This document shows, one piece after another, positions 1 to 62,402 of a DNA stretch of 62,402 nt. The notes under the pieces are model-generated. The model was not told the origin of the DNA, did no database searches, and saw only the letters and a list, made by a program, of their open reading frames with translations. Source of the stretch: Candidatus Doudnabacteria bacterium (GTDB lineage: Bacteria > Patescibacteriota > Doudnabacteria > UBA920); the NCBI GenBank assembly GCA_016218585.1, contig JACRDK010000013.1:1-62402 (forward strand), read 5' to 3'. Position numbers and translations under genes: made by a program. Every line of letters begins with the position of its first letter. The first letter of the stretch is position 1.

Positions 1-141
1 ACCATTAATTCTCTGGACTATTCTTCCCTTAACTCCAACTGGCTAAAGACCACCTTTACAGGAGATATGAATGGGGATGGCTTAGTTAACTCCATAGACT
101 TTGCTATCTTAAAGAATAACTACAACAAGAGTGGGAATTAG
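1..141 (+). CDS. 3-prime end of a partial CDS ending in a dockerin-type Ca-binding repeat
   Basis: Frame 1 is open from the window edge to TAG 139-141. The tail GDMNGDGLVNSIDFAILKNNY fits the DxNxDGxVNxxD dockerin repeat pattern. Confidence 0.6.
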   Translation, partial: TINSLDYSSLNSNWLKTTFTGDMNGDGLVNSIDFAILKNNYNKSGN

Positions 142-190
142 AACATTTAAACATTTAAGCATCGAATCATTTTAACATTCTATCATTCTA

Positions 191-229
191 ACAACAGGCC
201 TGTCCTTAACGGACAGGCCTGTTGTTTAT
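191..229 (+). terminator. Rho-independent terminator
   Basis: 15-bp perfect stem acaacaggcctgtcc / ggacaggcctgttgt with loop ttaac, followed by a T-rich tail. Confidence 0.75.
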
Positions 230-269
230 GGTATAATAAATAAAGAGAGAATTTTTTACAGAAATAAAA

Positions 270-1505
270 ATGACAAAAATTGTTATTGTTGGAGCAGGGT
301 TTGGGGGATTGAGGGTTGCTTTAGATTTGGAAAAGAAATTTCATTCAGATAAGGACATACAAATTACGCTGGTTGATCAGCGCGATTATCATTTATTTAA
401 CCCAAATTTATTTGAGGTTGCGGCTTCAGCGGAAGAACTTACCAGTTTAACGCAGCTTAAAAAAAGCATTGCCTTGCCGCTAAAAGATATATTGCAAGGG
501 AAAAATATTAAGCTGGTGATTGGCGAGTTAAAACAAACAGATCCGCAAAAGAAACAGATTCTTGTTGGGCAAAAACAAATAGAGTTTGATTATTTAATTT
601 TATCATTGGGTTCAAAAAGCGATTTTTTAAATATCCCAGGCGCTGAAAAATTTGGGCTAGTGTTAAAACATTTGCCCGACGCGTTTAGAATAAGAAATCA
701 GGTTGAATTTGCAATTCAATCCCACAAGCTGGATGTAAATAAAAAGAATTTAAAAATTGTGGTTGCCGGCGGCGGCTATACCGGCTTAGAGTTGGCGGGG
801 GAGCTAAAAGGTCTGGTGGATTTTTTGGCTTGGGAAAACCAATACCCGCGGGAAAAAATTGAAATTGAAGTCATTGAGGCGTCGCCAAAATTAGTCTCCG
901 GTTTTGACAGCCGCTTAAGCCAGGATGCTTATGACCGCCTGCGCGACTTGGCAATTCATGTGCGTTTGTCCAGCAGAATAACCGAAGTTGAGCAGAATTT
1001 TATTTCTTTAATGTCCGGGGAGAAAATTGCTTACGATGTGCTGATTTGGACAGTAGGCATAAAACCCTGCCCGATTAATTGTCCTGTAGCGATGCCGCTG
1101 GACCATAAAGGCAGGTTATGCACTAACGAATATCTGCAATTGCCCGGGCATCAAAATATTTTTGCCCTTGGCGACATTGCTTGCGTTGTAGGCATTAACG
1201 GACAGCCGGTTCCGGCTAGCGCGCAGGATGCTATTGACCAGGGAAGGTATGTTGCGAAGGTCTTGCCTTTGGTAATGAGAAATAAATTACCCGAGGAAAA
1301 ATATTCAGCCAAAAGCCATGGTTTTATTGTTAACTTGGGCGGCAAATGGGCCGTGGTTGCTAACAAAAAATTCTACACGGCCGGTTATTTAGGCTATATA
1401 GTAGACCAGTTAGCTCATATTCGTTATTTCGCCTCGCTAATAGGCATTTTTAAAGCCATAAAGTATGTGTGGTTTGAAGCCGAACTGTATTCCAGGAATG
1501 ATTAA
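270..1505 (+). CDS. ndh: Type II NADH dehydrogenase / FAD-dependent pyridine nucleotide-disulfide oxidoreductase
   Basis: 411 aa with two dinucleotide-binding folds (IVIVGAGFGG, VVAGGGYTGLE) and a GD motif (FALGDIA). Confidence 0.85.
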   Translation: MTKIVIVGAGFGGLRVALDLEKKFHSDKDIQITLVDQRDYHLFNPNLFEVAASAEELTSLTQLKKSIALPLKDILQGKNIKLVIGELKQTDPQKKQILVGQKQIEFDYLILSLGSKSDFLNIPGAEKFGLVLKHLPDAFRIRNQVEFAIQSHKLDVNKKNLKIVVAGGGYTGLELAGELKGLVDFLAWENQYPREKIEIEVIEASPKLVSGFDSRLSQDAYDRLRDLAIHVRLSSRITEVEQNFISLMSGEKIAYDVLIWTVGIKPCPINCPVAMPLDHKGRLCTNEYLQLPGHQNIFALGDIACVVGINGQPVPASAQDAIDQGRYVAKVLPLVMRNKLPEEKYSAKSHGFIVNLGGKWAVVANKKFYTAGYLGYIVDQLAHIRYFASLIGIFKAIKYVWFEAELYSRND

Positions 1506-1520
1506 ATGAGATTTAAGATT

Positions 1521-1553
1521 GAAAAAACCTCGGACTATTCCGAGGTTTTTTTC
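1521..1553. terminator. Bidirectional hairpin terminator shared by ndh and topA
   Basis: aaaaaacctcgg-actatt-ccgaggttttttt, with an A-run and T-run on either side. It overlaps the topA stop codon. Confidence 0.7.
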
Positions 1554-3814
1554 TTTTTCCAAACTTTTTTCGGTTTTGGAGGATTTTCTTTCCAATTTTT
1601 ATAAGCCTCATTCAACTGTTCCTGATTTTCCGGTTTTACATTCATAACAAACGTACAGTCAGGGAAGCGGGTACAGCCAAAGAATGCTTTGCCGCGGCCG
1701 CGTGATTTTCTTTCGACTACATCGCCTGGTTTGTCTTTGCGGCTGTCCGTGGCAAGACAGTTGGGGCATTTAAAGCCGGTCTTATTCCAAATTTTACTAA
1801 TGCCTTTGCATTTTGGGTAATCCTGGCAACCGAGGAAGAAACCAAAGCGCCCGCGTTTTACTTTCATTGGCTTGCCGCAGATTGGGCACTTTTCGTCTTT
1901 AGTTTTTTCTTCCAGCTCTTTAATTTTTGCTGCTTCTTCCGGCATCGGCTGGGTAATTTTACTGCCTTCTTCCGGGCAGGCCAAGAATTTGCCCATGCGC
2001 CCATACTTAATTAACATCATTTTGCCGCAGTGCGGGCAAGGAGTGGTGGAAACTTCTATAGTTTTTTGGACGCTCTCTTCTTTTTCTTTCAAGTGCTGTT
2101 TAAATGGTCCGTAAAACTCTTTCATTACTTCAACCCACTTGATTTTACCTTCTGCAATGTCGTCAAATTCTTCTTCAATATGTGAAGTAAAATTTATATC
2201 AACAATTTCCGGGAAGTTTTCAACTAACATATCGTTAACCAAAAATCCTTCTTCTGTCGGGTGATATTTTTTGTCTATTTTATCTACATAACCGCGGTCC
2301 TGAATAGTGGATAGGGTAGGGGCATAAGTAGATGGGCGGCCAACGCCGTGAGCTTCCAAAGCTTTAATTAGAGTGGCGTCGGAATAGCGTGGCGGAGCTT
2401 CGGTAAAATGTTGTAGAGGCAATAATTCGTGTAATTTCAAAATTTCTTCTTGGGACAATTCCGGCAAAACTCCTTCAATTTCATCTTCAGCTTTTTCGTC
2501 TTGCCCTTCCGTGTAAGCGCGAATAAATCCGTCAAACTTTATTGTTTGGCCATTAGCACGAAACATATAGTTTTTAGCTGCGATATCCGCTGCGGTTTGT
2601 TCCAAGACCGCCGGAGCCATTTGGCACGCAATGGTGCGTTTCCAAATGAGATCGTAGATTTTAAACTGGCCTTTGTCCAAATGTTCTTTAATGTCCTGGG
2701 GTTTTCTTAAGACATCGGTCGGACGAATGGCTTCGTGGGCCTCCTGCGCTCCCTTAGATTTGTTGGTAAAATGCCTTGGCTCACTAAGCGCATATTCTTT
2801 TCCAAATTCAGTTTTTACAACTTCCGCAATTGACACCAAAGCCGACTGCGCTAAGTTTAAGCTGTCGGTTCTCATATAGGTAATCAAACCTTGGTGGCCT
2901 TCTTCGCCTAATTTCACGCCTTCGTAGAGTTGCTGGGCAATAACCATTGTTTGTTTGGCGGACATGCCAAACTTGCGGGCGGCTTCCTGCTGCAGAGTTG
3001 AGGTGGTAAATGGAGCGGCCGGATTTCTTTTAACTTCTTTGGAAGAAATATCTTTTACCTGATATTCGGCGCCGACTAAATCAGCTGTAATTTTTTTGGC
3101 ATCGGTTTCGCTTTTAATATCCATTTTACCAACGGACTGCGAGCCGATTTTTTGCAAACGCGCAATAAAAGTTTTATCGGAATCTTTTTTGGAGAGTTTT
3201 GCTTCCACGCTCCAATATTCTTCTTGTTTGAAGTTTTGAATTTCGCGTTCTCTTTCTACAACTAAGCGAACAGCTACAGATTGCACGCGTCCGGCGGAAA
3301 GGCCGTAGCGGATTTTGCGCCAGAGGAAAGGGGAGAGCTCATAACCCACGAGGCGGTCAAGCACGCGGCGGGCCTGTTGGGCGTCTACTAAGTTTAAGTC
3401 CAAATCACGCGGGTTTTTTAACGCCGCATCTATGGCAGATTTAGTAATTTCGTGGAAAACAATGCGCTTTATGCGCTTATCTTCAGTGCCTTTGGCAATT
3501 TGAGCTTCATCGCCAAGCCCTAAGGCCTGCACCAAATGCCAGGAAATTGCCTCTCCTTCGCGGTCTTCATCAGTCGCTAATATAATAGAGGAAGCTCCTT
3601 TAGACAGTTTTTTTAACTTAGCAACGGTTTCTTTGGCTTTTTCCGGAATAATATAAGTTGGTTCAAAATCATGAGCAACGTCAATTGAGATTTTGCTTTT
3701 AGGCAAATCTCTCACGTGCCCCATAGAAGCTTCAACGGCATATTCGCCACCCAAAAAACGCGAAATGGTTTTCGCTTTGGTTGGTGACTCAACGATGATA
3801 AGTGGTTTGCTCAT
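1535..3814 (-). CDS. topA: DNA topoisomerase I
   Basis: 759 aa. Toprim N-terminus (IIVESPTKAKTI), DEDREGE motif, and several C-terminal CxxC zinc ribbons. Confidence 0.95.
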   Translation of the reverse strand: MSKPLIIVESPTKAKTISRFLGGEYAVEASMGHVRDLPKSKISIDVAHDFEPTYIIPEKAKETVAKLKKLSKGASSIILATDEDREGEAISWHLVQALGLGDEAQIAKGTEDKRIKRIVFHEITKSAIDAALKNPRDLDLNLVDAQQARRVLDRLVGYELSPFLWRKIRYGLSAGRVQSVAVRLVVEREREIQNFKQEEYWSVEAKLSKKDSDKTFIARLQKIGSQSVGKMDIKSETDAKKITADLVGAEYQVKDISSKEVKRNPAAPFTTSTLQQEAARKFGMSAKQTMVIAQQLYEGVKLGEEGHQGLITYMRTDSLNLAQSALVSIAEVVKTEFGKEYALSEPRHFTNKSKGAQEAHEAIRPTDVLRKPQDIKEHLDKGQFKIYDLIWKRTIACQMAPAVLEQTAADIAAKNYMFRANGQTIKFDGFIRAYTEGQDEKAEDEIEGVLPELSQEEILKLHELLPLQHFTEAPPRYSDATLIKALEAHGVGRPSTYAPTLSTIQDRGYVDKIDKKYHPTEEGFLVNDMLVENFPEIVDINFTSHIEEEFDDIAEGKIKWVEVMKEFYGPFKQHLKEKEESVQKTIEVSTTPCPHCGKMMLIKYGRMGKFLACPEEGSKITQPMPEEAAKIKELEEKTKDEKCPICGKPMKVKRGRFGFFLGCQDYPKCKGISKIWNKTGFKCPNCLATDSRKDKPGDVVERKSRGRGKAFFGCTRFPDCTFVMNVKPENQEQLNEAYKNWKENPPKPKKVWKKKKTSE

Positions 3815-3830
3815 AGTTTTTTTCCGATAT

Positions 3831-3916
3831 ACAGATGAACAGATTTACAGATAACTACAGATTTTAGTATCCGTAGGTATCTGTAGATTAGAATAAATCT
3901 GTAAATCTGAATAACT
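3831..3916. repeat. Word-repeat hairpin spacer (ACAGAT x4, then ATCTGT x3)
   Basis: Direct copies of acagat are followed by inverted copies atctgta in the topA/capA spacer. Confidence 0.8.
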
Positions 3917-3973
3917 GTTGGTGAGTTTAACCATAAAAAAAAGATTTGTCAAACCCTGCTGGTTATTTTTTGT

Positions 3974-5185
3974 TTAAGGGACGAGAAAATTTTTTGTTTC
4001 CCCAATTTTTTTTAAGATGCTTTTGGCTTCAGTTTCGGTTGCCGGGCGGGGGGTTGAGTAGTTGTCTATTATTATAGGAATCAGTTCAATTTTTTCTAAG
4101 CTGGCCGGAACTTTTGGCCCCTGTAGGGCGGGGGAGGAAGTTTTAGATAGGCTGATTTTAAGGGCTAATCCTTCGCGCGTATCGCGGCTCCACATTTGGT
4201 CAAAAATAAAATTTCCTAAAGAGTAGAAAATGAATTTGGGATTAGGGCAATTCAACCTCTCCTGCCCTGCGGGCATCCTCCCCTCAGCAGGGGAGGAGGG
4301 GGTTGGACAATAACGCTCTATGGTTTGGATCCAATGCGGATGGGCGCCAATAACCATATCCGCGCCGGCATCTATAGCCGCATGGGCAAAGTCTGTTTGG
4401 GCTTGGTTTGGCTGGCGCACATATTCCACTCCGGCATGCATGGTAGCGACAATAAAATCACATTTAGATTTTAGATTTGAGATTGAAGATTTAAGATTTT
4501 TAACATCATCAATCCTTGCTACGTAATCGTTAACGGTTTTGCCACCGTCATTAATTGAAGAATAAGAGGCGCCAATAAAACATATTTTCAGACCATTTGC
4601 TTCTATTTCGGCCGGCGTCCAGGCCTGGTCTAAATTATTTCCGGCGCCAACCGTTTTTATGCTAAGGGAATTTAAATAATCTTTGGTATAAGCTAATCCT
4701 TTTAGTCCTTGGTCAAAAGCATGGTTGTTGGCTAAATTCAGAATTTGAAAATTATAATCTTTTAGGCCTGTGGTATATTTTTGCGGCGCGCCAAAAATCA
4801 GGCTGTGTCCGCCAATAACCGGGGAAGTGGAAGAGATAGGATTTTCAAAATTCCCAAAATTAAAATCCGTGGATTTTAAAATATCCGCCATTTGGCGGAA
4901 GGGCAGGGCGGGATCGTTTTGTTTTTTTATTTCCGCCGCCACATTTCGGCTTAGCATAATGTCGCCAACTGCCAGAAAGGTTGTTCCATTTTTCAAATCC
5001 GCTTGCTTGGCCATATCTTTCGCCTGGTCAAAATAAGTCTTTAGGGATTTGTCGGCTGCCGCTAATTGGTAAGTTGTTTTATTGGAGCCAAAGTACGGAT
5101 CGCGGTTGTGTTGAATAAGGCCAAGGACAATGGCTAGGGCAAAGAGAACACCAATAATTATTTTTGTTATGTTGGAACGAGACAT
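3974..5185 (-). CDS. CapA/PGA_cap family metallophosphatase-like protein, membrane anchored
   Basis: 403 aa with an N-terminal TM and motifs VGDIM, NLANNHAFD, TMHAGVEY, GAHPHW. It contains two repeat-derived in-frame segments (4253-4306 and 4463-4502). Confidence 0.8.
   Translation of the reverse strand: MSRSNITKIIIGVLFALAIVLGLIQHNRDPYFGSNKTTYQLAAADKSLKTYFDQAKDMAKQADLKNGTTFLAVGDIMLSRNVAAEIKKQNDPALPFRQMADILKSTDFNFGNFENPISSTSPVIGGHSLIFGAPQKYTTGLKDYNFQILNLANNHAFDQGLKGLAYTKDYLNSLSIKTVGAGNNLDQAWTPAEIEANGLKICFIGASYSSINDGGKTVNDYVARIDDVKNLKSSISNLKSKCDFIVATMHAGVEYVRQPNQAQTDFAHAAIDAGADMVIGAHPHWIQTIERYCPTPSSPAEGRMPAGQERLNCPNPKFIFYSLGNFIFDQMWSRDTREGLALKISLSKTSSPALQGPKVPASLEKIELIPIIIDNYSTPRPATETEAKSILKKIGETKNFLVP
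4253..4306. repeat. CAACCTCTCC palindromic element, copy a (inside the capA-like CDS)
   Basis: caacctctcctgccctgcgggcatcctcccctcagcaggggaggagggggttgg. Near-identical to 31263-31318, with shorter relatives at 57278 and 58978. Confidence 0.85.
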
Positions 5186-5311
5186 TGGAAATTAACCTAA
5201 TTATTCTAATTTTTAATTGACCTAAAAAAGTCCCAAATCCTAAATTCCAAGACCGACATTGGGTATTGGTTCTTATTTAGAATAATTAGAGCAATTAGGT
5301 TAATTAGAAAT

Positions 5312-6409
5312 TTACCTGCTTAAAATGTATTGTTGTCCCCCCATATTCCTTATCTTCCCTTTCATTTCCAAAAATGTCAAGGCGGTAATGGCCATGCTTG
5401 TGGTTAGTCCTGACTGTTTGATTAAATTATTTATAGAAATGGGTTCGTAATTAATTAACTTGAGAAGGACGGTTTCTTCCGCGCTGTCGCCAAAAAGAGT
5501 TTGCGTTTGTTGCTGAACTGGCAGGGTTTTTAGATTTAAATCATCCAAAATGTCTGCTGCTGTTGTGGCGGGCTTGGCTCCCATTTTCAGCAGGTTATTT
5601 GGCCCCTGGCTTTGCGGAGAATAAATTGGCCCGGGCACTGCATAGACTGTGCGATTCTGGTCTAGCGCGTGATTGGCGGTAATTAGAGTGCCGCTTTGCA
5701 AATCACATTCCACAACCAATGTCGCCACCGACAGTCCGGAAATAATCCGGTTTCTGGCGACAAAATTTTGTTTAAAGTTTGGCGTGCCGATTGGATATTC
5801 CGAAAGCAGCGCTCCTCCGGCATCAATAATTTGCCTGGCCAGCAGCGCGTGGTGTTTGGGATACAGACTTTTTTCGTCCAGTCCTCCGCCAAGCACGGCA
5901 ATGGTGCGGCGATTTTTCTTTACTGCAATTTCGTGCGCGGCAGAATCTACGCCAAAAGCCATACCGGAAACGATTATCGCCCCGGCGTCAACTAAAGGCT
6001 CTACTAATTGGGGGATTACAGTTCGCCCGTAATTGGTAATTTTTCTGGTTCCAACTACTGCCAGGTCCAGCTCTTCAGGGCTATTCATTGAACCTTTATA
6101 GTAGAGTAGTGGCGGGCTTTTTGGAATTTCCAAAAGCAGCTTGGGGTAGTTTGCATCTTTCTGGCTTAAGAGTTTTATGCCCTCGGCTTTTAATCTATCC
6201 GCCTCTTCTTTTAAATTTATTTTTGGCCGCAAGGACGTAAAAGCCAGAATGGCTGCGCTGTCCACCCCGGTTTTTAGCAGCTCTGCTTGCGGCGCTTCAA
6301 AGGCATCTTTATAAGTAGAGAATTGTTTTGAAAGTTGCTCGAGCCGGGCAGGGCCTAATTGCGGAGTTAAATTAAGCCCGTGTAAATATAAGGAATCTTC
6401 AAAAATCAT
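5312..6409 (-). CDS. dprA: DNA-processing protein DprA (Smf)
   Basis: 365 aa. Rossmann-like core (VVGTRKITNYG, SGMAFGVDSAAH, RNRIISGLS, AVPGPI) plus a C-terminal winged-helix-like tail. Confidence 0.9.
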   Translation of the reverse strand: MIFEDSLYLHGLNLTPQLGPARLEQLSKQFSTYKDAFEAPQAELLKTGVDSAAILAFTSLRPKINLKEEADRLKAEGIKLLSQKDANYPKLLLEIPKSPPLLYYKGSMNSPEELDLAVVGTRKITNYGRTVIPQLVEPLVDAGAIIVSGMAFGVDSAAHEIAVKKNRRTIAVLGGGLDEKSLYPKHHALLARQIIDAGGALLSEYPIGTPNFKQNFVARNRIISGLSVATLVVECDLQSGTLITANHALDQNRTVYAVPGPIYSPQSQGPNNLLKMGAKPATTAADILDDLNLKTLPVQQQTQTLFGDSAEETVLLKLINYEPISINNLIKQSGLTTSMAITALTFLEMKGKIRNMGGQQYILSR

Positions 6410-6439
6410 AAGTATTTAAAGGCCTTTTTAACCTTACCC

Positions 6440-6468
6440 TTGACAAAACGGCCAATTAGGAGTATAAT
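6440..6468 (+). promoter_or_regulatory. Consensus sigma-70 promoter (TTGACA-17-TATAAT)
   Basis: ttgaca at 6440-6445, an exact 17-nt spacer, and tataat at 6463-6468. No CDS lies downstream on this strand. Confidence 0.8.
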
Positions 6469-6474
6469 GTTATA

Positions 6475-6666
6475 TCAGAGTACATATTGTATTTATTACC
6501 CTATTTGCAAGTCGCAAGAACCGGTATCATCCCTCCTATTACTGGTTTAAGCATCAAGTAAAGGTTTGTAGACGATTGTTTGCAGCCTTTCACTTGCAGG
6601 TAGGGTTATAAATAGAATAAACACAGATATAACAAACGGATGAACACGGATAGCCGTGTTTTTTTC
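6475..6666 (+). ncRNA. Orphan small RNA of about 190 nt, class unknown (rod-like, 6S-like shape)
   Basis: It lies between the consensus promoter and an intrinsic terminator (aacacgg-ata-gccgtgtt + T7). 6490-6512 pairs with 6592-6614. The internal hairpin 6519-6547 has a CCCUCCU loop. No ORF is present. Confidence 0.55.
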
Positions 6667-6694
6667 GTGTTAATCCGTTATTAATCCGTGTTCA

Positions 6695-7234
6695 TCAGTT
6701 TTGAATGAATTTTTTGATTTCTAATTTAACTTTTGGAAAAACTTCTTCATTTAACCTGTGCAGCTCTTCTTCGCTAAAATTTTGTAAGACAAAACTTTCT
6801 GTGGGAGGGATTTTTTTATCGGCCCTGTTTTCTACGCCTAAGCGAATGCGGTGAAAATCTTTGGTCCCTAACTCGTCAATAATATTTTGCACCCCGTTAT
6901 GTCCGGCAGCGGAAGAAGAACTGGTCTCCCGAATTTCCGCAAATGGCAAGTCGACTTCGTCGTGGATGACAAGCAGGTCTTTTTGGTAATCAACTTTATA
7001 AAAATCGCCAATTGCTTTAACCGCTTGCCCGGAAAGGTTCATAAAAGTTTGCGGCTTTACCAAAAAAACTTTTTGCGATCCAAAATGCAGCTCGCAAATT
7101 TGGGCGTTAAATGAACTTTGGCAATTTATTGCCTGAATATCTTTTAAAAAATATTCAATAGCCATAAATCCCGCGTTATGACGGGTGTTGTGATATTTAG
7201 TTCCAGGATTGCCTAAGCCAATGATTAACTTCAC
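6695..7234 (-). CDS. pth: Peptidyl-tRNA hydrolase
   Basis: 179 aa; the N-terminus MKLIIGLGNPGTKYHNTRHNAGF is typical of Pth. Confidence 0.95.
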   Translation of the reverse strand: MKLIIGLGNPGTKYHNTRHNAGFMAIEYFLKDIQAINCQSSFNAQICELHFGSQKVFLVKPQTFMNLSGQAVKAIGDFYKVDYQKDLLVIHDEVDLPFAEIRETSSSSAAGHNGVQNIIDELGTKDFHRIRLGVENRADKKIPPTESFVLQNFSEEELHRLNEEVFPKVKLEIKKFIQN

Positions 7235-7341
7235 CCGGGTATATATTTCTATTTAAAAACGAGTAGGCCGTTGTTAAAGTTTAATTAGTATTTTAGTGTC
7301 CCGCAGAGCCTATTTCTACGGAGTTTATGCTTATAGTATAA

Positions 7342-7362
7342 CAAAAAACCGCCTAAGCGGTC
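7342..7362 (-). terminator. Rho-independent terminator after der
   Basis: The minus strand reads accgcttaggcgg followed by a T-run. Confidence 0.6.
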
Positions 7363-7401
7363 TATTGTTTTATCCTACAAGCTAAAAGCTATTAGCTTTT
7401 A

Positions 7402-8784
7402 TTAGGCCTTGTCCTTGCCTTTAAGTTTTAAAGTAATAGGAGTTCCCCAAAAATCCAAGTCTTTAATAATGCCGTTTTCCAGGAACTTTCTAAATTGCAT
7501 TGAAATTGCCGCCGGGTGATTAACCAAAAGTTCAAACATGGGCGGGTTGGTGGCAATTTGGCGCAAACCGGTGACTTTTGGCTTTTTTTGATCGCGCAAT
7601 AATTTGGGCGGGTTGATTTTCATTTTTTTCGCCAGAAAAGCGGTTAGAGTTTCCTGGTCAATTTCTTTATGGCGGGCTTCAAAAATCGGCTTTATAGCCG
7701 CAAGCGCTTCGTCGAGTCCTTCTCCGGTAACCGCTGAGACAAAGAATGCCGGGCACATCCAGAGAAAGGAAAAATGGTGGGAAATATAATCGCGCAGAGT
7801 TTTGTATTCGTCATCAGTCTCGCCGCGCCCGTCCCATTTGCCGCCTTTTTTCCCGCGGTTGTCTTTGGTGTAGGCGTCCATTTTGTTTACTAAAATAATG
7901 CAGCCTTTTTCCATGGCAAAAATTTCATTGGCCACGCGCTGGTCCTGTTTGGTTATTTCTTCATTGGCATCAATAACAAAAAAACAAATATCCGACCGGC
8001 GGATGGCTTTAAATGTTTGAAAGCCGCTAAAAACATCAGGCTGCGGCTGGCGGTGTTCTTTTTTCTTTAGACCGGCAGTATCAATAAAAATATAATTTTC
8101 TCCGCCGATTTCCAGCTGGCTGTCTATGGCGGTGCGGGTAGTGCCCGGAATAGGGGAGACAACCACGCGCTCTTCTTTTAAGATGGCGTTAAAAATACTG
8201 CTCTTGCCGACGTTAGGTTTCCCGACAATGCTTACGGCAATGCCTTTTTTTTCTTCGGTTTTTTTATCCGCCAAACCTAATTTTTTTAGAGTGTCGGTAA
8301 CTTCTTCCAAAAAGTCTCCCAAGCCCAAGCCGGTGAGAGAGGAAACAGTAAAGACATTTTTTATGCCAAGCTTTTGGAACTCTGCTTTTTTGGCTTCGTG
8401 GATTCTGGCTGAGTCCAGTTTGTTAATTACCAGAAGCAATGGTTTTTTGGTGTTGCGGAATTTTTTTAAGCTGGTTTGGTCAATGGCCGCCAGCGGTTCT
8501 TTGCCGTCCACCACAAAAGCAATAATGTCCGCTTCCTGCACGGCCACGTCTATTTGTTTGAGCAGGCTAAGTTCCAGCTGGTCGCCGCTGCCGGCGGAGA
8601 GTCCGGCGGTGTCTACTAAAGTAAAATCAACGCCGCTCCAGGTGGTGTCGATGTATTGGCGGTCGCGCGTGGTTCCGGCAATATCAGAAGTTACCGCCAG
8701 CGGTTTGCCGGCAATTTTGTTCATAAACGTAGATTTTCCGGCATTCGGCTGTCCGACAATGGCTACAAGTGGCAAGTTATTCAT
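7402..8784 (-). CDS. der: Ribosome-associated GTPase Der (EngA)
   Basis: 460 aa with two tandem GTPase domains (GQPNAGKST, GKPNVGKSS; DTAG twice; NKLD/NKMD) and a KH-like C-terminus. Confidence 0.95.
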   Translation of the reverse strand: MNNLPLVAIVGQPNAGKSTFMNKIAGKPLAVTSDIAGTTRDRQYIDTTWSGVDFTLVDTAGLSAGSGDQLELSLLKQIDVAVQEADIIAFVVDGKEPLAAIDQTSLKKFRNTKKPLLLVINKLDSARIHEAKKAEFQKLGIKNVFTVSSLTGLGLGDFLEEVTDTLKKLGLADKKTEEKKGIAVSIVGKPNVGKSSIFNAILKEERVVVSPIPGTTRTAIDSQLEIGGENYIFIDTAGLKKKEHRQPQPDVFSGFQTFKAIRRSDICFFVIDANEEITKQDQRVANEIFAMEKGCIILVNKMDAYTKDNRGKKGGKWDGRGETDDEYKTLRDYISHHFSFLWMCPAFFVSAVTGEGLDEALAAIKPIFEARHKEIDQETLTAFLAKKMKINPPKLLRDQKKPKVTGLRQIATNPPMFELLVNHPAAISMQFRKFLENGIIKDLDFWGTPITLKLKGKDKA

Positions 8785-8808
8785 AAATGTCTCTCTTTAA
8801 AAGGATTA

Positions 8809-10245
8809 TTACTTATTTTGACCTAAAATCACGATAATATCAACCTTGCTCTTATCTATTTTTACTCCCGGCGGCGGCAGGCTTACTTCGGTGGCATTGA
8901 GGTTGTTGGCAATGTAGTCGGCAGTTGCCGGCTTAGGATTGAGCACATAGTAAACATTTTTGTTTAAAGGCTGTCCGCCATAGCCCACTTCCCACACAGT
9001 TAGTCCCGCTTCTTTCAGTTTTTTGTCGGCTTGCTGGTAGCTGGTGCGGTCGTTGCTGGAAGTGCCAAGCCAAATGGTACTTTTTTCTTCATAAAGTTTT
9101 CCAATAGAGAAAACATTTTTAAAGAAGTTTTTTATGTCGTCCGGAGTTTTGCCGTCGCAGGGCATTAACACGTAAGCGCCGTTGCTTTCCAAAATTTTGG
9201 GACAGATTAAAGAAGTTGAAGGGTCTAAGCTTACAGAAACAAAAGTTTTTATGTCATTTTGTTTAACTAAATTAAACAAGCGAAAAATTTCTCCGGGGCT
9301 GATGTTGGTGTGAAAATGGTTGGCAAAAGTATCGAGCAGGGAATTGATGGTTCCGGCATTAGAAATCAAATTCAAGCTTAAAACTTTTTCTTTGAAAGCG
9401 GAAATAATTTTTTGCTGGCGGGCGGAGCGAGCAAAGTCTGAACCCTCGGGCCCGGCGGCATGGCGCGAGCGGGCAAATTGCAGGGCGCGGGTGCCGCCCA
9501 TATGCTCAAAACCTTCGGTAAAAGTAATGGCCGGCAAGTAGCCAATGCCGCTGTCGGGGTAAGTGTAATCGGTAAAGGTTCGGTCAATATGAACATCAAC
9601 TCCGCCGACCTGGTTAATAGCTTTTTCAAAACCGGCAAAATCTATTACTGCAAAGTAGGGGATTTTTTGTCCGGAAATATTTTCAACCACTTGTCTGGCC
9701 CATTTGCCTGCTTCGTTCCAGTCTTTATTTTTATTAAAGCCTAAAGCGAAAGATGCGTTTATTTTTTGGTCGCCTGCGTTCTCCGGCAGGGTTACCAAAT
9801 AGTCGCGGGGAATGGCCACTAAAGAGACTTGTCCGATATCAGGGCGAATTTCCGCCAGAATCATAGTGTCTGATAGGTATGGGCCGTCGTGGCCTTCGCC
9901 ACCAATGCCAAGCAGAAGAATATTAATCTGCCCCATATCTTCCCCGACCAGCTTAACATTATCTCCGCCGCCCCTTATGGCATCGCGAATTTTAGCAAAG
10001 AAGCTGGTTTTGGTGCCGACAAAGATTTTATCGGTTAAATTGGCCGCTCTAATGGCAACAATGCCGCCAAGCAAAATTATTACCATCACAATCAGGATGG
10101 TAAATTTTTTTAGCCACGATCCGCGGCGCTTTTCTTTTTTAACCGTCAGCAAGTTTACTTTTTCCGCAACTGGTGGAGTATCCGACACGGTAACTTGGGG
10201 AGTTTTTGGCGTAAATCCGCGGTTAGCTGAATCTAAATTTTTCAT
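8809..10245 (-). CDS. LytR-CpsA-Psr (LCP) family protein
   Basis: 478 aa with an N-terminal TM and an LCP core (ILLLGIGGEGHDGPYLSDTMILAEI, IPRDY). Confidence 0.85.
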   Translation of the reverse strand: MKNLDSANRGFTPKTPQVTVSDTPPVAEKVNLLTVKKEKRRGSWLKKFTILIVMVIILLGGIVAIRAANLTDKIFVGTKTSFFAKIRDAIRGGGDNVKLVGEDMGQINILLLGIGGEGHDGPYLSDTMILAEIRPDIGQVSLVAIPRDYLVTLPENAGDQKINASFALGFNKNKDWNEAGKWARQVVENISGQKIPYFAVIDFAGFEKAINQVGGVDVHIDRTFTDYTYPDSGIGYLPAITFTEGFEHMGGTRALQFARSRHAAGPEGSDFARSARQQKIISAFKEKVLSLNLISNAGTINSLLDTFANHFHTNISPGEIFRLFNLVKQNDIKTFVSVSLDPSTSLICPKILESNGAYVLMPCDGKTPDDIKNFFKNVFSIGKLYEEKSTIWLGTSSNDRTSYQQADKKLKEAGLTVWEVGYGGQPLNKNVYYVLNPKPATADYIANNLNATEVSLPPPGVKIDKSKVDIIVILGQNK

Positions 10246-10424
10246 AAGAAGTTAAAAATTCAAAATTGGCTTAAACTGACTGAAATTGCAGGCAAAAATG
10301 TTCTACGCAGTAGTCATATTATACCGAAAAAAATGGAATAAGTTAAGGCTTGTTCTCAGCCTCTTGCCATAGCTCTGAAAACAATGCTATATTTCACCCA
10401 GCAACGCTTAAATTGAGGTTTTTG

Positions 10425-10486
10425 GACCCGTAGCTCAGCTGGTTAGAGCCTGCCTGCCGGCAGGCAGGCGTTGCATTCACAATTGT
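10425..10486 (+). other. tRNA-like 5-prime half (acceptor, D arm, Val-type anticodon loop) interrupted by a 22-bp palindrome
   Basis: ggacccg-ta-gctcagctggttagagc matches the D-arm region of tRNA-Val downstream. gttgcattcaca is identical to its anticodon stem-loop. No T arm follows. Confidence 0.5.
10448..10469. repeat. GCCTGCCTGCCGGCAGGCAGGC perfect 22-bp palindrome
   Basis: Perfect dyad. The same family occurs at 26851-26870 and 44246-44267, with degenerate halves at 10488, 10639, 36101 and 37709. Confidence 0.9.
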
Positions 10487-10539
10487 CTACCTGCCTTACC
10501 AAGAGAATTTATTAAAGTGTTTATATATTTGCTAAGTCA

Positions 10540-10616
10540 GGGCATTTAGCTCAGCTGGTTAGAGCGTTGCATTCACATTGCAAAGGTCGCAGGTTCGAAT
10601 CCTGCAATGCCCACCA
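10540..10616 (+). tRNA. tRNA-Val (anticodon CAC), CCA encoded
   Basis: Cloverleaf read by hand: acceptor GGGCATT/AATGCCC, D arm GCTC..GAGC, anticodon stem TTGCA/TGCAA with loop TTCACAT, T arm GCAGG-TTCGAAT-CCTGC, then ACCA. Confidence 0.9.
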
Positions 10617-10663
10617 TTTTAAAATTTTATCAAGGCGAGCCTGGCAGGCAGGCAAGTTCGAAA

Positions 10664-10699
10664 GGTCATCCCGATTCAGAATCGGGATCGGGTCCACCA
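10664..10699 (+). other. tRNA-like 3-prime half (variable loop, aberrant T arm, acceptor, CCA) complementary to 10425-10431
   Basis: aggtc-atcccga-ttcagaa-tcgggat-cgggtcc-a-cca. cgggtcc pairs perfectly with ggacccg at 10425. The T stem is 7 bp, which is non-canonical. Confidence 0.5.
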
Positions 10700-10886
10700 T
10701 TTAAAAGTCCGGTCAGGCGGGTTTGGAAGGTTGCCCTGTTTAGGAGAGTTGCAATCGGAACATCCAATAATCATAGGCCGGAATAAAATTTTGCCGCTAA
10801 CAGAAATTGTGCTAGAATAATCCAACCTCGCTAATTTTTTCAATATTTTTTATAACTTTTCGAAAAATTATCATCTAATCATATTT

Positions 10887-11489
10887 ATGGAAAACGACCA
10901 AAACAAAAATGAAAACAACAAGGATAGCGATTCATCTTTAAAGTCTGTCGGAGCGTTTATTTGGGATTTAATTAAAATCTTAATAATCGCTTTAGTTATT
11001 ATTGTTCCGTTCCGGATGTTTATTGCCGAACCTTTCGTGGTTTCGGGTTCTTCAATGCAGCCGAATTTTCATAACCATGACTATTTAATTATTGACAGGC
11101 TGTCCTATTTAAGAAGCCAGCCTCAGCGCGGAGATGTTATTGTTTTAAAATTTCCCAAAGACACTTCGCAGTTTTTTATAAAAAGAATTATTGGCCTGCC
11201 TGGAGAAACAGTTAAGGTTGGGCAGGGTTTCGTGACTATTTATAACACCGAGCACCCGGAAGGAATGCGGATTACCGAAAGTTATTTGCCAAATCAGTCG
11301 GAAACTTTTGGGAAAACAGATCCTGTAGTGCTTGGCAGCGATGAATACTTTGTGTTGGGGGACAATAGAACCGCCAGTTCCGATTCCCGAGTTTGGGGCA
11401 TATTGCCAAAAGACGACATTGTGGGAAAAGTTTGGGCCAGGGTTTATCCTCCTAGTTCCGCCGGATTTTTTCAAACACCGAGTTATTAA
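10887..11489 (+). CDS. lepB: Signal peptidase I
   Basis: 200 aa with a TM, catalytic Ser box (SGSSMQPN), Lys box (FIKRIIGLPGE) and GDNRTASSDSR. Confidence 0.92.
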   Translation: MENDQNKNENNKDSDSSLKSVGAFIWDLIKILIIALVIIVPFRMFIAEPFVVSGSSMQPNFHNHDYLIIDRLSYLRSQPQRGDVIVLKFPKDTSQFFIKRIIGLPGETVKVGQGFVTIYNTEHPEGMRITESYLPNQSETFGKTDPVVLGSDEYFVLGDNRTASSDSRVWGILPKDDIVGKVWARVYPPSSAGFFQTPSY

Positions 11490-11492
11490 TCT

Positions 11493-11585
11493 TAATTAAG
11501 CAGCAAGTTTATAAATTTATTAGTCCACCAAGCGGGGTATTAACTTTATAACTTGATAGACTTTACAAACTTATAACTTATTTTT
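11493..11585 (+). repeat. Roughly 90-bp spacer/leader repeat, copy 1 (upstream of the hisS-like gene)
   Basis: About 85 percent identical by eye to 12892-12983. The shared core is taactttataacttgatagactttayaaac-ttataact. Confidence 0.8.
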
Positions 11586-12884
11586 ATGGGCAGACCAAGA
11601 AAAAATCAAACCACAAGCGGCGCTTATGTGCCAAAAAAAGTCCAAGGATTGCCGGAGCAGGAAGATATTTTATCTGAAACCGACGGTCTGTGGTCTGCCG
11701 TATTGAAACGGTTTAATAAACTTTGCCGCGTATACGGTTTTGAGCGGGTAGAGCCTCCGCTGCTGGAGGATGTCAGGCTGTATGAGCAATTTTATAAAAA
11801 CAGCCCAAAGTTAGTGCAGCAAACTTTACAGGTTTCTATGCCCGGTAAAAGCTTGGCTCTAAGGGGCAATTTATTGCCGGGCGTGTTGCGCGCTTATTAT
11901 CAGCAAAAAGTTTATGACAAATCCCAACTAAGCAAGTGGGCGTTTAGCGGTTTTACCGTAAGCCAAAACGCGGCATCGGAGCTGCAGTCTGATTTTAGTT
12001 TTGGGTTTGAAGTGTTTGGCGCTTTTAATCATTTAACCGAAGCGCAGGTGGTCGGTTCCGTATGGGAATTTTTACAGAGTTTGGGGTTAAAAGATTCAAT
12101 TTTGGAAATAAACCACATTGGCAAAGAAGAATGCCAGGTGGCATATAGCCAGAGCCTGCAGGATTTTTTGGTAGGAAAAAAATATCAGCTTTGCGATGAT
12201 TGCAATGAACATATGCAGGGAAGAGTGCTAAATGTCCTCCGCTGCAATAATTTAGATTGCCAAGCCGTGCTTTCCGAAGCGCCGGCAATTTTAGATTTTT
12301 TAGATGAAGGGAGCCGCAAGCACTTTACCAGCATTTTGGAAGCCTTAGACGAATTAGGAATTCCTTACCAGCTTAATCCGCTTTATGCCGGCCCAGACGG
12401 CCACAGCAGAACTAATTTGGTAATTAAAACCAAATTTAAAGACGAAACTATTATAATAGGCGAAGGCGGTTACCATGAATCAATAATGCAGAACCTGTGC
12501 GGAAAAAATTATTGCTGTTTTGGTTTTTCCGGCAGTCTTTCCAAAGTTCGCCAGCTGCTCGAGGCTAACAAAATTACCGCGGCCAGAGAAATAAAGAATG
12601 ATGTTTTTTTGGTTCCTTTGGGCGAATTGGCCGCTAAAAAGAGCCTGCGTTTGTTTCGCGATTTAACCGTGGAAAAAATTTCTGTTTACGACCATTTTGG
12701 CAATGCCGGGGTAAAGAATCAGCTAAAAGCCGCGGAGACCTATCATTCCCCACTAGCTTTAATTATGGGGCAGAAAGAAGCTATGGACGAGATGGTTATT
12801 TTGCGCGATGTGAAGTCCGGGATGCAGGAAATTATTTCTTATGATAAAATAGTACAAGAAGTAAAAAAACGGCTTGGCCGCTAG
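11586..12884 (+). CDS. Histidyl-tRNA synthetase-like protein with degenerate class II catalytic motifs
   Basis: 432 aa with a HisRS-like fold, CxxC insertion (LCDDCNEH..LRCNNLDC) and a C-terminal anticodon-binding-like domain. The motif 2 and motif 3 arginines appear to be replaced (FTVSQNAASELQSDFSFGFEVFG; GEGGYHES). Confidence 0.6.
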   Translation: MGRPRKNQTTSGAYVPKKVQGLPEQEDILSETDGLWSAVLKRFNKLCRVYGFERVEPPLLEDVRLYEQFYKNSPKLVQQTLQVSMPGKSLALRGNLLPGVLRAYYQQKVYDKSQLSKWAFSGFTVSQNAASELQSDFSFGFEVFGAFNHLTEAQVVGSVWEFLQSLGLKDSILEINHIGKEECQVAYSQSLQDFLVGKKYQLCDDCNEHMQGRVLNVLRCNNLDCQAVLSEAPAILDFLDEGSRKHFTSILEALDELGIPYQLNPLYAGPDGHSRTNLVIKTKFKDETIIIGEGGYHESIMQNLCGKNYCCFGFSGSLSKVRQLLEANKITAAREIKNDVFLVPLGELAAKKSLRLFRDLTVEKISVYDHFGNAGVKNQLKAAETYHSPLALIMGQKEAMDEMVILRDVKSGMQEIISYDKIVQEVKKRLGR

Positions 12885-12891
12885 CCCAAGC

Positions 12892-12983
12892 AAGTAAAAA
12901 GTTTTTAAAGTTATCAAGTCCATCAAGTGGGTGCAATAACTTTATAACTTGATAGACTTTATAAACCTTATAACTCATTTTTT
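12892..12983 (+). repeat. Roughly 90-bp spacer/leader repeat, copy 2 (upstream of the HIT gene)
   Basis: See 11493-11585. Confidence 0.8.
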
Positions 12984-13319
12984 ATGGACGATTGCGTATT
13001 TTGCAACATCATCAACAAGACAATTGAAGCTCAAATTTTATTTGAAAATGAGCGCTTGGTTGTAATTAAAGACATTCTGCCCAAAGCCCCGGTACATTTG
13101 TTGATAATCCAAAAGAAGCATATTTTAAGCATTACCCACGTGGAAGCCCAAGACGAAGCTTTGGTAGGGGAAATGGTGGTAATTGCCAAAGAAATGGCTG
13201 TAAAGTACGGCGTTGGCGAAACCGGTTACAAATTAATTTTCAATGTTGGCCGCGATGGCGGACAGGTTATTCCTCATTTGCATTTGCACTTAATGGGCGG
13301 AAAGCAAATGGGAGAGTAG
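12984..13319 (+). CDS. HIT family (histidine triad) nucleotide hydrolase
   Basis: 111 aa with the C-terminal HLHLHLMGG histidine triad. Confidence 0.92.
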   Translation: MDDCVFCNIINKTIEAQILFENERLVVIKDILPKAPVHLLIIQKKHILSITHVEAQDEALVGEMVVIAKEMAVKYGVGETGYKLIFNVGRDGGQVIPHLHLHLMGGKQMGE

Positions 13320-13365
13320 GAAAATATAAGATTTAGGAATTAGGAATAACGAATTAGGAATAAAA

Positions 13366-13403
13366 ATTATGGATTAACCTCTCGGTTAACCCATAATTTT
13401 TTT
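13366..13403 (+). terminator. Rho-independent terminator after the HIT gene
   Basis: attatggattaacc-tctc-ggttaacccataat followed by T7. Confidence 0.8.
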
Positions 13404-13463
13404 AATATTTGCAAAAACCGGCGGAGTTTGTTATAATTAGCACATCTTATTTATGAAAGGAGA

Positions 13464-13712
13464 GTGAGTGTTTTGGTAGAAGTCAAGAAAAAAGACAATG
13501 AATCGTTTGATAGCTTACTGCGCCGTTTCAACCGCAAAATTCAGCAAAGCGGCGTACTTATTCGTGCCCGCAGAATTCGCTTTTTTGAACCTCCGAAGTC
13601 CCGCAATTTGCAAAAAGTTGCAGCTCGCAGAAGAACTCAAATAAGAGCTCAAAAAGAAGAATTAAAGCGTATGGGCAAGCCCGTTGCGCCTAAGCGTTTT
13701 GGAAGAAGATAG
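13464..13712 (+). CDS. rpsU: 30S ribosomal protein S21
   Basis: 82 aa, basic; ESFDSLLRRFNRKIQQSGVL..RR.FFEPPK is the S21 signature. The start is a GTG next to aaggagag; an in-frame TTG at 13473 is an alternative. Confidence 0.9.
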   Translation: MSVLVEVKKKDNESFDSLLRRFNRKIQQSGVLIRARRIRFFEPPKSRNLQKVAARRRTQIRAQKEELKRMGKPVAPKRFGRR

Positions 13713-13795
13713 CTAAAATATTGAAGTATGAATCAGGAATTATGAATCTGGGGAACCTTAATTCGTAATTCTTGATTCCTAATTCTCGAAAAGAT

Positions 13796-14239
13796 ATGAT
13801 TTCCTTATCGCAAATTGAACAAGATTTAGTGTCGGCCATGAAGGCTAAAGAGCAGGTGGCTGTGGAAGTTTTGCGCGGTTTAAAAACCAGAATTCAGAAT
13901 GAAAAAGTGGCTAAAACCAAAGCCGAACTTGATGAGGCGGAAATATTGGCTTTAGTAAGAAATGAAGTTAAAAGAAGAAAAGATTCCGCTGAAGCTTTTG
14001 TCTCGGGAGGCAGGCAAGAATTGGCTGACAAAGAGCTTATGGAAGCAAAAATTTTGGAAAAATACCTGCCGGCGGCAATGCCAGAAGAAGATATCGCTAA
14101 GATCGCGGAAGAAATTATTGCCGCAAACAGTTTTACTGCAGCCGATTTCGGCAAAGCAATGGGCCAATTAAAAGCTAAAATTGGCACTGCTGCCGAAGGC
14201 GCTATTATGGCAAAGGTTTTAAAAGAAAAACTAAAATAG
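13796..14239 (+). CDS. GatB/YqeY domain protein
   Basis: ATG at 13796. ISLSQIEQDLVSAMKAKE..LRGLK..I.NEKV is typical of YqeY. The rpsU-yqeY pairing is a common arrangement. Confidence 0.85.
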   Translation: MISLSQIEQDLVSAMKAKEQVAVEVLRGLKTRIQNEKVAKTKAELDEAEILALVRNEVKRRKDSAEAFVSGGRQELADKELMEAKILEKYLPAAMPEEDIAKIAEEIIAANSFTAADFGKAMGQLKAKIGTAAEGAIMAKVLKEKLK

Positions 14240-14240
14240 T

Positions 14241-14338
14241 ACCGCGGAAAGGACGCGGAACTTCACGCGGAATAGCGCGGAAGTTTAGATTAACTTATAG
14301 GTGCGGATTTTCCGCGATTTTCCGCGTTAGATTCCGTG
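14241..14338. repeat. Word-repeat hairpin spacer (CGCGGAA x4, then TTCCGCG x2)
   Basis: ccgcggaaaggacgcggaacttcacgcggaatagcgcggaag ... ttttccgcgattttccgcg. The same word occurs inside tkt at 56660-56690 and 56809-56845. Confidence 0.8.
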
Positions 14339-14349
14339 TCATTCAGCGT

Positions 14350-15600
14350 ATGAGCAAAGAACAATACATTGTCGGTTTAGATATAGGAACAGCCTGTGTA
14401 CGCGTGGTGCAAGCAAAACTTGACCAGGCCACAGGCAGTTTTAGTGTTATTGGGGCCAGTGAAGTGGCTTCTTCAGGCATGCGCCGCGGCGTAGTGGTTG
14501 ATATTGAGGAATCAGTTTCCGCAATTTCCAGCGCTTTGGAAAAAGTAGAAAGAATGACCGGCGTGCCCGTGGCTTCGGCCAATATTTCCGTTGGCGGAAA
14601 TCACATTTCTTCAATTTCCTCCCATGGCGTGATTGCCGTTTCCAGGGCAGACGGTGAAATTACCGAGAATGATATTATTCGCTGTATTGATGCCAGCCAG
14701 GCAATTTCCATTCCGCAAAATAAGGAAGTTTTACATGTGTTTCCAAAAACTTTTACGCTGGACGGACAAACCGGAATTAAAGATCCTCTCGGAATGACAG
14801 GGATTAGGCTGGAAGTGGACACCATTATTGTTCAGGCTGGGTTGCCGTTTGTGAAAAATCTTTCCCGTTCAGTAATGCAGGCGGGTTTGGAAATTGATGA
14901 TATGGTTTTAGCTCCCTGCGCCGCCGCTGAGAGTGTATTGAACAAGCGCCAAAAAGATTTGGGTGTTTGTTTGGTAGACTTAGGAGCCGGCACAACTTCA
15001 ATTGCCGTTTATGAGGAAGGCGATCTTCTTCATACCGTGGTTTTGCCGATTGGCAGTATGCATATTACTAACGACATTGCCATTGGCTTAAGGTGCAGCA
15101 TAGAAACCGCAGAAAAGGTTAAATTGCTTTATGGACACAGCGACCCGAAAGCCATAGATAAAGACGAAGAAATAGATTTGTCTAAACTAGACCCGAGCGA
15201 AGATCAGGCAACTTCCCGCGCTTACGTTGCGGAAATTATTGAAGCCCGTTTGGAAGAAATTTTTCGCCATGTTAACAGTGAACTTAAAAAAATTCAGCGC
15301 GACGGCAAGTTGCCATCCGGCATTGTCTTAACCGGCGGGGGATCGAAACTTCCGGGAACTGTGGAATTTGCAAAAAAACATTTGCACTTACCAACAGTAA
15401 TGGGACGGCCTCAGAATGTTAGCACTGTAATTGACCGCGTAGACGATCCAAATTTTGCTACCGCAGTTGGGCTTATTCTTTGGGGAGGCAAATTCTCCAG
15501 CGGTGGAGGAAATGCCCAGCTAGGAAGCATGGTAAAAAGCTTTATGAGTAACGAAAATGTGGCTAAATTAAGAAAATGGCTTAAATCATTTTTACCTTAG
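14350..15600 (+). CDS. ftsA: Cell division protein FtsA
   Basis: 416 aa with an actin-like ATPase fold (VGLDIGT, DLGAGTT, LTGGGS) and a C-terminal amphipathic tail. Confidence 0.95.
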   Translation: MSKEQYIVGLDIGTACVRVVQAKLDQATGSFSVIGASEVASSGMRRGVVVDIEESVSAISSALEKVERMTGVPVASANISVGGNHISSISSHGVIAVSRADGEITENDIIRCIDASQAISIPQNKEVLHVFPKTFTLDGQTGIKDPLGMTGIRLEVDTIIVQAGLPFVKNLSRSVMQAGLEIDDMVLAPCAAAESVLNKRQKDLGVCLVDLGAGTTSIAVYEEGDLLHTVVLPIGSMHITNDIAIGLRCSIETAEKVKLLYGHSDPKAIDKDEEIDLSKLDPSEDQATSRAYVAEIIEARLEEIFRHVNSELKKIQRDGKLPSGIVLTGGGSKLPGTVEFAKKHLHLPTVMGRPQNVSTVIDRVDDPNFATAVGLILWGGKFSSGGGNAQLGSMVKSFMSNENVAKLRKWLKSFLP

Positions 15601-15631
15601 TCCTTCTATAATTATAATTGTGTTTTTTATT

Positions 15632-15657
15632 AAAACCCCTTAAGTTAGGGGTTTTTT
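15632..15657 (+). terminator. Rho-independent terminator after ftsA
   Basis: aaaacccct-taagtt-aggggtttttt. Confidence 0.85.
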
Positions 15658-15669
15658 AATTAAAAAGGC

Positions 15670-15698
15670 TTGCCAAAATGCAATTTTTTTGGTACTAT
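15670..15698 (+). promoter_or_regulatory. Sigma-70-like promoter (TTGCCA-17-TACTAT) for island gene A
   Basis: Hexamers with an exact 17-nt spacer, in AT-rich host-like sequence about 100 nt upstream of 15802. Confidence 0.55.
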
Positions 15699-15801
15699 AT
15701 AAAGTCAAAATTAGCTCTTAGTTTTGTTTCGGGTTTTAATTATTAAAACCATTAACAAGGCTAAAAGTCTTGAGTCCAAAATTTCGTAGGAGGAATTTGA
15801 G

Positions 15802-16698
15802 ATGAGAAACCTGATGTTTGTCGCCATTGTGTTGATGGTGATGTTGCCTGTTTCTAACTGCTCGGCTCAGGAAAATGGAGCCGAACAGTTTGTGATGTTT
15901 GTGGCAGAACAAAACGGCGGCCTGATGGCCATGATGCAGGACAACGGGTATAGCCCGTGGCTCTACAGCCAGTTGAGCCGCGAGCCTGGGGGAGAGTTAC
16001 TATCGTGCGAGGAACAAAGCTTCGAGATTCGAAGCATTAGTCCCGGACAAAAGCTTTTCATGCAGAAGGGCGCCAAGGTGGACCGTGGACGTCTGTCTCA
16101 CTGCCTCGCAGTGGAGAACAGGCTGTTTGGCAAAACCAAAGGAGCGGTTTTACCCGCAACCTTGGCATCGAATTCTCCTGCGCCTAGCGTGCAGCCGCCT
16201 GTGTCCGCATCACCTGGGCCTTGCGAGGAAACGAAGGCGAAGGTTGTGTTCCTTGAGGTGTCCATTGACAACATCAACCAACAGCTCAAGGAGGCTCTGG
16301 CCGAGAACGACAAGTTAAAAGCTGAGCTTGGTAAAGCCAAGCAGCGGCAGAGTCATGGTGCGGAATCTGCAACTGATGGCCAAACCTTTTTTGCGGGTTG
16401 TGTGATAGCTGCAACTTTTTTCGGTCTGGTTGCTGTTGCGATTTCTGGGGTAAGCCTTTGGCGCAAGCAGCATTTTAGAACGTCGTGGGCAGCCGGAATA
16501 GAATACTGGCTCTTCGGTCCAGTATGCAGGCATTCGACCAAAGTAAAAAAGTGGCTGAGGTTGAGTTTTCAAATCAGCCCAGATTTACCCAGCACGACGG
16601 GACGAACTTTACTAGAGACCCATTCGGTCGGCAGACTTGCGGCCGAATGTGGTGCCTCGGTTTCTCCGGAACAGCCAACTGAAAAGGTGGCTGTGTGA
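15802..16698 (+). CDS. Bitopic envelope protein A: signal peptide, ecto-domain, Pro-rich linker, coiled coil, TM, cytoplasmic tail
   Basis: 298 aa. Strong SD (aggagg, 8 nt before ATG) and signal peptide MRNLMFVAIVLMVMLPVSNCSA. TM FFAGCVIAATFFGLVAVAISGV. G+C-richer than its neighbours. I recognise no family. Confidence 0.7.
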   Translation: MRNLMFVAIVLMVMLPVSNCSAQENGAEQFVMFVAEQNGGLMAMMQDNGYSPWLYSQLSREPGGELLSCEEQSFEIRSISPGQKLFMQKGAKVDRGRLSHCLAVENRLFGKTKGAVLPATLASNSPAPSVQPPVSASPGPCEETKAKVVFLEVSIDNINQQLKEALAENDKLKAELGKAKQRQSHGAESATDGQTFFAGCVIAATFFGLVAVAISGVSLWRKQHFRTSWAAGIEYWLFGPVCRHSTKVKKWLRLSFQISPDLPSTTGRTLLETHSVGRLAAECGASVSPEQPTEKVAV

Positions 16699-16706
16699 AT
16701 AGTTTC

Positions 16707-16799
16707 AACATCTAGCAGACTTGATTTAATGCACTGCCTCGCGTGGCCCTGCATTTAACAGGGTCTTGCCGATGGCATCAGAACAATCTTGTCTCAACA
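16707..16799 (+). repeat. 93-nt 3-prime-flank repeat, copy 1
   Basis: Differs from 19769-19860 by 2 substitutions and 1 indel. It contains the hairpin ggccctg-catttaa-cagggtc. Confidence 0.9.
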
Positions 16800-16884
16800 T
16801 ATGCAATGGTGGTTCTTTTGGAATTTTTTCCTAGGGAGCCGCTTTTTGTTTATAAAAAAATAACCCACAAATAATTTGGGGTAT

Positions 16885-16929
16885 AAAAAAAGCGAGGCAG
16901 GAAAAGTCCGGTTGGGACGATTCCTGCCT
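16885..16929 (-). terminator. Rho-independent terminator after the PEP-CTERM gene
   Basis: The minus strand reads aggcaggaa..ttcctgcct followed by cgcttttttt. Confidence 0.7.
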
Positions 16930-16951
16930 GCTGTTGCTGTAGTCCTGTGGA

Positions 16952-18349
16952 CTACTGAAGTTGATTCTGCCGGCGTTTGCGGGCAAGCGCGAGGGCACAG
17001 AGCCCGGCGCCGAGCATCGCGAGTGTGGCCGGCTCGGGGACTTCGGATTTCGCGGTGTCGAAATTGGCTCTTGCCGATACCGTATCGGATGTCCAATTGC
17101 TTACCGTAAACTTGATCGTCGTGAGCGCGCTAGCTAGTTGCATAGGCGCAAAAGTGTTGTCAGCGGCCGCGTTGCAGCTGGTGCTTCCGCCTGCCGGTCC
17201 GGTACAACCGAGTCCGGAAATATTCGCTCCCAAATCTACTGCACCCGGATTGCCAACGGTAGTCATGCTGCCCTTTGTTACTGAGGGTACGTGAGAACCG
17301 AAGGAACTCCCGGTTACCGCCATTGAGGCGTGAAGCCCGGTGATGTCCTTCGGGTCAAAGTACAGGAGGATGGTCAAGATGTTGTCGACCGGAGCGCCGC
17401 TTGCGTTGAAGCTGGCAATGGAGACGGACACGTTGCTGAAATCTGCTCCACCGAATATCCCGGTAATCGTAACGAGTCCTCCAACGAGGGTGTCGTTGAT
17501 TATCCAATTCCCCGGGGTTCCAGTAACGTTGACATTCTGAGCCGGCCCGCCGTTCTGAGAGAACTGCACGAGAGGGTTCAGAGGTGTCGCTGTCGCCGGG
17601 ACGGCTATGGCCGTAATGGCGAGGACAATCATGAGAGCACAGGCGCATTGCTTGATGGAAAGCTTCGGCATTTTGTGCCGGTTCTTCCAGAGCAACAGGC
17701 CCAGAAGGCCGAGGCCCATCAGCGCGTAGCTGTTGGGTTCAGGGACAGGGGACCCACCGAGCTGAAAGTCGGTGAACGTTGCCTGCTGCCCTCTGTGATC
17801 AGCGTTGACGCTGCGCAAGCGCAGCAGCAACTGTTCGAACTCGCCGAATGAACCCACGTTGGTCTTGAGGAATGTTCCTTGGGTAAGCACTCCATCAAAC
17901 ACGTGGTCGACGCTGCCGTCGGCGTAGAGCTTGGTTGAGACTGTGTGGGGTGTTCCCAAAGCTCGTGGCGTGAGGTCGAAGTATACAACGTTCTCAACGG
18001 CTGGGCCGTTGTCGTAACGTTCGTAGCTAATGGCCGAACAGCACGCAAATGCGCTGCCGTCCTGGATCCGCGGGTTGTGGACGTTCGAGATGTTCTGCTG
18101 GAACATATCGATGTTCGCACCCGGGTTGTCCAGGTAAGAGAAGGAAGCCATGGTAAACATGGTGTTGAGCACCAGGTCCACCTCGGTGTTGCTGTTCTGG
18201 GTCAGGGTGATCGACCCATCTAGATTTACGACGGCGATTCCGTCGCCGACCACATCCCAGCTTTGCCCTTTCCAGGCAATCGTGGTCGCACTTGCCACCA
18301 TACAGATGGCGAATGCCAAAATCAAAAAAACGCTCGCGCGTTTTGTCAT
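16952..18349 (-). CDS. Tandem PEP-CTERM pre-protein fusion (two signal-peptide plus PEP-CTERM modules in one ORF)
   Basis: 465 aa with SD aggagg. Module 1 is aa 1-226 and ends VPEPNSYALMGLGLLGLLLWKNRHK. Module 2 starts at Met227 (17671) with its own signal peptide and ends VPEPATLAMLGAGLCALALARKRRQ. No stop codon separates them. Confidence 0.8.
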   Translation of the reverse strand: MTKRASVFLILAFAICMVASATTIAWKGQSWDVVGDGIAVVNLDGSITLTQNSNTEVDLVLNTMFTMASFSYLDNPGANIDMFQQNISNVHNPRIQDGSAFACCSAISYERYDNGPAVENVVYFDLTPRALGTPHTVSTKLYADGSVDHVFDGVLTQGTFLKTNVGSFGEFEQLLLRLRSVNADHRGQQATFTDFQLGGSPVPEPNSYALMGLGLLGLLLWKNRHKMPKLSIKQCACALMIVLAITAIAVPATATPLNPLVQFSQNGGPAQNVNVTGTPGNWIINDTLVGGLVTITGIFGGADFSNVSVSIASFNASGAPVDNILTILLYFDPKDITGLHASMAVTGSSFGSHVPSVTKGSMTTVGNPGAVDLGANISGLGCTGPAGGSTSCNAAADNTFAPMQLASALTTIKFTVSNWTSDTVSARANFDTAKSEVPEPATLAMLGAGLCALALARKRRQNQLQ

Positions 18350-18456
18350 GCGTATTCCTCCTGAGGAATTTACTAATAGCCCCTCTAAGGGTTCTTAGCG
18401 TTTCATAAGTGTAATGAAATAGTCGGGAAAAGTCAAGCCCTTTTATAGGCTTAGTC

Positions 18457-18485
18457 TTGCAATTGTTTTATATTTATGTTATAGT
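18457..18485 (+). promoter_or_regulatory. Sigma-70-like promoter (TTGCAA-17-TATAGT) for island gene B
   Basis: Exact 17-nt spacer; about 170-nt AT-rich leader before 18658. Confidence 0.55.
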
Positions 18486-18657
18486 AATGTCCTGAAGTTA
18501 AATAAATTTTCTTGTGTTGTTTTAAGCCCAAAATTTTTTTTGGACAAAAACAAGACCAGAAAAACCACTTCTTCTTTGAAGCGGCCAGTTTTGGTTTACT
18601 ATATTTTGTACAATGCGCTACTGGGAAATTTAGCGCAAAGAAAAACTAGTTAGGGGG

Positions 18658-19743
18658 ATGCACAAGATGTTTAAGATGTCACGCCTTGCGGTCGTGTTGA
18701 CCGTATTGGCGAGTTACGCATTTGCGGACGACCGTGTCCGCATTGCTACGGTCGAACTTGGGCCAACACAAGCCTTGGAAAACAATCACCGACACTGGGA
18801 TGAGTTGGGATCGATTGAACACCAAGACGGCAGTCTGTGGAAGCCCTGTGAATACTCCACTGTATCGGACAAGGAGTTTTATGTCCCATTACAGCCTCAG
18901 CGCAACAGAGTTAAGGCTTTGGCGTTGATCGCCGAGTCCAGAAACTGCACTGCGAAACCGATTTCGCCCGTTGCTTTGGCTTCTACGCCACCGGCCAAGC
19001 CGCTCGTTCAAACACAGCCCGCAAAGACCGAGGTTCAGGCCAAGGTTCAGCCGGCTCCGATCCAGGCCAAGTATCAACCGTCCGTGTTGACGCTTACGCC
19101 TCGGGCGAGAGAGACTGCGCTGGAAAAAGAGCTTAGCGCTTACCGCGCTCGGTTGAATTCCGCCGACGACGCTCGGGTTCAGATGATCAGGGCGATGAAG
19201 GATGATCTGGAACAAAACTACATCCGCAAGGATGGAGTTGTTCCAAAAGAACAACACGAACGCGACCTGGCAAAAGCCAGACTCATCGGCACCTGGTCGA
19301 CAGCATCCGTTGGTTTGATCTGCGCGATTTTGGGTTTTTTCGGCAACGAAAGGCTTCGTAACCGGAACATAAGAAAGCGCAGTCGAAAAGCTGGGCATCA
19401 CAATCAAGAAACCAGTCAAGAAGATGGTGTTCTGTTTTTTCTGAAAGAACCTCAAACTGACAATTTCGCTGAGCCGGTGTTCGTTGCGAGGTACGCCAAA
19501 AGCCATCACGACATTCCAGAGCTACCCGATCTGAAATATCGTGGCAATGGTTTTCCTATCACGCCTTCGGACGGACTAACGGCCGTCCAGATGCAACATT
19601 TTGCGTTGCATCGCAAGGTCAGGGCTTGGATGGAAAACAACCCAAGCGTCAACGCTGAAGTCGTTGCCATCAGCGACCAGAACAGTTCCGTCAGAACTCG
19701 TAGTTCCGAAAGGCGCACTGACAAACGCACCGCAATTGCCTAA
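18658..19743 (+). CDS. Bitopic envelope protein B (same architecture as protein A)
   Basis: 361 aa: signal peptide, Pro/Gln-rich linker (PAKPLVQTQPAKTEVQAKVQPAP), coiled coil, TM (WSTASVGLICAILGFF) and a 130-aa tail. The start may instead be ATG 18667 or 18676. Confidence 0.7.
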   Translation: MHKMFKMSRLAVVLTVLASYAFADDRVRIATVELGPTQALENNHRHWDELGSIEHQDGSLWKPCEYSTVSDKEFYVPLQPQRNRVKALALIAESRNCTAKPISPVALASTPPAKPLVQTQPAKTEVQAKVQPAPIQAKYQPSVLTLTPRARETALEKELSAYRARLNSADDARVQMIRAMKDDLEQNYIRKDGVVPKEQHERDLAKARLIGTWSTASVGLICAILGFFGNERLRNRNIRKRSRKAGHHNQETSQEDGVLFFLKEPQTDNFAEPVFVARYAKSHHDIPELPDLKYRGNGFPITPSDGLTAVQMQHFALHRKVRAWMENNPSVNAEVVAISDQNSSVRTRSSERRTDKRTAIA

Positions 19744-19768
19744 AGGTTTAGGCTAACATCAACTGTGT

Positions 19769-19860
19769 AACATCAGCAGACTCGATTTAATGCACTGCCT
19801 CGCTTGGCCCTGCATTTAACAGGGTCTTGCCGATGGCATCAGAACAATCTTGTCTCAACA
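19769..19860 (+). repeat. 93-nt 3-prime-flank repeat, copy 2
   Basis: See 16707-16799. Confidence 0.9.
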
Positions 19861-19968
19861 CAAAGCAATTACTGATCTGTGGTTTATCCATAGGTCGGTT
19901 TTTTGTTGCCAATTTTGTTTTTTGTTAAAAATATGCCATAATAATAAAGTAAAATTAAAATATACATT

Positions 19969-22656
19969 ATGTTTGGAAGGGGATCGAGTCCTGAATTTAA
20001 TAGTATAAATCCGGATTCATACACGACAGACGAAACAAAAAAAGAAAATAAAGAAAAATCAACAGACGGAAATAAAAAAAAGTTACGGGATTTTTTTAAA
20101 CGCAATAAGTCTAAAGAAAAAGAAAAACAACCGGAAAATGAAGCCTCGGCAAATTCAGATTCTGCCGGGGAAGTTTTGGTTGGTGAAATTGTTTCTGACG
20201 ACGAAATTCCACAGTATATAAAAGATGGGGTAAGTAATCCGCAAACAGCACAAGAAGCAGCTTCGGCAATAAATGAAAAATCCGTTTTTGGACAAAAACT
20301 AAAAAAAACCTGGGAAACCTTAAAACCCGTTGTTGCTAGCGCTGCTGCCGGTGCCGCCGTGCGTTCTGCCACCAAGTTTGCTTTAAAGCGCACATTGGAT
20401 TTTGGCACTGTCGGCGCTTCGGCTGGGGCCGGGGCAGTTGTTGGCGGCGGTATGGAATTTTACAAACAGAACAAGGCGGAAAACCGCCGGTTGTTTAACT
20501 TGGAAACTTATAACAAAACGCTGGATGGTTATAAAGAAATGTCGGCATTAGAAAAAGCGGAAAGTTATGTAGCGATTACCGAAGCATTGGAGCAGCGAGG
20601 GCTAGACCGCGGGCAGCATGCCGAGCTCTCCGCCCGGCTCACTACTTTAAAAGTTGCTTTGGAAAATAAAACCGAATGGGAAAGTCTACCCGAGGCCGAA
20701 CGCTTGCTGAAATATATGAAAGCCCGGGAACAAGCCGAAAGGGAAGAGCTGCCCAAGGCGATGAAAAAAGAAGCGGGAAAAATTTTAAAAGATTTATTTA
20801 AAGACAAAAATTTAAATAAGAATTGGAAAAAAATTAGCACCCATACTATAAAAGGTGCCGTTATTGGCGCGGGAGCCGGAGCCTTAGGTGCTTGGGCTTT
20901 TGACCATTTTATTGGCTCTGCTGTAGATTCACATCACAGCGCGCAAGTTGTAGCGGAAAAAGCAGCGGAAGCTGCTAAATCAAACTTGGCGCATCAGGCT
21001 GAGACTGTTGTAAATTTACCCAGCAGCCAGGACACACAGGAACTGCATAAAACAGTTTGGGATACAGCCAAACATTTTTTGGAAAGCCATGGCGTTAAGC
21101 ATCCATCGGTAAAAGATCTTAATGAGGCAATGATTACCATTTGCAAAGAAAATAATATAGAAATAACCGGACACCATCCTGGAGCAGCAGGGGGCACCTG
21201 GTATGAGGGCTTTAATCATGCTCACCAAGAAGGTGCTAATACAATAAAGGATATTAATTTAAAAGATGGAGTTGAATTAAAAGGTTTTGATAAGTTGGGC
21301 GATATTATTGCCAAGGCCGGCGGCACAGTGCCAAGGCCGACAGAAGTTAAGTTGTCCTGGCCGGTGGATTTGCACGGCCTTCACCCTTCTTCTAATGGTC
21401 CAGTTGAAGTAAGTGCTGCCCGCGCGGCAGAGGCTTTGAGCTCACAGGATCAAAGTTTGAGAAAAATAACTTTGATTATTGGAGGCGGTATAGCTGTGGC
21501 CGCTGAGGCAATGCATTATATTAGTTGGCAGAAGAAGCAAAAGGAAAAAAAATCTCTAACTCAAATAGAAAGTAATACTTCTCCGCAAGAGCCAACGCAG
21601 CCTTCTCCCGCTCAAGAGAGCGTTCCGCCCAAAGAACAAACGCAAACAAACAAACCAGGTGTTTGGGATAAAATAAATTCTAAAATAAAGCGAGTCCCGG
21701 TTGAAAAGACCCTGGACGCTTTAAAGTTGGAATCAGAAAAAAAATTGGAAGCTGCAAAAAAAGAAGCGGAAAATTTGTATCTTAAAGAAAACGAAAGAAT
21801 GCAGGCTTTGGAAAAATTTGTATATTCCTACCAGGCGCAAACCGAACCAAAAGCGGAGAAGGAAGAGCAGTATGAAAAGCTAAGGGACAAGTTGGGTAAA
21901 ATTTATAACAAAGAAGCCCAAATGCGCCTAATGGAAAATATGTCTTTGGACGAACAAAAAGATTTTACGGAATTTTGGAAAAATTTTACATTGGATCTAC
22001 AGGATCGTTATCAAAAGGCTGAAGTACGTGCCGCGCAAATATGGAGTCAAGAAGCTGGGAGTATAAAAGAAAATGAACCTAAGCCGGATGCGGGGGGCGA
22101 CGAAGCTCCAAAGAAAGCAAAGACTGCGCCTGCAAACAAACCGGGAGCGCTGCCTAAAAATAATGAAAATAAGCCTGCTCAAAAACCCGGAGAACAGGTA
22201 AAACCAGCCTCGCTTGGTTCGGAAGTAGGGAAGTCTAACGCTAAAGAAAAAGCAGACAGAAAAACAGAACTTTTACAAGAAATGAAAGATTTGGGCTTAA
22301 TGAGACCTGATGCTACAAAAAAGAATTTTAGTAATGAGGAGAGGATAGCTCTTAATAAATTTGTTTATTTAATGCAGGAAAAAGATACAAGCTTGCTTCA
22401 GAGTGTGTATGGTGAAGCGGCATTTGAGAAACGGAAAGTCTTAACCTCTGCCTTTAGAGGTTTAAATCAAAATAAGCCAGAGCTATTAATGAAATTTTGC
22501 AGGGACGCTTTGGCTTTAGCCGATCAAAACAAAGATAACGGTGAGGGCATTAAAAAAATGCTGACAGAGATGAAGGCGATAAACGCTGAGATTGCTAAAA
22601 TAGTAGATGAGGAAATTAAAAAACATAAAGCCCCTGTTAAAAAGAGAAAAAAATAA
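19969..22656 (+). CDS. Large Lys/Glu-rich membrane-associated protein, unknown family
   Basis: 895 aa uninterrupted ORF. It has Gly/Ala-rich hydrophobic segments (GASAGAGAVVGGG, GAVIGAGAGALGAWAF, ITLIIGGGIAVAAEA) and long coiled-coil-like K/E stretches. Confidence 0.7.
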   Translation: MFGRGSSPEFNSINPDSYTTDETKKENKEKSTDGNKKKLRDFFKRNKSKEKEKQPENEASANSDSAGEVLVGEIVSDDEIPQYIKDGVSNPQTAQEAASAINEKSVFGQKLKKTWETLKPVVASAAAGAAVRSATKFALKRTLDFGTVGASAGAGAVVGGGMEFYKQNKAENRRLFNLETYNKTLDGYKEMSALEKAESYVAITEALEQRGLDRGQHAELSARLTTLKVALENKTEWESLPEAERLLKYMKAREQAEREELPKAMKKEAGKILKDLFKDKNLNKNWKKISTHTIKGAVIGAGAGALGAWAFDHFIGSAVDSHHSAQVVAEKAAEAAKSNLAHQAETVVNLPSSQDTQELHKTVWDTAKHFLESHGVKHPSVKDLNEAMITICKENNIEITGHHPGAAGGTWYEGFNHAHQEGANTIKDINLKDGVELKGFDKLGDIIAKAGGTVPRPTEVKLSWPVDLHGLHPSSNGPVEVSAARAAEALSSQDQSLRKITLIIGGGIAVAAEAMHYISWQKKQKEKKSLTQIESNTSPQEPTQPSPAQESVPPKEQTQTNKPGVWDKINSKIKRVPVEKTLDALKLESEKKLEAAKKEAENLYLKENERMQALEKFVYSYQAQTEPKAEKEEQYEKLRDKLGKIYNKEAQMRLMENMSLDEQKDFTEFWKNFTLDLQDRYQKAEVRAAQIWSQEAGSIKENEPKPDAGGDEAPKKAKTAPANKPGALPKNNENKPAQKPGEQVKPASLGSEVGKSNAKEKADRKTELLQEMKDLGLMRPDATKKNFSNEERIALNKFVYLMQEKDTSLLQSVYGEAAFEKRKVLTSAFRGLNQNKPELLMKFCRDALALADQNKDNGEGIKKMLTEMKAINAEIAKIVDEEIKKHKAPVKKRKK

Positions 22657-22660
22657 TTAT

Positions 22661-22978
22661 ATGTTAAACCAAGAAACATTATTTCAAAATGGCGGGGAAG
22701 AGCTTTTAAAAGAATTGGGGCTTGCAGAAGTGGATCCTGAGCAAAAGCTTAAATTGGTAGAAACCCTGGCGCAGAGGTTTGAGAGCGTAACTTTTAAAAC
22801 AACCCTTGGCCTAATGAACGACGCCCAAAGGCTGGAGTATCTGGAGGCAGTTAAAGATCCGGATAAAAACGGAGCAAAAATTGAGGAGCTGGCCTCTCAG
22901 GTAGAAGGTTTGGCCGAGGAAATTGAAGCTGCCTGGCTGTTTGAGCTTGAGTCTTTAAAGCATATTTTAAAAAAATAG
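22661..22978 (+). CDS. Small acidic helical protein, unknown function
   Basis: ATG at 22661, 5 nt after the preceding stop; 105 aa. The longer track ORF (22607) overlaps the upstream gene. Confidence 0.6.
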   Translation: MLNQETLFQNGGEELLKELGLAEVDPEQKLKLVETLAQRFESVTFKTTLGLMNDAQRLEYLEAVKDPDKNGAKIEELASQVEGLAEEIEAAWLFELESLKHILKK

Positions 22979-23157
22979 CTTAAACTCATAGCCGGTTAGG
23001 TTGTTTTTTTGCACAAATTTCCGATTGTGCTATAATTTATGGGTCATTTAAATCGCCAAAATAGCGGTCAAAAAACAAAAATCAAACGCGAAAAACAGCC
23101 AAGTTGTTAAGCGCTTGATTTTATTTTTTTAATCGATTATTCTGAACATAGAACAAC

Positions 23158-24351
23158 ATGAAAAAAACTATGGAAGTTAAACCAAAAATTGAAACGTTTG
23201 CCAGAATTAAGGTCTTAGGTATTGGCGGCTCGGGTACTAACGCCGTTAACCGTATGACGCAGCTTGGCATTCGTGGAGTAGAATTCATCGCCGTAAATAC
23301 CGATGCGCAGGCTTTGCATAATAACCAAGCTGACCGCAAAGTTCACATTGGCAAAAGCGCGACCAAAGGTTTGGGCAGCGGAATGAATCCGGAATTAGGC
23401 AGGCAAGCTGCTGAAGAGAGCGTGGAAGAACTGGAAGAAGTTATCGACAACGCCGATATGGTTTTTATAACCTGCGGGCTTGGCGGCGGCACCGGTTCAG
23501 GCGCAGCGCCGATTGTTGCGGAGATCGCCAAAAATAAAGGCGTGCTCACCGTGGGTGTTGTAACCAAACCGTTTACTTTTGAAGGAAGCAAAAGAAAAGA
23601 AGTTGCCGAGAATGCTTACGACAATTTAAAAGATAAAGTAGACGCAATAATTTCCATTCACAACGATCGCATATTGCAAATTATAGACAAGAAGACTTCT
23701 TTGGTAGACGCCTTTAAAACTGTTGACGAAGTTTTACGCCAGGGTATTGCCGGTATCTCCGATCTCATTACCACCCATGGTATTGTTAACGCAGACTTTG
23801 CCGACGTGAAATCTATTATGCAAGATGCCGGAACCGCGTTAATGGGTATTGGAAGAGCCAGCGGCGAGACTAGAGCGCAAGACGCGGCCAGAGCGGCAAT
23901 TAATTCTCCGCTTCTCGAAATGACTATCGACGGCGCCAAGGGAGTGTTGTTCAACATTACCGGCGGCAGCTCTTTGGGTATGTTTGAAATAGACGAAGCT
24001 GCTAAAGTAATTACAAAGAGCATTGATCCTGATGCCAAGGTAAAGTTCGGCGCGGTGATAGACGAAGCAATGGGCGACGAAGTAAGAATTACAGTTATTG
24101 CTACCGGCTTTGACGAATCCAGCAAGCGCAATAACGCGGTGTCTATGGTTTTAAATGAAGAGCCAAAGAAACCGAAGTTTACCGAGTCGAGAATTTTCCC
24201 AAACCCGATGCCGGCTCCGGAAGTAAGAAAGCCGATGTTTAATCCAAAACCTGCTCCGCCAATCGACAACATTGAAGTGAGCGCAGATGAAAGCCAAACC
24301 CCGGAAGACGAACTTGATATCCCGGCTTTCATTCGCAAGAAAATGAAATAA
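23158..24351 (+). CDS. ftsZ: Cell division protein FtsZ
   Basis: 397 aa with the tubulin signature GGGTGSGAAP and the conserved C-terminal peptide DIPAFIRKK. Confidence 0.97.
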   Translation: MKKTMEVKPKIETFARIKVLGIGGSGTNAVNRMTQLGIRGVEFIAVNTDAQALHNNQADRKVHIGKSATKGLGSGMNPELGRQAAEESVEELEEVIDNADMVFITCGLGGGTGSGAAPIVAEIAKNKGVLTVGVVTKPFTFEGSKRKEVAENAYDNLKDKVDAIISIHNDRILQIIDKKTSLVDAFKTVDEVLRQGIAGISDLITTHGIVNADFADVKSIMQDAGTALMGIGRASGETRAQDAARAAINSPLLEMTIDGAKGVLFNITGGSSLGMFEIDEAAKVITKSIDPDAKVKFGAVIDEAMGDEVRITVIATGFDESSKRNNAVSMVLNEEPKKPKFTESRIFPNPMPAPEVRKPMFNPKPAPPIDNIEVSADESQTPEDELDIPAFIRKKMK

Positions 24352-24391
24352 GTCTACAGAATAAATACAAATACTACAGAAACCTACAGAA

Positions 24392-24423
24392 ATTACCATC
24401 CAGATTTGGGTGGTAATTTTTTT
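24392..24423 (+). terminator. Rho-independent terminator after ftsZ
   Basis: attaccatcc-agattt-gggtggtaat followed by T7. It is flanked by CTACAGAA / TGTAG words. Confidence 0.8.
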
Positions 24424-24752
24424 GATTTTTTGTAGGCATCTGTAGTGACTCCATTGTAGTTGCTTTTTTTCTCTAGCCGTGCTATAATATATATGTTAAT
24501 GATTTCAAATGGTCGAACCGCTAAAATAGCGGGGGAATCAAACTAAACTGAATACATCCAGCAAAAATATGGATGAATTCGTTGAAACAAAAAATAAAAC
24601 AAAATTAAATAATATAGAGAGTTAGGCAGATAGGAAGTTTGCCGGTTGTTTTTGTTAAGGAGTGTGTGCGCAATCACTTCTCCTTCTTAAAAGTTTTAAG
24701 AATGCCGGAGGGAAAAACGCCAAATAACTTTGCTTTTTGTCAAATAAAGTTT

Positions 24753-25187
24753 ATGCACATAATGACTCAAGAAACACCGGGAAAAGTTTTTTCTCTTTTG
24801 GGCGCGGCCTTTGCTTCAATGTTCTTTTTGTTCGCGGTTACAACCAGCAATGCCAGCTTTGAAAAAATGGAAGTTCCTTTTCCTGACGTTTTTGCGCCAT
24901 CACAAGTGGTAGCCACGCTGGACAGCGTCGCAAACGGTTATTCAAATTTTGTCTATGCAAATTTGATTAATCCGGCAAAACAAGATTATGCATTTTATGC
25001 CGACAACGTTTCATTCGTTGCCGAAGAGGCTGGTCCGTCCCTCTTACAAATTGCGGGCCTGCAGGGTTTATCTAGTCCGAGCATTGCTCACGCAGAAAAT
25101 GGCCAGGTGGCCGGAGCTTCGGACAAAATTGTTTATAGCAAATATTACCCAAGCTCAGGCGGGGTATTTAGTGTATTTTTTAAATAG
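24753..25187 (+). CDS. Hypothetical secreted or membrane-anchored protein
   Basis: The ORF has a hydrophobic N-terminus (VFSLLGAAFASMFFLFAVTTSNA). The start is uncertain (ATG 24753 or 24762; the track starts at 24639). Confidence 0.45.
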   Translation: MHIMTQETPGKVFSLLGAAFASMFFLFAVTTSNASFEKMEVPFPDVFAPSQVVATLDSVANGYSNFVYANLINPAKQDYAFYADNVSFVAEEAGPSLLQIAGLQGLSSPSIAHAENGQVAGASDKIVYSKYYPSSGGVFSVFFK

Positions 25188-25226
25188 CCCTATAAAAGAA
25201 TTTTAGGAAAGATAAAGATAAATTTT

Positions 25227-25257
25227 AAAACTCCCGGATGTGCCCCCGGGAGTTTTT
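25227..25257 (+). terminator. Rho-independent terminator
   Basis: aaaactcccgg-atgtgccc-ccgggagttttt. Confidence 0.75.
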
Positions 25258-25404
25258 ATTAGTGACGTAAGGCGAGCAGTCTTGCTTGCAAGGCAAGCGA
25301 GCTTAAACTGCGAAAAGAAGTTTGCTCCTTGGGGGCCCCGAGATATCTTTATTTATCCACTGGTGAATTTTAAATTTTGTGATACAATTATTTTTACAAC
25401 TCAT

Positions 25405-25560
25405 CTGCGATTAGTTGCCCCGAGAACGGGGTTTGGTTTAGGAAAGTCGGGTTTAATTCCCGCGCTGTGCCGCAACTGTAAAGCCTAAAAAATTTAGGAC
25501 AAGCCAGGCACTACCAGCTAATTGTACGACGGTCTCTTTCCCCGAGCAGGGAACAGGGAT
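25405..25560 (+). promoter_or_regulatory. Cobalamin (B12) riboswitch
   Basis: B12-box core aggaaagtcgggtttaattcccgcgctgtgccgcaactgtaa, then aagccaggcac. This fits the GGGAA..GGTG.AA.TCC..CCCGC.ACTGTAA..GCCA pattern. It lies directly upstream of 25593. Confidence 0.75.
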
Positions 25561-25592
25561 TTTTATGTTGGCCAACTTTAAGGAGTGAATTG

Positions 25593-26021
25593 ATGAAACG
25601 CAGAATCTTTCTGTCCGGTCTTTTTGCTGCGCCTGTGTTTGCGGCCAGCTATGTTTTAAGCTCGCGCCAAAGCGATGGCAGCTTGCTGCTCTCGGGCTTT
25701 AAGAACGGCTACTTGTATGACGCAACAATTAAGGCCGGGCTGGACGGGAGTTTGTCCAAGTATGAAGTTAACGTCACGGCCAAAAGAAGCTGTACGGTTG
25801 AAAGCTTGTTGCTTGCTGCCGGACTCGAACCGATATTTAAAGCAGGCTTCAGCGGCCTGGACGGGGCTTTGCTGGTGCAGCTAGAAGATGCGGCAGGGGA
25901 CTTTAACTTGCTGGTTGATGGCGTCTTGTTTTTGAACGACAGTGCCGGTTCAAAGAAGCTGCTGCCCGGGCAGAAACTCACTATTCGAGCTCTGACGGGA
26001 AGCAAGCTAGTGGCAAAGTAG
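25593..26021 (+). CDS. Secreted DUF4430-like (transcobalamin beta-domain-like) protein with a twin-arginine-type signal
   Basis: SD aaggag 7 nt before ATG 25593. N-terminus MKRRIFLSGLFAAPVFAAS. The C-terminal region FNLLVDGVLFLNDSAGSKKLLPGQKLTI resembles the DUF4430 pattern seen in 30527-31000. G+C-richer than its neighbours. Confidence 0.55.
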   Translation: MKRRIFLSGLFAAPVFAASYVLSSRQSDGSLLLSGFKNGYLYDATIKAGLDGSLSKYEVNVTAKRSCTVESLLLAAGLEPIFKAGFSGLDGALLVQLEDAAGDFNLLVDGVLFLNDSAGSKKLLPGQKLTIRALTGSKLVAK

Positions 26022-26040
26022 AAAGTATTTCTGAGCGCGA

Positions 26041-26090
26041 ATGTCCGCCCGATCCTCTGGAAGAGGTTTAGGGCGGACATTTTTGTTTTT
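26041..26090 (+). terminator. Rho-independent terminator
   Basis: atgtccgccc...gggcggacat followed by tttttgttttt. Confidence 0.8.
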
Positions 26091-26388
26091 ATGTGGATAT
26101 CTCCATGTCGCATAATTTATTGTTTTAAATTTATTAGGAAATTCGCGCAGTTGATAAAAACTACATATAGTATTATCATTAATAATGTAAACACTATATC
26201 TAGTAGAAATTCGGGGGTAGCGAAATCAAAACTAAAGAACAAAAGAGCCCCAAAAATAAATAGTGCAGTAAAATAAGGGCTTTTAAATAAGTTAAACATA
26301 AGGACTTGCGCAACAAGCCTTATTTATTGCCCTCAAAATAGGAAAAAATGACAGTTTATCGCCGATTATCATTCAAATTAAAAAGTAT

Positions 26389-26835
26389 ATGCGTTGCCCC
26401 AATTGCCAGTACGAGGATACAAAAGTATTAGACAGCAGGCCGGTAGACGAAGGTAGCGCCATCCGCCGCCGCCGGGAATGTGAAAAATGCGAGTTCCGCT
26501 TTAGCACTTACGAAGAAATAGAAATTTTAGACCTTTCGGTGGTAAAAAAAGACGGGAGTAAGCAAGCCTTCTCTAAAGAGAAACTGGAAAGAGCCCTGCG
26601 GCTGCCATTAGACAAAAGGCCTTGCACGGAAGACACCATGAGAAAGCTGCTTTCTTCCATAGAAATAGACATTCAGCGAAAAGCAAAAGACGGTGAAATC
26701 AAAAGTTCAGAGATAGGGGAGATAGTTATGAAGAAATTAAAAAAATCCGACAAAGTAGCTTATGTTAGATTCGCGGCAGTATACAGGCAGTTTGAGGATG
26801 TGGACGAATTTAAAGAAGAGTTGAAGAAATTATAA
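26389..26835 (+). CDS. nrdR: Transcriptional repressor NrdR
   Basis: 148 aa with an N-terminal zinc ribbon (MRCPNCQ..CEKCEFRFSTYE) and an ATP-cone. Confidence 0.95.
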   Translation: MRCPNCQYEDTKVLDSRPVDEGSAIRRRRECEKCEFRFSTYEEIEILDLSVVKKDGSKQAFSKEKLERALRLPLDKRPCTEDTMRKLLSSIEIDIQRKAKDGEIKSSEIGEIVMKKLKKSDKVAYVRFAAVYRQFEDVDEFKEELKKL

Positions 26836-26850
26836 ACTTTACGAAGTACG

Positions 26851-26870
26851 CCTGCCTACCGGCAGGCAGG
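26851..26870. repeat. CCTGCCTACCGGCAGGCAGG palindrome (1 mismatch)
   Basis: Same family as 10448 and 44246. It is flanked by TACGAA/GTACG words and may act as the nrdR terminator hairpin. Confidence 0.8.
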
Positions 26871-26924
26871 AAAAAAGTACGAACTTACGAAATAACACTA
26901 TCAATTAACATTGAAACAAAATTC

Positions 26925-26963
26925 TGATCAATCATGGTCAATTTTGATCAATTATGGACAATT
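26925..26963 (+). repeat. Tandem 19-bp direct repeat at 20-bp period, immediately upstream of the nrdJ start
   Basis: tgatcaatcatggtcaatt t tgatcaattatggacaatt; it ends 5 nt before ATG 26969. Confidence 0.8.
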
Positions 26964-26968
26964 AATTT

Positions 26969-29620
26969 ATGCAATCCAAAGTAAACTTACAAGAACGAAA
27001 GGTCAATGGTCTCTCCGAGCTCGGAGAAAAAATATTTTTAGATCGCTACGCGGTTAAGGACGTTAAGCGCGAAACTTTAAGCGCAGGAGATACTGTGGTA
27101 GTTTTGGTTAATCCAAAAACCGGACAGCGCGAAATAGGCACTATAGAAAATATTAACCGCGAGACTCGCGAAGTAAGCGTGCGCATGCGCGGCGGAGAAT
27201 TAGAATATCGCACCATTGAGCACGTGGACAAGCCGCTTGAATTAGTGCCGGAGCAAATGTTTGACCGGATTGCCAGACATATTGCCAGCGTAGAAAAAAC
27301 CGTTGAGAAACAAAATGAATGGGAAGGAAAATTTAGAAAATTAATGGACGACTGGAAGTATGTTCCGGCTGGGCGCATTTTTACCGGCGCCGGTACCGGA
27401 CAGAATTTAACTTTTTATAACTGCTACGTTATTCCGCACCCAAAAGACAGCCGCCATGGAATTTTTGAAACCTTGGGACAAATGGCTGAAATTATGTCCC
27501 GCGGCGGCGGCGTTGGCATTAATGTTTCTTCTCTTCGCCCGCGCTACGCTTATGTTAAAGGCGTAAACGGCCGTTCTTCCGGCTCTGTTTCCTGGGCCTC
27601 TTTATATAGTTTTGTTACCGGACTTATTGAACAGGGCGGCAGCAGGCGCGGCGCGTTGATGCTGATTTTAAATGTTTGGCATCCCGATGTAATAGATTTT
27701 ATTAATTCCAAAAAAGAAGCAGGCAAAATTACCAATGCCAACATTTCCGTAGGCATTACCGATGATTTTATGCAGGCCGTAAAAGAAGACAAGCCCTGGG
27801 ATTTAATTTTCCCGGACACTTCCGATCCGCTTTATGCTACCAAGTGGGACGGCAACATTAAGCGCTGGCAGGAAATGGGCGGTAAAGTTATTAAGCACAA
27901 AACCGTGCGCGCCCAGGATATTTGGGAAAATATTATTTCTTCCGCTTGGGCTTCCGCTGAGCCGGGAATGTATTTTATTGACCGCGCAAACTATTATTCC
28001 AACTCCTGGTACTATGCTGACCTGCCTTGCACCAACCCTTGCGGCGAGCAGCCGCTTCCAGCCTGGGGTGTGTGTAATTTAGGGCATGTCAACTTGGCTA
28101 AGCACATTAATAAAGAGAGCGGTGAAGTAATGTGGAATGAACTTAAAGCTACTGTTCAGTACGCGGTTCGTTTTCAGGATAATGTTATAGACGCTACTCC
28201 GTATTTCTTTGACGAAAACAAAGACCAGCAGTTATCTGAACGCCGTGTTGGCATGGGTACAATTGGTTTGGCGGAAATGATGATTTATAAAGGAATAAAG
28301 TACGGCAGCCCGGAAGCCGTGGAATTTATTGACAAACTGTACCAGTTTATTGCCGTTACCGCTTATGAGACATCTATAGAATTGGCTCGCGAAAAAGGTT
28401 CCTTTGCCAAGTTCAACGCGGACAAGTTTTTGCAAAGCGGGTTTATGAAAAATATGCCCGGATATATCCGCGACCTGGTTGCCAAATACGGCATTCGCAA
28501 TGTTACAATTATGACCCAGGCTCCGACTGGTACAGTAGGAACTATGGTTGGCACATCTACCGGCATTGAGCCGTTCTTCTCCTGGACTTACTTTAGAAAA
28601 TCCCGTCTGGGCGTTCATGAAGAAAAAATTAAATTGGCGCAGGACTGGTTAGATAAACATCCGGGCCAGGACCTGCCGGACTATTTTGCCACCGCTATGT
28701 CGCTTGCTCCCGAAGAACACGTAAGAGTGCAGGCCGCCGTTCAGCGCTGGACCGATAGCGCTATTTCCAAAACTTGCAACGCCCCGCAAAATTATACTGT
28801 TGAACAGACCAAAGAGCTCTATACTTTAATGTATGACTTAGGCTGCAAGGGCGGAACTATTTATCGCGACGGCAGCAGAGATGAACAAATTTTGGCGACC
28901 GACCACAAAAAATTGGGCAAAGACGCTTCCGACCAGGTGCAGGCCAAACAAGACGCCGCCGCCGGTTCTCAGCCAAAAGAAGTTATGTCTGTTTCCGGAG
29001 ATAATTTACAGATTAAAATTGCTCCGCGCCAGCGCCCAAATATAATGCAGGGCATTACCTATAAAATGCAGACTGCTTACGGCAACTTGTATGTGACTAT
29101 AAATGAAGATAGCCAGGGACCGTTTGAAGTTTTTGCCCAAATGGGCAAGGCCGGTGGTTTCTTCTCCGCTCAAACGGAAGCTATTACCCGGTTGATTTCT
29201 TTGGCCTTGCGTTCCAATGTAGCTATAGAAGAAATTATTGAGCAGCTTAAGGGTATTCGCGGTCCGGACGTTTCTTTCTCGGACGGCGGCGTAGTCTTCT
29301 CTCTGCCGGATGCCGTGGCTAAAGTTTTGGACAAACATATTAAGCGCGCAGACAAACAGCTTACTTTAAATTTGCCGGTGGCGGAAGCGGTTACTGTTTC
29401 AGAAAAAGAAGAAATGGTTTTAAAAACCGAAGAGAGAATTTTGGAAACAATTGCCGAAGAGAAAATAAAGACAAACGGCACGCTAACCTATAAAAAGACG
29501 CAAAAAGTTTCCATTGCCAATTTAGGCAACGCGCCGGTTTGTCCTTCTTGTGCTAATATGCTGGTTTTTGCCGAAGGCTGCCAGAAATGTGAGAGTTGCG
29601 GTTACTCCAAGTGCGGATAG
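26969..29620 (+). CDS. nrdJ: Adenosylcobalamin-dependent (class II) ribonucleotide reductase
   Basis: 883 aa with a class II RNR core (NPCGEQPL, TNPCGE active-site Cys loop, SKTCN) and a C-terminal CxxC..CxxC zinc ribbon tail. Confidence 0.9.
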   Translation: MQSKVNLQERKVNGLSELGEKIFLDRYAVKDVKRETLSAGDTVVVLVNPKTGQREIGTIENINRETREVSVRMRGGELEYRTIEHVDKPLELVPEQMFDRIARHIASVEKTVEKQNEWEGKFRKLMDDWKYVPAGRIFTGAGTGQNLTFYNCYVIPHPKDSRHGIFETLGQMAEIMSRGGGVGINVSSLRPRYAYVKGVNGRSSGSVSWASLYSFVTGLIEQGGSRRGALMLILNVWHPDVIDFINSKKEAGKITNANISVGITDDFMQAVKEDKPWDLIFPDTSDPLYATKWDGNIKRWQEMGGKVIKHKTVRAQDIWENIISSAWASAEPGMYFIDRANYYSNSWYYADLPCTNPCGEQPLPAWGVCNLGHVNLAKHINKESGEVMWNELKATVQYAVRFQDNVIDATPYFFDENKDQQLSERRVGMGTIGLAEMMIYKGIKYGSPEAVEFIDKLYQFIAVTAYETSIELAREKGSFAKFNADKFLQSGFMKNMPGYIRDLVAKYGIRNVTIMTQAPTGTVGTMVGTSTGIEPFFSWTYFRKSRLGVHEEKIKLAQDWLDKHPGQDLPDYFATAMSLAPEEHVRVQAAVQRWTDSAISKTCNAPQNYTVEQTKELYTLMYDLGCKGGTIYRDGSRDEQILATDHKKLGKDASDQVQAKQDAAAGSQPKEVMSVSGDNLQIKIAPRQRPNIMQGITYKMQTAYGNLYVTINEDSQGPFEVFAQMGKAGGFFSAQTEAITRLISLALRSNVAIEEIIEQLKGIRGPDVSFSDGGVVFSLPDAVAKVLDKHIKRADKQLTLNLPVAEAVTVSEKEEMVLKTEERILETIAEEKIKTNGTLTYKKTQKVSIANLGNAPVCPSCANMLVFAEGCQKCESCGYSKCG

Positions 29621-29864
29621 AATAGATTTAAGATTTATGATGTAAGATTTAAGAATGGCTACAGAAACCTACAGAACCTATAATGCGTTGTTTATCAGGA
29701 ACCGCAAGGAGTTAGAATTGTAGTAGTATGCCGATTTATCGGCCAATAGTAATTAAGTATCAAGCAAAGGCGGACGGCTGCTGTCAGCCGTCCGCCTAAA
29801 AAAATTTTACCATCCCGAGCGGAGTGAGGGATCCCTCGGGTGCATTCGGGATGGAATAATATTT

Positions 29865-30494
29865 ATGACTGAAAAGAAAAAGAAAATTAAAATGCCAAAA
29901 AAGTTTTCTGACGAGCCGAAGGGTTTGGTAATTTGCTATATTGGCGCGGGCAAGGGCAAGACTACGGCCGCTATGGGTATGGCCGTGCGCGCGGCAGGGG
30001 ACGGCAAAAATGTTTTTATTTTACAGTTCGTTAAAGCCGGAAACAAAACCGACGATAAAGTTAAAGAAGGTGAATGGCCGATTTCCTCGGAAATTAATTT
30101 TTTTGATAATATTAGTTATTCTGGAAATATTGGCACGATTGAAAATGAGCAGGTAGGTTTGGGTTTTGTCGGGATACTTGGAGACAAAAAAGAAAAAGAC
30201 ATCCACATTCGCGCCGCGCTTAAAGGCGTGGAAAGAGCTAGGGAAATAATTACCTCCGGCAAGTATGAGTTGGTAATTTTAGACGAAATAATTTCGGCGC
30301 TCGAAGTTGGGATATTGGAAGAAAGAGATATTTTAGATTTAATAAAGCTCAAAGGCCCTTTGCAGCATTTGGTAATTACCGGACATAATCAGTATCCAAA
30401 AATTTTAAAACAGTGCGATTTAGTGACGGAAATGAAAATGATCCAGCACCCTTATTATAAAGGGATCCTGGCGCAAAAAGGGATAGACTATTGA
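29865..30494 (+). CDS. cobO: Cob(I)alamin/cob(I)yrinic acid a,c-diamide adenosyltransferase (CobA/CobO/BtuR type)
   Basis: 209 aa with P-loop GAGKGKTTAA, ILDEI, VITGHN and a HPY.KGI..QKGIDY C-terminus. Confidence 0.85.
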   Translation: MTEKKKKIKMPKKFSDEPKGLVICYIGAGKGKTTAAMGMAVRAAGDGKNVFILQFVKAGNKTDDKVKEGEWPISSEINFFDNISYSGNIGTIENEQVGLGFVGILGDKKEKDIHIRAALKGVERAREIITSGKYELVILDEIISALEVGILEERDILDLIKLKGPLQHLVITGHNQYPKILKQCDLVTEMKMIQHPYYKGILAQKGIDY

Positions 30495-30526
30495 AAATTT
30501 AAGAGATATGATTTAAGATTTAAGAT

Positions 30527-31000
30527 ATGGTCAAATACAGAAAATTTATATTTGCGAGTTTAGCGATACTATTATTGGCAGCCGGATGTACAAAGACCCA
30601 GCCGGTGGATGATACAAACTTAGAGGGGTCTCCTTTATTAAAGGAACAGTCAGGCCAAAGACCGGCAACATCAACGTCCGCAGCTCCTGTTACAGCACCC
30701 AAGACCCAGAATCCAAACGCCGTGGTTACGCAAAAAACCATTGCGCCTCCGATGAATGAAATTAAGTATCAGGGAGAAGACGGAAAAAACGCCATGGACT
30801 TGTTAAAAGCCAAATACAAAGTTGAAACTAAAAGCTTTGGTTCGGCCGGAGAATTTGTAGAAAGCATAAATGGCGTAAAACCGGACAGCAAACATTTTTG
30901 GAAATTTTTTATTAACGGCAAATCCGCAAGCGTAGGCGCCAGCAGTTATGTTACCAAGAGCACGGATATGCTTGAGTGGCAACTGGACGAAATTAAATAA
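30527..31000 (+). CDS. DUF4430 lipoprotein (transcobalamin-like B12-binding domain candidate)
   Basis: 157 aa with lipobox LLAAGC. The C-terminal segment GEFVESINGVKPDSKHFWKFFINGKSASVGASSY fits the DUF4430 pattern. Confidence 0.7.
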   Translation: MVKYRKFIFASLAILLLAAGCTKTQPVDDTNLEGSPLLKEQSGQRPATSTSAAPVTAPKTQNPNAVVTQKTIAPPMNEIKYQGEDGKNAMDLLKAKYKVETKSFGSAGEFVESINGVKPDSKHFWKFFINGKSASVGASSYVTKSTDMLEWQLDEIK

Positions 31001-31012
31001 CTAATATTTTAT

Positions 31013-31585
31013 ATGATTTTTTACTTTATAATAATTTTAGCAGTCGCATCCCGTTTTGTTCCTCATATGCCTAATGTTGGTTTAATAACCGCGTTGGCAA
31101 TGTTTTCCGCCGCCAATATGGACTGGAAAAAGTCGGTTGGCATTACTTTGGCCGCCAGATTCATTAGCGATATTTTCTTAGGTTTTTTTGCGTGGCCGTT
31201 AATGGTTGCGGTTTACGCAGCTCATCTGGTTGGAATTTTGTTTGGCGTTTGGATTAAAAATTCAACCTCTCCCGCCCTGCGGGCATCCTCCCCTCATAAG
31301 GGGAGGGACGGGGAGAGGATGCAGTATCGTTGGGTAAAAATTATTTTCTCTTCTTTGGCTTCTTCCGCAATTTTCTTTTTGGTAACTAACTTCGCTTTTC
31401 TTTACGCTGAGTACCCGCACAATTTTGCAGGAGTAATGTTGGCCTATGCTAACGGCCTTCCTTTTCTGCGCGGCACTATGGCAGGGGACATAGCTTATTC
31501 GCTGTTGTTGTTTGGATCCTTTGAGTTGGCTATGCACTTTAAATCAAAAACGTCAGAAACTAAATTCCTAATCCCTAATTCCTAA
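31013..31585 (+). CDS. Multi-pass membrane protein (S-component-like; possible vitamin/B12 uptake)
   Basis: 190 aa, about 5 TM, with N-terminal RFVPHMPNV. It carries repeat copy b in frame (STSPALRASSPHKGRDGERM). Function is inferred from gene context only. Confidence 0.5.
   Translation: MIFYFIIILAVASRFVPHMPNVGLITALAMFSAANMDWKKSVGITLAARFISDIFLGFFAWPLMVAVYAAHLVGILFGVWIKNSTSPALRASSPHKGRDGERMQYRWVKIIFSSLASSAIFFLVTNFAFLYAEYPHNFAGVMLAYANGLPFLRGTMAGDIAYSLLLFGSFELAMHFKSKTSETKFLIPNS
31263..31318. repeat. CAACCTCTCC palindromic element, copy b (inside the membrane-protein CDS)
   Basis: caacctctcccgccctgcgggcatcctcccctcataaggggagggacggggagagg. Confidence 0.85.
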
Positions 31586-31595
31586 TTCTTTTCCT

Positions 31596-32030
31596 ATGCT
31601 TAAGGGAATTGATTTTGTTGGAAATTGTGTAGTGTTCTTTTGCCACGATGGCAAAGGAAAATTTGTTATGGCCAAACGCTCGCCCCGGGCGCGCGATGAA
31701 CATGGGCGCTGGGATATTGGCGGCGGGGGACTAGAGCTTCACGACACAGTGGAAAATACTTTAAGAAAAGAAATAATGGAAGAATATTGCACCGATGTTT
31801 TAGACTTTGAAGCTCTGGGCTACAGAGATGTTCATAGAGAGGTTAACGGCCAGCCAACTCATTGGATTGCCTTGGATTTTAAAGTTTTGGTGGACCCGAC
31901 CAAGGTAAAAATTGGCGAACCTAACAAAATGGATGCGGTAGAGTGGTTTAGTTTGGACAGTATGCCGGCAATGGAAGAATCTCATTCCCAGTGGCCGGAG
32001 TTCCTAAGGCTGTATAGAGATAAATTATGA
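31596..32030 (+). CDS. NUDIX hydrolase
   Basis: 144 aa with Nudix box GGGGLELHDTVENTLRKEIMEEYC. Confidence 0.85.
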   Translation: MLKGIDFVGNCVVFFCHDGKGKFVMAKRSPRARDEHGRWDIGGGGLELHDTVENTLRKEIMEEYCTDVLDFEALGYRDVHREVNGQPTHWIALDFKVLVDPTKVKIGEPNKMDAVEWFSLDSMPAMEESHSQWPEFLRLYRDKL

Positions 32031-32248
32031 CAATTACCGTTCAGGTTCACCCAAATAGCAAAAAACCCCGCATAGAAAAAGATTTGTTCGGCGAACTGCA
32101 TATTTATGTTAATCAGCCGCCGCTAGAGGGTAAAGCCAATAAAGCGGTCACAGAAAGTTTGGCCGAGCATTTTAAAGTAAGCAAGTCCCGCGTGGTTTTA
32201 GTCCGCGGAGAAAAATCAAAAAAGAAAACCTTTGAAATAGATGTCTAA
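32027..32248 (+). CDS. DUF167/YggU family protein
   Basis: 73 aa. V.V.P.SKK..I........L.I.V..PP.EGKAN..V...LA..F.V.KS.V.LV.G..S..K fits the family pattern. There is a 4-nt overlap with the upstream gene. Confidence 0.8.
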   Translation: MTITVQVHPNSKKPRIEKDLFGELHIYVNQPPLEGKANKAVTESLAEHFKVSKSRVVLVRGEKSKKKTFEIDV

Positions 32249-33695
32249 GTCCAGGGTATTTATTGGCATAGCAATCTGTTTTGCCGCGGGAATTCTGGCG
32301 GCGTCTGGTTTAGAAATCCCCAGAGAGTATTTATACATTTATTTAGCGTTAACGCTTTCCGCATTCGCCTTAACTTTTTTAAATGAAAAAACTTTCAGCG
32401 CTCTTCTAGCGCTGTTTTTATTTGCTTTTGGCTTAGGGGCGCTGCGGCTGCAGCTGGCCCAGGTTAGCAGCGAGTATGAGCGTCAATTTGGAGAAAAATT
32501 GCAAATGGAAGGTTATGTGGTAAAAGAGGCGGACGTGCGCGACGGCCGGCAGTTATTGTACATTCTGCCAAAAAATCACGCTCAGAATATTTTGGTTACT
32601 ACAACTTTGGCGCAGGAATTCTTTTATGGCGATTTGGTTGTTATTGAAGGCAAAGTCGCGGAGCCAAAAAGTTTTGAAGATTTTGACTACAAAGGATATT
32701 TGGAACGCTTTAACGTGTACGCGCAAATGAGCTATCCAAAAATTTTAATTTTAAAAAGCCACCAGCTAAATCCGGCAAAAGAGGCTTTGCTAAAAATTAA
32801 ACAGCTGTTTGTAAAACAGTTGGGATTGCTATTTACAGAACCGCAAAACAGCTTGTTGCTGGGAATTTTAATTGGCGCAAAGAAAAATTTGCCCGTTGGC
32901 ATTGTAGATAATTTTAACGCCACCGGCACTTCCCATATAATTGCTATTTCCGGATTTAATATTACTATTATGATTTCCGCATTAGCGGTTTTAGCCAGGC
33001 TGCTTGGGCGGAAGTTTAGTTTTTGGTTTACAGTTTTTGTAATTATTGCTTTCGTTGTTATAACCGGCGCGTCCGCTTCGGTGGTGCGGGCGGCGATTAT
33101 GGGTTTTTTATTGTTATTATCCTTTAACATTGGCCGGCAGTATTCGGTCGGCCCGGCGCTGTTTTTTGCCGCGCTGGTTATGCTGGTTGTAAATCCAAAA
33201 ATATTATTCTGGGATGTTGGTTTTCAGTTGTCATTTGCCGCGACTTTGGGGATAGTTTATTTTTCGCCGCTCTTTGGCATAATTTTTTCCAAAGCACCCG
33301 AAGCCTGGGGAGCAAAAACTTTATTGCTTACAACCTTTGCGGCAATTATTTCCACCATGCCGTTAATCTTATATAATTTTCAGCGTTTAAGCTTGTCCGC
33401 GCCTTTGGCTAACTTGTTAATATTGCCCATAGTTCCGTGGGCAATGTTATTTGGATTTTTAAGCATTGTTCCCGTACTTGGCCCGGGCTTTTCCTGGCTG
33501 GCTAACTGGTTGTTGCTATATATTTTAAAAGTTACTGCTTTTCTGGCCGCTTTGCCTTATAGCAGCGTTAATTTAACCATTTCCACATTGGTTTTTTGGA
33601 TTATGATGGCTTTGGTACCGGGATTATATTTTTTCCTGTCTAGGATTTTTGCCGGGGAAAAAAAGCGCAATATCCCAGCCGGAAACATTTCTTAA
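32241..33695 (+). CDS. comEC: ComEC/Rec2 family competence channel (no beta-lactamase domain)
   Basis: 484 aa, polytopic, with competence-domain motif GTSHIIAISGFNITIM..ASASVVRAAIMG. Confidence 0.85.
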   Translation: MSKSRVFIGIAICFAAGILAASGLEIPREYLYIYLALTLSAFALTFLNEKTFSALLALFLFAFGLGALRLQLAQVSSEYERQFGEKLQMEGYVVKEADVRDGRQLLYILPKNHAQNILVTTTLAQEFFYGDLVVIEGKVAEPKSFEDFDYKGYLERFNVYAQMSYPKILILKSHQLNPAKEALLKIKQLFVKQLGLLFTEPQNSLLLGILIGAKKNLPVGIVDNFNATGTSHIIAISGFNITIMISALAVLARLLGRKFSFWFTVFVIIAFVVITGASASVVRAAIMGFLLLLSFNIGRQYSVGPALFFAALVMLVVNPKILFWDVGFQLSFAATLGIVYFSPLFGIIFSKAPEAWGAKTLLLTTFAAIISTMPLILYNFQRLSLSAPLANLLILPIVPWAMLFGFLSIVPVLGPGFSWLANWLLLYILKVTAFLAALPYSSVNLTISTLVFWIMMALVPGLYFFLSRIFAGEKKRNIPAGNIS

Positions 33696-33776
33696 TGTCG
33701 GGTAGCTTTGCCGGGTTGAAGAAAGCCGGCCTATATGATAAAATAGCAAAAGAATTCATAAAAATTAAGGAGAATC

Positions 33777-34565
33777 ATGACAAACAAAACACTCATTCTG
33801 GTGATTGCCGCATTGGTAATTTTAGGAGCCGGAGCGGCCGGGTACTACTATTGGCAAAATTATAAGCCGCTAACAAATGTTCCGCTGGAGACGTATAATC
33901 AGGAACAGCAGCAGCCGGCGCCAAGCAATAATCAAGCCGCCCAAACACAAACCCAATCGCCAGCAACAACAACGCCAAGTTCAAACGGCGCAACTAAAGA
34001 AACATTAAATGGATGCACAAGAATGTTCGACGCAAATAAATTGAAAAATGACAAAGTAAGTATTTCCGGACGCCAAGTCCAAATGGATGTAAAAGGTTTT
34101 GGTAAAATCACCGTAGAATTTTACGACAAGGATGCCCCTAAGACTGTGGAAAATTTCTTGCGTCTCACCAACGCCGGTTATTATGACTGTTTAACTTTCC
34201 ATCGCGTAGCTAAAGGATTTGTAATTCAAGGCGGCGATCCGAGCGGGACAGGTAGCGGGGGAGACTCGGCATTCGGCGGAGAATTTGCCGATGAAATTAA
34301 CGCTTCTTCCGAACTTTATAAAACCGGTTACGTAAAAGGCGTGCTCGCTATGGCCAACCGCGGACCAAATACCAACACCAGCCAGTTCTTTATTATGTTG
34401 GGCAATGTTCCTCTTTCCCCGGCCTACACAATTTTTGGTAAAGTTGTTGCCGGACAAGACGTGGTAGATAAAATTGGTTTAGTAGATATAACTCCACAAA
34501 TGGGTCCGACTGACGGTGCCCCAAAAACTCCGGTAGTTGTAGAAAGCGCTAAAATAATTAAATAA
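33777..34565 (+). CDS. ppiB: Cyclophilin-type peptidyl-prolyl isomerase, membrane anchored
   Basis: 262 aa with an N-terminal TM, a Q/T-rich linker and a cyclophilin core (FHRVAKGFVIQGGDP, SQFFIM). Confidence 0.9.
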   Translation: MTNKTLILVIAALVILGAGAAGYYYWQNYKPLTNVPLETYNQEQQQPAPSNNQAAQTQTQSPATTTPSSNGATKETLNGCTRMFDANKLKNDKVSISGRQVQMDVKGFGKITVEFYDKDAPKTVENFLRLTNAGYYDCLTFHRVAKGFVIQGGDPSGTGSGGDSAFGGEFADEINASSELYKTGYVKGVLAMANRGPNTNTSQFFIMLGNVPLSPAYTIFGKVVAGQDVVDKIGLVDITPQMGPTDGAPKTPVVVESAKIIK

Positions 34566-34694
34566 CAATTAACAATTAAAGATACAAATATACGGATTGC
34601 ACAAATGAAACTAATTACAACTAATTCTGTTTAGGAAGGATTTGTAGATATTTGTATCATTTGTCCATTAGTATATTCGTATAATCATTCGCAT

Positions 34695-35285
34695 ATGCAA
34701 AAATTGAAACAGGAAAAAACTTTAGTTTTAGTAAAACCGGACGGAGTAAAGCGCGGGCTTATTGGTGAAATTGTCGGCCGCATTGAACGCCGCGGTTTAA
34801 AAGTTGTCGCTTTAAAAATGGTTCAGGTTGGACGCCCTCATTTGGAAGAACATTTTCCAAAGAGCGATGAATGGGTCGGCCGTTTGGGCGACAAAGGCCT
34901 TTCCACCTTTGCCGATTACAAGTTGGACCCGAAAGAACATTTGGGAACTGACGACAGAATGCAGATTGGTAAAAAAGTTAAAGAAAGCTTGTTTGAATAT
35001 ATGACTTCCGGCCCAATAGTGGCAATGGTAGTCCAGGGTATGCACTCAATTGATATGGTGCGCAAGCTTGCCGGACACACTTTGCCGTTTAAGGCCGATA
35101 TGGGCACCCTGCGCGGAGATTTTAGCGTAGATAGCCCGGCAGTAGCTAACGTAGAAGGCCGCGCAATTCATAATATTATGCACGCTTCCGAAACTCCGGA
35201 AGAAGCCGCAAATGAAATTAACCTATGGTTTAAACCGGAAGAAATTCACGAATATAAGAGAGCAGAAGAAGACGTGATGTTTTAA
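34695..35285 (+). CDS. ndk: Nucleoside diphosphate kinase (long form with internal insertion)
   Basis: 196 aa with LVLVKPDGV..GLIGEI, active-site NIMHASE, and an insertion of about 45 aa relative to canonical Ndk. Confidence 0.85.
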   Translation: MQKLKQEKTLVLVKPDGVKRGLIGEIVGRIERRGLKVVALKMVQVGRPHLEEHFPKSDEWVGRLGDKGLSTFADYKLDPKEHLGTDDRMQIGKKVKESLFEYMTSGPIVAMVVQGMHSIDMVRKLAGHTLPFKADMGTLRGDFSVDSPAVANVEGRAIHNIMHASETPEEAANEINLWFKPEEIHEYKRAEEDVMF

Positions 35286-35301
35286 AATTCAATAAACACA
35301 A

Positions 35302-35337
35302 AAGCCCGCTTCGATTCGTCGGAGCGGGCTTTTTTGT
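35302..35337 (+). terminator. ndk terminator hairpin (repeat copy 1)
   Basis: gcccgcttcgattcgtcggagcgggc plus a T-run. The same 30-nt core recurs at 36025-36055. Confidence 0.85.
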
Positions 35338-35392
35338 TAATTGACGTAATTTGTGGCTTTGGTATATGATTATTTACCAAGGAGGAAGACGG

Positions 35393-35995
35393 GTGAAATC
35401 TAAGATTGTCGCAAATCCATACCGCCGTTTTTTAAACCGCATCGCTTCCTCTGAGAGGGAGATGGATGTTCTAATGGAGCTTCACGAGCAGCAAGTTGAA
35501 AATTACAGGCAGTCGGCCGGCTCATACGTTGAAAAGCTATTTGAGTTTATCTGTGATAAACTTGAGTCGTCGACGGAGTTTCGTTTAAAGCCGCACTGGT
35601 TTTTTCAATTTGAAACCATGTTTTCGTTTTGCCCCACTAGCGAACACGCGGTGATGGGTCGAAATGCCTGGTTGCAGGACTTGTTGTACTCCGGAGAAGT
35701 TTGCTCGCGGGAGTTGTATTTTGAAGAAATGAACCGCAAGCTCTTGTTTTCCGGTAAATCCCAGACTTTTCAGCAAATTGGCTGTGAGATTTCCATGCTT
35801 TTTATGCCCCTGGAGGAGTTCATAGATGTGCGCCTGATTGTTCTTGAAGGGGAGAGAGAAGTAAGGAGAAAATCAGTTTGGGATAATGGTTCAGACGGAA
35901 AGCTGCACCGCCGCAAGCGATTGGTATCTGTTAAATATCCCGACCGGGCTTATCTCAAGCTTACGCTGCTTAAAGTCCCCAAACTCAAAGGGTGA
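35393..35995 (+). CDS. Orphan hypothetical protein in a repeat-bracketed cassette
   Basis: GTG 35393 lies 7 nt after aaggagg; 200 aa. I recognise no motif. Confidence 0.55.
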   Translation: MKSKIVANPYRRFLNRIASSEREMDVLMELHEQQVENYRQSAGSYVEKLFEFICDKLESSTEFRLKPHWFFQFETMFSFCPTSEHAVMGRNAWLQDLLYSGEVCSRELYFEEMNRKLLFSGKSQTFQQIGCEISMLFMPLEEFIDVRLIVLEGEREVRRKSVWDNGSDGKLHRRKRLVSVKYPDRAYLKLTLLKVPKLKG

Positions 35996-36021
35996 CTCTC
36001 CCGTCTCGCTACGCAACAAGC

Positions 36022-36057
36022 AAGGCCCGCTTCGATTCGTCGGAGCGGGCTTTTGTT
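36022..36057 (+). terminator. Duplicated terminator hairpin (repeat copy 2)
   Basis: Identical core gcccgcttcgattcgtcggagcgggc plus tttt. Confidence 0.85.
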
Positions 36058-36123
36058 GTCAGTATTATCTGTTTTGTATCCACGCCAGCCTATCGGTAGA
36101 CAGGGCAGGCAGGTATTTGCGAT

Positions 36124-37647
36124 TTATTTTTTTCTAAAAAACTTGGGAAGGGTAAAATCTTTTAGCTTTAATTCTTTAATTCTTTGCAAAATTCCGCTGT
36201 CGTGTTCGGTTAAATAGTGGCGGATTTTATTGCGCGCGCTGTGGGTTTTAGCTGCCTTAAGCCAGTCCCGGGAAATAACAGCTTCTTTTTTAGTTTTAAT
36301 AATTTCCACTACGTCTTCATTTTCCAGTTGGTCATATATGCTGCGCATTTTGCCGTTAATTTTTGCGCCCATCATATGGTAGCCCAAATCGGTATGCACG
36401 GCAAAAGCAAAATCTATTACGCTGCTGCCTTGGGGAAGGTCTTTAATGTCGCCCTTAGGAGTGAAGACAAAAATACGGTCTCGGAAAAAATCTATTTTTA
36501 AGCTTTCCAAAAATTCATCCGGATTGGTGGTTTCTTCCTGCCAACTTTGCAGTTCTTTTATCCATTTGGCCTGCAAACGCCCGGCGCTTTCGGGTTTGCC
36601 TTCCTCGGCGTAAAACCAGTGGGCGGCAACTCCGCGTTCGGCTTCTTCGTGCATTAGGTCGGTGCGGATTTGGATTTCAAAAGTTTTGCCGTTGCTGCCA
36701 AACACAGTGGTGTGAATGCTTTGGTAGCCGTTGGGCTTTGGGTTGGCAATAAAATCTTTAATTCTTCCCGGCACCGGCTGAAAGTGTTTGTGAATGACTC
36801 CTAAAGCCGCGTAGCAGTCGGAAGTGGATTTGGTAATAATTCTTAAAGCAATGAAATCATGAATTTTAGTAATATCGCCCTCATATTTTTCCAGTTTGCG
36901 GAAGAGGGAATAGAGGCGCTTAACGCGGCCGGTGACATCTTGAAATTTTATGCCCTCGGTGCGAAGAATATGGGTAAGGTTTTTTTGCATATCCTTATTT
37001 CCTTCTTCGCGGCTTTCCAGCTCCTTGTCCAACAATTCTTTGGTGCTGGCGTATTCTTTTGGAAACACAATTTTAAAAGACAAATCTTCCAGCTCATCTT
37101 TCCAATTACCAATACCCAAACGCCCGGCAATCGGCGCGTATATTTCCAAAGTTTCTTTGGCAACCTTAATTTGTTTTTCCGGGGGGATGAATTCTATTGT
37201 CCGCATATTGTGCATGCGGTCGGATAGCTTAATTAAAATAACACGAATATCCTGGCTGGTGGCAATAAAAAGTTTGCGCAGGTTTTCCACATAGAATTTA
37301 TCCTTGCTGTTTTTCATTCTAACGTGGCCAAGCTGGGTGACGCCGTCAATTAGCCTGGCAATTTCTTCGCCAAAAAGTTCCGTAATATTTTCTAAAGTAA
37401 CAGTAGTGTCTTCCGGCACATCGTGAAGCAGGGTGGCGGCCAAAGTGGGAACATCCGGAAACAGCTGTCCCAAAATTATAGCGGCCTCGCGTCCGTGAAT
37501 AAAATAATCTTCTCCGCTTTTGCGTTTTTGCCCATGGTGGGCCTTTTGCGCGAATTCGTAAGCGCGCTGAATAACAGCCTCTTCATCGGCTTTAAATTTA
37601 TGCGGAATTGAGTTTAAAAAGTCTTTAAAATATTTCATTAAAGGCAT
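36124..37647 (-). CDS. rel: Bifunctional RelA/SpoT homolog ((p)ppGpp synthetase/hydrolase)
   Basis: 507 aa with an HD domain (HGQKRKSGEDYFIH..LLHDVPEDT), synthetase domain (NGYQSIHTTV) and TGS (IFVFTPKGDIKDLPQGSSVIDFAFAVH). Confidence 0.93.
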   Translation of the reverse strand: MPLMKYFKDFLNSIPHKFKADEEAVIQRAYEFAQKAHHGQKRKSGEDYFIHGREAAIILGQLFPDVPTLAATLLHDVPEDTTVTLENITELFGEEIARLIDGVTQLGHVRMKNSKDKFYVENLRKLFIATSQDIRVILIKLSDRMHNMRTIEFIPPEKQIKVAKETLEIYAPIAGRLGIGNWKDELEDLSFKIVFPKEYASTKELLDKELESREEGNKDMQKNLTHILRTEGIKFQDVTGRVKRLYSLFRKLEKYEGDITKIHDFIALRIITKSTSDCYAALGVIHKHFQPVPGRIKDFIANPKPNGYQSIHTTVFGSNGKTFEIQIRTDLMHEEAERGVAAHWFYAEEGKPESAGRLQAKWIKELQSWQEETTNPDEFLESLKIDFFRDRIFVFTPKGDIKDLPQGSSVIDFAFAVHTDLGYHMMGAKINGKMRSIYDQLENEDVVEIIKTKKEAVISRDWLKAAKTHSARNKIRHYLTEHDSGILQRIKELKLKDFTLPKFFRKK

Positions 37648-37809
37648 TATAACATAGCAGTGTTTTTAATGTATAATTAAAATACAAATTTACAAATTAA
37701 CGAATTATACCTGCCTGCCTGTGGGAAGGTAAATAATTACAGATTCCTTCAAAAAGGATTAGTTGTTATTTGTTTCATTTGTCTAATCCGTATATTAGTA
37801 TCTTCTATT

Positions 37810-38736
37810 ATGCCTGAATTGCCCGAAGTGCAGACCGTAGTAAACGAGTTAAATAGGAAATTAAAAAATCGGACCATTAAGTCCGTTGTTGTTAATGCGC
37901 CAAAAATGGTGGCGGTGGGGCCAGGCGTTGTGTCAAACATTAGGCGAGTTAAAAGTTCTCAAGTTAGCAAGTTTATCAAGTTGCTGCAGGGACACAAAAT
38001 AATTAGCGTAAAACGCCGGGCGAAATTATTAATTTTTGATTTTTCCGGTCCGTTGTCTATGCTGGTTCATTTAAAGATGACCGGACAATTTATTTTTGAG
38101 GACAAAAAGCTTCGCGAGCTTACGGGAGGGGAGTACCGCTTGCTTAATCGCCCCACTGCGCCAAAAGTTTTGCTGCCCTCCAAGCATACGCATGTTATTT
38201 TTTCTTTTACTGACGGCAGTACTTTGTATTTTAACGATATTCGAAAATTTGGATATATTAAATTAGTAAGTGACAATGAAATAGGCCAGGTTCGGGAATT
38301 AAAAGAATACGGTCCGGAGCCGCTGGAAAAAAAGTTTACTTTGGAAGCATTTTTTGCTGCAATTAAGAAACGCGCCCGTAGCCCCATTAAGCTCGCTTTA
38401 ATGGACACAAAAGTTGTTGCCGGTATTGGCAATATTTATTCCGACGAAATCCTTTTCCATGCAGGAGTAAGGCCAATGAGGTTGGTATCAAGTATTAAGA
38501 ATCAAGAATTAAGGGAAATATATCACAATATTAAAAAGGTGCTTAAGATAGCCATTAAGGCCAAAGGCTCTAGCGTGGGAGATTTTGTCCGAACCGATGG
38601 CAGCTGGGGGCAAATGGGTAAATTTCACTTTGTTTATGGCCGGGCTAAGCAGAAATGTAAAAAATGCGGTACAATAATAGAAAGCCTAAAATTAGGAGGC
38701 AGAACGGCAAGTTTTTGCCCGAAATGCCAGAAGTAA
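37810..38736 (+). CDS. mutM: Formamidopyrimidine-DNA glycosylase
   Basis: 308 aa with N-terminal MPELPEV, an H2TH region and a C-terminal CxxC..CxxC zinc finger. A word-like stretch lies at 38494-38514. Confidence 0.92.
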   Translation: MPELPEVQTVVNELNRKLKNRTIKSVVVNAPKMVAVGPGVVSNIRRVKSSQVSKFIKLLQGHKIISVKRRAKLLIFDFSGPLSMLVHLKMTGQFIFEDKKLRELTGGEYRLLNRPTAPKVLLPSKHTHVIFSFTDGSTLYFNDIRKFGYIKLVSDNEIGQVRELKEYGPEPLEKKFTLEAFFAAIKKRARSPIKLALMDTKVVAGIGNIYSDEILFHAGVRPMRLVSSIKNQELREIYHNIKKVLKIAIKAKGSSVGDFVRTDGSWGQMGKFHFVYGRAKQKCKKCGTIIESLKLGGRTASFCPKCQK

Positions 38737-38761
38737 TATTGAACATTATTAATTTATAAAT

Positions 38762-38989
38762 ATGGAAACAAATCAACCGCAGCCACAAAACAATCAGTCG
38801 CCATCAGCTATGCCAACCGAGCAAATGCTTGTTGAGATTTTAGAAAATACGCGCAAGACCAAAAATTATATGAAGTGGTCTTTGTATATTACAATTGTGT
38901 TGGTTGTTTTGCCGCTACTCGCCGCTTTATTTATTGTTCCGTTTGCTATGCAAAGTTTAACTTCAACTTATGGAAGCTTAATACAATAA
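38762..38989 (+). CDS. Small membrane protein (75 aa)
   Basis: Gln/Pro-rich N-terminus and one TM (LYITIVLVVLPLLAALFIVPF). Its last 15 codons are duplicated at 39466-39517. Confidence 0.55.
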   Translation: METNQPQPQNNQSPSAMPTEQMLVEILENTRKTKNYMKWSLYITIVLVVLPLLAALFIVPFAMQSLTSTYGSLIQ

Positions 38990-38991
38990 TT
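38941..38991 (+). repeat. Direct repeat copy 1 (3-prime coding end of the small membrane protein)
   Basis: gtttgctatgcaaagtttaacttcaacttatggaagcttaatacaataatt, encoding FAMQSLTSTYGSLIQ*. Confidence 0.8.
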
Positions 38992-39462
38992 ATGTCGCAC
39001 ATTCACGAAAAAATCGATTTCACCGCAGATGCCTTTATTGTCCACAAAAATAAAGTTCTGTTAAGAATTCATGACAAATATCATGTTTGGTTGCAGATTG
39101 GCGGGCATATTGAACTTAACGAAGATCCCATAGAAGCTCTTTTTAGAGAGATTGAAGAAGAATGCGGTCTTAAGACTGAACTGGTAGGGGACCGCGGAGA
39201 AATTTTTGATGAGCGAAATAAGCGTTTGCCGGTGCCAAGATTTTTACACCGGCACAAAATTAAACAAGGCGAGGTTCATGAACATATTAATTGTATATAT
39301 GTATTAAAAGCCTTAACAACAGAAATAAAGCCTCGTGAAAATGAAGTGCCTACAGAGTTTAAATGGTTTACAAGTGAAGAGCTAAGCAATCCACAATATG
39401 AAATTCTCCCTCACGTGCAATTTTACGCTAAAGAAGCTATAAAAATCGCGGCACAAGACTAA
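38992..39462 (+). CDS. NUDIX hydrolase
   Basis: ATG 38992; 156 aa; Nudix box GGHIELNEDPIEALFREIEEECGL. Confidence 0.85.
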   Translation: MSHIHEKIDFTADAFIVHKNKVLLRIHDKYHVWLQIGGHIELNEDPIEALFREIEEECGLKTELVGDRGEIFDERNKRLPVPRFLHRHKIKQGEVHEHINCIYVLKALTTEIKPRENEVPTEFKWFTSEELSNPQYEILPHVQFYAKEAIKIAAQD

Positions 39463-39465
39463 AGT

Positions 39466-39517
39466 TTGCCATGCAAAGTTTAAAAGCTTCTTACGGGAGC
39501 TTGATATAATAATTATT
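39466..39517 (+). repeat. Direct repeat copy 2 (orphaned paralog of the 38941-38991 coding end)
   Basis: gtttgccatgcaaagtttaaaagcttcttacgggagcttgatataataatt would encode FAMQSLKASYGSLI*. Several of the differences are synonymous. Confidence 0.8.
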
Positions 39518-39601
39518 TATCCACTAATTCACGAATCAACACAAATATCACTAATCCTGATTTCGTGTAATTCGTGCTATTAGTGAATTCGTGGACTATT
39601 T

Positions 39602-39946
39602 ATGCAGGACGACAAATGGCAGGAGTTAATTGAAACAGCCAAAAAACATTTTAAGAACGTGTCTTTGTCTACCGAAGACTTAATAATGGACACGCAGGAC
39701 GGCCCGGTTAAACACGGTACGCAAGACGTGTTAATTTTCCAAAATGCCGCCGGCCATTTTAAAGTGGTGCGTGAAAACAAGCCGGTAGTATTGGAAAAAA
39801 AAGAAATGTTTTCTCATCGCGCCGGCCAATCGGCGCAGGCCCAGTATAAATTTTCAAACACAGAGCTGTCTCACAAACTGCGCGTGTTTAAAGAAATAGA
39901 TTTTGATGACTGGGAAGAAATTACTTTAGATAAATTGGGAATCTAA
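39602..39946 (+). CDS. Hypothetical protein
   Basis: 114-aa ORF with host-like composition; no motif recognised. Confidence 0.5.
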   Translation: MQDDKWQELIETAKKHFKNVSLSTEDLIMDTQDGPVKHGTQDVLIFQNAAGHFKVVRENKPVVLEKKEMFSHRAGQSAQAQYKFSNTELSHKLRVFKEIDFDDWEEITLDKLGI

Positions 39947-39977
39947 TGAAATTAAGATATTGAGAAATTAAGAAATT

Positions 39978-40370
39978 ATGGAACATTCAGCCAAAAGTTC
40001 CTACATAATTTTACAAAATTTAGAAGTATATAAGTTGGCCAGAGAACTGTCCAAAGTTGGTTGGATAATATATGGGAAGTTAGATTGGCAAACGAAAAAA
40101 ATTAACGGCGATCAATTTATTGAGTCAACAGATTCAGTTGGTGCTAATATTGCAGAAGGGTACGGGAGGTTTCATTTTCTTGATAAAATTAAATTTTACT
40201 ACAATGCTCGCGGTTCTTTTTTAGAATGCTACGAGCACTGGATTGAATTGATGTTTGAACGAAAAATGGTTGTAAAAGATGACTATTTATCTTATAAAGA
40301 TATTGGCCAAAAATTATCTTTGAAGTTGAATCATTTCATTGCCGCTAATTATAAGGCAAAGTCTCAATAG
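39978..40370 (+). CDS. Four-helix-bundle protein (23S rRNA intervening-sequence protein family, TIGR02436-like)
   Basis: 130 aa. L.VY..A..L....W........W....I..Q...S..SVGANIAEGYGR....D...F...ARGS..E fits the family pattern. It is flanked by inverted GAAATTATG/CATAATTTC words. Confidence 0.8.
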   Translation: MEHSAKSSYIILQNLEVYKLARELSKVGWIIYGKLDWQTKKINGDQFIESTDSVGANIAEGYGRFHFLDKIKFYYNARGSFLECYEHWIELMFERKMVVKDDYLSYKDIGQKLSLKLNHFIAANYKAKSQ

Positions 40371-40398
40371 TTTCATAATTTCCAGTTTCATAATTTCA

Positions 40399-41367
40399 AT
40401 GATTTTTATGCTTAAAAATCGAATTCTTTCAACTTTAAAATTTTTTGATCTGCAGGACTATCCGCTTACTCTTTTGGAGTTGCGGCGTTTTTTAATTGCT
40501 CCTAAAGAAAACCTTAGCTTGCAAATAGACGGCAGCGGCGAAATTATTGCAACTAATTTGTCGCCCGACCCCATAGCCCCGGTTTTAGCCGATGAAATTT
40601 TAAAATGCCTGGAAAATGATTGCCAGGCAGAGGTAAAAAATATTTTTGGCTTTTACTATTTAAACGGCAGGGAAAATCTTGTTAAACAGCGTTTGGAGAA
40701 TTATTATTTTGGCATTAATAGGGAAAAGCAAATAAACCGTTTTATTAAAGGTTTGCGCCATTTACCTTTTGTGCGCGGTGTTGCCCTGGCCGGGAGTCAG
40801 GCAATGGGCCAGCAAAAAGAAACCTCGGACATAGACTTGTTTATAGTAGTTTGTCCCGGATATATGTGGCTGGCGCGCACTTTAATTACCGGGTACTTTC
40901 AAGTTTTGGGGAAAAGGCGTTATGGCCAATATATTGCCAACCGTTTTTGCCTGAATCATTATATTATGGGGCCGAAAGAAATTACTAATTTAAAAAATCT
41001 TTACACCGCCTCGGAATACTTAAAGTTGCGCCCGTTAATTTACGAGCACAGTATTTGGCAATTCCAAAAAATTAATGAACAGTGGTTGAAAATTTTTTTC
41101 CCAAATTTTGCCTTAACAGAACCGGCAGCCGGCAAGCAAAGTTTGGTACAGAAAGCTTTTGAGTATTTGTTAGATAATTCTTTTGGCCGCTGGATTAATG
41201 AAGTGCTAAAAAATTGGCAGCTGCCAAAAATCCGCACCGAAAAGTTTATTGTGGTGGAAGAAGATGAACTGTCTTTTCATCCCGAAAGCAAACAGCAGAG
41301 GCTACTGTCCGATTTTAACAAATTCCAAAAGCAAGAACAGCGGGTAGCGGAAGAGCTTGTAGTTTAG
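40399..41367 (+). CDS. Pol-beta-superfamily nucleotidyltransferase domain protein
   Basis: ATG 40399; 322 aa; the NTase motif is GVALAGSQAMGQQKETSDIDLFIV (GS..x..DxD). Confidence 0.7.
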   Translation: MIFMLKNRILSTLKFFDLQDYPLTLLELRRFLIAPKENLSLQIDGSGEIIATNLSPDPIAPVLADEILKCLENDCQAEVKNIFGFYYLNGRENLVKQRLENYYFGINREKQINRFIKGLRHLPFVRGVALAGSQAMGQQKETSDIDLFIVVCPGYMWLARTLITGYFQVLGKRRYGQYIANRFCLNHYIMGPKEITNLKNLYTASEYLKLRPLIYEHSIWQFQKINEQWLKIFFPNFALTEPAAGKQSLVQKAFEYLLDNSFGRWINEVLKNWQLPKIRTEKFIVVEEDELSFHPESKQQRLLSDFNKFQKQEQRVAEELVV

Positions 41368-42045
41368 GTCAAATTTTTTACTGTCCTGCGCGGAAGTAAT
41401 TTCTGTTTTTTGTTTTAATTTCAGCCCGGCGGCGCCTGCGGCTAATAAATAGTTTTCCATTGTGTAATAAAAACAAGGGATTTTGCTGTTGCCGAAATAG
41501 CGCTGGAATTTAGTACCGCCCGAGGGCGGTTTTTTAAATATTAATTTTGGCTTTCTCCAAAAAATAACATCGGCCAGGCTTCTGTGCCAAACCGCTGCCG
41601 GGGAAGTGAACTCCGGGTTAGGTATGGTTATAATTAGCGAGGATTTTGGTTTAAGGGCAACAGAAAGGTTTTTAAAAGCCAAGCTTAAATTTTCCAAATC
41701 CGGCGCAGCCATATTTAAAATTATTGCGTCAAAATTATTGGCAGGGTAGGGAAGCGGTTTTTCCAGCCCGCATTCCGCAAAGGGAATTTTTGGAAAGTGA
41801 GTTTGGGCAAACTTAATTAGCAGCGGAGAAGAATCGCATGCCTCAATGCCGGGATAACTCTTCTGCAAATGGCCGGCGAGCCAGCCGGAGCCGCAGGCTG
41901 CGTCTAAAATTTTGGTTTGCGGATTTTGGGGGAGGTGGCGTAAAATCTCCCGGCTTAAGACCTGCTGCTGAATTTTACCATCAATAGAATTAAGGAAATC
42001 CAGGTATTTTATAGCCGCGTCCGCAGCTTGATAAGCATTATTCAT
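41302..42045 (-). CDS. Class I SAM-dependent methyltransferase
   Basis: 247 aa with motif I ILDAACGSGWL. Its 3-prime end overlaps the convergent NTase gene by 66 nt. Confidence 0.8.
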   Translation of the reverse strand: MNNAYQAADAAIKYLDFLNSIDGKIQQQVLSREILRHLPQNPQTKILDAACGSGWLAGHLQKSYPGIEACDSSPLLIKFAQTHFPKIPFAECGLEKPLPYPANNFDAIILNMAAPDLENLSLAFKNLSVALKPKSSLIITIPNPEFTSPAAVWHRSLADVIFWRKPKLIFKKPPSGGTKFQRYFGNSKIPCFYYTMENYLLAAGAAGLKLKQKTEITSAQDSKKFDLNYKLFRYPLFLLLEFVKIGQ

Positions 42046-42083
42046 AATGGTATTATATCACGGCAGGATAAGAGGTTTACATA

Positions 42084-42110
42084 TTATCACTCCATTTGAC
42101 AGAGTGATAA
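42084..42110. promoter_or_regulatory. CIRCE-like inverted repeat (TTATCACTC-N9-GAGTGATAA)
   Basis: Perfect 9-bp arms with a 9-nt spacer, overlapping the -35 of the groES promoter. Canonical CIRCE is TTAGCACTC-N9-GAGTGCTAA. Confidence 0.7.
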
Positions 42111-42125
42111 AAGATGCACTATAAT
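42096..42125 (+). promoter_or_regulatory. groESL promoter (TTGACA-18-TATAAT)
   Basis: Consensus hexamers about 40 nt upstream of groES. Confidence 0.7.
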
Positions 42126-42163
42126 CCAATTATAAACTGATAATTAAGTTAAGGAGCAAACTT

Positions 42164-42469
42164 ATGAAAGTAAAACCCTTAGGTAACCGGGTACTGGTAA
42201 AACAGCTTTCCAGCGAGGAAGTAACCAAAAGCGGAATAGTTTTACCGGCTACCGCGGACAAAGAAAAAAAAGCGCAAGGAAAAATTGTAGAATTAGGCAA
42301 TGGCAGCGAAATTTCTTCTTTGGGCCTGAAAGTTGGCGACACTGTTGTGTTTGGCAAATATGCCGGCGAAGAAGTTGAGATGGAAGAAAATGGCGAAAAA
42401 ACCGAATATAAAATTTTATATGTCGGCAAAGAAAAAGACGATAGCGATGTTCTAGCGATTATTGAATAA
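42164..42469 (+). CDS. groES: Co-chaperonin GroES
   Basis: 101 aa; MKVKPLGNRVLVK... Confidence 0.97.
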   Translation: MKVKPLGNRVLVKQLSSEEVTKSGIVLPATADKEKKAQGKIVELGNGSEISSLGLKVGDTVVFGKYAGEEVEMEENGEKTEYKILYVGKEKDDSDVLAIIE

Positions 42470-42573
42470 CAATTAATATAATCCGAATAATACGAATGGC
42501 TGCAATCCAAATAACCCGAAAGGGGAGCATTTGGGGGCATTCGGATAATTATTCGGAGCATTAGGATTATTTT

Positions 42574-44238
42574 ATGTCCAAGATAATAAAATATGGCTTT
42601 GAAGCCAAGCAGGCCATTAAGGCCGGCGTAGACAAATCCGCCAATGCGGTAAGGGTAACATTGGGGCCTACCGGCAAAGCGGTGATTTTAGATAAAGGTT
42701 TTGGCAGCCCGACTATTACCGATGACGGCGTTACCGTTGCCAAAGACATTGAATTGGAAGATAAGTTTGAAAATATCGGCGCTTCTTTAATTTCCGAAGT
42801 AGCCAACAAAACCAACGAAGCAGCCGGAGACGGCACTACCACCGCTACGGTTTTGGCGCAGACAATGATTCAGGAAGCTTTTGAAGCAGCAGCCTTGGCT
42901 AGCACTCAGGCTAATGAAATTAAAAAAGGCATGGATGCCGCGGTTCGCTTTGTGGTTAATGAATTGAATAAAGTAAAAAAAGACGTAAAGAATAAAGAAG
43001 AGGTGCAGCAAGTGGCGACCATTGCTTCTTTGGACGAAGAAGTTGGCAAGCTGATTGCCGAGGCGATGGAAGAAGTTGGCCATGACGGCGTAATTACCGT
43101 AGAAGAAGGCCAGACCACCGGATTGGAAAAAGAAGTTGTTAAGGGTATGCGCTTTGACAAGGGTTTTGTAAATCCGTATATGGTAACCAATGCCGAGAGA
43201 ATGGAAGCTGTTTGGGAAGACCCGTATATTTTAATTACCGACAAGAAAGTTTCTAGTGTTCAGGACATTTTGCCGCTGCTAGAAAAAGTGGCGCAAAGCG
43301 GCAAAAAAGATTTGGTAATTATTGCCGACGAGGTGGAAGGCGAAGCCTTAACTACTTTTGTGTTGAATAAATTGCGCGGCACCTTTAATGTGCTGGCCGT
43401 TAAGGCTCCGGGTTTTGGCGATCGCCGCAAAGAAATGTTGCAAGATATTGCCATTTTAACCGGCGGAACCGTAATTACCGAAGATATGGGTTTGAAATTA
43501 GACAAGACTGAAATTGCAGACCTGGGACGCGCTCATAAAGTTATTTCTACCAAAGAACACACCACGATTGTTGACGGCAAAGGCGAAAAGAAAAATATTG
43601 AAGATCGCGTAAATCAAATTAAAGCGGAAATAAAAAATTCCACTTCCGATTTTGATAAAGAAAAGTTGCAGGAAAGAATGGCCAGGTTGTCCGGCGGAAT
43701 TGGCGTAATTAAAGTTGGAGCTTTTACCGAAACGGAAATGAAAGCCAAGAAATTTAAAATTGAAGATGCGCTTAACGCCACCAAGGCGGCTGTAGAAGAG
43801 GGGATTGTAGCCGGAGGCGGCGCGGCCTTAACCAAGATTGCTCCGCTACTTGAAGCGGAAATGGCCAAGGCCACCGGCGCGCAAAAAACCGGTTATAAAA
43901 TTGTGCGCAAATCTTTGGAAGCTCCGTTGAGGCAAATTGCCGCCAACTCTGGCGTGGAGCCGACCGGCGTTATTACCTACATCCAAACCGGCGGCCCGCA
44001 TGCGGGATACGATTTTACCAAATACGACGAAGCCGATTGGGGTAAAGGCAAAGTGGAAGATATGATGAAGGCCGGAATTGTTGATCCGGTAAAAGTTACC
44101 CGCTTGGCTTTGGAGAACGCCGTGTCTATTGCTTCTACTTTAGTAACTACCGAAGCCATTGTTGTAGACAAGCCCGAACCGAAGTCCGCTGAGCCTGCTC
44201 CTGGAGGAATGGGCGGCGGTATGGGCGGAATGTACTAA
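42574..44238 (+). CDS. groEL: Chaperonin GroEL
   Basis: 554 aa with [12 protein letters not shown] and a C-terminal [11 protein letters not shown] tail. Confidence 0.98.
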
Positions 44239-44245
44239 ATCGCAG

Positions 44246-44267
44246 ACCTGCCTGCCGGCAGGCAGGT
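44246..44267. repeat. ACCTGCCTGCCGGCAGGCAGGT perfect 22-bp palindrome
   Basis: Perfect dyad 8 nt after the groEL stop. Confidence 0.9.
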
Positions 44268-44295
44268 GCGCTGATAAAAACAGATAGCGCAGATC

Positions 44296-44328
44296 AAACC
44301 CCGTCCCGATAACTCGGGACGGGGGTTT
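44296..44328 (+). terminator. Rho-independent terminator after groEL
   Basis: aaaccccgtcccga-taac-tcgggacgggggttt. Confidence 0.8.
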
Positions 44329-44344
44329 GTGATATAATGCAATT

Positions 44345-44665
44345 ATGAAAAAAGAGCCATCAGACATTACCGGTTTTAATCCTGAAAAAATAAGCAGAGA
44401 AACCAGTTTGTCAGCAATTAAACAGGAATTATTAAGTTCTGCCGATGCGCTGCATGATGAAATTGGCAGGGCAGAGGATTTGAAATTTTTCAGCCCTGAA
44501 GTGATTGCCTATTTTCAGGTGAAAATTGATCAGTATTGCATGACTTTCGGTGTATCCGCCGATGATTTTTGGCAGGAAATTAATGCTTGGATAGATAGCT
44601 CGAATCATCAATCACAGGCTGTGTTAAGAAGGCTTGAACAAGCAATACGAATTCCCTCACACTAA
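44345..44665 (+). CDS. Hypothetical protein
   Basis: 106-aa ORF preceded by an extended -10 (tgtgatataat); no motif recognised. Confidence 0.5.
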   Translation: MKKEPSDITGFNPEKISRETSLSAIKQELLSSADALHDEIGRAEDLKFFSPEVIAYFQVKIDQYCMTFGVSADDFWQEINAWIDSSNHQSQAVLRRLEQAIRIPSH

Positions 44666-44721
44666 AATTAAATAATTTTTGGCTTAAATAAAGGTATTTT
44701 AAATAAAATCGCCCTTTGGTC

Positions 44722-44750
44722 TTGACAAAAGGGCGGTTTTGGCGTATACT
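44722..44750 (+). promoter_or_regulatory. Sigma-70-like promoter (TTGACA-17-TATACT) embedded in a terminator hairpin
   Basis: Hexamers with a 17-nt spacer. The -35 sits in the loop of cgcccttt..aaagggcg (44710-44736). Confidence 0.5.
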
Positions 44751-45322
44751 ATATGGTCATGCTCAAAAGGCATGCTTTAACAACTGAATATATTGTCTCT
44801 ATGTTTTTACAGGAAAGCATACGGATAATTTGTCCTCACGCTAATCTTCATTGGTATTGCACAGTTTAGAATCTGACACATATTTATAAGAGATTTCGTT
44901 GCTTACACATTACTTGGTGGAGATTCGTGTGAGGATAAAGTTCATAGCATACATATTATCGGAGTAATCCGCGTCTATCTGTGTGTCTGTGATTTTTTAC
45001 ATGCTCCTGATTTCGGGAATACCGGATTGGGGGCGCGAAAAAGCCGTATACTGCATACAAGAATAATTTTTACATTGATTCTCCTGTATTGAGTTTACGG
45101 TTTTTTCATTTCACAAATATTTTTTTAGAGATTGAAATAGTGCTATAATTCTTTTTAGCATTGTGGGCCTTAGGAGGGCAAAACTTTTTTTCCCGAGCTT
45201 ATCGGGATAGGCCTCTGTCCTTAAGACCCGCAGTATTAGAAAGAATTTTTTTGTGCCAACGTTTTTGCCAAAAAGCTTTTTTGGTGGAGATGTTTGCAAA
45301 AAAGGCTCAAGGAGGGCTAAGA

Positions 45323-45439
45323 GATGAACGGTTGGTTTTTTAAAGGAGCAAGAGAAGCTGTGGTCTACAGCTTACTGGCACTGATGGCCTGCATGGCAGG
45401 GTATGCCAGCGGGACTGAAGCTCAGGCGTGGTGGCATAA
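45323..45439 (+). CDS. Small ORF 1 (38 aa), lipobox-like hydrophobic peptide
   Basis: SD aggagg 8 nt upstream. Sequence MNGWFFKGAREAVVYSLLALMACMAGYASGTEASGVVA. Not in the ORF track (under 60 aa). Confidence 0.45.
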
Positions 45440-45481
45440 CAAAAGCATGACCACCAAGCACATCACCCCGGAGAGCACGCG

Positions 45482-45631
45482 ATGAAGGAACTCTGGGATG
45501 ATATTGTCTGGAGCTGGGAGGGCAAGAGCCCTGCCAGTAAAATGATCTTCAAGATATTTTTCGGCTTTATCGCTATGACGATAATCTCAATCGTCTCATC
45601 GTTGATAGCGAAACACGCCAACCAACTGTAG
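45482..45631 (+). CDS. Small ORF 2 (49 aa), single-TM peptide
   Basis: MKELWDDIVWSWEGKSPASKMIFKIFFGFIAMTIISIVSSLIAKHANQL, followed by the hairpin agggcggc..gccgccct. Confidence 0.45.
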   Translation: MKELWDDIVWSWEGKSPASKMIFKIFFGFIAMTIISIVSSLIAKHANQL

Positions 45632-45836
45632 TCGGAAAGGGCGGCACCACAAAACGCCGCCCTGTCCAAATTCTAATTTAACATTTACTGCTTTGCGCCT
45701 AAAATATTTTGGGCTTAAAGTGGTGGATGTAAATCCACAATTCCTGAAAGCCTCCCCCGAGACATGAAGGAATGTTTGCCGGCTAGAGTACAAGCCGGCG
45801 AATAACAACATCAAACCCTTTTAAAGGAGGGGTAAG

Positions 45837-46019
45837 ATGGTTGAATCAATTAAAGCGCCTAACGGCGCCGAAGGGCACTTGGTTGCCCCAAACCATTTTG
45901 TTGAAAGCATGGCCCCGCCTGAGCGGGGTCGGTGGTCCGCGGGACAGATTTTCGTCGCCGGCTTGATGGCGGTCTTGTTTTTGGGCACTTTGGTGCTCAT
46001 GTATATCAAACGCGGATAG
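45837..46019 (+). CDS. Small ORF 3 (60 aa), C-terminal TM plus basic tail
   Basis: Strong SD aaaggagg 7 nt before the ATG. The sequence ends ...GQIFVAGLMAVLFLGTLVLMYIKRG. Confidence 0.6.
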   Translation: MVESIKAPNGAEGHLVAPNHFVESMAPPERGRWSAGQIFVAGLMAVLFLGTLVLMYIKRG

Positions 46020-46158
46020 CACTCGGGCGCAAGGTCGTCGCAGCAACTGCCGACCTTTCGCCCTCCCAAATTTGCCAATCTGTTTTGTATTATGAGTTTA
46101 TAATTCTTAATTCATTATTCATAATACTACATTCGCAGGTTGTCAGGTTTGGGGCACA

Positions 46159-46278
46159 ATGGAGAAATTTATTATCTCTCTCACGGTCACCATTTTGGTG
46201 GCCGTCGGCATTCACTTGTCCGAGTCCTACCGGCGGTCCTTTGATCGTTCGTTGGAGAAGGAGAAAAAGAATGAGTGA
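46159..46278 (+). CDS. Small ORF 4 (39 aa), N-terminal TM peptide
   Basis: MEKFIISLTVTILVAVGIHLSESYRRSFDRSLEKEKKNE. It overlaps ORF 5 by 8 nt, so translational coupling is plausible. Confidence 0.45.
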   Translation: MEKFIISLTVTILVAVGIHLSESYRRSFDRSLEKEKKNE

Positions 46279-46513
46279 GTTCATTTGTATCGCCTTCGCC
46301 ATGGTGCTGGTTTCAATTTTAATCATGGCGCTGATTGATCTGGAGTTTTTGGTTGAGGTGATTAGGGACAGCCCCATCACCAAAACCATTACTACCGTAG
46401 TGATGGGGCTGATAGCGGTTGCTGCCGTTTGCATTTCATACTGGTGGCATAGCTTCAGCTGGCCAATGGAAACCTGGGCGAGAATGATGTCGCCCAGAAG
46501 AAAAGGAGGATAA
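46271..46513 (+). CDS. Small ORF 5 (80 aa), two-TM protein
   Basis: ATG 46271 is preceded by gagaaggag. Sequence MSEFICIAFAMVLVSILIMALI...VVMGLIAVAAVCISYWW. It is the only hydrophobic, plausible part of track ORF 45932-46513. Confidence 0.55.
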   Translation: MSEFICIAFAMVLVSILIMALIDLEFLVEVIRDSPITKTITTVVMGLIAVAAVCISYWWHSFSWPMETWARMMSPRRKGG

Positions 46514-46834
46514 AAATAGTACAGGATTTTCTGTATTATCTCAACAGCCTACCTGCGTGGCTTAGGCTTTCGTTGGTAGTGGGCCTCATGCCGGGCCTTT
46601 GTCTTGTCGCTGTTGTAATTTTGGCATCCCGCCACGGGCGTCACTAGCATCCCAATCGGATGCGCGACGCCCACACACCTTAGTTTATAAATATTTTGTA
46701 AATTAAGGTGCGAGGACAAAATTTTCTTTTGCGGCCCGTTTAGCGGTTAAGCGAACAAAAAATTATTGAAAAATACTTTTTTATTCGTTTTCCTGTAACT
46801 GCTAAGCGGACTGAAGAAGGAAATTTTTTTTTGC

Positions 46835-46881
46835 AAACAAAAACCGCGCAGGTCTACCAATGGTAGATTGTTCCCACGCGG
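46835..46881 (-). terminator. Rho-independent terminator after the CPBP pair
   Basis: The minus strand reads ccgcg..tctaccattggtaga..cgcgg followed by tttttgttt. Confidence 0.7.
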
Positions 46882-46885
46882 CGGG

Positions 46886-47560
46886 CTACGAAGAGCCCAA
46901 AATAATGTTAATAAAACCAATGCCTGCTCGAATGACCCATCTGGGCCAAAACGTAGCGATGGCTGCTCCGATTAGGCCATGTGCCAGGCCAAGAGCATAG
47001 AGGTTTCTTTGTCTGTTGAAGATGTAAGCGCTCATCCAACCTGCGGCCAGCGTAATGAACATCAACGCCGGGTTGGGCAGGTGAGAGGCGCAAAATATTA
47101 ACGCAACTACTCTTTCCGCTTTTCTTGGACAGACTTTTTGCAGTCGGACAAAGACGTAAGACTGCATTAAGAGCTGCTGAAGGAATGCGCTAAAAATGTA
47201 GCTGTTTTTGTTGGCGGGAAAAAACTCCGATCCTGGTGTGTCGTTCGCATTGCCTGTAAATACTCCCGTTAACCAGATGAGCGAAATAATAATCAGGACT
47301 GGTTCGCTCATCCATAGGCTTCCTTTGGAGTTTTTGAAACGTAAGCCCATCTCTGTGAGAGAGGTTTTGTCCCAAAGCGTAGTCAATATCAACCACGCTG
47401 CCCCGAGGAGAATTATTCTTCCGCGAGAATTGCGGTGAGTCCATAGACCTATCTGAACCAAAACACTTGTCACCACAATTTCGGTCCATGTCCACCAAAC
47501 CGGAGGGCTGTTGTTGGGCCAGGGGATGTGGAGTTCCAGGTGTTCAATTTTGATTGTCAT
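46886..47560 (-). CDS. CPBP/Abi-like membrane protein with degenerate catalytic motif 1
   Basis: Start at ATG 47560 (SD ggag, 11 nt after the upstream stop). FLQQLLMQ replaces EExxxR. FCASHLPN and LAHGLIG resemble the FxxxH and HxxxN motifs. Confidence 0.6.
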   Translation of the reverse strand: MTIKIEHLELHIPWPNNSPPVWWTWTEIVVTSVLVQIGLWTHRNSRGRIILLGAAWLILTTLWDKTSLTEMGLRFKNSKGSLWMSEPVLIIISLIWLTGVFTGNANDTPGSEFFPANKNSYIFSAFLQQLLMQSYVFVRLQKVCPRKAERVVALIFCASHLPNPALMFITLAAGWMSAYIFNRQRNLYALGLAHGLIGAAIATFWPRWVIRAGIGFINIILGSS

Positions 47561-47571
47561 TCTCTTCTCCG

Positions 47572-48525
47572 TTACAGGAAGAACGTGTGCCAAATGCTGT
47601 CCACAAGCGCGTGGAGAAGCACCGCGTAGAGAATGCTTCTGGAGTGCCGGAAAACTTGACCGTAGGCCAGACCGGCTATGGTCGCAAAGCCCGCATAAGT
47701 CCAGTTCCAATCCCAGATTGCGAGTCCGCGTGCCCCGTTGTTGAGGTGGGCTAAGCCAAACAAGATACTGGCGAAAAACCAGGCAAGGTTTGGGCGGTTG
47801 AGGGTTTTTTCCAAAAAGTTTTGGATTATACCCCTAAACATAAACTCTTCCGATATACCAATCGTGATGTAAATCTTGATTAGATACCAGAGGAATTTCC
47901 AAGTTGCCAGGTGTTTCCAAATTACTGACGGCAGGCTGGATTGTGCCAGCTCTTGGCGCCAGAAGTCGCGGGGAACGAGAAAGCCGGAGGCGAAACCTAA
48001 AGGCAGCAGGAGAATCAGCAGCACTGACAATCCGGCAAACACTTTGGCGAAATCTTTCCAGCTAAATTTCAGGACCATCTTTGTCCCCTCGATGCGCCTG
48101 AGGCACACCCAGAAGGCAAGTCCGATTAATACGCCGGAGATGGCTGTAAGCGGCCAGTCCAAAGCATCCTTGATGCGGTGTTCCCGGCGGCCAATAAGAT
48201 GCAAGTCAAAGGGGAGCCAAAGCATTGCAATTGCGACCCAGTCCAGCCAGGTAATCCTTTCTCCCTGGTTTTTTATTTGCCAAAGCACAAGGCTCGGCAC
48301 GCCTAGGTACGCGAATATTTGCAATGAGATTGACCAGTCGATGCCGCCGCTGAATTTGCTGTAGAACAGAAATCCTGCCCCGAGAACAGCGGTGAGACAC
48401 AGGGCAATGTAAGGCTGCTTGTCGCAAGCCTTGCGCCCCGCTGCTTGGCCGCGCCTTGTTAGTAGTGTAATAAGGGTCCCGTAGTAAGCGAGGACCATCA
48501 CAATCAACAACCATGTTGGATTCAT
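47572..48525 (-). CDS. CPBP family intramembrane metalloprotease (CAAX protease / Abi)
   Basis: 317 aa, polytopic, SD gaaggagg. Motifs are SEEFMFRG (EExxxR), FGLAHL (FxxxH) and LLHALVD (HxxxD/N). Confidence 0.85.
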   Translation of the reverse strand: MNPTWLLIVMVLAYYGTLITLLTRRGQAAGRKACDKQPYIALCLTAVLGAGFLFYSKFSGGIDWSISLQIFAYLGVPSLVLWQIKNQGERITWLDWVAIAMLWLPFDLHLIGRREHRIKDALDWPLTAISGVLIGLAFWVCLRRIEGTKMVLKFSWKDFAKVFAGLSVLLILLLPLGFASGFLVPRDFWRQELAQSSLPSVIWKHLATWKFLWYLIKIYITIGISEEFMFRGIIQNFLEKTLNRPNLAWFFASILFGLAHLNNGARGLAIWDWNWTYAGFATIAGLAYGQVFRHSRSILYAVLLHALVDSIWHTFFL

Positions 48526-48555
48526 CTTCTCATCCTCCTTCGTGGATGATTGCTT

Positions 48556-48584
48556 ATTTTAACACCGGGCAAATTAACAGTCAA
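48556..48584 (-). promoter_or_regulatory. Promoter for the CPBP operon (TTGACT-17-TAAAAT, TG-extended)
   Basis: Read on the minus strand; divergent from the rpmF promoter. Confidence 0.55.
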
Positions 48585-48595
48585 AGAACAGGTAT

Positions 48596-48624
48596 TTGAC
48601 GAAAAAGCCTTTATTAGCTATAAT
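48596..48624 (+). promoter_or_regulatory. rpmF promoter (TTGACG-17-TATAAT)
   Basis: Near-consensus hexamers 60 nt upstream of rpmF. Confidence 0.65.
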
Positions 48625-48684
48625 AAACAAAGTTTTTGATGCAATACATCTTAACTCCTAAATCTTAAATCCTAAATTACTACT

Positions 48685-48855
48685 ATGGGCGTTCCCAAAA
48701 AGCACAAAACTAGAAGCGGCCGTGATCAGCGCCGCAGCCACCATGCCTTAAAGAAAACCTCTTTTGCAACTTGCAAAAACTGCGGTGCAGCAACTATGCC
48801 ACACTTGCCGTGCAAAAACTGCGGATACTACAAAGGCAGAAAAGTAACCAAATAA
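48685..48855 (+). CDS. rpmF: 50S ribosomal protein L32
   Basis: 56 aa, hand translated: MGVPKKHKTRSGRDQRRSHHALKK..CKNCG..CKNCGYYKGRKV. Missing from the ORF track (under 60 aa). Confidence 0.9.
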   Translation: MGVPKKHKTRSGRDQRRSHHALKKTSFATCKNCGAATMPHLPCKNCGYYKGRKVTK

Positions 48856-48972
48856 ACTTGAATCATGAATTTTGAATCAGGAATTATGGTCTAAAACTCT
48901 CTTAACCTGAATTTCAGGCAGGGAGTTTTTGTTTCTCTTAATTCTTAATTCCGCATACTTAATTCTTATTTT

Positions 48973-49473
48973 ATGGCCAATCGACATCTTTCCAGAACTA
49001 TCGCAATGCAGTCTTTGTTTGAATGGGATTTCAACGAGCGCAAAGATGATTTAGAAGAAATTTTAAAAAACCATATTCAGGAATTTGGCGGCGAGGTGGA
49101 AGAAACTGCTTTTATATATGAACTGGCCAGGGGAGTGCAAACTAATCTTGATGCTATTGATCAAATAATTACCAAACACGCGCCGGAATGGCCAATGGAA
49201 CAGATTCCGCCGGTAGACAGAAATGTTTTGCGGTTGGGCGTTTATGAGCTTATGTTTTTAAAGCAAGTTCCGCCCAAGGTTGCTATAAATGAGGCGGTGG
49301 AATTAGGAAAGACCTTTGGCGGAGAGTCTTCGGGAAAATTTGTTAACGGAGTTTTAGGAACTCTGTATAAGGAGCTGGATCCAGACGACGCTGAAGAGAT
49401 TCAAAATACCAGCGACCCGCAAGAAGGCCAGGAAAAAACAGAAGAAGAAAATTTAAAACCGGTTAAGGAATAG
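48973..49473 (+). CDS. nusB: Transcription antitermination factor NusB
   Basis: 166 aa with [13 protein letters not shown].., [22 protein letters not shown] and an acidic C-terminal extension. Confidence 0.9.
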
Positions 49474-49506
49474 CATTCCTCAAACCGGTTTTTTATTTAA
49501 ATAAAA

Positions 49507-49542
49507 CTGGTCAAAATTGGACGATCGTCCAATTTTGACCAG
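49507..49542. repeat. 36-bp perfect palindrome P1
   Basis: ctggtcaaaattggacga|tcgtccaattttgaccag. Confidence 0.95.
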
Positions 49543-49568
49543 AAACAAAAATATAAAATTATCGTATT

Positions 49569-50132
49569 GTGAAAGAGCGATTAAAAAATAAAAAGCAATT
49601 TTCTTACCAGGCAAAAATTTTACTTTGGTTGTTTACGGCTTTTGATTTTTTGCCAAAACCATTTGAGCATAAAACCGCTTACTTTAAAAGACAATTCAAT
49701 GGCAAAATCTCTTATTATGCTTATTTTTCTGCACTGCGAAGGCTTGAGGAAAAGGGTTTAATAAAAATTTACAAACAGAATGGCCATCAGTTTTTACAGC
49801 TTACTAAAGCTGGTAGCTTGGAGTCCTTGTTCTTGAAAGCACAAATTGCTAAAAAAACTGCATGGGATGGAAAATGGCGGATGTTGGTTTTTGATATACC
49901 AGAGGGAGCTAGAGAGTACAGAAGTAAGATAAGATTTTTATTGAAAGTTAATGGCTTTAAGCAGGTGCAAAAAAGTGTATATATTAACCCCTATCCCTTG
50001 GACGGGAGTGCTGTTAGTTACTTGCATCAGTCTGGCCTAGATAAATATATAAGGTTATTTAGAATTGATGAAACTGACAGTAATTCAGAGTTTAAAAAAT
50101 TATTCGGTTTATCTAATAACTGGTCAAAATAA
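49569..50132 (+). CDS. PaaX-like regulator (winged helix plus Cas2-like ferredoxin-fold domain)
   Basis: 187 aa. WDGKWRMLVFDIPEGAREYRSKIRFLLKVNGFKQVQKSVYINP matches the PaaX C-domain / Cas2-like pattern. The N-terminal part is wHTH-like (LRRLEEKGLI). GTG start. Confidence 0.7.
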   Translation: MKERLKNKKQFSYQAKILLWLFTAFDFLPKPFEHKTAYFKRQFNGKISYYAYFSALRRLEEKGLIKIYKQNGHQFLQLTKAGSLESLFLKAQIAKKTAWDGKWRMLVFDIPEGAREYRSKIRFLLKVNGFKQVQKSVYINPYPLDGSAVSYLHQSGLDKYIRLFRIDETDSNSEFKKLFGLSNNWSK

Positions 50133-50157
50133 GACGATCGTCTTATTTTGACCAGTT
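50118..50157. repeat. 40-bp perfect palindrome P2
   Basis: aactggtcaaaataagacga|tcgtcttattttgaccagtt. Its left arm encodes the last 5 codons of the PaaX-like gene. Confidence 0.95.
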
Positions 50158-50187
50158 TAATAAATTTAAAATTAAATTAAGAAAAAT

Positions 50188-52455
50188 ATGTTCGAGAGAA
50201 TAAAGGGGTTTGTTTGCGCCTTGTTGGTTATAACAGGGTGCTGGTTTGTTGCGTCCAGCGCCAAAGCGGAAGGCGAGCCAAACCATATTGTTATTAGCCA
50301 AGTTCAAATAGAAGGCGATGCGGCAAATGATGAGTTTGTAGAAATTTATAACCCAACAGACGGCTGTATAACTTTAGATGGCTGGTCATTACAGTATAAA
50401 TCGAGCAGCGGAAATTTCCCCTTAACGACCGCAAACAGAAAAAATATTCCCAAAGTTATTATGCCCGCGCATACTTATTATTTAATTGGCGGATCGTTAT
50501 ATAACGGCGCAGCTTTGGCAGATGCGACTAATACTAATTTTTCTTTATCCGGCAGCGCGGCTGGAGCAACTATATTTTTGGTTTCCAGCAGCGCGGCTGT
50601 CGCTGCTGCTGACGATATTTCGGTTGTTGATAAATTTGGCTATGGCACCTCTGCCGACAGCGCTCTTTTGGTTCCTACAACATCGGAAAAGCCCGCCGTT
50701 GACTGGGCTTTTATGAGAACCTTTTATACAAACAATAATTTAGGCGATTTTCAAGTAGGTATTTCAGACCCAAGAAATTTTTTAGCCTCAGCCGCCGGTT
50801 TAAGCTGTAATCCGCCGCCAAGTGATGGCCAAAATAACGATGCGAGTACGACGCCTGAAAATGTTGGAGGCAGTAATTCAACAACAACTTCCAGCACTAT
50901 AAAAAGTTTGCTGGTAAAAATATACAAGTTTTTGCCAAACCCGGCAGGGGAAGACGTGGGTAGCGAGTGGGTGGAAATAAAAAATTTAGACAGCCAGGAA
51001 ATTAACCTCGACGGCTGGCTGTTGGACGACAAAAATAGCGGAACCGGGCCTGCCGCCGACGCCCTGGCTTTGTCGGGTAATATAGCAGCAGGCGAAATCA
51101 AACGCTTTGTTTTGCCCTTAGAAGCTTTTGCTTTAAATAATAGCGGCGGCGATGAAGTTAATTTATATTTTAGCGATAAAACCTTGGCGGACACCGCGGC
51201 TTATTCGGTTGTGGCATACGACGATGGAGTTTTTGAATTTCGGGACAATATTTGGCAACCGCCGACAATTAGTTCCGGGAGCAGCGGCTCGTCCGGGTCT
51301 TCCTCTTCGGGGTCCGCGGTTTCTTATTTAGGTTCGTCTAATTTTAAAATAAATGAAGTGTTTGCAAATCCGGCAGGGGATGACGCGGGCAGCGAGTGGG
51401 TGGAAATTTATAATTCCTCATCCGCGACAAGCAGTTTAAACAGCTATTATTTGGCGGATGGCGATTCAGAAAGCTGGACTTCTTCGGCTTATGCTATTTC
51501 CGCAGCAACCTCCGTGCCGCCAACAAATTATTTTGTTGTGTTGTTGCCAAAAGATTCTTTAAGCTTAAATAATACCGGCAAGGAGAAAGTTAAACTGTTT
51601 AATCCGCAGAAGCAGTTGATTGATATAGTTGAATATTCAGATTCGCCGGAAAATCGTTCTTGGGCAAAAGACCAAAATGGGAAATGGTTATTTGGCTTAC
51701 CTACAAAAGGTATAAATAATAATCTGCCGCCCCCACAAGCGCAGGTGGTAATTAGCGAAATTTTGCCGGCTCCAACCGGCGATCAGGATGAGTTTGTTGA
51801 GCTATATAACGCAGCCACAACAACAACGGATTTGAGCGGCTTTGTTTTAAAAATTGGCACCAGGGAAAAAGTAATGGCTCCCGGGACTCAATTGTCGCCT
51901 AATGCTTTTTTGGTTATATTGGCGGATGATTTGCCCGTGGCTTTAAGAAACGCCGGACAAGATTTGTCGTTATATGATGCATACGGGCGCAATATTTTTT
52001 CAATAAGTTATCCCAAAGCCCAGGCAGGCGAGTCTTATGCCAGAAGCGAAGCAGGGGATTTTTTCTGGACAGGCAGCCAAACCCCGGGAGAAACTAACCA
52101 GATAGTTTTGGCAGCTAGCGATGTTGTTTCCGCTAAGTTGTCTGCAGAAAACGTTAAAACCACGGTGACGGCCAAAAGCTTTAGTGAATACAATAAACTG
52201 GCAAAAGAAAATAAAAGCCTGTCCGACAGAGTTGTGGCTTTGGAATCCCAGATCGGAGAGCTGGCTTTGGCTATAACTAATCGGCAAGAATCACCGGGGG
52301 TTGAACAAAATGAACCAGTCAACAACGAACAAGTGCCGGCTGCACCAAAATCTCCCTTAAGTTCGTATAAATATTTAGTTTTAGCCATTTTGGCGTTGGT
52401 TTTTTTAATAGTATTAATAAAAAAATATTTATTTTCCCCAAACAGCAAAGTTTAG
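50188..52455 (+). CDS. Surface protein with four lamin-tail (LTD) domains, coiled coil and a C-terminal TM anchor
   Basis: 755 aa with a signal peptide. The repeated unit is I.EV.ANPAG.D.GSEWVEIYN......L.GW.L.D. There is an SGSSGSSGSSSSGS linker. Confidence 0.8.
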   Translation: MFERIKGFVCALLVITGCWFVASSAKAEGEPNHIVISQVQIEGDAANDEFVEIYNPTDGCITLDGWSLQYKSSSGNFPLTTANRKNIPKVIMPAHTYYLIGGSLYNGAALADATNTNFSLSGSAAGATIFLVSSSAAVAAADDISVVDKFGYGTSADSALLVPTTSEKPAVDWAFMRTFYTNNNLGDFQVGISDPRNFLASAAGLSCNPPPSDGQNNDASTTPENVGGSNSTTTSSTIKSLLVKIYKFLPNPAGEDVGSEWVEIKNLDSQEINLDGWLLDDKNSGTGPAADALALSGNIAAGEIKRFVLPLEAFALNNSGGDEVNLYFSDKTLADTAAYSVVAYDDGVFEFRDNIWQPPTISSGSSGSSGSSSSGSAVSYLGSSNFKINEVFANPAGDDAGSEWVEIYNSSSATSSLNSYYLADGDSESWTSSAYAISAATSVPPTNYFVVLLPKDSLSLNNTGKEKVKLFNPQKQLIDIVEYSDSPENRSWAKDQNGKWLFGLPTKGINNNLPPPQAQVVISEILPAPTGDQDEFVELYNAATTTTDLSGFVLKIGTREKVMAPGTQLSPNAFLVILADDLPVALRNAGQDLSLYDAYGRNIFSISYPKAQAGESYARSEAGDFFWTGSQTPGETNQIVLAASDVVSAKLSAENVKTTVTAKSFSEYNKLAKENKSLSDRVVALESQIGELALAITNRQESPGVEQNEPVNNEQVPAAPKSPLSSYKYLVLAILALVFLIVLIKKYLFSPNSKV

Positions 52456-52578
52456 CCAAGAATGTGGCTAATTTTGCATAAATAGGCTATAATAGTACTA
52501 CTGAGGCCTGCTCAATTTGGGCAGGTTTCGAATACCGCAACTCAGGTTAAAAATTAATTGAAAAAAAGGAGAAAATTT

Positions 52579-52863
52579 ATGAATAAGCTACAACTCACGG
52601 AACAATTAGCAGCCAAGCTAAGCATTACTCATAGCGAAGCCGAGCGTTTTTTAAACACATTTATTCAAATGGTTTATGAACAGCTCAGAAGCGGGGATAA
52701 AGTAAATATTTCCGGTTTCGGGCAATTTAGTGTTTCGCACCGCGCTCCGCGCATTGGCGTAAACCCAAGAAATCCAAGCCAGAAAATTACTATTCCAGAG
52801 TTAAATACTCCAAAGTTCAAGGCCGGTGAAGCCTTTAAGGAAGCAATTAAGTTAAGGCCATAA
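52579..52863 (+). CDS. hup: HU family DNA-binding protein
   Basis: ATG 52579 follows aaggag. Sequence MNKLQLTEQLA...GFGQFSVSHRAPRIGVNPRNPSQKITIP..PKFKAG. Confidence 0.93.
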   Translation: MNKLQLTEQLAAKLSITHSEAERFLNTFIQMVYEQLRSGDKVNISGFGQFSVSHRAPRIGVNPRNPSQKITIPELNTPKFKAGEAFKEAIKLRP

Positions 52864-52967
52864 GGCAGATATGGTATAATAAAATCTACAACTGCCCGCA
52901 AGGCAATGTAAAATTAAAAGCCCCTTCTAGAGAGGGGCTTTTATGTTTGAGGAAATTTTACTTTTAG

Positions 52968-53756
52968 TTATTGCGCTGAAGAGGTGTTAATTTTGGACTG
53001 TCTTAAGTACTGGAAGAGTAGGAAAGCGTAAACAGTTACTAATGGTGTCCATAAAACCTGAAAAATCAGGCTGGCAATTTTTGTAACCTCTGAAATTTTC
53101 AAGGTTTGAGAAATGGTTCCAAAAACTATTCCTACGGCAATGGCAATAAGAATGCTGATTAACCCAATAAAAAAGCCTTTTTTGAATATTTCGTTTATAT
53201 TTCCTTTCGCGTAGTTTTTGCTTTGGCTTAAGGCTTTCATTCCCGACAAACCCTCGGTAATAACCACATAAAAGGTTTGGCTATACCAAAAGCAGAAAAT
53301 TATGCCAGGGATAGCTAATAAAATAAAGCCACCCAAAATAATTAAATATAGAAGTATTCCGGTGAAAAATAAAGGAAGCACATCGTGAGATGATTCAGAA
53401 TAAAATTTCCCCACAGTTGCCGCAGGGTCTGTAGACATTATGCAGCGAATAGTAGCCGCGAAGGACCAAATTGAAACATATATTATTAAGATGACAAAAA
53501 GCAATCCTAATATCCAGCCGACGACTTCTTCCGGGCCCTGAACAGACTTTAAAAAGTTGGCGCCCTGATTTTGCGCAAAGCTTGGAATGGCAACCACAGC
53601 AATGGTGATTAAGGAAATAAAGAATAAGTTTTTAAACTTAGCTTTATATATTTCTTTTGCTTCGGCTAAAATTTTTGACGCTTTTGGGAACATAAAGACT
53701 GTTGGCTGAATTGTTGGCGCCGGAGCCGGCACTTGAGTGTTTGTTTGTGTTTCCAT
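52968..53756 (-). CDS. Polytopic membrane protein, unknown function
   Basis: 262 aa with about 6 hydrophobic segments. Confidence 0.6.
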   Translation of the reverse strand: METQTNTQVPAPAPTIQPTVFMFPKASKILAEAKEIYKAKFKNLFFISLITIAVVAIPSFAQNQGANFLKSVQGPEEVVGWILGLLFVILIIYVSIWSFAATIRCIMSTDPAATVGKFYSESSHDVLPLFFTGILLYLIILGGFILLAIPGIIFCFWYSQTFYVVITEGLSGMKALSQSKNYAKGNINEIFKKGFFIGLISILIAIAVGIVFGTISQTLKISEVTKIASLIFQVLWTPLVTVYAFLLFQYLRQSKINTSSAQ

Positions 53757-53864
53757 TTTTTTTGAGTTAATTTACTCTTATTATAGCACTTTATTTAAAT
53801 TTCTATTAATTCAGCAGGACTTGATATAGTTACATATTTTTGGTAATATTAGACAAGTAAATTC

Positions 53865-53938
53865 GCGGGATTCGTATAGTGGTAGTACACTAGCCTTCCA
53901 AGCTGGTGGGACGGGTTCGATTCCCGTATCCCGCTCCA
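53865..53938 (+). tRNA. tRNA-Gly (anticodon UCC), CCA encoded
   Basis: Acceptor GCGGGAT/ATCCCGC, anticodon loop CTTCCAA, T arm ACGGG-TTCGATT-CCCGT, then TCCA. Confidence 0.9.
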
Positions 53939-54088
53939 GCGAGTCAAACTCGCTTTGATGAGCGCAGGCCAGTCTGACTGGCCCAGGGTCAGTCTTTCTG
54001 AACAACTATTGACTGGCTAATCTAAAAAAGGTTGTTCTGTGACTGACAAAAACATGAACTTATTTATATATATATTTCAATAGCGGTT

Positions 54089-54589
54089 TTGGCTGGCTAT
54101 TTTTTTATTGTCTTTTTTGTTATTCGACTGTTTGCCCCGTTTTTTGGATTTAAGAATCAGATGCCATTGGTTGAACCGCCGCAGGATATAAAAAACACTA
54201 TTGCTGCTTTGGAAGCTGCGTGTATAAATCAGCAGGCGTATTTGGAAGCCGTATATAATTTGGTGTTAGACAAAACCTTGCACCAATGGCATCATACGCG
54301 CTTTCAAGCCGCTTTCCGCATTTCTAGGCTATTTGTTAAAGATTTGTTAGAAATCTGGCAGACTAAAGATTTTTTGTATTGTACGGCCATTAACTATTCG
54401 GCATTTATTCTGTTAGCGCAAAGCAAGTTTTTTACCGCTAATGATATAAAAGTAAAACATATATTTTTAAATTTTGTACCGCACCAGTATTTGCAGGTTA
54501 AAGTGGGGGAGAAGTGGGTAGATTTTGACCCCGCCGGCAGCGGGGTACGCGGGCTGCCTTTAGGAACTCATGCCGAGTGGTTTGGCTAA
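54089..54589 (+). CDS. Transglutaminase-like (Cys-His-Asp) domain protein, tentative
   Basis: 166 aa with an N-terminal TM and a candidate triad: LYCTAINYS (Cys), VPHQYLQV (His), WVDFDP (Asp). The start is uncertain (TTG 54089 or ATG 54161). Confidence 0.45.
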   Translation: MAGYFFIVFFVIRLFAPFFGFKNQMPLVEPPQDIKNTIAALEAACINQQAYLEAVYNLVLDKTLHQWHHTRFQAAFRISRLFVKDLLEIWQTKDFLYCTAINYSAFILLAQSKFFTANDIKVKHIFLNFVPHQYLQVKVGEKWVDFDPAGSGVRGLPLGTHAEWFG

Positions 54590-54618
54590 TTGACAAAAAA
54601 ACGTAATCCTACTAAACT
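54590..54618 (+). promoter_or_regulatory. Promoter (TTGACA-17-TAAACT) for the SAM riboswitch-metK unit
   Basis: Hexamers with a 17-nt spacer, 20 nt upstream of the aptamer. Confidence 0.55.
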
Positions 54619-54637
54619 AAGTTTAATTGAATAAGTT

Positions 54638-54737
54638 TTTATCCAGAGAGCAGTTAGGGTTCTAGCCCGATGATCTGCCAGCAACCCTGAGGAAACTCGA
54701 ATGGGTGCTAAATCTAGCCCCACGCGGGAAAGATAAT
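54638..54737 (+). promoter_or_regulatory. SAM-I (S-box) riboswitch aptamer
   Basis: ttatccagagagcagttagggttctagcccgatgatctgccagcaaccc...ggtgctaaatctagcc...gaaagataa matches the conserved S-box core. It lies upstream of metK. Confidence 0.85.
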
Positions 54738-54745
54738 TTACATCT

Positions 54746-54769
54746 CATCCGCTTTGGCGGATTTTTTTG
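54746..54769 (+). terminator. Riboswitch expression-platform terminator
   Basis: atccgc-tttg-gcggat followed by T7. Confidence 0.8.
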
Positions 54770-54867
54770 TGCCATCCTTACCCCGAGCATTTTTATTTAG
54801 GGGTAACACAGGACGATTAGGGCATTATTTAAATAATATTAATAAAAAATTATTAAGCAGAGAATTT

Positions 54868-56070
54868 ATGAAATCATCAATTCAAAAAAAACTGTTTACT
54901 TCCGAATCGGTGACCGAAGGTCATCCGGACAAAATGGCAGACCAGATTAGCGATGGCGTCTTGGATGCTATTTTAAAAGAAGATCCAAAGGGTCGCGTGG
55001 CCGTGGAAACCTTGCTGACTAACGGCGTTTGCGTCGTGGCCGGTGAAGTTACTACAAAAACTTATGTAGATATACAGAAAGTGGCCCGCGCCATTATTAA
55101 AGACATTGGTTATACCAACGCTGAATATGGTTTCCATTGGGAGACCTCCGGCGTTATGGTTGCCATAAAAGAGCAATCAAGTGATATTGCTATGGGCGTT
55201 GATGCATTTGAAAAGAACAAGAAAGGGGAAATTGTTAAAGAAGATTTGGAAAAAATTGGCGCCGGCGACCAGGGCTTAATGTTTGGTTTTGCCACAGACG
55301 AAACTAAAGAATTAATGCCTTTGCCAATTGTTTTGGCACATAAATTGACTCATAGATTGGCAGAGGTCAGAAAGAAAAACATTATTAAAGGTTTACGCCC
55401 TGACGGTAAAAGCCAGGTAACCGTTGAATACAATGGCGACAAGCCAAAGCGAGTGCATACGGTATTAATTGCCGCGCAGCACGATGCCGAAATTGACAGT
55501 GAAAAATTGAAAGCGGAAATTATTAAGCATGTAATAAAAAAAGTTATTCCAGGACAGTTATTGGATAAAAATACCAGAATTTTAGTTAACTCTACCGGCA
55601 GGTTTGTTATTGGTGGACCGCAAGGGGACACAGGGCTCACGGGTAGAAAAATTATTGTTGATACTTACGGCGGTTACGCCAGGCACGGCGGCGGGTGCTT
55701 TAGCGGTAAAGATCCGTCTAAGGTGGATCGTAGCGGCAGCTATATGGCTCGTTATGTTGCTAAAAATTTAGTGGCTGCCGGATTGGCTAAAAAATTAGAA
55801 GTGCAAATCGCTTATGCTATTGGCGTGCCGGAGCCTTTGTCAGTACGCGTTGATTCCTTTGGTACGGGAAGATACGGCGACGATAAAATTGCGGAAATTG
55901 TCTCCTTGGTTTTTGACTTAAGACCAGGAATGATAATTAAGAATTTAGGTTTACGCAAGCCAATTTATCGCGCTACTGCCGCTTATGGACATTTTGGCAG
56001 AAACGACCTTAAGCTTCCTTGGGAAAAGACCGATAAAGTAAAGGATATAAAAAAAGTTTTAAAGAAATAG
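54868..56070 (+). CDS. metK: S-adenosylmethionine synthetase
   Basis: ATG 54868: [29 protein letters not shown].., [22 protein letters not shown]. The track N-extension (54754) covers the terminator. Confidence 0.96.
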
Positions 56071-56182
56071 TTGAAAGTTAAAAAACACCGCATTTGCTTG
56101 GGCAAATTGCGGTGTTTCTTTTTACTGGGACTGGTTTCTGATAGAATTAGGACAGGTGTTATGAATCGATAAAATATAAATT

Positions 56183-56497
56183 ATGGAACGCGATAATTTA
56201 AATTACTCAAGGTTTTTAGAAGAAGCTAAGGCTTTAGAAATTGAGCTGGCTGAGATAGATGCAGAAATTGGCGGTTTAGAGGAAAAAATGGCAAATATTG
56301 AAGGAAAAAGAAGTCGTAGCAAAGGAGATATACTTAAGCACTCTATGTTGGATGTGCAACTGGTTGATATATTATCGCAATTGGAAGATTTAAGGATTCG
56401 CAGAGGCGACCTGATAAATATAATTGTCGCAAAAAAGAATTCCTATGGAGTTGTTGATGAAGGCTTAAAAGATTTTGATTCAAAATACAAAAATTAA
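56183..56497 (+). CDS. Hypothetical coiled-coil protein
   Basis: 104-aa ORF, heptad-rich; no motif recognised. Confidence 0.45.
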   Translation: MERDNLNYSRFLEEAKALEIELAEIDAEIGGLEEKMANIEGKRSRSKGDILKHSMLDVQLVDILSQLEDLRIRRGDLINIIVAKKNSYGVVDEGLKDFDSKYKN

Positions 56498-56507
56498 ATT
56501 TAAAGAA

Positions 56508-58529
56508 ATGAAAAATAATTTAGAACAATTAGCAAAATTAGTTCGATATTATATTTTAACTTCCACTACCGCAGCGGGTAGCGGACATCCTTCTTCCAGT
56601 CTTTCAGCTACGGATATAATGGTTGAACTTATGTTTGGCAGATCGCAGAATAAAGCGGACGGTTCTGCAAACGCGGACGAACGCGGAAATGGCTCATTTT
56701 TTAGGGCCGATTTAAATGACCATGAGAATCCAAACAATGACAGATTAATTTTTAGTAAAGGTCACGCCAGCCCTTTGTTTTATGCATTATATGCGGCGGC
56801 TGGACAGGCGCGGAATGATGTGGAGCTTAACGCGGACGAACACGGAAAACTGCATCGGGCAATCGACCCGGAGGAGCTTCTTACTTTAAGAAAATTTACC
56901 AGCCGGCTGGAGGGACATCCTACTTCTTTATTTCCTTTTACTGAAGTGCCGACCGGTTCTTTAGGGCAGGGTTTGTCGGTTGGTGTTGGCATGGCGCTAA
57001 ACGCCAAGCTGGACGGGTTGGATTATAGAACGTATGTGCTTATGGGCGACAGTGAAATTGCGGAAGGAAGTGTTTGGGAGGCAATGGCTGTTGCATCTTT
57101 TTATAATTTAAATAATTTAGTAGCAGTCTTGGATATAAATCGTTTGGGGCAAAGAGGGGAAACTATGTTGGGGGTTAATACGGAAATTTATAAACAACGG
57201 GCAGAAAGTTTTGGTTGGAATGCAATTGTTATTGACGGCCATAATTTTGAGGAAATTACAAAAGCATTTGAAACAGCAACCTCTCCCCAGCCCTCCCCTC
57301 AGAAGGGGAGGGAGAAGCCCATAATGATTATCGCGCGAACAATAAAAGGCAAGGGGGTAAGTTTTATAGAAGATAAAGACGGTTGGCATGGTAAAGCGTT
57401 GTCGGCAGAAGAATTGAATAAGGCTCTGGCGGAGTTGGGTGAAGTTGATAAGTCTTTGGTTGGAGAGGTGGCATTACCTGAAAGAAGCAAGAGTCAAGAA
57501 TTAGGAATTAAGGTAGAAACACCCAAATTTACTAATTATGAAGAAGGGAAAAAGGTGGCAACGAGGAAGGCTTATGGAAATGCATTGGCAAATTTGGTTG
57601 AGGTTGACGAGCGAATTGTTGTTTTAGACGCGGAAACCTCTAATTCCACATATGCGGATTCAGTTAAGAAAAATCATCCGGAAAAATTTGTGGAATGTTT
57701 TATTGCCGAACAAAATATGGTTGGCATGGCATTAGGATTTTCCCGCCGCGGTAAAATACCCTTTGTCTCCACTTTTGCGGCTTTTTTGTCCAGGGCCTTT
57801 GACCAAATAAGAATGTCAGCCTTGGCTCAAAGCAATATTAAATTTATTGGTTCACACGCGGGAGTTAGCATTGGCGAAGACGGCAGCTCACAAATGGGTT
57901 TGGAAGAAATTGCAATGTTTAGAGCGCTTCCGGAGACTGTGGTTTTGTATCCTTCCGACGCAGTTTCTACCGAAAAGTTAGTTTTGGAAGCCGCAAAACA
58001 TAAAGGCAACGTTTATATTCAAACAACGCGTAAGGAAACAGAGATAATATACAGAAATGACAAGATCGACGGGAATGACAAGAATGAGCAAGAATTAATG
58101 CAGCAAGAATTCAAAATTGGGGGATCCTGCACGTTAAAATCATCAGATAAAGATATCGCAACGGTTATTGGCGCTGGGGTAACTTTGCACGAAGCCCTGG
58201 CCGCATATGAAGAATTGAAAAAAGAAGGAATTAATATTCGCGTTATAGATTTATACTCTGTTAAACCACTTGATTTGGAAAGTTTAAAAAAGGCCACGGT
58301 GGAAACCAAAAATATTATTGTGGTGGAAGATAATCACCACGAAGGCGGTATTTACGAAGCCGTCGCTGGCGCTTTGGCTTCAGTTGAAAGTTTATCAAGT
58401 TATAAAGTTGCAAGTTTATCAGTAACCAAACTGCCCCGCAGCGGCAAACCGGACGAGCTTTTGGCATACGAGGAAATAGATAAGAATGCTATAATTAAAT
58501 TAGTAAAAACAATCAATAATTCTATTTAA
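56508..58529 (+). CDS. tkt: Transketolase (single-chain) carrying three repeat-derived in-frame insertions
   Basis: ATG 56508. Motifs GSGHPSSSLS, SKGHASP, GDSEIAEGSVWEA and a C-terminal Pyr/TKC domain. Extra segments lie near 56640-56699, 56805-56861 and 57278-57320. Confidence 0.9.
   Translation: MKNNLEQLAKLVRYYILTSTTAAGSGHPSSSLSATDIMVELMFGRSQNKADGSANADERGNGSFFRADLNDHENPNNDRLIFSKGHASPLFYALYAAAGQARNDVELNADEHGKLHRAIDPEELLTLRKFTSRLEGHPTSLFPFTEVPTGSLGQGLSVGVGMALNAKLDGLDYRTYVLMGDSEIAEGSVWEAMAVASFYNLNNLVAVLDINRLGQRGETMLGVNTEIYKQRAESFGWNAIVIDGHNFEEITKAFETATSPQPSPQKGREKPIMIIARTIKGKGVSFIEDKDGWHGKALSAEELNKALAELGEVDKSLVGEVALPERSKSQELGIKVETPKFTNYEEGKKVATRKAYGNALANLVEVDERIVVLDAETSNSTYADSVKKNHPEKFVECFIAEQNMVGMALGFSRRGKIPFVSTFAAFLSRAFDQIRMSALAQSNIKFIGSHAGVSIGEDGSSQMGLEEIAMFRALPETVVLYPSDAVSTEKLVLEAAKHKGNVYIQTTRKETEIIYRNDKIDGNDKNEQELMQQEFKIGGSCTLKSSDKDIATVIGAGVTLHEALAAYEELKKEGINIRVIDLYSVKPLDLESLKKATVETKNIIVVEDNHHEGGIYEAVAGALASVESLSSYKVASLSVTKLPRSGKPDELLAYEEIDKNAIIKLVKTINNSI
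57278..57320. repeat. CAACCTCTCC palindromic element, copy c (inside tkt)
   Basis: caacctctccccagccctcccctcagaaggggagggagaagccc, encoding TSPQPSPQKGREKP. Confidence 0.85.
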
Positions 58530-58531
58530 AT

Positions 58532-59626
58532 ATGATTGATCAGGAAAAAATTGAAAAGTTGAGCAAAACCGCAAAAGAACTTGTTGCTCCGGGTAAGGGG
58601 ATTTTAGCCGCAGACGAAAGCATGAACACCGTAGGCAAGCGCTTTGCCCCAATCAATTTAGAAAATAATGAAGATAACCGCCGCGCTTTTAGGCATATGC
58701 TGCTTACCGCCCCCGGTGAGAGCGAATTTATTTCCGGAGTAATTCTGTTTGACGAAACCATTAGACAGAATGACTTGAGCGGTAAAAGTTTTGTTTCGGT
58801 AATGCAGGAAGGGGGAATAATCCCGGGAATTAAAGTTGACCAGGGTTTGGCTGATTTTGGAGACAGGGGAGAAAAAACAACCAAGGGGTTAGAGGGCTTG
58901 TCTGACAGGCTTAAAGAATATGTTTCTTTGGGAGCAAGGTTTGCTAAATGGAGGTCTGTAATAACTATTTCAAACGCAACCTCTCCTAGCCTCCCCTCAG
59001 AAGGGGAGGAATTGCCCAGTGACGGCAATATTTTGCAAAATGCCAAGGATTTGGCGGCTTACGCTTTGGTATGCCAGCAGGAGGGCTTGGTTCCAATTGT
59101 TGAGCCTGAAGTTTTATTAGATGGCAATCACAGTCTACAACAGGCAAAAGATGCCAGTACCAAGATTTTAACAGCCTTATTTAATGAATTAAACAATGCC
59201 GGCGTGGTTTTGGAAGCATTATTGCTTAAAACCAGCATGGTTCTACCTGGCAAAGACTTTGGCCAAAAGGCTTCAGCCGAAGAAATTGCTAAAAATACAT
59301 TGGAAGTTTTTAATGCAACAGTGCCGCATAATTTGGCCGGAATAATATTTCTGTCCGGAGGGCAGGGAGACGTTGAGGCTACAGAAAATTTGAACGCTAT
59401 AAACAGCCAGGGGACTCAGCCTTGGCCATTAACATTTTCATATGCTCGCGCTTTGCAGGACGCAGCCACAAAAACTTGGGCCGGAAAACCGGAAAATATG
59501 GATCAGGCACAGCAGGTATTTTTGCACCGCGCCAAAATGAACAGTTTGGCAACATTTGGGAAATACACTAAAGCTTTGGAAGAAGGGTTTGCTACTGCTT
59601 CCGGGGGCCAGGCCAGCCAGGATTAG
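58532..59626 (+). CDS. fba: Class I fructose-bisphosphate aldolase
   Basis: 364 aa with GKGILAADES, the region around Schiff-base Lys LLKTSMV, and YARALQ. Confidence 0.9.
   Translation: MIDQEKIEKLSKTAKELVAPGKGILAADESMNTVGKRFAPINLENNEDNRRAFRHMLLTAPGESEFISGVILFDETIRQNDLSGKSFVSVMQEGGIIPGIKVDQGLADFGDRGEKTTKGLEGLSDRLKEYVSLGARFAKWRSVITISNATSPSLPSEGEELPSDGNILQNAKDLAAYALVCQQEGLVPIVEPEVLLDGNHSLQQAKDASTKILTALFNELNNAGVVLEALLLKTSMVLPGKDFGQKASAEEIAKNTLEVFNATVPHNLAGIIFLSGGQGDVEATENLNAINSQGTQPWPLTFSYARALQDAATKTWAGKPENMDQAQQVFLHRAKMNSLATFGKYTKALEEGFATASGGQASQD
58978..59018. repeat. CAACCTCTCC palindromic element, copy d (inside fba)
   Basis: caacctctcctagcctcccctcagaaggggaggaattgccc, encoding TSPSLPSEGEELP. 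Confidence 0.85.
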
Positions 59627-59725
59627 ATTGAAGTGAATTTATAAGCATCAATTTTTTATTTTATAAATTACCTCACGGGGCAAATAAAATTTAGAATTGA
59701 AAATTACAAAAATTAAATATAAAAT

Positions 59726-60487
59726 ATGCCATTAAAAAAATCTGAAGAAAATCATAATCATCACGATGTAATTTGCTTTACTTCGCAGGGCAGGGAAATT
59801 TGCATTCCGGCAAACCAGCTCCCTCATTTATTCAAGAAAGGAAAAACTAGAGAGGTCTCCAGCTGGACCATAATGCGGATAATGGGTGAATTTACTTTGG
59901 GTTTTGAATTTCTTAAACGTTTCAAAAAGTCTGTCTCCATTATGGGCAGCGCTCGCGTGGGTTTGGAACAGGGTGTTTATCAGGAAGCCACAAATTTGGG
60001 TTTTAAGCTCGCAAAAGCAGGTTTTGCAGTGGTAACAGGCGGCGGGCCGGGAGTAATGGAGGCTGCAAATAAAGGAGCGTTTGAAGCAGGCGGCAGAAGC
60101 GTTGGCATAAATATTCGCCTTGCCACTGAGCAGCGCACCAATCAGTATGTGAACGAGTCGGAGAGCTTTACTTTTTTCTTTACCAGAAAAGTAATGCTCG
60201 AAACCGCATCTTCCGCATACATATTTTTCCCCGGCGGTTTTGGAACTTTGGACGAATTTTACGAAATGGTTACGCTGATTCAGACTCATAAAATAAAACG
60301 CGTGCCGGTAATTTTAGTAAGCCGTGATTTTTGGCAGCCATTGGTGGATTGGATGAAAAAGTCTATGCTGGAAAAAAACCACGCAATTGCCAAAGACGAC
60401 CTAGATATTTTTCATTTGGTGGACACTGCGGACGAAGCTTTTGAGTTAATTAAAGAGCTTTCAAGGGATAAAAATTTGTTTAGTTAA
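59726..60487 (+). CDS. LOG family / TIGR00730 Rossmann-fold nucleotide-binding protein
   Basis: 253 aa with GSAR, VVTGGGPGVMEAANKGA and PGGFGTLDEFYE. Confidence 0.88.
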   Translation: MPLKKSEENHNHHDVICFTSQGREICIPANQLPHLFKKGKTREVSSWTIMRIMGEFTLGFEFLKRFKKSVSIMGSARVGLEQGVYQEATNLGFKLAKAGFAVVTGGGPGVMEAANKGAFEAGGRSVGINIRLATEQRTNQYVNESESFTFFFTRKVMLETASSAYIFFPGGFGTLDEFYEMVTLIQTHKIKRVPVILVSRDFWQPLVDWMKKSMLEKNHAIAKDDLDIFHLVDTADEAFELIKELSRDKNLFS

Positions 60488-60521
60488 ATAACCTAACTTA
60501 ACTTTACGGGATACTGTTTTT

Positions 60522-60552
60522 ACTAAATACCTATTAGTACTAATATACTAAT
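60522..60552. repeat. Left arm of a 31-bp imperfect inverted repeat bracketing the GxxExxY gene
   Basis: actaaatacctattagtactaatatactaat, compared with the reverse complement of 60951-60981: 25 of 31 positions match by hand. The arm ends in the AT of the start codon. Confidence 0.75.
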
Positions 60553-60955
60553 GGACCCACAAACCAAACATATAAGGGGAGACTTGTTGTATCCCGAATT
60601 AAGTTATAAACTTGTCGGTGTATTGTTTGATGTTTTTAATGAGCTTGGGCATGGTTACATGGAAAAGGTATATCAAAAAGCTATTGCTCTGAGGCTTAAG
60701 CAGGCGGGGATAAAATTTAAAGAACAGTTATATGCCCCGGTTTTATTTGATGGTGTTGTAATTAGCAAAAACTATTTTGATTTTCTAATTGACGAAAAGA
60801 TTGTATTGGAAATTAAAAAAGGCGATCATTTTGCCTTAGCTCATATAAATCAGGTAAAACAATATTTGGCTACAAATAGTTTGCAGTTAGGGATATTAGC
60901 TTATTTTGCTCCCCGTACAGTTCATTTCAAAAGAATCGTTAATATTAAGGATTAG
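60551..60955 (+). CDS. GxxExxY protein (PD-(D/E)XK-like; family often found in rRNA intervening sequences)
   Basis: 134 aa with ELGHGYMEKVYQKAL (the GxxExxY signature) and DFLIDEKIVLEIK (D..E.K nuclease-like motif). Confidence 0.8.
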   Translation: MDPQTKHIRGDLLYPELSYKLVGVLFDVFNELGHGYMEKVYQKAIALRLKQAGIKFKEQLYAPVLFDGVVISKNYFDFLIDEKIVLEIKKGDHFALAHINQVKQYLATNSLQLGILAYFAPRTVHFKRIVNIKD

Positions 60956-60981
60956 TATATAAGTATAAATTAGTATTTAGT
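60951..60981. repeat. Right arm of the inverted repeat bracketing the GxxExxY gene
   Basis: attagtatataagtataaattagtatttagt; it begins inside the last sense codon and the stop codon. Confidence 0.75.
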
Positions 60982-60998
60982 AAATTTAGGAGAAAGTT

Positions 60999-61835
60999 AT
61001 GACTAAGTTATTTTTAGATTCCGGCGATCCGAAAGAAACCAAAGAAGCTTTGGCTGTTTTAGGGATGATCGACGGGCAAACCACTAATCCGTCTTTAATT
61101 GCCAAAAACCCCGAGGCGGTTGGCAAAAAATTTACCAGGGAAGAAATTAATGAGTTTTATAAAGGCGTGGTTAGGGAAATATCAGCCCAAATTCCAAAGG
61201 GTTCGGTTTCGGTGGAGGTTTATGCCGACGCCAATACTTTAGCCAAAGATATGATTAAGCAGGCGGGGGAGTTCAACTTGTGGATACCGAATGCTCACAT
61301 TAAACTTCCAACTACTCCAGAAGGCTTAAAAGCGGCTTCAGAGCTTACTAAACAGGGGATTAAGGTAAATATGACCTTAGTTTTTAATCAGAGCCAAGCA
61401 GCGGCAGTTTATGCTGCTACCCAGGGCGCGAAGAAGGGCGATGTGTTTGTTTCTCCTTTTGTTGGGCGTCTGGACGACAGGGGAGAGAATGGCATGGACT
61501 TAATTAAGAACATTTTGCAAATGTATCGAGCAGGAGATGGTCATGTGGAAGTTTTAGCGGCAAGTATTCGATCATTGGAACATTTTACCAAAACTATTGA
61601 ATTTGGGTGTGATATTATAACGGCTCCATTAAAAGCCTAAAAAGAATGGGTAAGCAATGGCAAGCCATCGCAGTATCAAGAGTCAGGAATTAAGAATCAA
61701 GCTTTAAAACCAATTATTTACGAAGAAATTAGCTTGGAGAAGCCGTTTACGGAGTATAATATAAAACATGAGTTAACAGACAAAGGGTTGGAGAAGTTTG
61801 CCGCTGACTGGAACAATTTAATTGTTCAGAATTGA
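60999..61835 (+). pseudogene. tal: Transaldolase (Fsa/TalC type) interrupted by an in-frame TAA at 61638-61640
   Basis: FLDSGDP.., TTNPSL, active-site Lys region IKLP and VSPFVGR lie before the stop. The same frame continues for 64 codons through the conserved HELTDKGLEKFAADW to TGA 61833-61835. Confidence 0.75.
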
Positions 61836-62002
61836 TCAGAATTTAAAGAATCAAAAGGGTTATAGGAAATTTTATAATACTAACCCAACAGGCGTCATTC
61901 TGAGCCCGAGTGCATCCGAGGGAGAAGAATCCTTTAAATTATAAAGAGATCCTTTTTCCAATAAATCGGAATCAGGATGACGTCATTGAAAATAATCGAT
62001 AT

Positions 62003-62308
62003 ATGTCAGTACGTGATGATAGTTTGTGGGCTTTAGCTGCTGAAAATTTAAGCTTATCAGATAAATTGCCAGCTGTGGATTTACACGGACTGGCAATTTA
62101 TGAAGCGGAATCAATCTTGGAAAGTTTTTTAAATGAACAGTTTATGTCAGGAGAAGAGGCTGTTAAAATTATTTCCGGTATTGGCACGGGCAAATTAGCT
62201 GCCGCTGTTGAGAAAATTTTAGCTGAGTATAAACGCCACGGCTTGGTTGAAGATTATTTAAGGATAAAGGGCGGGGGAGTGTTTATAGCCAGGCTCTCAT
62301 CAAGGTAA
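62003..62308 (+). CDS. Smr (small MutS-related) domain protein
   Basis: VDLHGLAIYEAESILESFL......VKIISGIGTGKL fits the Smr pattern. The start is uncertain (ATG 62003 or GTG 61910). Confidence 0.7.
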   Translation: MSVRDDSLWALAAENLSLSDKLPAVDLHGLAIYEAESILESFLNEQFMSGEEAVKIISGIGTGKLAAAVEKILAEYKRHGLVEDYLRIKGGGVFIARLSSR

Positions 62309-62373
62309 ATAAGTATGCAGGTATGTAAGCAGACAAGTATGTTAAGTGCGGATAATGTTTTTTCAAAATAAAA

Positions 62374-62401
62374 AATGCCCCGATTAATCGGGGCATTTTT
62401 T
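62374..62401 (+). terminator. Rho-independent terminator
   Basis: aatgccccgat-taa-tcggggcatt followed by a T-run. Confidence 0.85.
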
Positions 62402-62402
62402 A

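Follow-up and report, generated by a model that had tools for sequence, protein, structure and literature searches.

A predicted CPBP protease-pseudoprotease pair beside a hypervariable cassette of putative small membrane proteins in a Candidatus Doudnabacteria genome

The window analyzed here is the whole 62,402-nucleotide stretch of a genome of Candidatus Doudnabacteria (CPR). The slot between groES-groEL and rpmF-nusB holds two groups of genes: five small open reading frames (ORFs) on the + strand and, convergent with them, two CPBP/Rce1-like genes on the - strand. The features of the slot and of its borders are the following.

44722-44750: promoter-like site of element A, TTGACA-17-TATACT.
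45002..45108, + strand: core of element A, the 3' domain of a candidate sRNA, with a 13-bp hairpin, a 21-bp terminator hairpin and a U-run.
45132..45266, + strand: B', a weak and tentative B-like hairpin between element A and s53.
45324..45485, + strand: s53, 53 aa, putative small lipoprotein; AAGGAGG 8 nt upstream, GC3 0.63.
45482..45631, + strand: s49, 49 aa, predicted single-pass protein; GGAG 8 nt upstream, GC3 0.66.
45678-45705: promoter-like site upstream of s60, a consensus-scan match.
45837..46019, + strand: s60, 60 aa, predicted C-terminal TM helix; AAGGAGG 6 nt upstream, GC3 0.64.
46097-46125: promoter-like site upstream of s39, a consensus-scan match.
46159..46278, + strand: s39, 39 aa, predicted N-terminal TM helix and charged tail; weak Shine-Dalgarno sequence (AGGT), GC3 0.70.
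46271..46513, + strand: s80, 80 aa, predicted two-pass membrane protein; AAGGAG 7 nt upstream, GC3 0.60.
46722..46826, + strand: element B, an imperfect hairpin RNA of about 105 nt right after the last small ORF, followed in the window by T9.
46836..46885, - strand: candidate terminator of the CPBP operon, a hairpin and U-run right after the CPBP2 stop.
46886..47560, - strand: CPBP2, 224 aa, QQ-variant, catalytically degenerate CPBP paralogue with a PF02517 match.
47572..48525, - strand: CPBP1, 317 aa, CPBP/Rce1-like glutamic intramembrane endopeptidase by PF02517 and motifs.
48556..48584, - strand: promoter-like site of the CPBP operon, TTGACT-17-TAAAAT with TG, a consensus-scan match.
48596-48624, + strand: rpmF promoter-like site, back to back with the former and likewise a consensus-scan match.

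The region is neither an assembly chimera, a possibility raised in the original prediction, nor a foreign island of recent origin: positions 43560-49536 of the window, with both region borders, are matched at 100% identity by an independent Logan contig of 5977 bp, and seven related lineages have the same order of groEL, small ORFs, CPBP pair and rpmF/nusB. The description as a G+C-richer island holds in that the region is compositionally distinct, but the rise in bulk G+C is mild (0.46-0.49 versus about 0.42) and the true contrast lies at the third codon position. GC3 is 0.54-0.72 in all seven genes versus 0.436 +/- 0.067 in 40 other genes, and a control comparison indicated that membrane-protein coding is not the cause. 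The sequence AAGGAGG occurs six times in the window, both strands considered, and four of these occurrences fall within this 3.3-kb region; in this genome, 32 of 40 long genes have no Shine-Dalgarno sequence (SD). The combination of high GC3 and strong SD is common to all seven genes and could reflect co-regulation or a common origin, and hence a closer link between the small proteins and the CPBP pair than is assumed here. As a counterpoint to such a link, the same signature is found in the equivalent slot of the relative L051, which lacks CPBP genes.

CPBP1 matches PF02517 well above the cut-off (66.5 bits, E 2.7e-18, cut-off 22.4) and contains the three catalytic motifs expected of an intact protease, E226-E227-xxx-R231 (EEFMFRG), F256-xxx-H260 (FGLAH) and H305-xxx-D309 (HALVD), all of them invariant across nine orthologues. 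In the AF2 model (pLDDT 85.4) the motifs lie within the predicted helices 226-242, 245-258 and 298-315. Judged by these motifs, CPBP1 is a working membrane protease, as originally predicted. It resembles the CPBP/Rce1-like family in its above-cut-off domain and in the placement of the motifs in predicted TM helices, but falls outside every curated subfamily. At its N-terminus it is extended by a long multi-helix part that bears an invariant, subfamily-specific loop motif (W103-x-PFDLH...RR...DALD-x-P125). No match to solved structures was obtained for CPBP1 by sequence or by Foldseek. Its ATG is preceded by AAGGAGG at 8 nt.

CPBP2 starts 11 nt past the CPBP1 stop and also exceeds the PF02517 cut-off of 22.4 (36 bits, E 9e-9); its sequence is identical to P0103 and its AF2 model has a pLDDT of 87.2. 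The substitution of EExxxR by QQxxxQ was read correctly: motif 1 is Q128-Q129-xxx-Q133 (QQLLMQ), and hhalign aligns EE opposite the QQ of CPBP2. Motif 2 retains H160 (HLPNP) and motif 3 reads H194-xxx-G198 (HGLIG). An assignment of CPBP2 as an active protease was rejected, given that the motif 1 glutamates and arginine and the motif 3 Asn/Asp are missing. The same replacements mark the QQ branch as a whole, in which both histidines and the HLPNP are kept. Across 17 CPBP2 homologues, down to 27% identity, the QQ pair, H160, P162, N163 and H194 show little or no variation, and R139 is also conserved in the branch to that level. Since Q128, R139, H160, P162, N163 and H194 persist over this distance, the QQ branch is under selection and not decaying.

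The two CPBP genes are arranged as an operon. In seven lineages, the window included, CPBP2 lies 1-125 nt downstream of CPBP1. The distance is 1-11 nt in the window, L001, L002, L040, L042 and L048, and 125 nt as called in L041. In the L046 copy of L002, the CPBP2 call uses a later start, 92 nt downstream. The hairpin and U-run at 46836..46885 are likely the terminator of this operon, and an equivalent GC-rich hairpin with a T-run lies 3' of the CPBP2 stop in L046, L040, L041 and L042.

The small ORFs had been given sizes of 38, 49, 60, 39 and 80 aa; the last four stand, whereas the first is 53 aa long when read from its SD-preceded ATG. Predicted membrane or lipobox segments are present in all five, in agreement with their description as hydrophobic, and the best 19-residue Kyte-Doolittle (KD) means are 1.58, 2.39, 2.44, 1.92 and 3.09 for s53, s49, s60, s39 and s80, respectively. 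Among out-of-frame control ORFs (n=213), 3.8% reach a KD of 2.0 and 0.5% combine this with an SD of at least 5 nt. The strong SDs that had been noticed are AAGGAGG before s53 and s60 and AAGGAG before s80, with a spacing of 6-8 nt. The ORFs begin with ATG. The N-terminus of s53 is signal-peptide-like and its lipobox, LALMA-C with Cys23, fits the PS51257-type rule. The s49 start overlaps the s53 stop by 4 nt (ATGA), and the predicted 8-nt overlap of the last two ORFs is present (46159-46278 and 46271-46513). In each of the five proposed frames the third codon position has the highest G+C (GC3 0.60-0.72), and s60 and s80 each have a codon score of 0.20.

The five ORFs are not all unannotated, as had been supposed, because gene callers found four of them: s60 and s80 are in NCBI nr, s60 also in Logan, and s53 and s49 are called on the independent Logan contig L045. 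Only s39, the least well supported of the five, is uncalled and absent from the protein collection. A 193-aa ORF at 45932-46513 is an artefact, as the original prediction stated: it starts at a GTG with no SD, the codon test gives -0.24 for its 112 N-terminal codons, and the protein collection lacks it but includes s60 and s80, inside its span. No homologue of the five proteins, s80 included, was detected among 1.84 billion representative proteins or in the loci of relatives, not even in L051, whose GroEL is about 90% identical, and the proteins have neither a conserved cleavage motif nor a sequence family in common. SD-preceded small TM ORFs nevertheless occur at the same place in every relative. 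These sequence features make it probable that the small ORFs are genuine genes, whose translation we infer.

Two structured RNA elements bracket the small-ORF slot, also in the CPBP-less L051. Element A has 85-88% DNA identity to L001 and L051, versus 63-73% for the CPBP genes; 98% of cells are paired, nine pairs show compensatory changes, and none of 500 shuffles matched this. Element B folds on the + strand at -35.6 kcal/mol, versus -18.8 kcal/mol for the opposite strand, with 37 pairs of which 22 have compensatory changes in six lineages. Its covariance model recovers the L051 copy (57 bits), which was outside the training set. B' scores 20.3 bits with covariance model R2 (E about 0.007, a rough value), and L042 has a similar weak match in the corresponding position. 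Neither A nor B matched Rfam 15 at gathering score, with only chance-level hits (E 0.08-3).

The original prediction treated the small proteins and the CPBP proteins as a candidate functional unit that should co-occur in other genomes. The relatives indicate otherwise. L051, with a 90.5% identical GroEL, keeps element A, small TM ORFs and element B in the same slot, but no CPBP gene was found there (tblastn, E<=1). On the other hand, in the distant loci L049 and L050, the two inspected for EE/QQ pairing outside the clade, a QQ-type CPBP adjoins an EE-type CPBP1-like gene in a convergent arrangement with no small-ORF array beside the pair. The L050 contig also bears TonB-dependent receptor genes. 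Between relatives, the coding content of the cassette turns over completely, while A and B persist. The small-ORF cassette and the CPBP pair are thus present or absent independently of each other. A limited search of the literature found no earlier description of an active/QQ CPBP pair.

The reading that we favor, with about an even chance of being correct, is that of a conserved protease-pseudoprotease pair, presumably forming a complex, next to a hypervariable cassette of small membrane proteins, the two sharing a neighborhood with no demonstrated functional link. The convergent transcription, the missing homologues of the small proteins and the independent presence and absence all speak against a single unit.

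Among the alternatives, the small membrane proteins might be substrates or modulators of a CPBP1/CPBP2 complex. MroQ, which processes AgrD, and the small inhibitors of other intramembrane proteases are analogues for such a role. CPBP proteases have membrane-tethered peptides as substrates (PMC9388083, PMC11980579), and the adjacency in seven lineages and the common GC3 and SD signature would be in agreement. Nevertheless, this maturation or regulation by the CPBP pair appears unlikely in view of the small proteins' lack of a common cleavage motif or family and of the separate occurrence of the two parts in L051, L049 and L050.

Quite unlikely is a toxin and immunity system in which the small proteins are bacteriocin-like membrane-active peptides and the CPBP/Abi proteins protect the producer. 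As in the bacteriocin loci of lactic acid bacteria, in which CAAX/Abi proteins occur and are linked to self-immunity (PMC9298176), variable genes for small cationic or hydrophobic peptides adjoin conserved CPBP genes, here in seven lineages and with a fast turnover of the peptide genes. In contrast to those loci, none of the five peptides has a double-glycine leader, no ABC/C39 exporter, regulator or quorum-sensing gene lies nearby, and no transporter is encoded between groEL and nusB. Peptide and CPBP genes converge and are not co-transcribed, each part occurs alone in relatives (small ORFs in L051, the EE/QQ pair in L049 and L050), and there was no PADLOC or PHROG match. In both of these ideas, it is adjacency only that joins the small proteins to the CPBP pair.

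It is improbable that the small ORFs are chance or decaying frames in a fast-evolving spacer. The orphan status of the proteins, their divergence even from the relative with 90% identical GroEL, and the uncalled s39 with its poor SD would fit such a spacer. Against it stand three perfect or near-perfect SDs correctly spaced before ATGs in a genome where most long genes have none, the GC3 periodicity of every frame, the rarity of combined TM and SD features in control ORFs, the coupled 4- and 8-nt overlaps, and the recurrence of like ORFs at the same place in all relatives.

A further proposal, which we regard as very improbable, is a type I toxin-antitoxin-like system, with the small proteins as toxins checked by RNAs A and B or by antisense transcripts and the CPBP genes as unrelated neighbors. 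Small toxic membrane proteins under sRNA repression are known (PMC7667032), and toxin-like ORFs, which have strong SDs and encode short TM proteins with a charged tail, are present between the conserved RNAs, the CPBP-less relative included. However, both RNAs fold on the sense strand. Element B is not an antisense RNA, because it folds best in the orientation of the ORFs. In element A, the hairpins pair internally, and L051 does not conserve the first CUCCU of this element. The antisense promoters are consensus matches only.

Hardly any credence can be given to a non-canonical sorting system, in which CPBP1 would remove the PEP-CTERM-like C-terminal anchor of the protein encoded at 16952-18349 in an organism with no exosortase: this protein does have a PEP-CTERM domain (TIGR02595, 49.8 bits, cut-off 16), none of the seven proteins of the window that were scanned, all hydrophobic or polytopic, matched an exosortase model, CPBP enzymes can serve as sorting proteases (PMC11980579) and both regions have high GC3 and strong SDs, but the two lie 27 kb apart, the CPBP locus is flanked by groEL and rpmF-nusB and is not in an exosortase/EPS locus, and the small ORFs have no PEP-CTERM match or cognate C-terminal sorting motif. 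The subfamily assignment on which this link depended failed as well. CPBP1 belongs to the same protease superfamily as MrtX, MrtJ, MrtS and the TIGR03008 CPBP proteins, with weak, sub-threshold HMM similarity, but is far under every NCBIfam CPBP/myxosortase cut-off: TIGR03008 (pepcterm_CAAX) 14.7 bits versus 81.05, Mrt_core (NF040914) 24.0 versus 100, MrtJ 30.5 versus 75, MrtS 20.4 versus 130 and MrtP 17.8 versus 250. CPBP2 matched neither TIGR03008 nor any of these models. A shared peptide-toxin or sorting function is not supported, as the two parts come and go independently in relatives.

In the favored reading of a conserved pair beside a variable cassette, the + strand part would consist of three short transcription units for five lineage-specific proteins, namely a putative lipoprotein, three proteins with a single membrane pass and one with two, bracketed by the sRNA-like, terminator-bearing element A and by the long hairpin of element B past the last ORF. 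The - strand part would be a two-gene operon, CPBP1 then CPBP2, whose products may form a protease-pseudoprotease complex in the membrane, in which a non-catalytic CPBP2 would serve as substrate receptor, regulator or scaffold. Similar roles beside other enzymes are known for inactive CPBP proteins, and S. aureus SpdC, which scaffolds SagB, is a precedent for such a partner (bioRxiv 10.1101/2020.05.21.109470). Like SpdC, with its non-catalytic scaffolding role, CPBP2 keeps the signature of the CPBP fold and lacks the catalytic glutamates; unlike in the SpdC-SagB case, its presumed partner is an active CPBP protease encoded immediately upstream, and the QQ variant is a conserved family that adjoins EE-type genes in distant bacteria. 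Within the CPBP family, the sequence of CPBP2 places it in a QQ branch that is old and widely distributed, and it may have a residual or altered chemistry, as both histidines are retained.

The window is part of a small genome, low in G+C, and its groEL-nusB region follows a conserved backbone: groEL, a small soluble ORF, an sRNA-like element (A), variable small membrane ORFs, a long hairpin RNA (B), a CPBP pair or something else, then rpmF and nusB. The small ORFs are named below by their length in residues, and the features of the region are the following.

42574-44238, GroEL, with 88-90% identity to proteins recorded under Candidatus Doudnabacteria bacterium, which places the organism in the CPR/Patescibacteria
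44345-44665, soluble 106-aa ORF, the first feature between groEL and rpmF-nusB
about 650 nt without a good ORF, between the 106-aa ORF and the five small ORFs
44722-45108, + strand, element A, a candidate new sRNA with a conserved core at 45002-45108
45324-45485, + strand, s53, 53 aa
45482-45631, + strand, s49, 49 aa, overlapping s53 by ATGA
45837-46019, + strand, s60, 60 aa
46159-46278, + strand, s39, 39 aa
46271-46513, + strand, s80, 80 aa, overlapping s39 by 8 nt
46722-46826, + strand, element B, an imperfect hairpin of about 105 nt
start at 47560 (not 47563), - strand, CPBP2, 224 aa, identical to P0103, PF02517 at 36 bits
47572-48525, - strand, CPBP1, 317 aa, PF02517 at 66.5 bits
48685-49473, rpmF-nusB, on the far side of the region, past the two - strand CPBP genes

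CPBP1 is the intact CPBP protease that the original prediction placed opposite the small ORFs: besides its PF02517 match, it carries all of EEFMFRG, FGLAH and HALVD. The residues of these motifs are invariant among nine orthologues and fall within helices of an AlphaFold2 model (pLDDT 85.4). The CPBP1 orthologues, at about 48% identity, occupy the same genomic place in all loci, the order being nusB, CPBP1, CPBP2, convergent small ORFs and then groEL-groES where the contig reaches. Outside the Pfam domain, in its N-terminal extension, CPBP1 contains a loop motif (W-x-PFDLH-xxx-RR-x5-DALD-x-P, residues 103-125) that is invariant and kept in 9/9 orthologues. It lies in a low-confidence loop of the model and could be a subfamily-specific functional site.

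CPBP2, the paralogue directly downstream, reads QQLLMQ in place of EEFMFR, as had been described (QQxxxQ for EExxxR), and HGLIG in place of HALVD; a profile-profile alignment sets its QQ opposite the EE of CPBP1. Pairwise BLASTP between the two proteins is not significant, so they did not arise by recent duplication. A decaying copy is rejected because all CPBP2 homologues, down to 27% identity, retain the QQ, an Arg ten residues on, HLPNP and GLAH. CPBP2 matches none of the NCBIfam CPBP models, and neither protein has a match in PADLOC. Foldseek searches of the PDB with both AlphaFold2 models return nothing below E 0.3 and profile searches of PDB sequences give chance matches only, thus showing no similarity to Rce1 or SpdC structures.

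The five hydrophobic ORFs had been listed with 38, 49, 60, 39 and 80 aa; the last four lengths hold, and the first ORF has 53 aa. They had also been taken as unannotated, which s60 and s80 contradict by their presence in NCBI nr and s53 and s49 by being called on a Logan contig; s39 is absent. The 193-aa ORF is indeed an artefact, because its N-terminal part scores -0.24 on the codon test, and it is absent from the protein collection. In annotation, this ORF is to be dropped, and the 39-aa ORF may be missing.

AAGGAGG or AAGGAG stands 6-8 nt upstream of the ATG of s53, s60 and s80. Counting both strands, the 62 kb contain six copies of the heptamer AAGGAGG; four are in this region, and three of these are placed exactly before s53, s60 and CPBP1. 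In 32 of 40 long genes there is no SD of at least 4 nt before the longest-ORF start. The GC3 of the small ORFs is 0.60-0.72, compared with 0.436 +/- 0.067 in other genes, and in each of the five frames the third position has the highest G+C (chance 1 in 243). Among out-of-frame control ORFs (n=213), a stretch with mean KD of at least 2.0 is found in 3.8%, and together with an SD of at least 5 nt in 0.5%. Each of the three small-ORF units has a promoter-like site upstream. The s53 product fits the lipoprotein signal rule (LALMA/C), and the products of s49, s60, s39 and s80 contain one or two hydrophobic helices each. Pfam, NCBIfam, PHROGs and PADLOC give no meaningful match to any of the five, phage DNA searches give nothing, and a set of 1.84 billion representative proteins contains no relative of s80.

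The small ORFs are flanked by two RNA elements. The best-conserved non-coding stretch in the DNA comparison is 45002-45108, with 85-88% identity to the related loci L001 and L051; the CPBP genes reach 63-73%. It belongs to element A, which has a strong promoter-like TTGACA-17-TATACT upstream (44722-44750), then a variable 5' part and a highly conserved 3' domain with a 13-bp hairpin, a 21-bp terminator hairpin, a U-run and the invariant sequence UUCUCCUGUAU. Further copies lie at the following places.

L001, 11372-11494, - strand
L042, 3040-3163, - strand
L046, 5222-5348, - strand
L051, 12362-12484, + strand

Across five lineages 98% of cells are paired and nine pairs show compensatory changes, a significant covariation matched by 0/500 shuffles. 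Element A occurs with or without the CPBP pair. An anti-SD sRNA acting through two CUCCU motifs was considered for element A; the first motif is rejected, as it is paired in hairpin 1, and it becomes CUGCU in L051 with a compensating change.

Element B lies directly 3' of the last small ORF in six lineages (13950-14087, + strand, in L051; equivalents in L001, L041, L046 and L048) and has a conserved unpaired UCCUGU. It folds at -35.6 kcal/mol on the small-ORF strand compared with -18.8 kcal/mol on the other; on the small-ORF strand, 22/37 pairs carry compensatory changes, and a covariance model built without L051 finds the L051 copy at 57 bits. Element B is a putative terminator-like or 3'-UTR element. 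An attC-like site is rejected, as the region lacks an integrase and the ends of B, judged by eye, do not resemble the R boxes of attC, and an antisense RNA is rejected by the folding on the sense strand. A weak B-like copy follows A at 45132-45266. Neither element has an Rfam match; elsewhere in the window, Rfam gathering scores identify a cobalamin riboswitch (25395-25536, + strand) and a SAM riboswitch (54636-54739, + strand), the latter directly upstream of a 438-aa ORF (54754-56070).

An assembly chimera is excluded by a Logan contig (run SRR12113407) that is 100% identical over 5977 bp (43560-49536) across both borders. The compositional contrast of the island is real; as a mark of recent insertion it falls, the contrast being old and common to relatives. 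AAGGAGG precedes CPBP1 in all CPBP1-orthologue lineages, where the CPBP genes have a GC3 of 0.52-0.73 compared with 0.35-0.55 for nusB, groEL, metK and tkt, which lack an SD in most loci. A membrane-protein codon effect is rejected, as GC3 is 0.38-0.46 in the 11-, 5- and 4-TM proteins from other parts of the window. The region borders have no direct repeats and thus no sign of site-specific insertion. Two gene classes are seen in this genome: 15802-19743 (SDs upstream of the 15802 and 18349 ORFs) and 45324-48525 (SDs upstream of s53, s60, s80 and CPBP1) combine GC3 of 0.54-0.72 with AGGAGG or AAGGAGG, and most genes have GC3 of about 0.44 and lack an SD at the longest-ORF start. This contrast is retained in all relatives examined, the CPBP-less slot of L051 included.

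The PEP-CTERM gene at 16952-18349 (- strand) is real (49.8 bits, cut-off 16). No NCBIfam CPBP model scores CPBP1 above its curated cut-off (TIGR03008 pepcterm_CAAX 14.7 vs 81, MrtJ 30.5 vs 75, Mrt_core 24 vs 100), CPBP2 has no TIGR03008 match, the PEP-CTERM gene is 27 kb off, and exosortase models match none of the membrane proteins scanned in the window (hydrophobic or polytopic). Therefore the proposed link of the island to PEP-CTERM/exosortase sorting is not supported by this test. Two complete units, in tandem and in frame, make up the 465-aa PEP-CTERM ORF, and each has its own signal peptide and VPEP-TM-basic tail (...GSPVPEPNSYALMGLGLLGLLLWKNRHK / MPKLSIKQCACALMIVLAITAIAVPATA...EVPEPATLAMLGAGLCALALARKRRQNQLQ). 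It is unusual for a CPR bacterium to have PEP-CTERM when the scanned membrane proteins of the window include no exosortase match.

In every relative with CPBP genes, small membrane ORFs preceded by an SD converge on CPBP2. These show no recognisable similarity between lineages or to the window: tblastn of the small ORFs against the relatives' loci finds nothing (best E 0.07), and an all-against-all phmmer of 21 small ORFs gives no score above 8 bits. L051 (GCA_964474825.1, a 1.21-Mb Doudnabacteria contig) shares 90.5% (GroEL), 86% (L32) and 73% (NusB) identity with the window and has no CPBP gene from groEL to rpmF (tblastn, E<=1); its slot contains two small membrane ORFs (58 and 44 aa), each with an SD, and a 161-aa ORF. 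The latter (within 12700-14700) is membrane-anchored, has no family match and sits where the CPBP pair would be, and about 1.2 kb of the slot is without a called gene. This slot, from elements A/B to rpmF, is a gene-turnover hotspot. On the other hand, the distant loci L049 (soil) and L050 (a 319-kb contig with TonB-dependent receptor genes also on board) each contain a CPBP2 homologue of the QQ type; facing it in convergent orientation is a CPBP1-like gene of the EE type, with 37% identity in the catalytic half. Neither locus has a small-ORF array like that of the window. The expected co-occurrence of peptides with CPBP genes is thus broken in both directions, and the stable association is that of EE-CPBP with QQ-CPBP, not of CPBP with peptides. 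In L049, a 66-aa two-pass membrane ORF (1175-1375, + strand) ends 1 nt before the QQ-type CPBP start; no other small membrane ORF was observed in operon with a CPBP2 homologue. A scan of genome contigs found no close relatives, and a metagenome scan gave one further locus only.

The original prediction was essentially right in observation, with corrections to an ORF length, the CPBP2 start and the term unannotated, and its interpretation finds partial support only. The most fitting description of the region is a conserved EE/QQ CPBP pair beside an orphan small-membrane-protein cassette and two undescribed RNA motifs. A protease-pseudoprotease pair is the best-supported reading of CPBP1 and CPBP2, based on tight gene coupling and cross-phylum adjacency; CPBP1 would be the catalytic member and CPBP2 a conserved, non-catalytic partner. 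A precedent for such a partner is SpdC, an Abi/CPBP protein that acts as a scaffold for SagB and does not need its putative catalytic residues (bioRxiv 10.1101/2020.05.21.109470). CPBP enzymes act on membrane-tethered peptides or sorting tails (MroQ on AgrD, MrtX on MYXO-CTERM; PMC9388083, PMC11980579), which makes it possible, but unsupported, that the neighbouring small proteins are CPBP substrates. Quite improbable as a whole is a broader proposal, in which A, the hypervariable small membrane-protein genes and B would form a dedicated, fast-diversifying Doudnabacteria membrane-peptide cassette that might encode episymbiont surface or host-interaction peptides or toxins, and the adjoining EE/QQ CPBP heteromer, where carried, would process or neutralise them. 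If true, it would represent a peptide/protease system of a new kind, its cassette borders being set by RNA.

The turnover of small membrane-protein genes in the cassette is complete among close CPR relatives, and the two border RNAs stay fixed; as RNAs without an Rfam family, elements A and B could be listed among the non-coding RNAs catalogued for CPR. CPBP proteases are very common across bacteria, and their known roles are few. A conserved active CPBP with a dedicated QQ pseudoprotease, from CPR bacteria to the distant bacterium of L050, would add a protease-pseudoprotease architecture to the CPBP family and would offer a concrete pair for testing.
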